Positions 1-64,000 of a stretch of 64,000 bases of DNA are shown one piece after another. The position numbers and the translations under genes were made by a program. The stretch spans positions 123,814,001 through 123,878,000 of the forward strand of contig OZ024741.1 of NCBI GenBank assembly GCA_964016885.1. The letters run 5' to 3'. The first letter of the stretch is position 1. Each line of letters begins with the position of its first letter. The notes beneath the pieces were generated by a model, which was not told where the DNA came from, ran no database searches, and worked only from the letters and a program-made list of their open reading frames with translations. The stretch comes from Eledone cirrhosa. Lineage: Eukaryota.

Positions 1-1253
1 CCGAAGTCCACATCCCCGTCCGGCCCCCCGCCCCCTCCAAACAGTCGAGCAAAGTGCCTTTGAAAGGCCTCACACATCCGCTCAGGTTCAGGGATCACCC
101 GTCGATCCTGGTCTCGCAAAGACCGAATGGTGGATTTAATCCCACTCTTGGCTTCTGTCACGCGGGCCTAGCTAACAGCTTTGGTTCCCTCGTTTCCTAA
201 AGCACGTATTTTACTTCGGTCAACGCAGCCTTCGTGCTTCGCGTCAAAGAACTGGCTCAACGCCGTTCTCGCCGCTAACACTCTGGCCACGTCTCCGCTC
301 CTAATCGCCTCTTCTAGTTTATCTGTTAACTCCCTTTCCTTCCTATTTCTATTCGCCGCTAGTTCCTTACTGTAACCTAGCGAACTTACTCTAATCTCTC
401 TCTTTAGAGATACCCACCACCTGCTGTTGACGATCGCTCCCGTCAACCGCATCTTAACTAAGCTACTAATCCGGTTCCTGTAATCTTTCTTTGCCGGCAA
501 GGACAAGTTCATCTTCCAGTAACCGGGACCCTGTCTATGCGTTCTATCAAGGTTGACCACGCAGGTCACTAATTTGTGATCTGAATAGCCAACCATGATC
601 AATTCTGGACAACTAAATACGTCCCTATCCTTACTCCTAACCCAAAACCTATCTAGGTACGATCTAGATTGTCCACTGCGGTTTGCCCAGGTCCAGGTTG
701 GCGCAGTTGGACAATCTAGTCGAAATCTATCGACCAGGTCGAATCGATCGAGTAACCCCTTGAGGTTGCTACACCCCCTCTATCGGGACATGCCCCTGCA
801 TAGTCCCAACGCGCATCTAGGATTCCATTCCAGTCCCCCACTAAAAGCAGGGAACGCGACGTTCCTAGAAAAGTCTCCAGACGCTGGAAGAAGTCGGCTC
901 TTTCAGCCCCGAAGGGGGCATAAAGACCGACCAGTCTGAAAGCCCCGCCTTCACCGCCTCCGACGTCCAGCACCAGTAATCGACCCCCCGGGTCCGAGTG
1001 AACAATCTGTACGTCGAGAGCCAGACGTTTATCCAGCAGTATGGCAACTCCCCCCCCCCCCCCCGCCTCCGGGTTGACAGAGAGATGCGTGCATCTCAAA
1101 GTCATCGAAGGCGGGAGCCAGCTGTCGCACGCTGCTGATCCGACTCTCGCAAACAACCATCACATCTATACTTCGTGACCTGAGGTCACTTAGAAGCTTT
1201 GCTTGCTTCCAAGCTGAGCCCAGGCCATGCGCGTTCAAACAGCCAACTCTCAA
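1..1253 (-). pseudogene. LINE ORF2 N-terminus, apurinic-like (APE) endonuclease, frameshifted
   Basis: Motifs RVGCLNAHGL, VCES, GGGVAILL, GRLLVLDV, LVGLYAP, VGDWNGILD, YSDHKLV and GPGYWKMNLS, spread across several frames. Confidence 0.85.
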
Positions 1254-1258
1254 TTGAT

Positions 1259-3113
1259 CTATTTTGGTGTTGAAAGTGAAGAAAGAAAAGCACCTACCTC
1301 TCCGGGTTGTGTAATTTCCATGGCATCAGGTGTGTTGGGTGGAGGGATGTTTTGTGGTGGTGTGGGGGTACCCGAGTGTGGTGGGGTTGGGGTATTTGGA
1401 GTTGTGTCAGGGAGAGGGGTGGTTATGGGGAAATCTTTCAAGAGGACGCGATTTAACGGTTTTAAACAGGGGGGGCTCACGTCCTGTCTAAATTGTTCTT
1501 TTAAGGAACGATAAAGGTCCAGAGGGACTTTTATCATTTTTAAATGGGTGAAGTTCTCTGTTGAGATAAAGTTTGGCCCTTCGGTCTGCACCAAAGGGCT
1601 ATTGTTTATTAATTTAAACAGTTTTTTGTTTTCTTTATTTATATATGTGTATTGCAACGTCTTTTTTTGTGATGCTGTCAATGTTTCGGAAAGGGGAGGC
1701 GCAGATTTAATTTTGTTTGTTGAGGGTGGGGTGTTTTTGATTGGAGTTGGTGTTTGTGTGTGGGTTATTTGTGGTGTGCTGGGTGTGTGCTTTCTTTTTT
1801 TACCTTTAACTTGTCTGAAGGCTTCTCCTCCTTCTTCTTCAGAAGTTGGGGGAAACTCTTCAGCGCTAGGTGGGAGGGACGTGGTGTCTGGTTGTTTTTT
1901 TTTGCGGGAGGGGTAGATTTGTTGCTGCTTTGTTTGTTATTTGTTTGGAATGCGTTTTGTGGTGGTGGTGGTGGTGGTGATGTTTGTGTCGTGCTTGTGG
2001 TTGGTGATGGTGGTGTTTGTGTTGTGGTTGGTGATGGTGGTGGTGATTTTTGTGTCGTGCTTGTGTTTGGTGCTGGTGGTGGTGATGTTTGTGTTGTGCT
2101 TGTGGTTGGTGGTGTCTGTATTTTGTTTGCTGTGTGTGGTATTAGTGTATTTTTGGAGGTGGATGGTGTTGGTGTACTGTTTGTGGTGGGTGTGGGCAAT
2201 AGTCCTTTTTGGGGGATACGTTTCGGGCAGTTAGCCTTAACGTGTCCCCTTTCCGTGCATAAATAGCATGCTGGTCTTCTCCCCTCTACAATTATATCTA
2301 TTGGGGTGAGGTCATCCAGCCAGAAGCGATCCGGGATATGTGCCACTCTTTCGGGCCTCATTTGGACTAGTAGGTCGAGGCCCATTCCCAGGAACGCATC
2401 TCCAGATGCGTTCCCCATTGACAGCACTGTGTCCTCGCCCATGTCTATGAAGCCAGCAATAGCCCACCAAAAGTACATTGTGGGCAGCATTGTTTGTACT
2501 TTGACTCTCTGTGTTCTTCTACCCATGTAGGAGGGATAGAAGCTGTATGTTGTTGATGAGAGTGGGCTTAGGGAAAGCTTCTGCGCCGTTTCCTTGTCTT
2601 TTGTTAAGACCGAAATGCTGCCATAGAGTCGGTCCTTTCGTATGAAGAGAATATTCTTCATATAGTCTTTTAGGACCAACTCTATCTCCATTTGGCTGGG
2701 CTGTGCTGGCTTTCTCGTTTGGTTTAATATTGTTCTGATGAGAACTGTGCTCTCTGTTCTCGCTTTCTTGAATTCGGGGGGGGGGGGGGGGGGGAGTTAA
2801 TGGAAAACATTCCGTTCTCCCCCAAGACTATGTGTTTTTTTGCTTCGGCCAGTTTTTCTCTGGCGGCAGTTAAGTCTATTGGTGTATATGTTATGGACTG
2901 TTTTGTTTTCTGGGCGAAAGTTGCCTTGTTGTTATTTGTGTTCTTATTTTCTGTTTCTTTGTTTTCCGTTTGCTCATTTTCCGTAACATTCGTTTTTTCA
3001 TTTTCCTTGTTTGTTTCGTTGTCTAGTTTTGTTGTATCACTTTCTTTTTGTTCTTCAGACTTGGGGGGCGTGGCAGAGCTAATGGCAGACATGTCTGCCA
3101 TCTTTTCCGCCAT
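1259..3113 (-). pseudogene. LINE ORF1 (gag-like nucleic-acid-binding protein), frameshifted
   Basis: ORF pieces 2724-3113, 1765-2691 and 1259-1681. CYLCTERGHVKANC matches CX2CX4HX4C, followed by a Pro/Thr-rich linker. Frame breaks lie near the G run at ~2776-2795 and the T run at ~1895-1903. Confidence 0.8.
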
Positions 3114-4339
3114 GCTGCCGAGAAAGAGATTTTACAGCAAAATAGATATTTATTTTACCCCCTAAAAAGGGGGTAAATGTAAAAATGTTTCCCTAAATAA
3201 CAGGGGTAGGTGTTTCAAATGTGTTGCACTGAAAAAATTCTCTGGTACTTACTACTATAGTAAGGGTAAATTCCGATGGAATAGCGGAGCCGATGTGAAG
3301 CGTGTCTTACTCTATCAAGATAGATATATAGATAGATAGATAACTAGAGAGATTTCGAAGCGTTTGTAAATGCACAATGAACACATATGCACATATATAT
3401 ATATATGTATATATATATATTCTCAGTCTAATAAACATATAACATACATATCAGACACATACATGTCAAGAATAGAAGTATGGTTATATCTTACTTTTTA
3501 GGGATTATGTCAAAGGAAAAATTGAAAACATTACCTATGTTTATGTGCATGTGTACATATGTGTAGGGGTATAGGCGTGTGTGAGTGTTCACATGCGCGT
3601 TTGTATGTGTAAGAGGTATGTATGAACGTATGAATATATTTTCATGCGTCTGTTATATGTGTCTGTTTGCTTGCACGAATTCGTCTTTGTATATGTGTCT
3701 TTGTGTGCGTGAATGGGTGTATTTGTATGTGTTGTTGTTATTGTCTGTGTATGTATATGTACCAAATTATATACATGAGAAGCAGTCAGACATTTTCCGA
3801 ACTAAAGCTAAATATTAATTACTCTAGTACTCAATATTAAGTACTCTAGTACTCTAGTACTAATTAAGAAATTTTATAAAAATCGTTTGTATTCGGCTAT
3901 CAAGTCTTGAGAATGTTAAAACAGATTCCTGCGGGTCTTTCGAATTCCATGGGGATCTAGAAAGTAAGCTTTTTGAAAGCCATCCATATTTCCTGATTTT
4001 GTGGTTGAATTTTGTCTACACATCATTTTGGCTTGGTATCGAAATTAACATAATAGTAATTATGCATGTATATATGTAAAGTATGTATTCATACATACAA
4101 ATATATATCTAAGCCTGCCTGTTTGCGTTTCTTTTATTGGTTTAAAAAATTAGAAAACTTTCAAGCTGGGAAATTGCTTTGGTTTCTTGATACCAGTACG
4201 TATTAGCTTTTAACCCTGTTACATAATTTACGGACCCACCTCTATTTGACACGCAAAGATACGAAACAAACACTGGCATACATATAAGTGCAAACAAATA
4301 GGGTCAAATGGATACACCAACAGACGTACAAACATACAA

Positions 4340-4502
4340 ACATACATACATGCGTGCATACATATATATATATATATTTACATACACAATCATACATACA
4401 TACACATGTGCATACACACATATATACAAACACATACACACACATATATACGTACACATACATACATACATACATACATACATACATACATACATACATA
4501 CA

Positions 4503-4536
<34 letters not shown>

Positions 4537-4545
4537 CATACACCT
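4340..4545. repeat. (TACA)n microsatellite
   Basis: Visible tetranucleotide run. Confidence 0.95.
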
Positions 4546-4835
4546 ACATCTGCAAGTTCTGCCTACGGAATTCAAATCAAGACAGTGCTCCACATGAGGC
4601 TATAGTGGACAACACTTAGCAAAGCAAACTCTTTAACCACATATCAATGCGTTCATCAATGAAGATACATATATGTATATATGGACCTTTTTTTTCTCCT
4701 TTATAAACCTGTCTATAATTTGTAATCCTGAAGAAGCGCTCTAGCCCGACACGTCGAAGTGTCTTTCCTCTTTCCAATATATAAGCGTGAAACTAATAAG
4801 AATTTTCGTACCTCTATTGTGTCCTTGAACTATAT

Positions 4836-5908
4836 ATAAACGGAATAACGAAACCAAATTTCATTTTTCAATCTTAGTACGGCTGTTAATTAAATATAAG
4901 TATGTATACGTACATACATATATGTATACAGACGTACAGTAGTATGTATATATATATATACATACATGCACACATATATATATATGTACGTATGGATTCA
5001 CCGAACATTTATTATAATGGTCGGTGTGTTTGTAAACAAACATCGCGAATTAAGCCGTACAGTGTCTAGCAACCATCGTTCCTCATTTGTTCAACACTGA
5101 CACAGGAAGGCTGTACTAGTTTCAAGCTTATTAGCTATCGTCAGCAACGTATACCCTCCTGCCAGATGGTTGAACGTCTAAAAGTATATACTCTCCTTAT
5201 GCATATTAACGGATGTGCAGGAAGGTATACGTTGCTCACAATAGCTAATAAGCTTGAAACTAGTACAGCGTTCCAGTGTCAGTTTTGAACAAATGAGCAA
5301 CGATCGTTGCGAGACACTGTACGGCTTAATTCGGGATGTTTATTTACAAACACACCGAGCATTATAATAAATGTTCGGTGAATCCATACGTACATATATA
5401 TATGTGTGCATGTATGTATATATATATACATACTACTGTACGTCTGTATGTACGTATACATACTTATATTTAAGTAACAGCCGTAGTAGGAGTGAGAAAT
5501 GAAATTTCGTTTCATTTATTCCGTTTATCGTTTTCAGTACCCCGGCCGATTAACTCACTCGATATGCAAATTAGGCTGCTCAGCCGTTACTATGCATAAG
5601 GAAAGTATATACTTTCAGACGTTCAACCATCTGGCAGGAAGGTATACGTTGCTGACGATAGCTAATAAGGTTGAAACTAGTACATCGTTCCTGTGTCAGT
5701 GTTGAACAAAAAGTTGACGTTGTTGCCTAAACACTGTACAGCGTAATTCGGGCTGTTTGTTTGTTTACAAAAGAACAAACCGAGCATTACAATAAATGTT
5801 CGGTAAACCGATACGTGCATATATATATGTGTGCATGTATGTATATATATACCTACTACTGTACGTCTGTATACATATATGTATGTACGTATACATACAT
5901 ACTTATAT
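4836..5908. mobile_element. Hammerhead-containing ~418-bp repeat (retrozyme-like): ~0.9 unit on minus joined to ~1.6 units on plus
   Basis: 4836-~5160 is an imperfect inverted repeat of ~5217-5528. GCAGGAAGGTATAC recurs at ~5217 and ~5635. Both ends lie in TA-rich tracts. Confidence 0.8.
5637..5692 (+). ncRNA. Type I hammerhead ribozyme (418-bp family); further copies at ~5105-5160 (-) and ~5220-5275 (+, degenerate core)
   Basis: CGTTG-CTGACGA-TAGCTAATAAG(G/C)TT-GAAAC-TA-GTA-CA(G/T)CG gives the core, stem II AGC/GCT, palindromic stem III ACTAGT and stem I CGTTG/CAGCG. Confidence 0.75.
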
Positions 5909-5912
5909 ATAA

Positions 5913-5949
<37 letters not shown>

Positions 5950-6363
5950 TATATATATATATGCAATGTGTTAAATACTAATGTTTTATTAACAAAGATG
6001 AACGCAGAAACGAGAGCATTGGAATGCCATTCATGAAAGACTGCAACTTCAAGCCATTTAGTAAAGTATAAGGATACATGACTGCTCTTCCACCCATATG
6101 TACGCCAAAACATTCGTAGACACGTACGCACAAATACACACGCATATATAAGTGTGATATTCACTGTATGTGCGGGTTGATATGTGAGTGTGGATGTATG
6201 TCTCTTATCGTAAGTGCGTTTGTGAGTGTCTATGATCATATGTTTAAGCGTGAGTATACATGTTTATGTCTGACTGTGAGTATATGAGGGAGTGAGAACA
6301 AAGTTTCATGTTAAAAATGTAAATCTAAAATACATACGTATGCACCCGCGCACACATATAAGC

Positions 6364-6401
<38 letters not shown>

Positions 6402-6944
6402 GGTTTCCTAATTCGTTGATCAGCTTGGAGCTGTTAACGGTAGATCAGATTAAAAGGCGCCTGACACACAACATGCCAAGGGATTAGCATCTTCAATAGA
6501 TTATTAGTTGTTGCTTCAAAGCCATTTTTTCTATTCAATAATATTCGCAAATATAAATTGGTACATGCTCTAGATATTGTGCTATTCATGTTTAATGCTT
6601 GAGTCTGGCACGTTAGACACGCTCTAAAGACTAATAATTATATGATAGAAACTAAGCAATACGTCAGTTGTAGCCTGACTACGACAGGTGTCCTTATTTG
6701 AGCCGGTTTTTTGTTTCTTGACAGAAAGTGTTAGAATACGATTTTGAAGGATGTGTTCTACTTAGTAAACACATATCTGTGATGAGGTTGCTGCTGTACT
6801 CAGTCCTCGAATTCAGGAATCGATTTCTCGTAAGACAGTGAAACAATCCTATCGGCGTTTCTACTCCTTCCACCGCAACACAAGAGCTACTCAGGGCCAC
6901 CCAATATGAAAAATATATGGAAGGCACTCCGTTGTTTTTTATGA

Positions 6945-7085
6945 CGAGTGTTCCTGTTGATCCGATCAACAGAACAACATGCTCGTGAAATTAATGTGAA
7001 AGTGGCTGAGTATTCCATTCCACAAACACGTGTACCTTTAACGTTCTACCTGTAATTCAAAGGACCAGCCTTGTCACTTTGGAAC
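6945..7085. mobile_element. SINE fragment resembling cephalopod SINE sequence
   Basis: GCTCGTGAAATTAATGTGAAAGTGGCTGAG...ACACGTGTACCTTTAACGT resembles a common octopus repeat. Recognised from memory, not searched. Confidence 0.45.
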
Positions 7086-7091
7086 TCCCTG

Positions 7092-7249
<158 letters not shown>

Positions 7250-7585
7250 TACATATAGATATAGATAGATAGATACATATAGATATAGATATAGATATAG
7301 ATATATAGATAAAAATAAATATACACGGGTGTGTATGATTGTGTATAGAAGATTATATTAATAAAAGGGATACCAACTTTGTCTGATTTACTCGTTTATT
7401 TACGATCCTTTAAAATTGTAATGATATTATAATGAAATAGTATGGTAGAATATTAAATGTTAAGTGTTAATTTAACAAGTACTTTCATGCTTTCGCAATT
7501 TTCAGGTTCATATTCTCTGGTGACAGTCAAGTTTGCAATTTTCAATTCTGTAAATCAACAAGTAAATCAGACAACGTTGTAATTC

Positions 7586-7652
<67 letters not shown>

Positions 7653-7794
7653 TTTTCCATTGTGTTGTAATATGAATATTACACACAGTAGATGGACAGC
7701 TCACGTAGAGTTTGCTTGACGGTTCCAGTTGTAGTTTCAAAAGTAATCCGGAGAAAATAGAAGGATTTAACTGGATACAGTTCAGTTAAAAGGA

Positions 7795-7920
7795 ATTTAT
7801 TGTCACGTGTTTCAATAACAGTTACATAACCTGAAAACAGCTGCCACCTACAAAGTATTAATTATGCAGACACTCAATATTTCAATGTTATTATCAACTA
7901 TCATTTCATCAGAATAATTT
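7795..7920 (-). ncRNA. Hammerhead ribozyme with long stem II, cleavage triplet mutated
   Basis: Reverse complement reads TTATT-CTGATGA-AATGATAGTT...AACTGTTATT-GAAAC-ACGT-GAC-AATAA. Confidence 0.55.
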
Positions 7921-7930
7921 TATTGAGAAC

Positions 7931-8049
<119 letters not shown>

Positions 8050-8903
8050 GGGGGAGAGAGAGGGAGGGAGAGAGAGACATATGGTTGGTTAAAAAACTTT
8101 AGACATATCTGAAATTTAGTGGTCTCAACATGTTTGTGGTCCCTGAAAACTACGTTTAGCATTCATGTATATCTGCTCAACCATTTGCAGGTCAATTTCC
8201 CGAGGATTTTGTTCCGTTGTTCGAACAGATTGGTCAGGCATTGTCACAAGCCACAAAGTTTTACTACACACAGACACACATAGTAATACACATCGATATT
8301 ATGTAAGTTCTTTTTAAAGCTGACCGATAGTGTATATTTGCATTCGTCATTTATGTTTGTTTGCCTTTCTACCTTACGGGGATCGATAAAATAAAGTACA
8401 AGTCATGCACTGGGGTCGATTTAATCGACTTTCCCCTCCCTCAAAATTGCTGGCCTTGTGCATATATAAGAAACCATTATTTATAGTTATTTACTTATAT
8501 ATATATATATATATATTGTGATTGTCTTATATCTCTCTCTCTCACTCCTCCCCTTTCTCTCTCTCTCTCCCTCCTCCCCTTTCTCTCTCTATATATATAT
8601 GTATTTATATATATGTATATATATTTTCTTTCTATCCTACGTTATTTTTAATTATGCTTGTCTCTCTTCTGTCTCTGATCATTTTCTATATTTTTTCTTC
8701 TCTTTATATATATATTTTTTCTCTGTAATCATTTCTCCTTTTTCCTCTTTTTTCTATTTCTCTTTTTCTTTTTCCTTTTTTTTCTTTTTCCTTTCCTTTC
8801 TTTCCTCTTCTTCCTTCTTTTCCTTCTATATGTTTATTATTAATATTATTATTGATGATGTAATTTAAATTTGTAAATTTGCCGATTACATATATTTGCA
8901 ATT

Positions 8904-9017
8904 AACAGTTTCTGAGGATCTGATCGAGCTAACATTGTATTTAAAATTGAGTGGCAATGCTTCTAGTGTTCAGCAATTTTTAGACATCTTTATCAGTGAA
9001 ACAATTGTTACACTGTA
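8904..9017 (+). ncRNA. Hammerhead ribozyme with expanded stem II (PLE pLTR remnant)
   Basis: ACAGTTT-CTGAGGA-TCTGAT...ATCAGT-GAAAC-AATT-GTT-ACACTGT, with palindromic stem III ACAATTGT. Confidence 0.6.
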
Positions 9018-9232
9018 AATAAATCCTCTTTGTACTGTTGACCATGTTATTCTCCACTTTTTCAATTTATTACTCCAAGATAAACTTACATAGGAATACA
9101 AGTGAAATCATAAATTTGTCATCTACATAAACCTCTTGTTGAGTTAAACAACGCCGTACGCTAAAACTATCCATAATAAGAAGTATCCACAACCTCTAAC
9201 TGGATTACCTACAACAATATTTTGTTATCCTT

Positions 9233-9329
<97 letters not shown>

Positions 9330-9736
9330 AGTAATGGAAAAAGATGAGTATTGACGTACATGTACGTCAATACTCATCTTTTTCCATTTCTCCGAGGGTT
9401 CTTAACCCCAACTATCAGGCAAAATGATTTCTTTAATTTCTTTAGTCAAAATACGGCGACAGCTTACATTTCTAATAATTTCAAACCCACTCGCTGTTTC
9501 GAAAATATTCTTACTTGATATATATATATATGTATATATGCTAAATGATTTCTATAATTTCTTTAGTCAAAATACGGCGATATACCTACATACTTTGCTC
9601 CTATTTTCATGGGGATATTCTTATTTTTATATTGTATGTGTATATATATTTATATATATATACATATATGTGTATAACTTTATAACTCCATATATAAATA
9701 GTTGAGCTCTTTTTCTTGTCCATTATCCATATCACA

Positions 9737-12171
9737 ATGGAAAAACAATACTTGGGAACTTCTTTAAAGAATATACCATTACCTTCTAAGGATGATTTCT
9801 GACTTCTTATGATACAAAAAACCAACCAATTTATCAGAAGAGTCAGATGGAGGGCCTACCACTTCGATAAAAAAACAAAATATACTGATAGGAAATATTT
9901 GTATGATTTCACTACATATACAAATCCACCACACAACTCCTTACTTGAAAACTTTGAGAAAGACCTTTTTAATTTAATCAAACACCTCAAATTTAAGAGG
10001 TATACATCTAATTTTCAAAAGGATCTTCATTCTACCCTATTGAACGTAAAAAAATAAAAAAAAATCCATATCCACTCGGACAAAACTGGAAATCTTTATC
10101 ACATGGATATTGAAAATTACAATGTGTTCATATATAAAGAACTCAGAAAAAAATTATAGAAAAACAAACAATGAGTCACTTACCAACATCAACAACAAAA
10201 CACACAGCATAGTGAATAGACTTAATATTGAAGATAGAACTGAACCTTCGGCATTGAAAAGACCACACTTCAACCTGAAAGATCATAAATCTATCTTTAA
10301 CTCTAATCCTTCTATAAGGCTTATATGCCCTTCCAAATCTGATATTGGAATAATTAGTAAAAATATGTTAGATAGAGTCATCCTACAACTAAGAAAATAT
10401 GTTAATTTACCACTCTGGGAAAACACATCCCCGGGTAATTAACTGGTTTAATAATATTAGAAATAAATCCTCTGCTTCATTTCTACAATTTGATATAGAT
10501 AATTATTATTCTTCTATATCACCTATACACCTGAACAAAGCCTTGATATTTGCTAAAAATAGATCTAACTTAACTTTGGATGACATTAATATTATTACAC
10601 ATGCTAGACTAACACTATTGGAATTTCAGAATGAACCAGAAACACATATATTCGATATTACTATGGGCTCAAGCGATTCTGCCCAAATTACTGATCCTCT
10701 TTCTTCTGTTTTACATAAATGCTTCCTTTCCCCACCTTAAAGGTGGTTTATATCGTGACGACTGTCTTCTTCTTTCCAATAACCTTAGCCTCTCAGAGAT
10801 AGAAAAAAATAAAAAGCTTATTAGAACTTTCCTTAAAGACTATTATAGTCTAGATATTACATTTGAAAACACAAGTAAAGTAGTTAATTTCCTAGATATA
10901 ACATTAGACTTATCTACGGGTATCTACCAACCTTACCATAAACCCAACCAAAATTTACACTACATACACTCACAATCTAATCACCCTAAATCTATCCTTA
11001 AAAACCTTGCATATAATATATCACTTAGAATTTCTAACCTTTCGTCTAACCAAGTTGTATTTGATAAAAATGCGACCTTTTATAATGAAGCTCTAGCTAG
11101 AAGTGGCCACAAAAATAGATTAGTGTATATACCTTCTACCAATAACACTACAAACATACAACCTAATATTACCAACAAACACCAAATGAAACATACACAC
11201 CTAAATGCCACTCACAATATACTGCAAAACACCAACAGAAAACCAAATTTCTCTAACTCTTCTAATATACAGTATAGTAACTCTCAAAAAACTACTCATC
11301 CTACAACTCTAATAAATGTTAATAATAAAACTCCTAATAAACAAGCTAAAAGACCTAAATCAATAAATCTAACTAAAAATGTGTGTGGTGAGGTCATTAA
11401 CAATAATTCTCTTAATAAACATCAGGATGCATCCTATAAAAACAATAAACAACATCGAAACCGTAATAGACGAGTTACTTGGTATAATGCTCCATTTAAT
11501 TTACAAATTAAGGATAATATAGCTAAAAAATTCTTTAATATCCTAGAGAAAAACTTCCCGCCAAACCACAAATACCATCAAATCTTAAATAGATCAACGG
11601 TTAAATTCTCCTACTCAACAACCAAAAACATAAAACAAAATATAAGTGCCTATAATGCATATAAATGTAAAAAAAAACCATGAGTATACCACCAGTACAT
11701 CAAACTAACCATAATATCTCCTCAGATACAGGATTCACGAAAAGTTGTAACTGTAGAAACAAGGCAAACTGTCCATTAAAAGGAAATTGCCTTGTTAATA
11801 ACATAGTATATAAATGTAAAGTTAACACTAAGGACTCAATTTATTCATATATAGGAGCTACCTCTAACAAATTTAAGGTAATATTTAATACCCACAAACA
11901 TAGTTTTAAAAATGCCGCACTAGCTAATACAACATCTCTAGCTGAAATAATTAATAGTTTTAGAAAGCGGAATATAGATTATGACCTGACCTGGAGTGTG
12001 CTCAAAAGGGCCACCCCTTATCAAAATAGTAGATATGAATGTAGATTATGTTCCCTGGAACTTTTTGAAATAATGAAATCTAAGGATATCCTATTAAATA
12101 AGCGACAGGAATTAATAATATCGTGTAATCATAAACTGAGAAAAACCTTTAAATATTATAAACCTAATTAA
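9737..12171 (+). pseudogene. PLE reverse transcriptase + C-terminal GIY-YIG endonuclease, with stops and frameshifts
   Basis: SLKNIPLPS...FIRRVRWRA; LKDHK; SIRLICPSKSDIG; QFDIDNYYSSI; FDITMGS; GGLYRDD; VNFLDITLDL; linker CNCRNKANCPLKGNC (CxCx5C); IVYKC...YIGAT; CRLC. Confidence 0.9.
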
Positions 12172-12497
12172 TATACACTTTAGAAATTAATATATACAAT
12201 ATTTTTAATTTAGTTAACCTATAATTAATATTCTACTACTGATGAACTACATAACTTTGCTTTCCTTCTTACATCTATCATTTCCTAAAACTGATACCAT
12301 TAAGTAAACATATATAATGCTTTAACTTCAGGTTATGACTCTATGTTCCTTGAAATCTATATATATGTATTATTTCTCACTAATAAATTTAATTCCCCCC
12401 CCCCCAATAATTATATGTATATGTAAGTGTGTATGTGTGTATATATGTATATGTATGTATGTATATATGCATGTATATGTATATATATGTATATATA

Positions 12498-12568
<71 letters not shown>

Positions 12569-13165
12569 ATATGTGTGTGTGTATGTGTATATATATGTAT
12601 ATATGTATATATATAAGTATAATTTTATCAATATAGATATACCCATCAATTAAATTAATTTATATTCTTTTCATAGATGTATTTTTTTCACTAACATTCT
12701 TATCGTAAAACTTTAGTCACCTTAGATATTTGTATTGGCATTACTATTTTATAACAGCAACTGCTTGTATACCTTTTACTGACCACCTGCCCTATTTTCA
12801 CCCCTAAAATAAGCTTCAATTGCTACTATTTTACCATTTGGCCAATTATTAACTTTCTATTGGTTAAATCTAAACCTCTTACCAAACAGACAGAATATAT
12901 TAGATCTTTGTTGGTTTTATTCAATGAACAAATATAATTATTTCTGAGGTCAGCATAAGACCTATTTCTTCCCTAAAATAATCCTTCATTCATAATATTC
13001 TTTTCCATCCAAAACTGAAATCTACCTTCCTCTACCCATAATTTAAGGTTCTTCTACTACTATATTACTATCTTGACCCTCACTATCTCTCTATTGGTCA
13101 ATTGAAAACCTGTTCCCAAACAGACATATTGTATTGAATCTTTGTTTTTTTCAATAAACAAATAT

Positions 13166-13304
13166 CATTATTTCTGAAGACAGCATATATATGTGTAGGT
13201 ATGTATATTCCCTCTGATAGTTTGTATAAATATTGTACATAGATCTATAGTATATGCATACCAACTCTAACACATATATATCCTAGAAACGATCGTAAAA
13301 TGAT
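13166..13304 (+). ncRNA. PLE pLTR hammerhead with ~105-nt insertion in stem II
   Basis: ATTATTT-CTGAAGA-[long]-GAAAC-GATC-GTA-AAATGAT: 7-bp stem I and palindrome ACGATCGT. Homologous copies at ~23250-23385 (-) and ~43490-43630 (+). Confidence 0.65.
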
Positions 13305-14117
13305 GAATTTTTTTTAATATAAGGAACTGTTTCTTTGTTTATTCATTATTGTATTAATTTATATATATATGTATATATATATATATATATATATAAGTTG
13401 TAATAAAATGAAAACGAAATTTCATTTCTCACTCTTAGTACGGCACTTACTATTTATATATATATACACCTCTTGAATAATTTACTGAGATGGATTATAT
13501 TGAACATAGATCAATGTGACATATATGTTGTACTGAAAATCTACTTTTTTTTTATAAGAGAGATATGTATTATATCATTGGGCTGTGGCATTACATAATT
13601 GTCAGGCCGTGAATAAAAAAAAAATCTGTATTTGTTGTATGTTTCAGATTTTTACGTTTGCGTATTCAACTTTACCTTTCATCGTCAGGACTCTGTAAAA
13701 TATAGTAGTAGGCAAGTACTGAGGCCGATTCTATGAGATTTTGGCTGGACTTGTGCCTAAATTCGAAACCTATTATTACATTTGCATGTCGTTCGCTGTA
13801 TTCCTTATTTCAGAGACACCTATATGGAAATAAGGTATGAATTTCGTAGCCAATGTGGTGAGTGTGAAATATGGTAACTGTATATATTTAATATATACAA
13901 CGTGTTTGATATTATAAACCTTGTAATATAAGGAATGTAAACAATAAATCTGAAACTATCGTTTTGTAACGGGCACAATCTGAAATTCAGTAAAAGAATA
14001 ATGTCTTTTTGCGGGTGGGTGTGCTTGTTTTATCTTTAAACGTGTGTGGAACATTCGCGTAAATTGTGTATTAATTTCTCCCTTCTGACAAATTTATAAA
14101 TCGGATAATTATGTGAG

Positions 14118-14345
<228 letters not shown>

Positions 14346-14474
14346 TCTACCTGGAGTTGCGCCCGATAGAGAGTACTAGCAATTGGAAAGACCAACGGAA
14401 ACATTGTTTCCTCGGTCCGATTTGACGAAAGTCGATCGACTGTCGATATATAGTATATATAAATATATATATAT

Positions 14475-17400
14475 ATAAAAACAAATAACGAAACGAAATT
14501 AAATTTCGTTTCGTTTGTAACTCACTTTTGTATGACTGACGCTTAAACAATTAAGTTAAAGATGTACATCCATATATGTATACTGAAATACTAGTATGCA
14601 TATGAATACACACACGTATACATATGTAGATGTACCAAGTTTTTTCACTGGTCACTTTACTGTGAGTGGCCAGCTATTCCGTATGTAAACACACAGACAA
14701 ACCGGTTTTTAGAGTCATACTGGTTTTTGAGGAAACACCTTTCCTCTATTCTCCAGAAAGCCAGACAAGGAATATTGAACTAGTTTCGTTGTTGTTACAA
14801 CTCATCAGCAATATTTACCTATCTTCCGGCCTCTCTAGAGAATCGTAAAAGCACATAGCGTTATATGCTTTTTCTATGAAAATTAGTAGTGGGCAGACTA
14901 ATTTGCATAGAGTGTGAGTAAGTACCGGTTCAACGGAGACGATAAAAACAAATAACGAAACGAAATTAAATTTCGTTTCGTTTGTAACTCACTTTTGTAT
15001 GACTGACGCTTAAACAATTAAGTTAAAGATGTACATCCATATATGTATACTGAAATACTAGTATGCATATGAATACACACACGTATACATATGTAGATGT
15101 ACCAAGTTTTTTCACTGGTCACTTTACTGTGAGTGGCCAGCTATTCCGTATGTAAACACACAGACAAACCGGTTTTTAGAGTCATACTGGTTTTTGAGGA
15201 AACACCTTTCCTCTATTCTCCAGAAAGCCAGACAAGGAATATTGAACTAGTTTCGTTGTTGTTACAACTCATCAGCAATATTTACCTATCTTCCGGCCTC
15301 TCTAGAGAATCGTAAAAGCACATAGCGTTATATGCTTTTTCTATGAAAATTAGTAGTGGGCAGACTAATTTGCATAGAGTGTGAGTAAGTACCGGTTCAA
15401 CGGAGACGATAAAAACAAATAACGAAACGAAATTAAATTTCGTTTCGTTTGTAACTCACTTTTGTATGACTGACGCTTAAACAATTAAGTTAAAGATGTA
15501 CATCCATATATGTATACTGAAATACTAGTATGCATATGAATACACACACGTATACATATGTAGATGTACCAAGTTTTTTCACTGGTCACTTTACTGTGAG
15601 TGGCCAGCTATTCCGTATGTAAACACACAGACAAACCGGTTTTTAGAGTCATACTGGTTTTTGAGGAAACACCTTTCCTCTATTCTCCAGAAAGCCAGAC
15701 AAGGAATATTGAACTAGTTTCGTTGTTGTTACAACTCATCAGCAATATTTACCTATCTTCCGGCCTCTCTAGAGAATCGTAAAAGCACATAGCGTTATAT
15801 GCTTTTTCTATGAAAATTAGTAGTGGGCAGACTAATTTGCATAGAGTGTGAGTAAGTACCGGTTCAACGGAGACGATAAAAACAAATAACGAAACGAAAT
15901 TAAATTTCGTTTCGTTTGTAACTCACTTTTGTATGACTGACGCTTAAACAATTAAGTTAAAGATGTACATCCATATATGTATACTGAAATACTAGTATGC
16001 ATATGAATACACACACGTATACATATGTAGATGTACCAAGTTTTTTCACTGGTCACTTTACTGTGAGTGGCCAGCTATTCCGTATGTAAACACACAGACA
16101 AACCGGTTTTTAGAGTCATACTGGTTTTTGAGGAAACACCTTTCCTCTATTCTCCAGAAAGCCAGACAAGGAATATTGAACTAGTTTCGTTGTTGTTACA
16201 ACTCATCAGCAATATTTACCTATCTTCCGGCCTCTCTAGAGAATCGTAAAAGCACATAGCGTTATATGCTTTTTCTATGAAAATTAGTAGTGGGCAGACT
16301 AATTTGCATAGAGTGTGAGTAAGTACCGGTTCAACGGAGACGATAAAAACAAATAACGAAACGAAATTAAATTTCGTTTCGTTTGTAACTCACTTTTGTA
16401 TGACTGACGCTTAAACAATTAAGTTAAAGATGTACATCCATATATGTATACTGAAATACTAGTATGCATATGAATACACACACGTATACATATGTAGATG
16501 TACCAAGTTTTTTCACTGGTCACTTTACTGTGAGTGGCCAGCTATTCCGTATGTAAACACACAGACAAACCGGTTTTTAGAGTCATACTGGTTTTTGAGG
16601 AAACACCTTTCCTCTATTCTCCAGAAAGCCAGACAAGGAATATTGAACTAGTTTCGTTGTTGTTACAACTCATCAGCAATATTTACCTATCTTCCGGCCT
16701 CTCTAGAGAATCGTAAAAGCACATAGCGTTATATGCTTTTTCTATGAAAATTAGTAGTGGGCAGACTAATTTGCATAGAGTGTGAGTAAGTACCGGTTCA
16801 ACGGAGACGATAAAAACAAATAACGAAACGAAATTAAATTTCGTTTCGTTTGTAACTCACTTTTGTATGACTGACGCTTAAACAATTAAGTTAAAGATGT
16901 ACATCCATATATGTATACTGAAATACTAGTATGCATATGAATACACACACGTATACATATGTAGATGTACCAAGTTTTTTCACTGGTCACTTTACTGTGA
17001 GTGGCCAGCTATTCCGTATGTAAACACACAGACAAACCGGTTTTTAGAGTCATACTGGTTTTTGAGGAAACACCTTTCCTCTATTCTCCAGAAAGCCAGA
17101 CAAGGAATATTGAACTAGTTTCGTTGTTGTTACAACTCATCAGCAATATTTACCTATCTTCCGGCCTCTCTAGAGAATCGTAAAAGCACATAGCGTTATA
17201 TGCTTTTTCTATGAAAATTAGTAGTGGGCAGACTAATTTGCATAGAGTGTGAGTAAGTACCGGTTCAACGGAGACGATAAAAACAAATAACGAAACGAAA
17301 TTAAATTTCGTTTCGTTTGTAACTCACTTTTGTATGACTGACGCTTAAACAATTAAGTTAAAGATGTACATCCATATATGTATACTGAAATACTAGTATG

Positions 17401-19231
17401 CATATGAATACACACACGTATACATATGTAGATGTACCAAGTTTTTTCACTGGTCACTTTACTGTGAGTGGCCAGCTATTCCGTATGTAAACACACAGAC
17501 AAACCGGTTTTTAGAGTCATACTGGTTTTTGAGGAAACACCTTTCCTCTATTCTCCAGAAAGCCAGACAAGGAATATTGAACTAGTTTCGTTGTTGTTAC
17601 AACTCATCAGCAATATTTACCTATCTTCCGGCCTCTCTAGAGAATCGTAAAAGCACATAGCGTTATATGCTTTTTCTATGAAAATTAGTAGTGGGCAGAC
17701 TAATTTGCATAGAGTGTGAGTAAGTACCGGTTCAACGGAGACGATAAAAACAAATAACGAAACGAAATTAAATTTCGTTTCGTTTGTAACTCACTTTTGT
17801 ATGACTGACGCTTAAACAATTAAGTTAAAGATGTACATCCATATATGTATACTGAAATACTAGTATGCATATGAATACACACACGTATACATATGTAGAT
17901 GTACCAAGTTTTTTCACTGGTCACTTTACTGTGAGTGGCCAGCTATTCCGTATGTAAACACACAGACAAACCGGTTTTTAGAGTCATACTGGTTTTTGAG
18001 GAAACACCTTTCCTCTATTCTCCAGAAAGCCAGACAAGGAATATTGAACTAGTTTCGTTGTTGTTACAACTCATCAGCAATATTTACCTATCTTCCGGCC
18101 TCTCTAGAGAATCGTAAAAGCACATAGCGTTATATGCTTTTTCTATGAAAATTAGTAGTGGGCAGACTAATTTGCATAGAGTGTGAGTAAGTACCGGTTC
18201 AACGGAGACGATAAAAACAAATAACGAAACGAAATTAAATTTCGTTTCGTTTGTAACTCACTTTTGTATGACTGACGCTTAAACAATTAAGTTAAAGATG
18301 TACATCCATATATGTATACTGAAATACTAGTATGCATATGAATACACACACGTATACATATGTAGATGTACCAAGTTTTTTCACTGGTCACTTTACTGTG
18401 AGTGGCCAGCTATTCCGTATGTAAACACACAGACAAACCGGTTTTTAGAGTCATACTGGTTTTTGAGGAAACACCTTTCCTCTATTCTCCAGAAAGCCAG
18501 ACAAGGAATATTGAACTAGTTTCGTTGTTGTTACAACTCATCAGCAATATTTACCTATCTTCCGGCCTCTCTAGAGAATCGTAAAAGCACATAGCGTTAT
18601 ATGCTTTTTCTATGAAAATTAGTAGTGGGCAGACTAATTTGCATAGAGTGTGAGTAAGTACCGGTTCAACGGAGACGATAAAAACAAATAACGAAACGAA
18701 ATTAAATTTCGTTTCGTTTGTAACTCACTTTTGTATGACTGACGCTTAAACAATTAAGTTAAAGATGTACATCCATATATGTATACTGAAATACTAGTAT
18801 GCATATGAATACACACACGTATACATATGTAGATGTACCAAGTTTTTTCACTGGTCACTTTACTGTGAGTGGCCAGCTATTCCGTATGTAAACACACAGA
18901 CAAACCGGTTTTTAGAGTCATACTGGTTTTTGAGGAAACACCTTTCCTCTATTCTCCAGAAAGCCAGACAAGGAATATTGAACTAGTTTCGTTGTTGTTA
19001 CAACTCATCAGCAATATTTACCTATCTTCCGGCCTCTCTAGAGAATCGTAAAAGCACATAGCGTTATATGCTTTTTCTATGAAAATTAGTAGTGGGCAGA
19101 CTAATTTGCATAGAGTGTGAGTAAGTACCGGTTCAACGGAGACGATAAAAACAAATAACGAAACGAAATTAAATTTCGTTTCGTTTGTAACTCACTTTTG
19201 TATGACTGACGCTTAAACAATTAAGTTAAAG
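14475..19231 (-). repeat. 467-bp tandem array, left arm (~10.2 units; hammerhead on minus)
   Basis: Exact 467-bp period (identical 60-aa ORFs at 14666, 15133 ... 18869). Units appear identical by eye. Confidence 0.97.
14768..14820 (-). ncRNA. Type I hammerhead ribozyme, first of 10 copies in the left arm (every 467 bp)
   Basis: RNA reads AAUAUUG-CUGAUGA-GUUG(uaacaa)CAAC-GAAAC-UA-GUU-CAAUAUU: intact core, 7-bp stem I, 4-bp stem II, palindromic stem III. Confidence 0.9.
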
Positions 19232-22200
19232 CATATAACGCTATGTGCTTTTACGATTCTCTAGAGAGGCCGGAAGATAGGTAAATATTGCTGATGAGTT
19301 GTAACAACAACGAAACTAGTTCAATATTCCTTGTCTGGCTTTCTGGAGAATAGAGGAAAGGTGTTTCCTCAAAAACCAGTATGACTCTAAAAACCGGTTT
19401 GTCTGTGTGTTTACATACGGAATAGCTGGCCACTCACAGTAAAGTGACCAGTGAAAAAACTTGGTACATCTACATATGTATACGTGTGTGTATTCATATG
19501 CATACTAGTATTTCAGTATACATATATGGATGTACATCTTTAACTTAATTGTTTAAGCGTCAGTCATACAAAAGTGAGTTACAAACGAAACGAAATTTAA
19601 TTTCGTTTCGTTATTTTTTTTTATCGTCTCCGTTGAACCGGTACTTACTCACACTCTATGCAAATTAGTCTGCCCACTACTAATTTTCATAGAAAAAGCA
19701 TATAACGCTATGTGCTTTTACGATTCTCTAGAGAGGCCGGAAGATAGGTAAATATTGCTGATGAGTTGTAACAACAACGAAACTAGTTCAATATTCCTTG
19801 TCTGGCTTTCAGGAGAATAGAGGAAAGGTGTTTCCTCAAAAACCAGTATGACTCTAAAAACCGGTTTGTCTGTGTGTTTACATACGGAATAGCTGGCCAC
19901 TCACAGTAAAGTGACCAGTGAAAAAACTTGGTACATCTACATATGTATACGTGTGTGTATTCATATGCATACTAGTATTTCAGTATACATATATGGATGT
20001 ACATCTTTAACTTAATTGTTTAAGCGTCAGTCATACAAAAGTGAGTTACAAACGAAACGAAATTTAATTTCGTTTCGTTATTTGTTTTTATCGTCTCCGT
20101 TGAACCGGTACTTACTCACACTCTATGCAAATTAGTCTGCCCACTACTAATTTTCATAGAAAAAGCATATAACGCTATGTGCTTTTACGATTCTCTAGAG
20201 AGGCCGGAAGATAGGTAAATATTGCTGATGAGTTGTAACAACAACGAAACTAGTTCAATATTCCTTGTCTGGCTTTCTGGAGAATAGAGGAAAGGTGTTT
20301 CCTCAAAAACCAGTATGACTCTAAAAACCGGTTTGTCTGTGTGTTTACATACGGAATAGCTGGCCACTCACAGTAAAGTGACCAGTGAAAAAACTTGGTA
20401 CATCTACATATGTATACGTGTGTGTATTCATATGCATACTAGTATTTCAGTATACATATATGGATGTACATCTTTAACTTAATTGTTTAAGCGTCAGTCA
20501 TACAAAAGTGAGTTACAAACGAAACGAAATTTAATTTCGTTTCGTTATTTGTTTTTATCGTCTCCGTTGAACCGGTACTTACTCACACTCTATGCAAATT
20601 AGTCTGCCCACTACTAATTTTCATAGAAAAAGCATATAACGCTATGTGCTTTTACGATTCTCTAGAGAGGCCGGAAGATAGGTAAATATTGCTGATGAGT
20701 TGTAACAACAACGAAACTAGTTCAATATTCCTTGTCTGGCTTTCTGGAGAATAGAGGAAAGGTGTTTCCTCAAAAACCAGTATGACTCTAAAAACCGGTT
20801 TGTCTGTGTGTTTACATACGGAATAGCTGGCCACTCACAGTAAAGTGACCAGTGAAAAAACTTGGTACATCTACATATGTATACGTGTGTGTATTCATAT
20901 GCATACTAGTATTTCAGTATACATATATGGATGTACATCTTTAACTTAATTGTTTAAGCGTCAGTCATACAAAAGTGAGTTACAAACGAAACGAAATTTA
21001 ATTTCGTTTCGTTATTTGTTTTTATCGTCTCCGTTGAACCGGTACTTACTCACACTCTATGCAAATTAGTCTGCCCACTACTAATTTTCATAGAAAAAGC
21101 ATATAACGCTATGTGCTTTTACGATTCTCTAGAGAGGCCGGAAGATAGGTAAATATTGCTGATGAGTTGTAACAACAACGAAACTAGTTCAATATTCCTT
21201 GTCTGGCTTTCTGGAGAATAGAGGAAAGGTGTTTCCTCAAAAACCAGTATGACTCTAAAAACCGGTTTGTCTGTGTGTTTACATACGGAATAGCTGGCCA
21301 CTCACAGTAAAGTGACCAGTGAAAAAACTTGGTACATCTACATATGTATACGTGTGTGTATTCATATGCATACTAGTATTTCAGTATACATATATGGATG
21401 TACATCTTTAACTTAATTGTTTAAGCGTCAGTCATACAAAAGTGAGTTACAAACGAAACGAAATTTAATTTCGTTTCGTTATTTGTTTTTATCGTCTCCG
21501 TTGAACCGGTACTTACTCACACTCTATGCAAATTAGTCTGCCCACTACTAATTTTCATAGAAAAAGCATATAACGCTATGTGCTTTTACGATTCTCTAGA
21601 GAGGCCGGAAGATAGGTAAATATTGCTGATGAGTTGTAACAACAACGAAACTAGTTCAATATTCCTTGTCTGGCTTTCTGGAGAATAGAGGAAAGGTGTT
21701 TCCTCAAAAACCAGTATGACTCTAAAAACCGGTTTGTCTGTGTGTTTACATACGGAATAGCTGGCCACTCACAGTAAAGTGACCAGTGAAAAAACTTGGT
21801 ACATCTACATATGTATACGTGTGTGTATTCATATGCATACTAGTATTTCAGTATACATATATGGATGTACATCTTTAACTTAATTGTTTAAGCGTCAGTC
21901 ATACAAAAGTGAGTTACAAACGAAACGAAATTTAATTTCGTTTCGTTATTTGTTTTTATCGTCTCCGTTGAACCGGTACTTACTCACACTCTATGCAAAT
22001 TAGTCTGCCCACTACTAATTTTCATAGAAAAAGCATATAACGCTATGTGCTTTTACGATTCTCTAGAGAGGCCGGAAGATAGGTAAATATTGCTGATGAG
22101 TTGTAACAACAACGAAACTAGTTCAATATTCCTTGTCTGGCTTTCTGGAGAATAGAGGAAAGGTGTTTCCTCAAAAACCAGTATGACTCTAAAAACCGGT

Positions 22201-22824
22201 TTGTCTGTGTGTTTACATACGGAATAGCTGGCCACTCACAGTAAAGTGACCAGTGAAAAAACTTGGTACATCTACATATGTATACGTGTGTGTATTCATA
22301 TGCATACTAGTATTTCAGTATACATATATGGATGTACATCTTTAACTTAATTGTTTAAGCGTCAGTCATACAAAAGTGAGTTACAAACGAAACGAAATTT
22401 AATTTCGTTTCGTTATTTGTTTTTATCGTCTCCGTTGAACCGGTACTTACTCACACTCTATGCAAATTAGTCTGCCCACTACTAATTTTCATAGAAAAAG
22501 CATATAACGCTATGTGCTTTTACGATTCTCTAGAGAGGCCGGAAGATAGGTAAATATTGCTGATGAGTTGTAACAACAACGAAACTAGTTCAATATTCCT
22601 TGTCTGGCTTTCTGGAGAATAGAGGAAAGGTGTTTCCTCAAAAACCAGTATGACTCTAAAAACCGGTTTGTCTGTGTGTTTACATACGGAATAGCTGGCC
22701 ACTCACAGTAAAGTGACCAGTGAAAAAACTTGGTACATCTACATATGTATACGTGTGTGTATTCATATGCATACTAGTATTTCAGTATACATATATGGAT
22801 GTACATCTTTAACTTAATTGTTTA
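19228..22824 (+). repeat. 467-bp tandem array, right arm, inverted (~7.7 units; hammerhead on plus)
   Basis: Reverse complement of the left-arm unit with a 467-bp period. Only two variants seen (19617 G>T, 19811 T>A). Ends in (TA)n. Confidence 0.97.
19284..19328 (+). ncRNA. Type I hammerhead ribozyme, first of 8 copies in the right arm
   Basis: CTGATGA at 19291, GAAAC at 19312, predicted cleavage after 19321. Confidence 0.9.
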
Positions 22825-22835
22825 TATATATATAA

Positions 22836-22961
<126 letters not shown>

Positions 22962-22968
22962 TAAATAT

Positions 22969-23390
<422 letters not shown>

Positions 23391-23486
23391 TATATATATA
23401 TAGTTCGTAATACAAGAAACAGACAACGCAGGAGAACATGTTACAAAAAGTATTAGTTTGACGCTTAGTGAGAGTGGTGGGTGTGG

Positions 23487-23522
23487 TTGCGACGTTTCAG
23501 GCATAAGCCCTTCATCAGCAGG
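23487..23522 (-). ncRNA. Minimal hammerhead motif (same family as 32092)
   Basis: Reverse complement reads CTGATGA-AGGGC-TTAT-GCCT-GAAAC-GTC. Confidence 0.65.
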
Positions 23523-23865
23523 AGAGTGGGGAGGGGGGATCAAATTCCGAAGAAATAACACCACACGTTCGACCGGCCCCTTGTATCATCAAAAGAAAAT
23601 CTTTTTTCGGGGAAATTATTTATTAGATTTTTCCAAATGTAAAGGTTATCATAATTGATAGTCGTCAGTGAAATATGTATAAGGAGATTTTAATAAATCT
23701 GAATCAACTGAATATGCCCTCCGATCACTTATTAATATATAATGATCCGTCTTGAACCCTTTATACAGGTCGGTGAATGCTTCTTTTTATCTGCTTCCAA
23801 ACAGACGGACCATGGTGTGATCCGCACATCCATGTCCGTTAAGCCGTTACCCCCCTCTCTCTCTC

Positions 23866-23925
<60 letters not shown>

Positions 23926-24304
23926 TATATATATATATATATATGTATATCCAGGGAGTGTAACGCAGAGTTACTGTAGGTTCACCCGGGTGAGCGCTTG
24001 ATGCTTAGCTTCACGTTAGTATCGAGGTGTGGAGATAGACAGAGTGTAGTATAATAATTGTTTCTACGTTTGGCACAAGGCCACCAATTACCCAGTGCAT
24101 TACTGGCAAAGTTAACCTGAAATACAGATGGATGGTTACTCCTTTAATACTACCACAGAGGTCCGACGAGCCATTGCTTACAGAGTCGGGCTAGATCGAT
24201 ACAGATCGAAACTTGAGCTGATTAATAGTGAAACCCGCCTCACTAACCAATAAACGTAATGAAGGAGTAACCATTCATCCTTGTATTATTATTATTATTA
24301 TTAT

Positions 24305-26679
24305 TGGCGACTTACGTAGTAAATCGTATCATCGTGATCTGCGCAAAGGTTTGTTGTTTTCAGTTATTTAAAATTGCCATTCATGGAAATTTTTTTATTG
24401 TTAACTCTATATACGTGCACATACATTGTTATCTGAAAAGGACACCCAAAAGGATTGGGGCCTTATGCCCAAAATTTAAACTTTTATGATTATCAAAAAT
24501 TTCTTTGAAAAAATCATGGCTGGTTCACCTCTGCACCAAGCAACTGAGAGCCTTCCTCACAAACTAACACCTCACACCGAAACCACCATTGTAAATATTA
24601 CTACGTTTGCCAACACTAAAACTATAAGCAGTAGAAATATTTTAAATTTGTCTCAGGCAGACATTCATTTCCCGCCATTACCAATGAGTGCAGCAGGTGT
24701 TAAATCCGCCACCACCACCACCACCACCGCGACACCCCCCCCCCCCCCTCCATCACCACCGCGACAACAGAAACAAAAGAAAAAAATAAATTAACTCGTG
24801 ATATCGAAATGAATTCAAACAAAATGAACTCTTCCACACCGAAAACCAGTGACGCCACCACCACCACAACTGAAACTAAAATTAATAATAACAAAAATAA
24901 CGATAACAACAACAGCAACAATGACATTAAGAAAACCACCCTGAGTAGCAAAACAGTGCGAAGCATTTCAGGTAACTCAGGAGGAATTAGAAGAAGCCAA
25001 CAAAATGGTAAAGAAAGGTTGGTATAGGGTCAGCCGCAGCCCCCACCTAATAAAATGGAGCATCGGCGCCTATGCACCGAGTCTTATCGAACAATTAATG
25101 TAAAATCGCGCCGAGGGGAGCGGGCATCCGAGTCCCAAATCCAAAAAGCTTTGGAACATGTGTTGGCAAAAAACCCCCACATCAGACGTGGGCAGAAGTA
25201 TGGAACCGTGGACGTGTTCTTTGAACACCAGAGGAGGCTAGAGAACACTCCATGGCCCCATTAAGAAGTGACGACTTCACACTCGTCCCAAGCTATTGTG
25301 GCCAGAGACTCGTAAAGATTAGGGTCACCCACGTTCCACCGGCCATCGAAATTCCCTGGATAATAGCTGCCGTCCTCGCCGGCATCGAAGCCAACACCAA
25401 AATAATCGAAATAGCGAAAGAAAAGCAGGAGAACAGGTCCGGATCTGGGATGGAGCTCCTGATCCAAGCGGACCAAAAAAGCATGGAGGAGATCCCAGAG
25501 GTAATAGACCTCACTGACGGCAGTCACCTCACCGTAATTGTCGAGGGCAGAAGGCCTAGGTGTGGCGTTTGTGGTGAAGGAACCCATCTAAGGGCTTTCT
25601 GCCCTCAGGCTAAAAGGTTGAGGCCACCTCTCTTACCCACCCCAGTGACTCAACCATCAACACCACCATCAGCAGAGATGGCAGCAACAACTGTAGCAGC
25701 AACAACAGAAGCAACTGTAACAGCAACAACCCCAGCAACAGTAGCAAAACCAACACCACCACCACCCAACGCTTCAGAACTAGCACCAGCGCCTACACCA
25801 TCCACCACACTAAAACCAAAACTAACGCCTGTGGAGGATTTTCCACTCCCCGGCCTATCACAACTGGAGACAGATTGTGACGACGAGGAGTGAGAAACGG
25901 TATCAGGAAAAAAGAAAAAAAGAAACCTAAAGAGAAAAAATGATCTTCCTTCCCACCCCAAACACCAACACCATCACCATCATTAACCCCAACACCACCA
26001 TCACCTACACCACAAAAGTCACCAAAAAGCGAAACAGAAACAAGCCACAAACAAAACAAAACAACAAAAACGATACACACTACACAGCATGAAATTTGAA
26101 CAACAACCAATTATTACACTACATCCAACACAACACCAGCATAACAGAAACAGACTACACAACAACCCAAAAGTTCACACCACCTCCACACATACAAATC
26201 ACTCGCATCACACAGAAAACGTACACGACACTAAAACAAAAATTGCCCAAAGACGTCGGAGACTTCCGACAAATACTCTCCAGGAGGATTTATAAGGACA
26301 TCCTTACGGAGGAGGCGACGAGCAGTGAAAAGGATGGACAAACCATCCTTCCTCTACGAGAAGTAAGGTAAGTGGTCTTTCCCATCTTTTCCACTCCATT
26401 TCAACATGACCTCACTCAGAATAGGCAGCATAAATGCGAGTGGCTTGGGGTCGATGTGTACGCATCTCCCAGCCGTCCGGGATCGGGGGGAGGAGATGCT
26501 GTGCTTTTTCGGAGAGGTTTGGATCTCGCCATACGGGCCATTTCCTGGACCCAGAAGTTAAGTTGGTGGTGCTAAACGTGAGCAGCGGAGACGGGCAAGC
26601 TTTCAGGCTAGTGGCCGTCTATGCCCCGACAGGAGCAGGGCGGCCTGATTTTCTTCCGGCGTCTGGAGACCTTTCTTTG
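24305..26679 (+). mobile_element. Second Tx1/L1-type LINE, 5' portion (ORF1 and truncated APE), decayed
   Basis: ORF1 YCGQRLVKIRV...VIVEGRRPRCGVCGEGTHLRAFC (CCHC) is homologous to element 1. ORF2 begins MTSLRIGSINASGLG (~26406) and includes FRLVAVYAP. The 5' end abuts (ATT)n. Confidence 0.8.
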
Positions 26680-27950
26680 AACGTTATCATTAATAATAAA
26701 AAACAAATCCTCCATTCCCATTATGCCAAACCCTTGACTTCCAAACATCTGATCCACCGAAACTCGGCTGTTTCAGACCACACCAAAGTCAACATGCTGA
26801 TTGCGGATTTGGTACGGGTGATGAGAAACGTGTCCCGCATGTGCAACCCAGAAGAACTAGAGAGACACATACAACACTTCATCCACCGTATGCAGTTCTC
26901 TGGCTACAATCAGAGAGATAAAATCAGAGTGTATAGAGGAGCCAGAACCAAATGGGAATAAATGGTAAATAATGACATAAATGGGACCTGCCCCTTGTAT
27001 AGGAGCAAATTTTGGAATAGAATAGAAAGAACTAGGAACAAGGCTAATAGAATAAACTCATGGTATGATAGCAATAAATACCAGAGTGTAATGTTCATCG
27101 ATACAACCCCTAGAGGTGAATTAGCTTACAAATTTAGATGGGCCCTAGATAAACATAACTCAATATTAAGATAGTAGAAAGACCAGGTACCTCCGTAAAA
27201 ACACTTATTAGCAAGACATACCCTTTTCAAAGACCCTCATGTATAGATAAGAAATGTATAACCTGTAAAATAAGCACCCATATTAACTGTAAAACTAGAA
27301 ATGTAGTGTATAGCATAAGATGTACTGAAGGACAATGTAGAGACAAAAATATAGTGTACATAGGTGAGACAGCTCGTAGTGTAGGGGAACAGATAAATGA
27401 ACACTGGCGAGACCTTCAAGATAGTAAAGAATCATCTGTACTCTACCAACATGCTAAAATAGAACACAAGGGTAAATTAGAGAACATAGAAATAAAAATA
27501 GAATCTACACACAGAAAAGACGCAATGTTTAGACAAATCACAGAGGCAATAAACATAAATGAACTCCAACCAAAATTAAATAGAAAATATGAGTGGAACA
27601 GCAACATCACAACTTACAATTAAGGACAAAATGAAAACACACACACACATAGAACAAACAATCAACCAGTAACATGTAAATAAACAAATAAATAAATGAA
27701 CATAAACACACACAGACACCCGGATGTGGCGCATGCGCAGACTGAGCACACAACACACACACAGAAACAAAATGGCGTAGGACAGAACAAAGGAGAGGCA
27801 CAAAAACAAAGAAAGGAATCCCCAGTCACTGAAGATGTCACAGAGCGTGTGACGAAAGAACTATGACAATATATAAACAACTATCTGGTTGTGGAACCAA
27901 CCAACCAACCAGAAATTTATAAATTCCTAAATTTATTATAAATTTATTAT
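26680..27950 (+). mobile_element. PLE 3' fragment (RT thumb + GIY-YIG + pLTR hammerhead), Nematis/Neptune-like
   Basis: HYAKPLTSKHLIHRNSA, RMQFSGY, VVYSIRC...YIGETARS...EH...LYQH...RQITEAINI...LNRKYEW. Hammerhead core CTGAAGA-TGTCAC..GTGAC-GAAA at ~27829-27858. Confidence 0.8.
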
Positions 27951-28080
27951 AATAAATTGAAGTGAAAGCAACTGGTGCGTGTGTTTCTTATTGGCAACAT
28001 GACCCTCCCAAAGTATAACAATATCGGTTTCAACACACGATTTCAGATAAAGAATCTTGCTAAACAAATTCAGAAACGAA

Positions 28081-28111
<31 letters not shown>

Positions 28112-28167
28112 GGTTTGAGGTTCACCACTGTACAGAGCTGGTCTATTCCGTATGGCCAATCGTGATG

Positions 28168-28227
28168 TAATACCTGATGATTTCACCGGATTCATACGGA
28201 ACCCGGTCATTGAAATGATCATAGTAT
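28168..28227 (+). ncRNA. Hammerhead ribozyme motif between TA tracts
   Basis: TAC-CTGATGA-..ACCGG..CCGGT..-GAAAT-GATC-ATA-GTA. Confidence 0.55.
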
Positions 28228-28283
28228 AATAAACCTTTCAAGGATTTACACAAATCCAGCCTCCTGTCATTTCATTATAATAT

Positions 28284-28362
<79 letters not shown>

Positions 28363-28367
<5 letters not shown>

Positions 28368-29136
28368 TAAAATAAAATAAATAAGTCAAATGTTTAAAAT
28401 TTGGCTTTGTTTATTACTGCTATATATATTTCGTAGCAAACACAAAAACCCCAGAAAGAATTTCTATAGACTTTTGACTGAGGAATGCTCTCAAAACTGA
28501 CCAATGAGAAGATTGACTTTACAAATCTTTATAACATTGAGATGGGTATAACACACATTTTATTCGATTATTTTATTTTAGTTTGCTCCTTTACCATCTT
28601 ATTCCTTCTACCACTTTATCATTTTTTTGAGCTGACTCCAACAACAACACCACTACCAACATAAGAATAGAGGTCAGATGTATCTAACAATAACAAGAAC
28701 AACCACTACAGATTGGCTTGCCTCATAACGAATTTCTATAGACTTTTGACTGAGGAATGTTCTAACAACTGACCAATGAGATGAGAAGAGGCCCTTTGAC
28801 GCTGAAATTCGTTTGTTTAAATTCATTTGATTCCAGTTCCTCAGTGAAATAACAACCCAACCAGGAACTGGGCATATCAGAGTATTGACAAAGTTAAACA
28901 CCTCAACAACATGTGTACTCGTCTCTACCACACTAATTCGGACTGCCTGAAGAGGTCACAGCCAAAGATTGCTGTCACCGAAATATATATAGCAGTAATA
29001 AACAAAGGCAAATTTTAAACATTTGACTTATTTATTTTATTTTATTTTACATTACTCCTGAGTAACCAAACCAACCTGCGCACCTCGTCGAGTGCTCCAA
29101 TCTGACGTCTTGGTATACAACCAACATATACTCAAA

Positions 29137-29140
<4 letters not shown>
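28363..29140 (+). mobile_element. PLE-type pLTR insertion with inverted 5' arm and hammerhead (28942-28996)
   Basis: 28363-28434 is the reverse complement of ~28979-29049, with a ~90-nt tail to (TA)n. ACTGC-CTGAAGA-GGTCACAGC..GCTGTCACC-GAAAT-ATAT-ATA-GCAGT. Confidence 0.7.
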
Positions 29141-29167
<27 letters not shown>

Positions 29168-29170
<3 letters not shown>

Positions 29171-29345
29171 GTTTCTACTTTAGGCACAAGGCCAGGAAAT
29201 ACCCAGTACATTACTGTTACTTTATTTCATCGACCCCGTAAGGATGAAAGGCAAAGTCAACCTCGGCGGGATTTGAACTCAGATCGTAAAGGGACGTAAC
29301 TATGCTGGAAAGTATGGCGTCCGACCCTCTACCGATACTGCCAAT
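29168..29345 (-). mobile_element. tRNA-derived SINE (Meta-domain-like core)
   Basis: Reverse complement of the 42901 family. Confidence 0.85.
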
Positions 29346-29436
29346 ATATAATAATAATAATAAATTTGAAGACTAAAATCCAAAGAGTTTCAGAAAGGTG
29401 GAAGCAGCCATTCATTGCTTAAACTTTAATCTGTTA

Positions 29437-29495
<59 letters not shown>

Positions 29496-29989
29496 TAATG
29501 CATATATACATGTATTAATATATTAATCAGGATATAAGCTTCTTAAAGCTAGTTAGAGCATTCCTCTCACAGAACTCAATACTTGGGGTATTAGAGTATA
29601 GCGTCGTGTCTCGACTCTATACAGCGCATTGGCTTGTGTCTGCACCAGCTACACGGTTGGCAGTGTTTGAAACTACGAAACTACATGTCAACAGCAGTGG
29701 ACCCTGGAGTTCTGTGTATTTTGTTTGTATTAATATTTTTCAAAAAATAATTATCTAACTGTTCCCCTAAAACAAATTGTTTTTTTTTTTTATTTTTTAG
29801 GTTTGTTTTGCTTTATTTTCGTTTGTTTTCGTTTGTTGTCTTGTCTTCTCTTTGTTAATTTTTTCCTAGATTTATATATGTATATCCTGTTGATTGTTGG
29901 CGAATGAAACAGTTCTATTCCTGTAGAAGTAATCTCTATCATAACATATATATATATCTATATTCTACTAACGTATTGAGTACCAATTT

Positions 29990-31753
29990 TATCTATAGTC
30001 ACCACCCGATTTACGTTGGGAACCCCTCCACCGCACCATCCGCCGCCTCTTCCGACGCCTCCAGTCCGACCCCTCCACCTCCCACATCTTCCCAACCCCA
30101 CTACTCCCCTCCTTCAAACTAGCATTCAATCTCCGCACCCTCCTCGTCCACAGCTCCCTACCCCCCAACCCACGCTCTGTTACCCCCACCCCGGTTCCTT
30201 TCCCTGTTCTAGGCCCCGCTGCAACACCTGTCCCCACATCACCAACACCTTCCAGGGTCCAAACGGCCAATCTCTCTGTCCGGCATGCCTTCCGCTGCAC
30301 CTCCTCCAACCTAGTCTACGGACTTCGCTGCATAGCGTGCAGCGCGACTTATGTCGGACAGACGGGACGTCGCCTGCCGGACCGATTCACTGAGCACCTC
30401 CGGGATATTCGTCTCGGTGGTAGTTCCCCCATTGCCCGCCACTTTGGTGGCCCTGGACATTCCGCACGCCATCTCACAGTCTGTGGCCTACTCCAATGCC
30501 ACGGAACACCCGCCAATCGCCTTAGAGTCAAACAATGAACTATCTTCATCTTACAGACCCACACTCCCCCCGGCCTGAACTCCCCACCCTTATTCCTTTA
30601 GCTTCGACCGCCCCCCTCCCCCCACACTTATCCCCCACTAACACCACTAACACACCTCTCCTTTTCACCGCCCACCCCACAACTAACAATACTAACACCT
30701 CCACTCCACCCCTCATCCGACCACCCTTCCCCAACTAACATACTAACATCCCTCCCTTCTTCTCCCCCTCCCCCTCCTTATCACACGCACACACCCACCG
30801 GCACATATATACACGCGCTCGCACTAAACACCACCACTAACCCTCACTCCCACACCTCCATCCCACCACCCCGCAACTAACCTCAGTAACACCCCCTGAG
30901 CCCAAGCACACGAACACACGCACCCACTTACACCACCCACCCCACACGCAAGTAACATCACTAAACCCCCCCAACCCCACGCACACGTACCCACACACTC
31001 TCGTACACCACCAACTCTACACACCCTACCACCACTAACCCCCACTCACACCTGCATTCAACCCTTTCCCCACCTCCCGTATACTAACACCCACTAACAA
31101 CCCCTTCATCAAACTACACACACACCAGTACACCTCACTCCCTCCATAGAACTACACACACCCTTCTCTCCCTGCTCCACCCACACCCTCGCTCCACACT
31201 CACTCATCCCACTAACACCTCTACTAATACACACACACACCCTCCTCACTCCAACTTTCACACCTACCCATCCTCGCCCCTTTACCATTCCACCTGACTG
31301 CTGCTATGCCCTCTGACCACCTCCCAGCACAAACAGACACACAGCACTCCCACCGCTTGACCACTTCCTGTTGCGCGCGCACCCCACATCTCTCCTCTTC
31401 CGACCATCTCTTCATGGAATACTCGTATGTGGAACTTGACCACCACGGAATCTACTAAACATCATAGGAATTTACCAACATTTCAACCATCCTCTTACGG
31501 AATCACCTATATAACTCACCCAGACACACACCCCAAAAATTTTTTTCTCCCACACGCCACCTACACCCACAGCACGCTTAAACCCCACACACACGTGCTT
31601 TCCACCAAATATTTACACCCTCAGCCTCCTGATTCCTCTCCCACCACCCCTCTATCCACACACGCACAGACACTCCGACCTACAACCCCCCCCCACACAC
31701 ACACACACCTCTTCCTGAACATGCAACCCCGTTCTTCCCCCAACCCTTACTTT

Positions 31754-31790
<37 letters not shown>

Positions 31791-32209
31791 ACACCTACAC
31801 ACACACACCACCTTCAGCCCTCCCCACCCGGACACCCCGTCTCCCTCTCCCCACTCCACCCGCCACCACACCTACACACCCCACACCCTTCCACCACCTG
31901 TTTTACCCCCTTTTTAATTTCAGTTTATTTTGATCATGCTTTTATATTTAATTTTATTTCAATCCTTGTATTTTGATCATGCTTTATTTTTATTTTTATT
32001 TTTAATTTCATTTGCACCGTTTCCTTTCGCTATATGTCTCTCCACCACTCCCCTACACACCCTTTGAACTCTGTTCCCACACACTTCTCACCTGAGGAAG
32101 GGCTTATGCCCGAAACGTCGTTCCCCACCACCACCCCACTCTCCAGAGCGTGAAATTAATAAACATTCGTTGTACTGCCTCTCTGTTTTGTTCCTGTTCA
32201 AATTTTTCC

Positions 32210-32212
<3 letters not shown>
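29990..32212 (+). mobile_element. PLE 3' fragment, Neptune-like: GIY-YIG with Cys/His linker, C-rich 3'UTR and hammerhead
   Basis: PCSRPRCNTCPH...CTSSNLVYGLRC..C...YVGQTGRRLPDRFTEHLRDI...PIARHF...PGLN across a frameshift (~30190-30580). CTGAGGA-AGGGC-TTAT-GCCC-GAAAC-GTC at 32092-32119. Ends at (TA)n. Confidence 0.85.
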
Positions 32213-32289
<77 letters not shown>

Positions 32290-32291
32290 TG

Positions 32292-32334
<43 letters not shown>

Positions 32335-32941
32335 GTTCCCAATGTAATAACACCAGAAGGTCGAACAGGAAATATTCTGTTAAAGGCATGGTTACATCAT
32401 CCGATCATGATATGAGACTTTTGCGATTTCATCAGGTGTGGATTGCAGAATTAATTAATCGACAACTGAATTATGGCAGTCACAAACAGAGTAACGAGAA
32501 TATATTAGATTCAGAGATTACCCACCAATTCCGTGATATCGGTGTGGCGAACCACCACCGCATGGCTAACATTCGCAATGTTAAGCATTCCGAGTTGGTT
32601 GGCGCGACTAAAGGAGGTGGGATTGATTTGGTGGTGACAGAAATTGTATTGTCCTCAAATAATGACACGCGTTTAATCAGCTGCTTCTGATGGCTTTGTG
32701 TCAGAGGACATTGCACAAAACCCAGCGTAGGGTGACGGTGAGGATTTAAAAATTTATTTACAAAATTATAAAATGTTCAAAAATTACGTTAAATAAATTA
32801 GGAAAAACGAATTATGAAAAATAAATTAACAGAAGATAAATTAAGAAGAAATATAAATATTAATGTAGTGTAAGGTTACGAAACGTGAGTAATTATAATC
32901 CTAATGCCGGTGATGCGATAAACGTAAATCATTAATTGATT

Positions 32942-33121
32942 GGATTGGCAGTATCGGTAGAGGGTCGGACTCATGCTTTCCAGCATAGTTACGTCCCTTT
33001 ACGATCTGAGTTCAAATCCCGCCGAGGTTGACTTTGCCTTTCATCCTTACGGGGTCGATAAAATAAAGTACCAGTAATACACTGGGTAATTGCTGGCCTT
33101 GTGCCTAAAGTAGAAACAATT
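32942..33121 (+). mobile_element. tRNA-derived SINE (Meta-domain-like core)
   Basis: TGGCAGTATCGG A box, GTTCAAATCC B box, GCCTTTCATCCTTACGGGGTCGATAAA core. Confidence 0.85.
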
Positions 33122-33301
33122 AATTGATTAAAGAATAAGTTTACGCATATATGTGAGTGTACGTATTTCGAAGGAAAAGAAAATGTCATGTCGTTCCCGA
33201 AAGACTCATGTATGTTTTGCACAACGTCGAGAACTATATTTTATTTTATCATGGATAACTAACTGGAATGACAACTTCTACCCAATGGTAAATCACACAA
33301 C

Positions 33302-33396
<95 letters not shown>

Positions 33397-33759
33397 TCTT
33401 CATTGCTACATCTTGTCAGAAGAATGCCATCCCTTCAATGAACATCGCACGATTACGAGCACGCAGGCAACCGCTTTTAATAGAATTATAGAAAATAAAT
33501 CAATTCACAGTGGTATAAATAACATTTCAAATGTTGGTGGAAATATGAAAAAAAGGGAAAAAAAGAAGAAAAAAGTATAAAAAATGAAACCAACAAGCAA
33601 CGAAGAGAGGGAAGTTGTAAGGAAGGGCAAATCTGACTGTATAGGAAAATAGGACACGGTCTATAATTGTTATAAGTGAGGGGGTAGGAGGGAAAAAGCA
33701 AGAAATATGAAAGAACCGGAAGAAAGGGAAGGAGGAAGCAGAGACAATGATAGGCTCTA

Positions 33760-34735
33760 TGCTTGGGGTTGGGATGTTTCGGCTGTACCTAGCGGATAGA
33801 ATTGCAAAGTCATTACCACTGCACCCGCTGCAACAGGAACCCCACCTCCCGGGATTCCTTTCTCAGTCGGCCTGCTGATGATCAGATTTTACAGAGGAGC
33901 TCAGGAGTACGGGGTCCGAGGTTGCCTGAATTCCCGACGGCGACCGGTGCGAAGACGATAATTGCATTAATAGACGATGTTCTATGCAGGCATGTTCACA
34001 AGTATGACACTTGAACTGTCTACCTCCTGGCAATACCCGCTGATCAGTCCACCAGCTGACGTGGAAATTAAGCCACACTCGCTGCAAATGTCCCTCATAG
34101 TGCGTGGTGGTAAAATCATTTCACATGGGGCTCAATTTCTCCTAGGCACATGTGATTTCAAATGTTTGACAAATCGAGCTGTTGATAGAAGAAATCGGCC
34201 ACATATATTACAACTCAATCCCTGCTGGATTTGTGCAGTCACTGCACTTCCGTTCCGGCTACAGAGTGAATGCTTCAAAACAGCATGCTCGACTCACCTT
34301 TTCTCAAATATATCACATACATACTTGATGATCATTTTCCATGATGTATGGCCTTCAGTCAGTCTCTCCCAGTTCTGCATATCAATTTTCATAGCTTTAA
34401 GATTGTCGTTCATGACATCTCTAAAACGCTTCTTTTGTTTATGTTGTGGTATTTTCTTCTGGTCAGTCCATAAAATAACTGGTAACATAGCTTTCCATCT
34501 TCCATCTTACCATATAACCATCCCAACGTATCTGGTTCATAATAATCCATCACTCAATACTATACTACTCGCTTTCTCAAATACCGCAGCATTAGGTGTG
34601 TAAAAGGACTACTTGATGTTCAGCATGTGTCGGATACACTGCCGCTGAAACCTTTCCAACTACCTGATGTGATGCCTGTACACTTTCCACATTTCGCATC
34701 CGAAAACCAGGACTGTAAGAACACAGGCCGCATAC
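33760..34735 (-). mobile_element. RTE-clade LINE 3' fragment, decayed
   Basis: Minus-strand remnants ERFQRQCIRHML, QIRWDGY and QKKRFRDVMNDNLKAMKIDMQNWERL..W match the RTE ORF2 C-terminal pattern. Confidence 0.65.
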
Positions 34736-34774
34736 ACTTACATACACACATACATATTTACATACACACACAAA

Positions 34775-34848
34775 CATACATACATACATACATACATACA
34801 TACATACATACATACATACATACATACATACATACATACATACATACA

Positions 34849-34877
<29 letters not shown>
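34775..34877. repeat. (TACA)n microsatellite
   Basis: Visible run. Confidence 0.95.
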
Positions 34878-34881
<4 letters not shown>

Positions 34882-35643
34882 TATCCACAAATGTATTTAG
34901 CATTATTGAGAAAACAAAATGTATTAATAAATTGACAGAGAATTGTGAGTGAATAATTAATGGACCATTATGAACCCGCCGAGGTTAACTTTGCTTTTCA
35001 TCATTACAGGGTCGATAAAATAAAGTACCAGTAATACATTGGATAATTGCAGGCCTTGTGCCAAAAGTAGAAACAATTATGAAATTGTACGAAAAAATAA
35101 TTCATATATAGACCCTTTAGTGACAGAACTGAAGATGCCTTCGTTATAAAAACGAAATATATTTCTACTACCATTCATACTTATGCATAACAATCTGGCT
35201 GGTGATATCTAGCAACCGAAGTGAATTATGATAAGATTATATCTGTATGAATACAGAGTGTGTAACCGATACCGCACCAACGCGTATAAATATATACATA
35301 TAATCTAATTTGTAGGCATGCAAATATATTATAAAATACGAATTTTCTTTTAAATTGACAAACTAATAAGAATCTTTAATGGCTATATGGATTTATTGAA
35401 CCCTCATCAGAAGATATGCATATCATCCAATGAACCTCAAAAAGTAAAGAAAATGTACTTGATGTGTATATATAGCAATTTGCTCTTCGTATTATTCTGA
35501 AATAGACAGGCTAATTTACATATAATTAGCGTTCGTGGTGGTAATTAATTGAGATATATAGAAGGAGGTGGTTGCACTAGCAGTCGTAGTGTATGATAAA
35601 ATTCTAACTGTATAAATACAGTGTTTTTAACTGAGACTGCACC

Positions 35644-35752
<109 letters not shown>

Positions 35753-36259
35753 TATCCATAGGCGTGTATATAACAGTGTAAAGTATAAGGAATGGTATAA
35801 GATCAATGCGGTATAAACAAGTGCATGCATATAAGCATACATAGTCACTTTAATACTTGAGAGTTTGTTACGACAAATAAGCCACACAGCAGAATGAATG
35901 GATACATTCATGTTTACTGTGAGGTGTAACACGCACATATGTGAGTTTGTATGAATATATATATATGTGTGTGTGCGTGGGGTATCTGTGTGTGTGCGTG
36001 TCTATGTGTGTGTCTGTGTGAGTTTGGTTGTGTGTGTGTATGTGTGTTTGTGCATGCTAATCATGTTCTGTTTAAAATGTTGCAGGTGCAACGAGGTAGC
36101 TGACAACATTTTGGTTAGGAAGGACAGGGTGTGGTGATTAGCATGAGGTAGGAGAATCGGGCGTGCTACGTAGTCATGGAGAAGGGAAGGAAGGAATGGT
36201 TACGGTAAATTGTGTGAGGAATGTTGAAGAGTTGAAAGGCTGAAGATAAGTTCGAGAAA

Positions 36260-36633
36260 TAATTGTTTCTACTTTTGGCACAAGGCCAGTAATTACCCAG
36301 TACATTACTGGTACTTTATTTTATCGACCCCCGTAAGGATGAAAGGCAAAGTTAACCTTGGCGGGATTTGAACTCAGAATGGCAAGGGCCGTAACTCTAT
36401 ACGTCAAAGCATGGCGTCCGCCCCTTTACCGATACTGCCAATCCATCGAGAAATAATTGTTTCAACTTTTGGCACAAGGTCAGCAATTATACCAGTGTAT
36501 TACTGGTACTTTATTTTATCGACCCCATAAGGATGAAAGGCAAAGTTAACCTCGGCGGGATTTGAACTCAGTCCGTAAAGGGACGTAAATGTGCTGCAAA
36601 GCATGGCGCCCGACCCTCTACCGACACTGCCAA
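36260..36633 (-). mobile_element. Two tandem tRNA-SINE copies (36260-36445 and 36453-36633)
   Basis: Each is the reverse complement of the 42901 family. Confidence 0.85.
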
Positions 36634-36899
36634 TTCACAATGATGTGTATGAAGGATTGGTCTTGAGATAACTAACACGAGGAAGGATGAAATGCGCCGG
36701 GTTTGACTGAGTGCATACGGCATGAATCTAGCAATCGCAGATTTAGAGAGACCCATTCCAATGACGGTAGAAGAGGGAGTAGAGAGAGATATCACCTTGG
36801 TACAGAGTATTGGCGAATGATTTTAAACTGGTGTATACATGTGTGCTCAGCTCTTTGCGGGTATTTGCATGAATTTAGTAAAAAACGCATAAGTCATGT

Positions 36900-37900
36900 G
36901 GGAAGAGCTTTATTTGAGACAAAACTGGAACGTATAATCTTGAGAGTGTCTTTGGCGCATGTACAAGGTATCAGTCGTCAGCATCGATGACTGCTTCAAT
37001 ACGCGTATCGAATCGTTGACATGCCCGAGTAAGATAAATTATTGTTTGGACATTGCGATAGTTATTGACATTTGATAGCGTAGAATGACTTTCGTATCGA
37101 CTCTGCCCCATAGGTAGTAGACAAATGGATTCAGGTCTGGATAGTTAGGAGGTCATATACTTTGGGTGACCCCATCGTGGAGATTGTAACTTATCCAATC
37201 TTCGGTTAGTCGGTGTAGTCTTGTTGATATAAATACCGTGTTCATTTACTTCTGCTCTCTAACTAAGTTCTCACAACCATCACTAACACCTCTTTAGAGT
37301 CAGCAACATTGTCCTTTAAGCCCCGAGGAAAGATGTTAGGATGCATAACATCTCGTTCATTGCTCACGATTCCGATAACCATCGGAGTTGCCTGAAACTT
37401 TGTGTACATGACCGTTGGAATGTCTTCATAACCATCTGTCAATCCTTCGCTTGAACTTCTGGACCTGATCAAAGTTTCCGCACTAGGGAATACCCAACTC
37501 CTTCCAAGCTCTTCACCAATCAACTTGCTCAACAAAGCTTTCCACAGAGCAGACGTTTATCTGAAGTCTTTATAGGAATGAGGTTTCCTCTCTGTATTAC
37601 ATAGGACATATTTCGAAATTCTATATGCATAGTTATTCCAATAGTGTGCCTTGAAACTATGTGCTCCTTAGCAATAGTGCTAATTGATTTTTCTGCACCT
37701 TGTATAGAAATTTGGGTGTTCTGATTGTATAAGTTCACTTAGCAGGTGTTTTACGTTAGGCCACTGGAGTACAATCGCCGTCAGCGGCTTCCAGCTCTTT
37801 GAGATGTTTAACAACAAAGGAGCGAACAATCTCTAAATTACAATTCTTTGCCTTTAAGACAACGATTACAGCGTGCCTTTTCATTTGTTGAGTTATCTTC
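36900..37900 (-). pseudogene. Tc1/mariner-superfamily transposase remnant
   Basis: Minus-strand PPNYPDLNPFVYYLW (~37108-37155) is a WPPxSPDLNP-type motif, with upstream MVIGIVSNERDVMHPNIF. Multiple stops; TIRs not identified. Confidence 0.65.
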
Positions 37901-38240
37901 AAGTCTGTTATTTATCTGAAAAGAAATGATAATTAATAATCAGCAAAAGATAGAAAAAGGGTTAGAGCTATTATATACGTGTCCTCAATGAACTGAGCAA
38001 CCCATTATAATGTGTACGTTATATGTATACATGTGTTTGTGTAAGAATGTTACTGTTCAAATATTTCCCTCATTTACGCAAGTTACACAGGCTTGCTGTT
38101 TAACAAATAACACCATTTAAAGATTTAGGAGAAAATACTCTCATTCAAATATCTATTGTATCTTTACTACTGAAACGATCATTCAGAAAAGCAACTGTAT
38201 TAGAGGATGCACTTTAATGTGCAATGTGTCACAGTCATAA

Positions 38241-38422
38241 TTGTTACTACTTTTGGCACAATGCCAGCAATTATCCCAGGGTATTACTGGTACTTTATTT
38301 TATCGACCCCATACGGATGAAAGGCAACGTTAACCTCGGCGGAATTTGAACTCAAATCATAAAGGGCCGTAACTCTTTGATGCGAAGCATGGCATCTGAC
38401 TCTTTACCGATACTGCCAATCC
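38241..38422 (-). mobile_element. tRNA-derived SINE
   Basis: Diverged reverse-complement copy of the 42901 family. Confidence 0.8.
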
Positions 38423-39659
38423 GTCATAATGTTAGTTCGTACCTTTGAAAAAAGTAGTGTTAATGATGTTTTCATGCAGTATATGACGTTAAGATTGAAG
38501 TTAGGTTTCTTTATATCCTGTAACTGATCGGGCTGACAAACAGATCTATATGACACATTTTCAGGCTGGATTATAATCTTTGATTCCATGGAGGTTACGA
38601 AAAATTTCTATATTCGAAAATTTTAGCTGCTTTTTAGCGTCCCATGCTTTCCATTTTGCTTTTGTCTTTTTACGTTTATTTTGCCTCCTTCCAGCCTTCC
38701 CAATTAATTTTCTTTTTCTTTTTATATAAATAATTTTTTTAATTTCTATATTCACTTATCTCTGTCTATCTTAATGTTTGATTCCTAAATGTAAGATGTT
38801 CTAGATACTTCTCCTAGTCTGTGATGACTTACTAGTTCTATAGGTACATTTATATTGATTAAAAAAAAATATATATATATATTGCCACCCATTTGGTCGT
38901 CTGGAACCGGTGATATTGGTGCTATAGCCAAGGATCATTCCAGTGGTTGAAGTCAATAAAAAGATCGAAAGTGTTCAATAAAAATCAGAAGCATGTGTGT
39001 ATGGCAAAATGTGTGGAGGCCAGAAGAAGTGCATGCGTATGTGAGTGCATATATATGTGATTGTATATATAAGTGTGTGTATTTGTATGTGTTCATGCGA
39101 ATGTGTATGCAAGGACATGTGTATGCATGTGCGTATGCTTGTGTATGCGCATGAGTGTGCGCGTGTGTCTCTGTGTGTGCATGCGTATCTATACGTACTT
39201 GTTTATGCGCGTGCCCGTCTGCATGCCTGTTTGAGTGATTATGTATTTGAAATGAGTGGATATGTGCGTTATTGCGAGTGTGTGTGAGCGTGATTGCGAA
39301 TGTATAAGTGCGTGATTGCGTGTGGGGGTGTGCGTGATTATGACTATATGAGTATGTGATTGCGTGTGTATGGCTGCGTGATTGCGATTGTATGCGTAAA
39401 TGTGTGTTTGTGTGTGTGTGGGTGTGTGTAAATGTGTTTGTATGTGTGCGCGTGTGAGTCCATGCGTGTTTGCATTATTCGTCTATGTGCTTTCATATGT
39501 TTATGTATTAGTGTCACTGTAGGTAGATGTGTGTGTGTATGTGTGTGTGTGGCTATTAAAGCCCATTCTCCTCATTAAATATTTCTGCTCAACTAGCTTC
39601 ATTCTGTATATAATAATGATATATAAATAACCTCTCCCCAACCCACTGTACATTTAACT

Positions 39660-40260
39660 GAACACCATCATACTAAACATCAGTAGAACAATCATCATCA
39701 ACGCCTTCACTAACAAGATCATAATCAACAACATCATAGCCTCCATTATCATCATAAAAACACCATCACAATGATCATCCTCAATACCATCAACAGTATC
39801 TGTATAATCCTCATCATTATCATCAACACGATCTGTTTCATCAACATTATTCAGTGCATTATAATCGTCGTACCTATTACGTCATTATCTAACCCATCTT
39901 CCTCTTCAAAATATCACAGCATACTATCAATATACCATCATCATACCATCATCATACCATGAACATCATGAATATCCCATCATTATCATAACATCATCTC
40001 CATATATCGCAATCGTCATCATATAGCCATCATCCTTATCATCCTATCAACATCATCAGCAGCAGCATGCCACTCACCCCTTACTATTAACATCACCATA
40101 TCATAACCATAACATCATCGCCATCAATATGCCATTATGAAGACAACACCATCAACATACAATCATCAACACTACCATTATATTCCTACGATGCTTATTG
40201 CCATCATTGTTCACAATTTTACGACGGAGCCTAGATATAGCAGCCATATCACCCTCTGGC
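39660..40260. repeat. Degenerate (CAT)n low-complexity tract
   Basis: ATC/CAT-rich imperfect trinucleotide repeat. Confidence 0.7.
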
Positions 40261-42110
40261 CACTTATTGCCATCTTAATTATAGAAGATCCTTATGTGAT
40301 AATACAATCCTACATGCACATAAAATGGCATTGTTGTCAGGCCTGGAAGGCTTTTGATGATAGCTCTGATGCTCTTTGTCGACATGAGTCTAAACAAAAT
40401 TATCGACAACATCCGTATTAATATGATTTTTTGTTTATTTTTCCATGAACCTGTCGTCGCAACATCGATAGTAATCTCTACAACCCCCTCCACACTGCTC
40501 CTGGTACATCTCCTATTACAGCTTCTCGTCATCATTATCTTCATCATGGTGGGTATGGGTAGTATCAGTAGAGCATCAGACACAAATGCTTTTTTGCATA
40601 TAGTTACGTCCCTTTACGTTTGGATTTTAAATCCCACCGTTGTTAGCTCTGCCTTTCATAATAAGTAGTCGATAAAATAAATTACCAGTAACGCTTTGAT
40701 TTATCGCCCTCCTCCATATTTGGTGGGCTAGTACCTAAATCAAAAAACATTTATCATCTTCATGATTATCAACAGGATTTCCTCACATTCTCATTGGCCA
40801 TCAGAATATCTCTTTCTGCGGACTTCTACCTTCCTTCGATACATCATCAGATAGAATAGCGGTGCTGTTTTGTAGCTTGTCTGAAAACAAAGATCTGACT
40901 GAACTTCCATTAATCATGCAACATTTCTTACAATTATCTCCTCTTTTCATTTTGAGTATCATTAACAACACCCAGTATCATTTCAATAATTTTCTTTTCA
41001 AACCAAGCGGGAAATTTCAAATAACTAAAATATTTTACTTTGTGCGTCATTCAACAGATCACGTTTCTAAAGGCTGGTTATGACCGAAAAACTGCAAGAC
41101 AATATCCCTCAATTTACATCAAAAATCATTAAAACGGAAAAGATACATTGACTGATGTAATGTAAGATTTAGTAAATAGTCAAGGCAGTCCTAGCTGGGC
41201 CATTTTTAATCACATATATACTCTATAACAATAACTACAAGAACAACAACTACGTAGCATCATGTTTAACATTAATGGCATAATTAACGTTCAAGCGTAA
41301 AAGCTCATTATGACGAAGATTATCCCGATTTCATGCGGCATTAAGCCCCGAAGACTATATTCAAGTCTATCGAAGGATAGGCACCAAACTGCTACCACTA
41401 ATACTCATTTTAAACAAAGTGGACTAAAAATTGAAGAAAGCAAAGACTCCTTAATTCCTGATGGAATTTCGGGGACGTTGTTATGACCAACGGCTTGTAT
41501 TAGGCATTTTGAATTAGGCTGAGCCCATTGATCTGAGAACTGAGCAATTTCTATCAGAAAGTAAGGGAAAGAAAGGAAGATAGAACATACGAGCACAAAC
41601 ATACAGATGAAAAAAGCACACACACAAACAAATGTACTACACTCTGTAAAATCCTAGTGATAGGGTTGGTGCCACAATAAAAGTCACCCACGCCAGGCTG
41701 TAAAGTGATAGTGTTGGTGTCACTATAAATCTCAGCCAGTGCAGGCTGTAAAGTGATAGTGCCGTTGCCACAGTAAAATTCACGCGGTTTAGGCAATTAA
41801 GGGGTAATGCACATTCCACAACATGAACACAGAACATATACAAAATAGGGCCAGTCTTAGATACGTCAACCAGCTCTAGATCTTATCCCAAAACGGTGGT
41901 TATCTGCCCGAATGCGATTTCTTATTTATTTCTAATTAATTATTATCTTTTTGATGAGCTAATTTTTGCTGAACTTACTTTCTTATTCCACCAAAAAAAA
42001 AAAAAAGAAACATTTACATGTATACGGTTTACTGTGGAAAATTATTATTAGGTTTCATCAAGATATTAAAATATATCAATTTTTATTGTAGTTCTCTCTC
42101 TCTCTCTCTC

Positions 42111-42200
<90 letters not shown>

Positions 42201-42475
42201 AATCTCTCTCTCCCTCTGTATATATATATGTATATATACATTTAAGTACTATAAACCTAATTAAACAATCTAAATAGCAGCTCACTATAGTTCTATGTGA
42301 TGTACCTTTTTGTTAGTATCCCCTTCTCCTAATTATACGCCTTCCTGTTAATTGTTTAACCTTTTAATTTTTTAGCTTCCATTGATTCATGTGTTACTCA
42401 CTAAGGGCATCAAGGTACATAACCACTTGTAATTGCATGGGTATACACATGTATCTATGTATGTATGATAAGAGA

Positions 42476-42509
<34 letters not shown>

Positions 42510-42899
42510 ATATGTGTATGTGTGTATGTGTATGTACATATATGTGTGTGTATATATATATGATGTATGCATATATATATATATATATGTATGTGTGCGT
42601 GTATGTATGTATATGTGTATGTATATATATATGTATGCGTATATATGTTTTTAATGGAGTATCTATGTAATTATACCTCTATCTATATATGTGAGTATAT
42701 GTACTTTTGTGATCTAAGAAAATTATGCGTTTTTGTCTATATGTCAACATCCATTTATCTGGGATTGATTACTTATACATAGACCCACTTGAAAATATTT
42801 ACTATTTTATATTTTATGATACATCATACGATATACTATACTATATACAATGTACCATAATGCACTATATTATATTACATTATATTATATTATTATTAT

Positions 42900-43065
42900 T
42901 GGCAGTATCGGTAGAGGGTCGGACGCCATGCTTTCCAGCATAGTTACGTCCCTTTACGGTCTGAGTTCAAATCCCGCCGAGGTTAACTTTGCCTTTTATC
43001 CTTACGGGGTCGATAAAATAAAGTACCAGTAATGTACTGGGTAATTGCTGGCCTTGTGCCAAAAA
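42900..43065 (+). mobile_element. tRNA-derived SINE, reference copy; partial copies also at ~8360, ~24060, ~34975, ~40560 and ~45550
   Basis: A and B boxes plus the conserved core, present at least 10 times in the window. Confidence 0.85.
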
Positions 43066-43689
43066 TAAGAAAATCTTATTATAATGTTGATCTTTTAATA
43101 TACTATCCTTCCTAGTTATGACCATTACATTACCTATCTATATTTATCCTAGTTATTTCCATATATTTTATATTTCTTTATTTATATTCACCTAAAAACT
43201 CCATACAACACAACTCAACATATAATTTTTACATCCCTTTTTTAACTTCACTCCACCATCTACATTCCACTATCAATACAACAATCCCTTTTCTTCATAG
43301 GTTCTTCATAGTAATTCTATTTTTAACACCATTCAACCATTCCTTTCAAAAGGTCATGACCTTAACTAAAGGGAGTTATATTTCGTCTTAATATCATATG
43401 GCTAAACACCATTTGATTGGTTTGTTCTTCAGCTACCTCCAAATAAGGTCATAGAACTCAATTTACTATTGATTTTGAATAAAATGTTCATTGCTTTTGA
43501 CAACGGCTGACAATATACACGTAGGTAAATATATTCCTTATCTGATATTTTGTAACTAACCTTACATAGATCGATAACGAAATATGCGTACAATGTATTA
43601 TTATCACCTAGAAACGATCGTAAAGCAGTGAAGTATACTCCTAATGAGTTGAATTTTTATTTCATTGTTCTAACTTATATATATATATA

Positions 43690-44178
43690 ACTATATATAT
43701 ATAAAACTGTGGTTGTCTGTCTGTCTTTCTGTCTACTAAAACGGTCGGCACACATCTCCTCCTAAACCGTACGTTCAAATTTCGGTGAAATAGCTACACT
43801 TATAGATAAAGGTCCGGCAGCGACATCGGTCAAAACAAATTTCAAATCGACCCACGCCATGTGCAACAATCGAAATTGAAATGTATTGATTTTTCAGTTC
43901 AAATGTATAAATAGAGATGAGAGACGTGTTATTTCCCTGTTATGGTGTCATTTGTTTATCTATTTACGTTACGAACAAACTACGCGTGCAAAAGTACAAA
44001 AATACGCGAACAGTTTCCGACCCATTAAAATTTTAACCTTCAAAATTCATGAGTTCGAAGTTTCAACATTAAGCTTCCATTTTGCTTCATTTCCATTAAA
44101 AAGTTTTTTAAAACAATATTTCAGCGCATCAGCCTCGCCATCACCCGAGGCAACGCTGCGAGTGTGCTGGCTTGCCTA
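43690..44178 (+). mobile_element. Probable non-autonomous Helitron/Helentron-like element
   Basis: 5' TATATAAAACTGTGG followed by (GTCT)n; 3' CCCGAGGCAACGCTGCG hairpin-like end. Confidence 0.4.
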
Positions 44179-44519
44179 AAAAAATCATTAGAGAGTTTGC
44201 CCAGTACTCGCGACATTGCTGTCTTTTGCTCTGGTGTTGGCTCCGTTGTTCACCCCTTCCTTTACATTTTCTTTAATATTGTAGCATTGAAGGAATATAT
44301 CTTTCATTGTTTCACCCTTTGTAGTGTTACCGAGGCATTTGTAATGTTATTTATGTATATATTTAAAACATATTTGTTATGTTATTCTACTGTAAACCTA
44401 TTTATATGCTCTGTTTATTTTCATTCTGAAGGAATTGCAAACGATTTGTAATGCTGTTTGTGCAACTATGAATAAAATATGTTTACTTGAAAACAAGCCT
44501 ATTTGAATACACTACTACG

Positions 44520-44722
44520 CTAAATGTGTTGTTATAGATGTGTTGTTATGGAATCCATCTCATGGAGCAAGAAACGCTGGTCGTCCCAAGAAGACATACA
44601 TCAAGCAACTTGAGGACGATACTGGATGCACTGCGGAAGAACTGGCAAACGCTATGAGAGACAGAGATGGATGGAGGAAACGTGTCGTAGAAAGCCGAGC
44701 AAGGTCGAACTGATGATGATGA
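44520..44722 (+). mobile_element. RTE-type LINE extreme 3' end with (TGA)n tail
   Basis: LLWNPSHGARNAGRPKKTYIKQLEDDTG...AMRDRDGWRKRV, then TGATGATGATGA. Confidence 0.75.
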
Positions 44723-44967
44723 CTAACCTAAACAAATCTATGAAACTATATACATGTTGCAACTCTCTCTCTAAATATATATATCCCACACACACGCATA
44801 TACATATACATCTAAAGATAGAAAGGGAGATGTAGAGAGAGAGAGAGAGTGAGATAGGTTGCTATGCAAAGAGAAGTACTCGACAATCAGATAGAGAGAC
44901 AGAGAGAGGGGCAATGGCGACGATCGCTGGTTCACACACACACACAAACACATATATATATATATAA

Positions 44968-45036
<69 letters not shown>

Positions 45037-45699
45037 GAGAGTGAGAGAGAGAGATCTGCGCGTTCTTTATTGTTCTCCATTCTGTAGAGGAAGAGAGAGA
45101 TAGGGGGTATGAGTGAGAGAGATAGAGAAAGAGAGAGAGAGAGGGTATGAGAAAAAATGGAGAGGGGTTGAGAAAGAAATAAATTTTAAGCAAAGAATCG
45201 CTGCTTTCAACATTAACGTGATCTTCTTAAACTAAAAAATTCAATCTGTGAACGCAGAATTAAAATATTTCGAGAAACGTTACAACCGAAGGAAAACAGG
45301 AAGACGATATTTTGGTTCGGGAAGACGTTCCCTGGTAAGGAACGGGGAAAAAGTGATTATAATACGTCGTTTTGTGGACCTAGAAGAACAATTTCATGCT
45401 AAGACAAGACCAAGTTTATGGTGTAAATGGAGTCGTTAGACTAATATTCTATTTAAAATAACAGAATGATTTCCAGCCCCGGAGTTTAAGAATGATGTAA
45501 AATTGTAATCGAAATTGTAAACTAAAATGACAGAGGTTATTAAAATAGTTGTTTCTTCTTTTGGCACAAGGCCAGCAGTTAACCAGTACATTACTGGTAT
45601 TTTATTTTGTCGACCCCGTAAGGATGAAAAGCAACGTTAACCTCGACGGAATTTTAACTTTGCCTTAAAATAGTAAAAGTAAATAGTGAAGATTTAGGC

Positions 45700-46242
45700 C
45701 AATACATACGTATGAGCCGACGGACATACACATACATATACATACGCACGCACAAATATATACACACACACAAACACACACACACACACAGACGCGCGCA
45801 CGCGCGTGTGTGACCCTTATGAATTTCTACAGTATTTTCACCAAACTTAAGACATAGGTTACTTATGTACTCAGGATGGTCATGGGCACTTTCATTTTTC
45901 CAGATATTGTTTATAGGGCCTCGCGGCAGATAACCTCCTTCAACCACTTCCTTGGAGTCGACTGAAGCACTGCAGTGCAATGCAACAAAACGTCATAACT
46001 TCTGGAGTTCGCAACCGATTTTCACAAAACTTGACACATGGGCTACGTTTGTTCTACAAATGAATGTGAACTCTCAGAATTGGCACGTATTGAGTAGAGG
46101 AAGCTGGGGCAGGAACCCCCTTTTGCAAAAAGCCGATGATTTTGAAAAAGTATAGTTTTCGAAGTAGCACAGAAGTATTGACATAAATAGTATGCATAAC
46201 TGCTATTTAATACTCGAGCAACGCCGGGTACCTCTGCTAGTA
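45700..46242 (+). mobile_element. Probable non-autonomous Helitron
   Basis: 3' end CGAGCAACGCCGGGTACCTCTGCTAG|T fits the hairpin + CTAG Helitron terminus. Internal CCGATTTTCACAAAACTT motif. 5' boundary uncertain. Confidence 0.5.
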
Positions 46243-46500
46243 TATATATATATATATTATATATCGATGTGGGACTGCTATTTCTAATAACAATACTTTC
46301 ACCTCTTAATAATGTGTGTGTGAGATACGTTGGCTGAGTGCCACCACGTAAAATTTGTAAATCGATGGCTAGTCGAAGGACAGAGTTGTATCGTATTCCA
46401 GTTGCTAATCGCTTTACCGTGTCGGTTGTCTCAAACAGTCATGACCGGCATGGGCTGGGGTTTGAATTCTGTCGATCGAATGGTTATTGATTAGACGATC

Positions 46501-46611
46501 CCCGCTGATGAAGCCACATAAGCCAATTATGCATTGTTGCATAATATATGAAGATGGAGGGTGCAGTGCACCTTACTGCTGCATAAAGTGCGGCCGAAAC
46601 TCGAGTCCGGG
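46501..46611 (+). ncRNA. Intact hammerhead with ~85-nt stem II domain
   Basis: CCCG-CTGATGA-AGCC...GGCC-GAAAC-TCGA-GTC-CGGG, with palindrome ACTCGAGT. Confidence 0.7.
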
Positions 46612-46797
46612 AACTATTATAGGCACCCGATTTGTATTGAAGCGAATAACTATGTGTATACTCAGGGAATGTAACTTACATTACCTATTGAGTACGCTGA
46701 GATACAACCTGTCCTGGCATTGATAAATATGTTGCGTCCGTCAAATCATTATATATATATATATATATATAAAGGGTAGGTAAATATCAATACGTAG

Positions 46798-46915
<118 letters not shown>

Positions 46916-47071
46916 ATATCCGATACCCCGACAGCGGAGTTCCTATCGTTTCAACAACTAGGAGCTCAGCCATCGGAGTCCCAGTTCTTTTCATATTATC
47001 CAGTCTACTACAACAGGTATCGAGTACTCTCTTTAATAATGGACTAACGAATGTTACCACTTTTATTCTGA

Positions 47072-47128
<57 letters not shown>

Positions 47129-47654
47129 AAGTGTTAAAACAATCAAATCTTACTTTAATATATTAATTTGCTGATAATTGTTTCTTCCAGAAGGAAGTCT
47201 GGATTTCATCGGAGCATAGGGAATGTCTAAACAGGTGATTAACATCGTAGTATTTCAGAACATTTAGGTAGATACATAAGTGTTGCTTGTGTCATAGACA
47301 TCAAGTAGTAAATCAGGAGTTAAAAGATGTTATGCTTGAGAGAACACAATTGCAAGGTGCACTGGTTGAAAGTGTAAGAGGTATAAGCAATAAGTACAAC
47401 TGAAAAAACTTACAAGCAAGGAAAAATGTAAGATTGGATAGACATTATTATTTATATATATATAGAGAGAGAGAGAGAGAAAAAAAGTATGACCCCGACG
47501 GCAGAGCTCAAGCCGTTTCGACGGCTATTCCAGAAATAGCCATCTTCATACTTTTTTCCTATTTCCCACTCTACTACCTTAGGTATTGAGTACTCTTGTG
47601 CGTTGTGGTTCATCTGGTTCCTTACCACAATTCCTTTATTATATATATATATAC

Positions 47655-47766
<112 letters not shown>

Positions 47767-48056
47767 ATAACGATACTATTTATGGTTATGTATATACTAA
47801 AACCTTTTATAGTTATATATATATTATACCCTAAATAGTGAAAGACAGTAATTTATTACTATCTTATTACCAGTAAGATAAATAGCTCAATGTAACTGGG
47901 GGTCAATATATACACATGTTTCTATATGTCTCTTGTGTTGAAAAGGAGGTTAAGTATGTTAAAAATGACTGAATAATTGCTCCGAAGACTCCAAACCTCG
48001 GTTTGGAAAAAACAATTGTAAGCAGATAATTGATTTAAACAGAACTTTGTTTCATG

Positions 48057-48297
<241 letters not shown>

Positions 48298-48543
48298 GTA
48301 TATATATATATGTGTGTGTGTGTGTACATATATGTATATATATAAAGATTAGGTATATATCGATCTATCTATCTATATATATATTATACATATATATATG
48401 CCTCTGTATATATGTGTGTGTCTATTTTACATTACTTAGGGGTTGGTAAATATACTTGGAGAAATACTGAAATTTATACGATCGACCAAGTCAAAGCGTT
48501 GCACCAGAATAGTCGCTCTCTAGTAAAAGAAAACAGTAAAAGA

Positions 48544-48589
<46 letters not shown>

Positions 48590-48689
48590 TTTATAGTGAG
48601 AACAAATTAATTGAAATATTACAAAGAACTATAATTATATGAACAAGTAATCAAGTATGATAAATGAACAAAAGTGTATATATATATAT

Positions 48690-48744
<55 letters not shown>

Positions 48745-48863
48745 GTGTGTGTGTGTGTATTTATATGTATATATATACGTGTAAACATGTATATATGCAT
48801 ATATATGTGTATATATATGTATATATATATATGTATATGCGTATATATATATGTATATATGTA

Positions 48864-48894
<31 letters not shown>

Positions 48895-49417
48895 ATCACA
48901 TATATTTACCTAAACTGCGATTCTGTTTTTCTCTCTCTCTTACTGTTCCCTCGTTCTCTCTGTTTCTCTTACTTTCTTTCGCCCCCTCTGTCATGTCAGT
49001 TAACACTTTCTCTCTACTGACCTCTTCCTCACACTTCCACTCACTCACTCACTGTTTCTCCCCTTCTCACTTCACCCCGTTCGCGACGAAAACAATTTCC
49101 TTCTTTCTTACATTTGGATTCATCTCGAAAGGTCTTTATCTACGCGCTCATATATTCACCCAGCTTATGCTGACAGAATAACTATGTAGCTTGTGCCCTT
49201 CCTATCTATGGTTAGCTTTCCTCTTTGTTGTTACTTGTCTCACTCGCTTTACGCGTTTTAATTGTCCTAATAACTTAATTTAGTTATTATTGCACCAACG
49301 TGAGGTATATGATTTTTAATGCAATGAAATATCTATGATCGTTTGCAAATCACTGATGAGGGACTCATTTTATAATATGTTATCCATGTGCAACCTGCAG
49401 TATTCCTCTCCCCATTT

Positions 49418-49502
<85 letters not shown>

Positions 49503-49527
49503 AATATATATATATATACACACAATG

Positions 49528-49589
<62 letters not shown>

Positions 49590-49632
49590 AACATACATAT
49601 ATATACATATACACACACATACACACAAACAA

Positions 49633-49676
<44 letters not shown>

Positions 49677-49715
49677 GTATATATGTATATATATATATAC
49701 ACACACACTGATACA

Positions 49716-49747
<32 letters not shown>

Positions 49748-49817
49748 CAATATATATATATATATACATACACACACACATACACACACACAAACACAAA
49801 CACACTCATACACACAC

Positions 49818-49889
<72 letters not shown>

Positions 49890-49956
49890 GAGATTTTTTT
49901 ACGGATATTAACGTTGTTTTAATCATTATATTAGCAATGGCTGAGCATTAATTTGT

Positions 49957-50132
49957 TGGCAGTATCGGTAGAGGGACGGACGCCATGCTTTCCAGCATAG
50001 TTACGTCCCTTTACGATCTGAGTTCAAATCCCGCCGAGGTTGACTTTGCCTTTCATCCTTACGGGGTCGAAAAAATAAAGTACCAGTAATGCACTTGGTA
50101 ATTGCTGGCCTTGTGCCTAAAGTAGACACAAT
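49957..50132 (+). mobile_element. tRNA-derived SINE
   Basis: Near-identical to the 32942 and 42900 copies. Confidence 0.85.
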
Positions 50133-50658
50133 TAATTTGTAGTTGACAGTTATTTGGTTTTCAATATTTGTTCTCATATTCAGGTCAGTTATTGTCTACC
50201 TGAATGAATAATTTTAAATAAATATAGCACAGAATAATTTGTATATAAATCATTTATTAACTGGATATTTATGATGGTATGTGTTTGTGCGTGTGTGTTT
50301 GTTTGCGTGTATGTGCGTGTGTGTGTTTATGTATTGATGTATGTATATGTTAGTGTGAGAATTGTTGTTATATTTTTATATGTTTAGGTAACTGGTTGAC
50401 ACTTATTAGTTACATAATAATTAATGGCATTGTCTTTCATGTTAAATTATACAGATTGACGTATTAAAAGAAATTGTTCTAGCATTTATAAATGCAATAA
50501 TTTATATTCTTCATATTTATATTTTTGTGGTTTTGTATCTGCGTGTGTGTATTAATATATAGTTATACATGTTGTGTGGTGTGTATTTAAACACATATAC
50601 ATAATACACAATCATGTATATATAAATATACAGGTATATATGTATGTATGTATATATG

Positions 50659-50737
<79 letters not shown>

Positions 50738-50985
50738 GTGAGGTTTTTTTTACAAAATGAAAAATAACCGAGGTGTCCTACACGAGTGAAAGTATAAAGA
50801 AAAAGAGATGAAATCGAAAATGCAACTGGAGTCTTATTTTATTTTTAAATATATATATTTATTTGGTTCCTTTACCGGTTTCGCAGTTCTTCTGCTTTTC
50901 AAAAGGTGAGTTGAGATGGAGGGTCTGTGGTTTTTCTCACATCTGTGATAAGACAACAGTTGCATTTTCGATTTCATCTCTTTTT

Positions 50986-51036
<51 letters not shown>

Positions 51037-51173
51037 TATATAATATATATATATGTATGTCTGCATGTATATATATATATATATATATATAAGTATATAT
51101 ATATATATTTACGTATGCATGTATATATATATATACATGTATGTATATATGTATATATATATTTGTATATATG

Positions 51174-51240
<67 letters not shown>

Positions 51241-51306
51241 TATATATATATATATATATTTATTTATATATATATGTATATATGTATATATATACATATT
51301 TATATA

Positions 51307-51405
<99 letters not shown>

Positions 51406-52380
51406 TATATATATATATATATATGTTTGTGTGTGTATACACGTATAATACATTGGTGTATCTCAGTCAATATGACTGTATATATATATATAAATGTTAT
51501 ATAGGGTTAATCTGAAGAGAATGTATAGTGCCATGTAATAAATATTTTAATGTCATTTTGAATCGAAAGAGAAATAAAGTGAAGTTAGATTATTGGAAAG
51601 AGAAGTGTTGAGGATATATATTAACATAGAACATATGTAACTATATAACACGGTAGAAATGATGTCTTTCAAAACCTTCATTTGCGTCCCCTATGTTTCT
51701 ATGTTATATATTTATGTTTATGTTATGTCCATTCTAGTAGAGTATAACAAAGTCTTATTAGATACTGTATATCACTAGAAACAAAATAAAAGAAGCAAGT
51801 GATCTGTATATATATATATATTTCGATTACAGAGTCTGGTTCGATCTGTAATAGATCTTGCTTCGAACTGATCGATAGAGAAACATATGTAATATGGTAA
51901 TAAACGTGATATGATGCAACACAGAATCCTCTATCTTTATAATAGTATACTCAGCTCTGCGCGAGCATCGAGTGCTCAACCGGCATACCGACTACGGACG
52001 CATTTACCTTGCAACATTACACCTATATATATGTATATATATATATATAGGTTCATGGCTTAGTGGTTAGAGCATTGGGCTTGCAATGTGTGTTCGATTC
52101 TCGGACCGTGTGGTGCGTTGTGTCTTTGAGTCAGACACATTGTTTCCGTTGCTCCAGGTTACACAGTTGTAGAAATGAATTGCGACGTCGCTGGTGCCAA
52201 GCTGTATCAGTCAATCAGTCACAGCCTTTACCTTGAACATCATTAGTGGCGTGGAGAGGAGAGGCAGGTATGCTTGAGCGATTGTCTGTCTTACTTAAAC
52301 AAACTTGCCGGGCCTGTTCCTCGGAGGCAAACCTTCTAGGTGCAAATTACCTGGTCATTCGTGACCGTAGGTTGTCTTCT

Positions 52381-52445
<65 letters not shown>

Positions 52446-52505
52446 CTCAAGGCTCTGATACCATCAACACCATAAACACAGAGCTGGCATATCTAAGGAC
52501 TGACT

Positions 52506-52564
52506 TACTGCCTGATGAGGTCATAGCCATTCAATGGCTATCATCGAAATATATATAGCAGTAA
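52506..52564 (+). ncRNA. Type I hammerhead ribozyme (28942 family)
   Basis: TTACTGC-CTGATGA-GGTCATAGCC..GGCTATCATC-GAAAT-ATAT-ATA-GCAGTAA, with a 7-bp stem I. Confidence 0.75.
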
Positions 52565-52763
52565 ATAAAAGATTATGAGTTCATGTAATCGACTTTGTTT
52601 TCGTCACTATATATATATATAGGAAAAAGTATGACACCGGCTATTTCTGGACTGAGCTATGCCGTCGGGGTCATACTTTTATCCTATTTCCCACTCTACT
52701 ACCCTAAGTATTGAGTACTCTGGTGCGTTATGGTCCATCTGGCACCTTACCACAATTCTTTTG

Positions 52764-52813
<50 letters not shown>

Positions 52814-53690
52814 ATATATGTATAAGCAAAATGTAAATGGAAAACAACAAAGTAAACAATATAGCAAATATATATTTGTTTAAAGGTTGACTTAGTAGGA
52901 AAATATCTAAACCTTCCCGACTCTAGTCCTTTATCAGAACATAGAATTTGAAATAAAAGAAGATGTAGAAAGAGAAAACAAAACGTGAATAAAAATCACT
53001 GAATGAACACGCGTGCTTTTTCTTAAAAAAAAGTTTCTCTCTATTCTTCCACTTCTCTCTATCTCTCGCTCTCTCTCTCTCCTGTCTCCTTATTTATTCT
53101 TTTAGTTCTTATTCTACATTCTAAAAAGGACTACCGTTGATTTTCCACCATGTGAAGTACTAATAGATATAGAAGAGCAATCAAGGAAGTAGAAGAAGCA
53201 GAAGTGTTTCGAGATATTTTGGTAGTTTGCAGATGTACTGTCATCCAAAACTATATGAAAGAACCAGACATGACGTCTAGGCGGCTGAAGAGGTGTGCTT
53301 GGAGGAATATATATGAGGAATATATTCTTCATAAAAGAAGACATTAGTTAATATTGGATTTTCTAACAATTAAAATTAAGTGAAAAAAAAAACGAAGAAC
53401 ACATTCCGCACAACATTAGCCTCAGGCCGCCGCCTGGGTCAGAAAATATACAAAGGATATGTCATTCATTTTCGATGAGTAACAATTGAAGAAAAGTACT
53501 GAAGTTAGTCGTCTGGCTTTATGAGGTCCACGAACAAATATATACCTTCCCTGCAATGTTTAAGTATATATTGAATTCCAAATATATTATAGTTTTGTTC
53601 TATTATCAAATTCTTAAAAGAAAATTAATAATTTGATTCTGAGACCCTTCTTCGCTTGGAGTTAGACCATATATATATATATATATATGC

Positions 53691-53803
<113 letters not shown>

Positions 53804-53984
53804 TATATATAATTAGGATTTAGCTTCAGGCATAGCTGTATACAGATATGAATAGACATTTCGTATTTCTAAAGAAACACGGTATGTTTATATATATGTA
53901 AACACCTCCACACACAGACACATATCCACGCACACATACACACACACACATATATATATATAAAAGAAAATTTCGCTCTACATG

Positions 53985-54545
53985 GCTGAATACAATGAAT
54001 GTAATCTGACTTTTTCGAATATTAAAAATAACATTCGATTCGTTTGCAATTATGCAAACAAGCCTCAATGTCATACCCATGTCAGTAGAATGAAAACTTG
54101 ATTCGTGCTCTTATGTTCGCATGTAAACAGAACTACAGACACCAAAATTCTCTTTTTTATTTGAATTTGGCAAAGCCGGCCATTTATCGCTCGTATACAG
54201 GAAACAGACTGGCCAGTCTGCTAATATGGCTGATCAGTGGATCTGCTAATATGCAGATCAGACTGATCAGCCAGTCTGCTAATATGCAAATCAGGCCGAT
54301 CAGTCACTGTATTTTTCAAAATAGCATATATGTTCACTAGCTCTGACAGTTTGGCAGGTGAACAGTGAGCTGTACTGATGAAGGGTAATACCTAGACTCA
54401 TTAGTGCCTGCAGTTCTGTTCGCATGCCAACACAATGGCTAGAATGAAGTGTTCATTCTACTGACATGGCTATAAAATTGAGGCTTGTTTGCATAATTGC
54501 AAACTAATCGAATGTTATTTTTAGTATTCGAAAATCTCAAATTAC

Positions 54546-54550
<5 letters not shown>
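53985..54550. mobile_element. Inverted-arm element with short internal repeats, octamer and decayed hammerhead
   Basis: ~53998-54135 is inverted at ~54410-54547. TCTGCTAATATG occurs three times; ATGCAAAT at 54284; CTGATGA-AGG..CCT at 54375. Confidence 0.5.
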
Positions 54551-54631
<81 letters not shown>

Positions 54632-55277
54632 AAGATGAATATAAGATGAAAGTGCTTTTTTTAAAAAAAAGGAATTTATTAGGTATTGACATATGTTTCT
54701 GTAACAGACGGAATACCTATGTATCGCTGCTTGCGTAATCATATAATGTTAGCAAGTATTCGATAGCAAATGTATAATCAGTTGTCACTTCTTCAGAGAT
54801 TTTGGATAAATTGGATAAAATCAGAAAAATTGAAGTATTTATATTAGTGGTAATAGAGGAAGAAAAGAGGGGATAGTATATGACAGATGGTAATTCAATT
54901 TACTGCTAAACAAGTATATAAAGGGTTTCTAATGAGAATACAATGAGTAAATGGTTTATTTTATCTAAATAAGAATTTTTGGGAGTGCCTATTTTAATCT
55001 ATACTTGACCAATTGAACAATGGACAGGGCTGGTCATTTGGTGTAGTAGTATTAATTATAAAGTGTCAATTGAGGAAGGTGGAGCTTTCGAATTCTACTG
55101 AATAACATCAATGCTAGTAGCCAGCTGGTATATGCATTAGGGAATTGAATTAAGAAATCTCATTTTATCTATAGCAGTTTATATTAAATGGTAAATAACA
55201 GAAGAGTTGATAGAATTAAGACTAATAGAGAATGTTAATATGTATTTTGACAATCAAACGGAGATGGAGACAGGCGT

Positions 55278-57358
55278 TCAATCCTGGTAGTATTTGTAAT
55301 ATGAAAATGTAGATTTTAAGCGATGGTTACAGTATAACGATCGCTCTATTCTGTTATTTAATAAAATGTTTTTGGATTTCATAATACAAAATAATTCCAT
55401 ATTACATAATTTACAAAATTCTTGTCCGTGGGATATGGAGGGGCATTCACTATTATATCCCATTTTAGGTTAAATTGTTGGTTATTTTCACGCAGCTGCC
55501 AAGCTTTGTCTGCGAGTGTTGTTACATAACGCTGGTTTTCATGTTTTATCGAGTAACGATGTCTATAAAGGCGTGATTTGAAGGAGGTGGCTGTAGATCC
55601 CACATAGTACCACTTCTGTCTATCCGATTCGATAGTACATTTGTATATGATGTTGCGTTCAAGACACTGATTGTTCAACGGACACATTCCTGGTTGGACA
55701 CAGTTACAGTTATAATTTTGCGTTGTTGTATTGGCATCGATGGGTTGATGAGGTTGTTTAGGTAGGACAGGATATTGTTTGTTGTTTTGTGATGTTATAG
55801 CTAATGTTTTACGTGTATTGTTATGTGTTGGAAGGCGTTTATACAACCGTTTTACGTTAAGCTTTTTTATATGTTGTTCAATATTAGGGGCGGTTGAATA
55901 TGAAAGTCGAATAGTGTTAGGGTTTAAGATTTTATTATATTTATGTGATGTTGGAAAGTGTTTTTTAACTAATCGAAAGAATTGTGAGGGTAGATTGGTT
56001 TTAATAGAGTTGTTATAGACCGGGTTGTACCAAATATACTCTTTACATCGCCTTCTGTTTGGTGGTGTGCGACTATTATTGTGTCTATTACGGTAGTGTA
56101 TGTATGGTGGTGATTCTGTGCTATTTCTACCCCTATGGGATTTATTTTGGGTGTTTTGGTGATCTTCGACTATATACTCTATATTATCTAGGTGTCCGGC
56201 TTTCCTAAGTGCATCATCATAATATTCGGCATGTTCTTTGAAGGTTTGTTGGTTGGACGACAGGCGGGAGATTCTAAGAGAAACATTTCTAGGGATGGAT
56301 TTAATTATAGAGAGTGGATGGTTAGAACTCGTATTTACATATTTAAGGTTCTCATTTAGTTTATGGAACGGTTTAATCATTTCTGTATTGAGATTCAAAG
56401 TAACATCAAGGAAATTGACCTATTTGAGGTTATATTCAAATGTAATATTTAATCCTAGTTCCTTAAAAAGCTTTCTGATATTTGTACGCATCCTTTCTAA
56501 ATTCTGGTTATTCATATGCTTAACTAATAGGAGCGCATCGTCACGGTAGATTCCACCGTGGAGATCCTTGAATTTTCCTTGTAGTCTGTGGGTGATATAA
56601 ATTCCCACAAGATCTGTTACTTCCGCCGAATCATTGGAACCCATAGTAATATCAAAATTAGAAGGTCTATCTTTGCGAACCCAGTAGCTATCATCAAATT
56701 TAACAATAGTTTTCCTCGCTTCCATAATAATTTTAATTTCAGCATCCGTAAGGTCGGAATTAGCCTTGGCGAACGAAAGAGCTTCATGTAGAATATCAGG
56801 TGAAATTGAGGAATAATATTCATCAATATCAAACTGAATAAATTTTGATTTTTTCTTATCAGTAATGTTATTAAACCATCTTATTGCTTCATGAGTGTTA
56901 CCCCATAGTTTAATTTCTACTTTAGCCTTAACTTGGGGGATAATTCTGTCTAGTATATATTTGCTAATTTTGCCTATATCAGATTTAGAGGGGCATATAA
57001 GTCTAATTTTAGGGTCACTATCGAAGTTTACCTTGTGGTCCTTCAGGTTGAAGGATGGTGTAGCTGGTGTTAAGGGTTGCGTTCTATCGTCAATGCAAAG
57101 TTGTTTAACAATTTCACATGCCGAGTTGTTGATGTTTTTAGGTGTAGCTTCATTAGTTTTCTTGTATTTTTTATGCAATTCCTTACGGATGAAGTTATTG
57201 TAAGTGTCCACATACATGGTATATACGTTTGATGTTTTGTCTGCTGCTCTAACAATAATTCCATTGGCGTTTTTTAGATTATTGAGCAGTGCCGTGATGT
57301 CATTCTGTAGTTTATTGTTCTTCCGTTTTGTAAATTTGATCTCCATGATCATATCCAT
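55278..57358 (-). pseudogene. PLE RT + GIY-YIG endonuclease, few frameshifts
   Basis: ADKTSN, LKDHK, KIRLICPSKSDIG, QFDIDEYYSSI, FDITMGS, GGIYRDD, CNCVQPGMCPLNNQC (CxCx5C), IIYKC..YYVGST, LKW, CKLC. Confidence 0.9.
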
Positions 57359-57899
57359 TAGGTCTTGTTGTAACCATCGCTTAAAATCTACATTTTCATA
57401 TTACAAATACTACCAGGATTGAACGCCTGTCTCCATCTCCGTTTGATTGTCAAAATACATATTAACATTCTCTATTAGTCTTAATTCTATCAACTCTTCT
57501 GTTATTTACCATTTAATATAAACTGCTATAGATAAAATGAGATTTCTTAATTCAATTCCCTAATGCATATACCAGCTGGCTACTAGCATTGATGTTATTC
57601 AGTAGAATTCGAAAGCTCCACCTTCCTCAATTGACACTTTATAATTAATACTACTACACCAAATGACCAGCCCTGTCCATTGTTCAATTGGTCAAGTATA
57701 GATTAAAATAGGCACTCCCAAAAATTCTTATTTAGATAAAATAAACCATTTACTCATTGTATTCTCATTAGAAACCCTTTATATACTTGTTTAGCAGTAA
57801 ATTGAATTACCATCTGTCATATACTATCCCCTCTTTTCTTCCTCTATTACCACTAATATAAATACTTCAATTTTTCTGATTTTATCCAATTTATCCAAA

Positions 57900-58015
57900 A
57901 TCTCTGAAGAAGTGACAACTGATTATACATTTGCTATCGAATACTTGCTAACATTATATGATTACGCAAGCAGCGATACATAGGTATTCCGTCTGTTACA
58001 GAAACATATGTCAAT
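57900..58015 (+). ncRNA. pLTR hammerhead-like motif with long stem II (mirror copy ~54685-54800 on minus)
   Basis: CTGAAGA-AGTGACA...TGTTACA-GAAAC-ATAT-GTC. Stem I pairing is weak. Confidence 0.5.
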
Positions 58016-58175
58016 ACCTAATAAATTCCTTTTTTTTAAAAAAAGCACTTTCATTTTATATTCATCTTTTCTATATTTTCTCCGGAATATAATTTATACT
58101 CGTTGAGCAAACCTACACGTACGCTGTTCATCTCTAACGTAACGATATATTATCACTACATTATTGATAACCTGA

Positions 58176-58207
<32 letters not shown>

Positions 58208-60169
58208 TACGCGAAAGAAAAATAGGGCACTCTATTAAATTATGGACGTAATTACAAAATTGATATATACCAAAAAATAACCAACTCGTCCATTAACTAA
58301 TCAAGGTAACATTTATATATACGTTCGTATGTACACGTATATATAAGTATACATGCATATATATATGTAAACATATATATATGTGTGTGTGTGTGCGTGT
58401 GTGTGTGTCTGTGTGTGTCTGTATGTGCATATGTGTGTGTGGAAGTATAGTCTTAATTTATATGTGTGCGACCGTGTGTATAAATAAAATAGCAGGAATG
58501 CAAACAACTCAAACAAGTTTCTTAACGCCCACCTTCACAACGCCCACGACAGAAGAGAAGACGTTAAGAAAGGGACATACCATGACATGTGAACTAAACG
58601 ACGTTAAGATAAAAGAATGTTTTCCTGGAAACAATACAGAAAGTCATACTATTATATAGAAATATATATATGAATATAGCTACATTGTACATATTTAATG
58701 TTTACGTTAGGTTGTTTTCTGTGCTTTGGACAGGTGCGTTTGATAAATCATACAGGTGTTGTTTATGTAATTAGTTATTTAAATTCTACATAAAACAATG
58801 TTGTAATTTCCTGTTGAGCTTTAGAAATCCAGCTAAGGTGACTTTCAACGCTACCCGTAAAAGCATAATTGCTCCATTTAAGTATACTAAAAATGAATCA
58901 CACTAAACGCATCAAATGTTATTCAAATGTTATTGAACTTTAACGCATCAAATGCTATTCAAATATTTCGAATTATTTTACATCTAGCATTTATTTAATG
59001 CTAAACATTATGTTATTGTCGTTTTGGATAGGATTTCAAATACCTGCGGTGATTTACACTGAAGTTGAAAGGCTATGTCTTGATAAACAAAGTTTTTTTT
59101 AAATTTCTGGCAGTACCGATTCCAAGGATTCCAGTTGTTTATTCAACGAAACTGCTCGAGGAATTAATGTAAAGAAAATGAATTGATGTTTCCTTTAAAT
59201 GAAAGGTCCGACAATATCATACGCTCTGTCCCAGTATATTCCTCCGAAAATAAGGTTACCGGTCTGTAGAACTTCAAGCGATTTACACGGTAATTTCAGG
59301 AGTAAGGTGTTGTTCCGTTCATCAAACCACGGTAAAATTTATCGTCGAATCCAATGGATATCTACAATGGATATCTTCCTAAACAGTTTCGGACTACTAA
59401 CACATTTTATAGAATATATTTCTCTAAGATCCCTAACTCCAGCGTAAATGTGATAACATTTTTATGTTGTAATTTATTATTATTTTTTTCATTTTATTTA
59501 AGCATTTATTGTAAAATACTAGGAAAATAGCGAGGCAATTCATTCAACGCCCTAACTACTCGCAACCTATTGGTATCAAAGTAGTAAAAAGTAATCAGTA
59601 TGGCTGATTATCTACTTGTTTTCGTAAGGGTATTCATTCATCTGAACACACTCCCTCCATAACGTATCTAGAAATAGAATGTAAACAGTGAAATGGAACA
59701 ATGAGCAATATCGAACCACTGGTTACAGATATAGCTTGCCGGAAATTTTCCACGTTTCCGCCACACACACATATCCTCATACACAACATTTCCACGGAAA
59801 CTCACGCACAAACATCCATCCACACAGGAATAATTGCAGCTACACACATACGCATCCGCACACATATCCCCTAACACAGAAAACTATTTGCTTTAGCTTC
59901 TAGTTATAAATGTATGTCAGTAAAAAAAATAACAAGAAAAGGTGAGAGGAAGGAAGAGAGGGAAAGCGAAAGAGAAATGGTTAAATGAAGAAAACAATTT
60001 GTGAGACGAAGAAAAAATGAACGACAAAGCAGAGTTTCTATTATCTTCATTCGACCCGAGGATAATTCAAACACATTCTAAATATTCTGTATATATATAT
60101 ATAATATTATATTACGGTGTGTGTGTTATGTGTTCGTGTGTGTCAGTGAGAAAGAACATATGTGTGAGT

Positions 60170-60271
<102 letters not shown>

Positions 60272-60467
60272 ATATGTATATATAATTAGGAAGTTCTATT
60301 CTGAATATATATAGGTTTATTTTTTATTGGTACGGTGGATATACAGGCCTTCCTGCCCACCTATCCCTTCCACCAAAGAAAGTGACAGTTATGATGTTTG
60401 CAACTAGTTCTGGAATGTTAAACTATAAATACCACCATTAGAACGCAGATACTTATTTTTATACTAA

Positions 60468-60507
<40 letters not shown>

Positions 60508-60508
<1 letters not shown>

Positions 60509-60752
60509 GTAGGTCCCGGGTTGAGTCGGGGATAACCACAGTAAGTAAGGTACTCAATACATGGCAGAGTAAAAATTTTTTATTTTATAGAAGGAGCTTC
60601 TACAGGACTAGTACTGTTTCATTCAGATGAAATCTTCAGGAAGCTGGGTGTCATATTAAGTTCTGGTATCTTAATATGACACCCAGCTTCCTGAAGATTT
60701 CATCTGAATGAAACAGTACTAGTCCTGTAGAAGCTCCTTCTATGAAATAAAT
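60508..60752. mobile_element. Small fold-back hammerhead element in (TA)n; related copies at ~60930-61085 and ~62815-63003
   Basis: Arms ~60572-60660 and ~60670-60752 are near-perfect inverted repeats carrying AGCTTC-CTGAAGA-TTTCA..TGAAT-GAAAC-AGTACTA-GTC. A ~65-nt tail is present on one side only. Confidence 0.7.
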
Positions 60753-60772
60753 ATATATATATATATATATAT

Positions 60773-60845
<73 letters not shown>

Positions 60846-60846
60846 G

Positions 60847-60910
<64 letters not shown>

Positions 60911-61085
60911 TAGAGAGAGAGAGAGAGAGGTGGAATGGCTTCTACAGGACTAGAAGGGTTTCATTGGGAGGAAAATGACACAATTCTAGTCCTGTAGAAG
61001 ACATTTCTATATTAAAATTAATACTCTGATATGTATTGAATACCGTATATACTGTGGTTAGCACCTATTGGATTGAACCGGCGAT

Positions 61086-61130
<45 letters not shown>

Positions 61131-62159
61131 GATATACACATGCATAAATACATGGACATACGTATACATACACACACATATATATATAGAGATAGATACA
61201 TATATATATATATATATATGTATATGTGTGTGTGTGTGTGTATAGAAGACGTATACGTAGACATATAATAATATATTACAATTAGCTTAATTTCTCCTTT
61301 CTTTCTCAACTCACTGTATTTCTGGAGATTCCTACTACAGAGAAAAAAATACCAAATACAAAAAATAAATTCTGTATATTTTTATCATATTGTTACCTTC
61401 CAGCATTTTCTAATCTTTAATGATTTCATTCCCTCTTTTCTGTTTTTCATCATGTTTTCACCTCTGGAACCATTCAACCGTTCTTTTTTTCTTCCGTTTT
61501 AGCAAATTCTTTTCTTCTAGAATCCTTCTTTGTTATATTTCATCCACGTGAATTATGTGTGATTTTGTTTATGTTTTGTTTTAGTTCTTTTGTTTGTTTT
61601 GCTTTTCAATTTATATATCGTTTATCGATCACGATGCTCTCAAAAATATAATATTCCGTAAGGTCAAAGCACATTTATACAATATATATTCATATCTATA
61701 TCTCTCTATATATATATATTTATAGTAATAATAATAAATTTGAAGACTAAAATCCAAAGAGGGCTCGATAAGGATAAATATATATCAAATATATAAGAAC
61801 CGTAGAGCAAATATTTATTAAAATAACAGATTCAAGTTTAAACAAAGAATCACTGCTTTCACCCTTAACGGGATCTTCTGAAGAAGGGTGAAGGCAGAGA
61901 TTCTTTGCTTAAACTTTAATCTGTTATTTTAATAAATATATATATAAAAATGTGTGTGTGTGTGTGTGTGTGTCGATGCCTATGTGTGTATGTGTGGGCG
62001 TGTGTGTCCGTGTTTATGCGCGTGCGTGTGTGTGTACGTGCGTCCCTATTCCCTAACTTCTCTCTCACTCACATTTCCTTCCTGACGAAAGACAAACTTC
62101 TGACATGTTGAGCAGTCTTTTAACTACTTCACAAAAGCACTAAACGAATAATATTTCCC

Positions 62160-62214
<55 letters not shown>

Positions 62215-62385
62215 GGACGCAATGTCAACACTGAGAAAAAGTGGAATTTACAGGAAATGTTATTCGTTTAGCGCTTTTGTGAAGCGGTTAAAAGACTGCT
62301 TAACGTGCCAGACGCTAGTCTTTCGTCAGGAAGGAAATATGAGTAACATAGAAGTTAGATAATAAGCATGCATGCTTGCGTCTCC

Positions 62386-62419
<34 letters not shown>

Positions 62420-62454
62420 AGCACACACGCAAGCACACACGCAAGCACACATGC

Positions 62455-62492
<38 letters not shown>

Positions 62493-62494
62493 GC

Positions 62495-62561
<67 letters not shown>

Positions 62562-63008
62562 CGAGGTGCGACTGAAACGTTTTGAGACACACACAAAACA
62601 AATAGTTAACCAAATGAAACTGTGTCTGAGAAATGTGCGACATATCTGAAGTGCGGGGTTTATAATGTTAGATTTCTCTTGTTGTGTGCCAATAATGGTC
62701 ACAATCTCTCAGCTATTCATATACTGTCCGCGTGCGTTTGGGTATATATAGGGAAGGTAACTAGCTGAAGTCGCTGAGCTCGCGGTAGATCATCTAGTTT
62801 CTCTAATATATATATTTAATATAGAAAGGCTTCTACAGGACTAGAACTGTTTTATTCCGGAGAAATCATCAGGGCTGTCTGTGAATTTCTCCGGAATGAA
62901 ACAGTTCTGGTCCTGTAGAAGCCTTTCTATATTAAATATTTATACTCTGCTTTGAATTGAGTACCTTACTTACTGTGGTTACCTCAGATTGAACCCGGGA
63001 TAAACTTA

Positions 63009-63090
<82 letters not shown>

Positions 63091-63713
63091 GTAGCGGGGT
63101 TAATGCCCAACTAAACAATATCACTTCATAGCCTGAAGCTAAAACCATTTTATTCCGGCATATCTGGTATTTGTACAATGGGTTAAAGAAAATTATCGAT
63201 TAAATAGACCACAAATCTCTACGTAGCTGACCATCGATGACTAACAGTAATACTTCTATTATAACACTAACTGGCTTCAGTAACAACGTCACGTTCTCAA
63301 TGTGTACGTGATCAGATACGGCCATTTCAAATCTCACGTGAAATAGACATTTATTTTATATTGCGGTACTGTACTTTCTGTGAAAAAGTTCATAGTGATA
63401 AATATCACTTGTGAAGAAATGTAGATCATTTTTATTTTATTTATAAAACTGCGCATGATTTGAATAACAAAATAATCTATGTGCACAGAGAAATGTATAT
63501 ATATATATATATATATATATATTGTGTTCCAAAAATTGTATACAAGCTTTGATTACCTGTACAGGCAATGTTTATTAGGATGCTGTTGAAGTGTATGTAC
63601 ATTTTTGGATACACACACACAAATATATATATATAAACAAACATATAATATATATATATATATATACGATATTAAATAAATGGAAACTATATTTATAAAA
63701 CCATATTTATTTC

Positions 63714-63768
63714 ATTATATATATTTCAGGGATATCATATTAAAAATATGGTATGCCTTCTTCAGACA
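63714..63768 (-). ncRNA. Hammerhead motif
   Basis: Reverse complement reads CTGAAGA-AGGCATACCATATT..AATATGATATCCCT-GAAAT-ATAT-ATA. Confidence 0.5.
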
Positions 63769-64000
63769 AAATACAATATAAACAGTCTTATAAATAGATA
63801 GATTTGACATACCTTACAACTTCAACTTCCATTTAAAAAGTTGATTTGGTAGTGAAAAATGTTAGGGACAGTTATAAAAATATCGTAAATATCGTAAATA
63901 TACTCCAAATACTTGTTGAGTGCTTTTATATCAGTTATAAATATTTACTCGTTGTAACCCAACAATTTAAATAAAACTTTGCATATATATATATATATAT

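Follow-up and report, generated by a model that had tools for sequence, protein, structure and literature searches.

Endonuclease-bearing Penelope-like elements (PLEs) insert into microsatellite or AT-rich targets, use two internal RT start sites and leave an inverted, 5'-truncated copy together with a tail at one end (PMC3846280, PMC8557442, PMC11167929). A PLE protein studied in purified form nicks AT-rich DNA on both strands, extends each of them and begins copying at two internal RNA sites on either side of the tail (PMC11167929). What causes the inverted copy and the one-sided tail is an open question, as is the way in which animal retrozymes move and their tandem arrays originate. Retrozymes and the circle model for them are both published, and we located no paper that attributes a PLE-type footprint to them. 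The circle model has so far been a proposal; a 2026 preprint, arguing in its main text from co-occurrence and pLTR phylogeny, favours local amplification and proposes that arrays grow in place (Li et al. 2026, 10.64898/2026.07.22.740005). Here we describe an insertion in Eledone cirrhosa that touches both questions.

Within the window (the 64-kb stretch of DNA that was analysed), a 467-nt unit with one hammerhead ribozyme forms a head-to-head array of 18 units in all. Unit positions are given as U, with U1 at window 19228. Arm A, on the left (14475–19231, minus strand), spans 4,757 nt or 10.2 units, is 100% identical to the unit and reads in RNA sense from a 5' stop at U311 to an RNA 3' end at U397 (window 14475). 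Arm B, on the right (19228–22824, plus strand), spans 3,597 nt or 7.7 units, has two mismatches to the unit (19617 and 19811) and reads from a 5' stop at U1 to an RNA 3' end at U328; the RNA sense of both arms is fixed by the hammerhead strand in the units. Exactly as proposed in the initial annotation, the arms share the 4-nt microhomology AAAG at their junction (19228–19231), both outer ends are RNA-sense 3' ends at the (TA)n target, which flanks the array at 14446–14474 and 22825–23070, and the left end carries a 69-nt tail (U329–397; 14475–14543, minus strand). This tail separates the two priming sites, and the offset recurs at other loci. Within it, U357–385 (14487–14515, minus strand) is predicted to fold into a 13-bp hairpin, also kept in a sister family of 67–71% identity, that may serve as a protein-binding site.

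Judged by its sequence, the unit belongs to the non-LTR retrozymes and carries a single type I hammerhead in its 467 nt. The Rfam model HH9 matched all ten left-arm units on the minus strand and all eight right-arm units on the plus strand, at 37.1–37.7 bits (E about 1e-6), under the gathering score of 52. The outermost left-arm hammerhead lies at 14755–14826 (minus strand); in arm B, the motif at U57–101 occupies 19284–19328 (plus strand), with a predicted cut between 19321 and 19322. Stems I and II comprise 7 and 5 bp, and the palindromic stem III has 2 bp, which suggests that cleavage may be dimeric. Among 139 loci, the core positions are unchanged in 138–139, the stem II pair U72–U83 is T-A in 106 and swapped to A-T in 33, and the cut triplet reads GUU in 111 and GUC in 28. 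Hammerheads with the same stem III type number 39,488 in the genome, sister families counted. With a GC content of about 36% and a period of 467 nt, the array has the character of a retrozyme, namely a short, non-coding tandem repeat with GC below 45–50%. No ORF of at least 150 aa, and no RT and GIY-YIG ORF, was found within the array, and ARAGORN detected no tRNA in the 64-kb window. Rfam matches in the window to sraA and to microRNAs scored far under their thresholds and were treated as chance.

The unit slightly exceeds the 150–450 bp range reported for metazoan non-LTR retrozymes in PMC7229834 and falls inside the 51–972 bp range in the main text of Li et al. (10.64898/2026.07.22.740005). 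Neither PMC7229834 nor the main text of that preprint describes arms arranged head to head, a pair of fixed 3' ends, a tail or an editing signature. The element resembles endonuclease-bearing PLEs in its inverted 5'-truncated copy, one-end tail, type of target and two internal RT start sites, but it lacks an ORF and each of its arms is a multi-unit array. Its tail measures 69 nt, whereas PLE tails are described as 30–40 nt long and those of two PLEs in the same genome are about 56 and 104 nt. Non-autonomous Chlamys PLEs such as MRC1 are likewise non-coding PLE parasites with frequent multi-copy head-to-tail insertions; in contrast to the present unit, their clade is reported to lack canonical hammerheads, and their 3' end is similar to that of an autonomous partner (Craig 2021, PMC8557442).

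The same footprint recurs across the genome. The exact U397 end followed by TATA gave 2,062 genome matches and the exact U328 end 103, whereas reversed controls gave none, so the two-end layout is not due to chance. We fetched 161 loci, most of them chosen by one end, and in 104 the two arms form a clean head-to-head pair whose RNA 3' ends lie at U397 and about U323–328 (89 of these 104 were end-selected); at many further loci the second arm is present but tiny. When 60 loci were chosen by the U328 end, an inverted U397 end was found in 48 by script and in 4 more by eye, with one gap; when 70 were chosen by the U397 end, an inverted end at U318–329 was found in 51 by script and 4 by eye. Across the clean loci, the second priming end is U328 in 75 (60 loci having been selected on it), U323 in 19 and elsewhere in 10. 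Arms range from 0.1 to 51 units, junctions vary and overlap by 2–6 nt in 40 of the 104, and most loci have (TA)n flanks. Target duplications could be sized at six loci with informative flanks (L047, 7–15 bp; L134, 12–16; L170, 12–14; L171, 11–12; L179, 9–12; L199, 8–17), and 12 bp is compatible with all of them, compared with 8–10 bp for Adineta PLEs. No duplication was seen at L178, and the flanks of L172, L173 and L175 were too repetitive for a call. A survey of genomic copies returned the same two end positions with variable arm lengths at more than 100 loci, in line with the check set out in the initial annotation. The PLE-type footprint suggested there, in which a tail sets one fixed 3' end apart from the other, the target is (TA)n and the junction has microhomology, has gained a duplication that fits 12 bp.

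Because this recurrent layout matches the published PLE footprint, the involvement of a PLE enzyme acting in trans and priming on both target strands is well supported, and we consider it very probable. Elements of the same genome that encode RT and GIY-YIG show the same layout (window 54624–58180 and locus L250), and open frames of 938, 636 and 477 aa gave RVT_1 and GIY-YIG matches; Pfam recognised one of the seven PLE fragments in the window. A partner PLE sharing the tail or the hammerhead was not matched in the PLE 3' ends of the fetched loci or in 50 GIY-YIG loci, which represent a small fraction of the 10,597 first-look candidates; comparing one PLE frame with a structure database yielded nothing useful.

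We propose that a Penelope-like RT/GIY-YIG protein would nick both strands of the (TA)n target in trans. The first strand of arm A would be primed from the top-strand nick and start at U397, that of arm B from the bottom-strand nick and start at U328. The RT would lap a single 467-nt RNA circle about 10 times for arm A and 8 times for arm B, and the two cDNAs would then be joined at the 4-nt microhomology, presumably by host microhomology-mediated repair. As a whole, this account of a retrozyme insertion with two fixed RNA starts 69 nt apart, a PLE in trans, a probable circle and a microhomology join appears reasonably probable to us. We lean only slightly towards a more specific version, in which a PLE RT dimer on the tail hairpin of one A-to-I-edited 467-nt circle primes on the two strands of a target cut with a 12-bp stagger, and two rolling-circle reverse transcriptions yield, in a single event, a finished array that may reach about 38 units (18 kb), the same double priming being the general cause of the PLE inverted copy and tail, recorded here at thousands of loci. 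If true, satellite DNA can be born in one step via an RNA circle, and target-primed RT can write 5–14 kb per arm. With thousands of insertion records that preserve fixed starts, the length of the duplication and a mutation signature tied to the RNA strand, both opening questions can be approached by counting in genomes, and the PLE assay already available in vitro could test them on a defined 467-nt substrate.

The alternative that survives best follows the local growth model in the Discussion of Li et al. (10.64898/2026.07.22.740005): a short, PLE-type double-primed insertion of 1–2 units per arm would have been enlarged in each arm by unequal exchange or slippage. Arms are indeed mostly short (medians 1.5 and 1.2 units, with at least 10 units in just 11 of the 89 end-selected loci), and block duplications occur in L104, L113 and L082. 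Nested block-like variants in L104 (1.6+51.5 units) and L113 (0.7+30.7 units) are typical of local expansion after insertion, so fast expansion of the young window array has to be allowed for. However, the two clearest examples of such growth are one-armed and carry nested variants, whereas both arms are long, and subset-shared variants absent, in the window array, L033/34, L035-37, L049, L057, L061, L095 and L197/98. Arm lengths also correlate between arms (rho 0.50 at 104 loci, 0.40 at the 89 end-selected ones), and the long arrays are not the older ones: similarity to the young unit tends to increase with array length (rho 0.32). Among arrays of at least six units, 27 of 36 lack any variant common to a subset of units; L057 has one singleton in 38 units, and some singletons may be sequencing errors (CpG excess, p 0.07). 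The other nine carry variants common to subsets of units, from later expansion or mosaic templates. We regard local growth as doubtful at the window locus and a single event as the probable source of all 18 units, although other loci did expand after insertion.

With a one-event origin, both arms could also derive from a source array transcribed by read-through into a long linear RNA that stays uncut, rather than from a circle. The initial annotation had offered both templates; the circle is now favoured, and the concatemer appears improbable. Differences fixed array-wide comprise 21 A>G and 3 T>C in RNA sense (p 1e-4), while unit-private differences show no A>G bias (13 A>G and 23 T>C). This argues against a multi-unit linear RNA, whose editing should give the opposite pattern, and the related loci L076 and L194 carry extra A>G in every copy of each (an L076 50-mer is nearly private, with 3 of 4 matches). 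Both arms of the window insertion have one haplotype. Its diagnostic 46-mer has 28 genome matches, 18 of them within the window array, and no other place is an array of that haplotype in the one assembly searched, which can miss a polymorphic source array. In keeping with a monomer circle, arms run through the ribozyme cut in 86 (A) and 89 (B) of 104 loci, without significant pile-up of stops there. For a concatemer, a 29-unit arm would require a 13.7-kb RNA to escape 29 hammerheads. The concatemer draws support from the 2-bp stem III, with which cleavage is perhaps slow, from unprocessed RNA being the main in vitro substrate (PMC11167929), and from loci at which the stops of both arms agree in phase to within 2 nt (11 of 104 versus 1.1 expected). 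Haplotypes of whole arrays are also inherited between loci: an A>G cluster in L049, considered as a private editing event, proved inherited, with 69 matches in 7 places. Mosaics of two haplotypes (L192, L193, L203 and L044) are compatible with a shared linear template, and for them a single circle is insufficient without template switching or later recombination.

On balance, we favour a monomer RNA circle as the template. A-to-I editing is the likely origin of the A>G bias, to which selection for A-U to G-U pairs could contribute; enrichment of the fixed A>G sites in paired, ADAR-type context was not significant (16/21 versus 87/136, p 0.23). Run-off of a linear monomer at the hammerhead cut was also considered and set aside: among the 104 loci, the A arm stops within 10 nt of the cut at 7 and the B arm at 8, not significantly more than the 4.7 expected. 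A 497-nt contig (one unit plus 30 nt) in public run X4 is expected from a circle and from a tandem array alike.

In L1 twin priming, the internal site used by the second primer varies and the first cDNA terminates close to it. The window locus shares with that process two target-primed cDNAs, a head-to-head arrangement and a microhomology join, but its second site is fixed, and the point where the first arm stops bears no relation to that site. Across the 104 loci, A-arm stops lie near the B priming site at chance level within 10 nt (5 versus 4.7 expected) and 20 nt (9 versus 9.1), with a non-significant excess within 30 nt (19 versus 13.6, p 0.08), and the twin-priming analogy drawn initially is not supported. 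A weak signature in an earlier set of 68, of which 15 had the stop within 30 nt (p 0.03), lost significance in the cleaner set of 104. The 18-nt stretch at 19214–19231 (minus strand), noted earlier as the reverse complement of the final 18 nt of arm B (22807–22824), is real; given the lack of enrichment it is probably coincidental and does not bear the weight placed on it. Together with this overlap, same-phase junctions (within 5 nt) at 14 of 104 loci, several at palindromes, speak for twin priming on one linear RNA or for fold-back self-priming of one cDNA (Arkhipova 2013, PMC3846280). The other 90 junctions join different phases and arm B is the longer one in 42 of 104, which makes either process highly improbable as the source of the inversion.

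A chimera formed in assembly or in the library is barely conceivable as the source of the inversion: although no contig in four public runs, heavily fragmented over the repeat, spans the window junction, the outer ends are fixed at many loci, which also show target duplications and a locus-specific haplotype common to both arms, and other head-to-head unit junctions occur in contigs of public runs X1, X3 and X14, two of them in both X1 and X3, which represent one sample.

The left arm of the window array (arm A; 14475-19231, minus strand) comprises 10.2 copies of the 467-nt hammerhead retrozyme unit, running from U311 to U397 (U, position within the unit; U1 is window 19228) with 100% identity to the unit, and the right arm (arm B; 19228-22824, plus strand) comprises 7.7 units from U1 to U328 with two mismatches. 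The arms overlap by 4 nt at the junction, (TA)n adjoins both outer ends, and a 69-nt tail, U329-397, is found only at the left end. The coordinates given in the initial annotation are all correct, and the array is real. In each unit, U57-101 is a type I hammerhead (Rfam HH9, E ~1e-6, below the gathering threshold), the core of which is unchanged in 138-139 of 139 loci, while stem II shows a compensatory swap (T-A in 106 loci, A-T in 33). Because the hammerhead orientation fixes the RNA sense, both outer ends of the array are 3' ends. Contigs from public runs did not span the window junction, though they did contain the U397-(TA)n end as well as head-to-head junctions other than this one. Words of the unit also occur in public runs X4-X16, which carry roughly a dozen other organism codes; relatives, diet or cross-contamination are conceivable causes. 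Directly left of the array lies a short element (14232-14445), which we take to resemble a tRNA-derived SINE; ARAGORN found no tRNA in the window.

The head-to-head, two-end layout is the rule for this family. Exact end matches in the 3.0-Gb genome numbered 2,062 for U397 plus TATA and 103 for U328 plus TATA, and hammerheads with this stem III type 39,488, sister families included. The U328 list supplied its first 60 new loci, the U397 list 26 and a variant end pattern 50; a similarity search gave 14 (the window being the fifteenth), and some follow-ups were added. Six further loci, with an internal or ambiguous pattern match, were left out of the U397-end set. Among the 60 U328-picked loci, an inverted U397 end was detected by script in 48 and by eye in 4 more, with one gap; an inverted end at U318-329 was likewise detected in 51 of 70 U397-picked loci, plus 4 by eye. 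In many loci that at first seem to have one arm, a second arm is present but measures 7-25 nt. The initial annotation had proposed looking elsewhere for the same two outer unit positions with variable arm lengths, and clean two-arm insertions of this kind accounted for 104 of 161 loci, with arms of 0.1-51 units (medians 1.5 and 1.2) and junction phases scattered across the unit. Their junctions showed overlaps of 2-6 nt (40 loci), 0-1 nt (21) or longer (12), or insertions, often templated (31); at least 2 nt overlapped in 40 of the 61 junctions with 0-6 nt, versus 18% by chance.

Six loci with both ends and informative flanks had target duplications of 7-15, 12-16, 12-14, 11-12, 9-12 and 8-17 bp, ranges that vary with the assignment of homology to the element ends; 12 bp is compatible with all six. 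One locus (L178) had no target duplication and three others were too repetitive to call. Since the duplication flanks both arms, it indicates a single insertion at a staggered cut. From this geometry, a top-strand nick would prime arm A at U397 and a bottom-strand nick arm B at U323-328, and such two-nick priming would yield head-to-head arms with 3' ends facing outward.

This layout is the footprint of Penelope-like elements (PLEs). PLEs leave an inverted 5'-truncated copy with a tail on one side at microsatellite targets (PMC3846280, PMC8557442). A purified PLE protein, predicted to dimerize, cleaves AT-rich DNA on both strands, extends each of them and initiates from two internal sites, one on either side of the tail (PMC11167929). 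The unit insertions share the inverted copy, one-sided tail, (TA)n targets and two start sites, and PLE-type double priming in trans is very probable. One broken PLE lies in the window at 54624-58180: its minus-strand frames are RT-like and GIY-YIG-like, a stop interrupts the frame near 56420, and between (TA)n runs it shows a perfect inverted arm of 708 nt plus a ~104-nt tail. Locus L250 holds two inverted ORF-bearing PLE copies with a tail of ~56 nt; autonomous-type elements of this genome thus bear the same footprint. Long open frames matching RVT_1 and GIY-YIG exist in this genome; no PLE examined shares the unit's tail or hammerhead. PLE debris is dense in the window: a second, frameshifted relic (9670-12440; frames 10613-11683 and 11671-12171) adjoins (TA)n and has a 95% identical copy in L156, and more GIY-YIG-like frames and minimal hammerhead-like motifs lie at 27159-27900, 29999-32130, 28947, 35129, 44710 and 52512.

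Background to the template question comes from L1 twin priming, the preferences of ADAR and joining of the polymerase-theta type. A cut linear monomer template predicts a stop at U95, yet 86 of 104 A arms and 89 of 104 B arms pass it, and stops there were not significantly enriched in the 104 loci. Twin priming on one linear RNA, the analogy initially drawn, predicts A stops near U328, where the same loci show no enrichment; the 18-nt overlap first read as a signal therefore looks like chance. Fold-back could produce head-to-head junctions, and same-phase junctions are indeed enriched (11 within 2 nt versus 1.1 expected), but they occur at 14 of 104 loci, the most that it explains, and could also have formed by joining at palindromes or through a common break in the template.

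The strongest evidence on the template is an array-wide A>G bias, scored in RNA sense at 420 positions with known ancestral state. Differences fixed in all copies at a locus comprised 21 A>G versus 3 T>C (p 1e-4), and those seen in both arms 19 versus 3, whereas unit-private differences, singletons among which may include sequencing errors, comprised 13 versus 23. Being array-wide rather than unit by unit, the changes point to an origin at a one-unit stage and multiplication afterwards. This RNA-strand bias, often clustered, fits A-to-I editing; ADAR context tests were not significant. The cluster at L049 is inherited, being common to 7 places. Selection for G-U pairs alone fits poorly, because C>T (6) was not favoured over G>A (7). 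Recurrent G>A changes outside CpG context at U118-121 (window 19345-19348) in several loci may mark a hot spot for RT errors or lesions.

For the window array, a monomer circle was probably the template, and birth in one step is the likelier history; no other array of its haplotype was found in this assembly. Long arrays could instead originate by local expansion after a short insertion. Arm A and arm B lengths correlate, and variants shared by a subset of units are absent from 27 of 36 long arrays and present in 9. Nested variant blocks in L104 (1.6+51.5 units) and L113 (0.7+30.7 units) show that local expansion does happen in this family. With their higher-order blocks, the 51.5-unit arm of L104/L165/L166 (G000:C5 near 39.86-39.89 Mb) and the 30.7-unit arm of L113/L202 (G000:C1 near 5.74-5.75 Mb) are retrozyme insertions becoming conventional satellites. 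Four loci, L203 (2764-7805), L193, L192 and L044, switch haplotype or subfamily part-way, which suggests that the RT switched from one RNA template to another or that recombination took place later.

Non-LTR retrozymes were defined by Cervera and de la Pena 2020 (PMC7229834), who demonstrated their circular RNAs and proposed that circles are copied into tandem cDNA, naming PLEs as candidate helpers, a model repeated in PMC7761336; Li et al. 2026 (10.64898/2026.07.22.740005) linked retrozymes to pLTRs and suggested local amplification. The full-text literature searched, with subscription journals mostly outside it, contained neither a head-to-head, two-site, tail-offset footprint nor an editing signature on retrozyme arrays, and passages of PMC11722881, PMC9940879 and 10.1101/2022.05.23.493040 added nothing further on either; the mechanistic evidence carried by the window array is apparently unreported so far.

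An older sister retrozyme at 4834-5870, 67-71% like the unit and with a similar tail hairpin, is also head-to-head (hammerhead cores at 5144, minus, and 5652, plus), and its hammerhead type is abundant genome-wide. Frames at 168-2796 and 25225-26961, with translations judged by eye, resemble LINE ORF1 (zinc knuckle) and endonuclease fragments.
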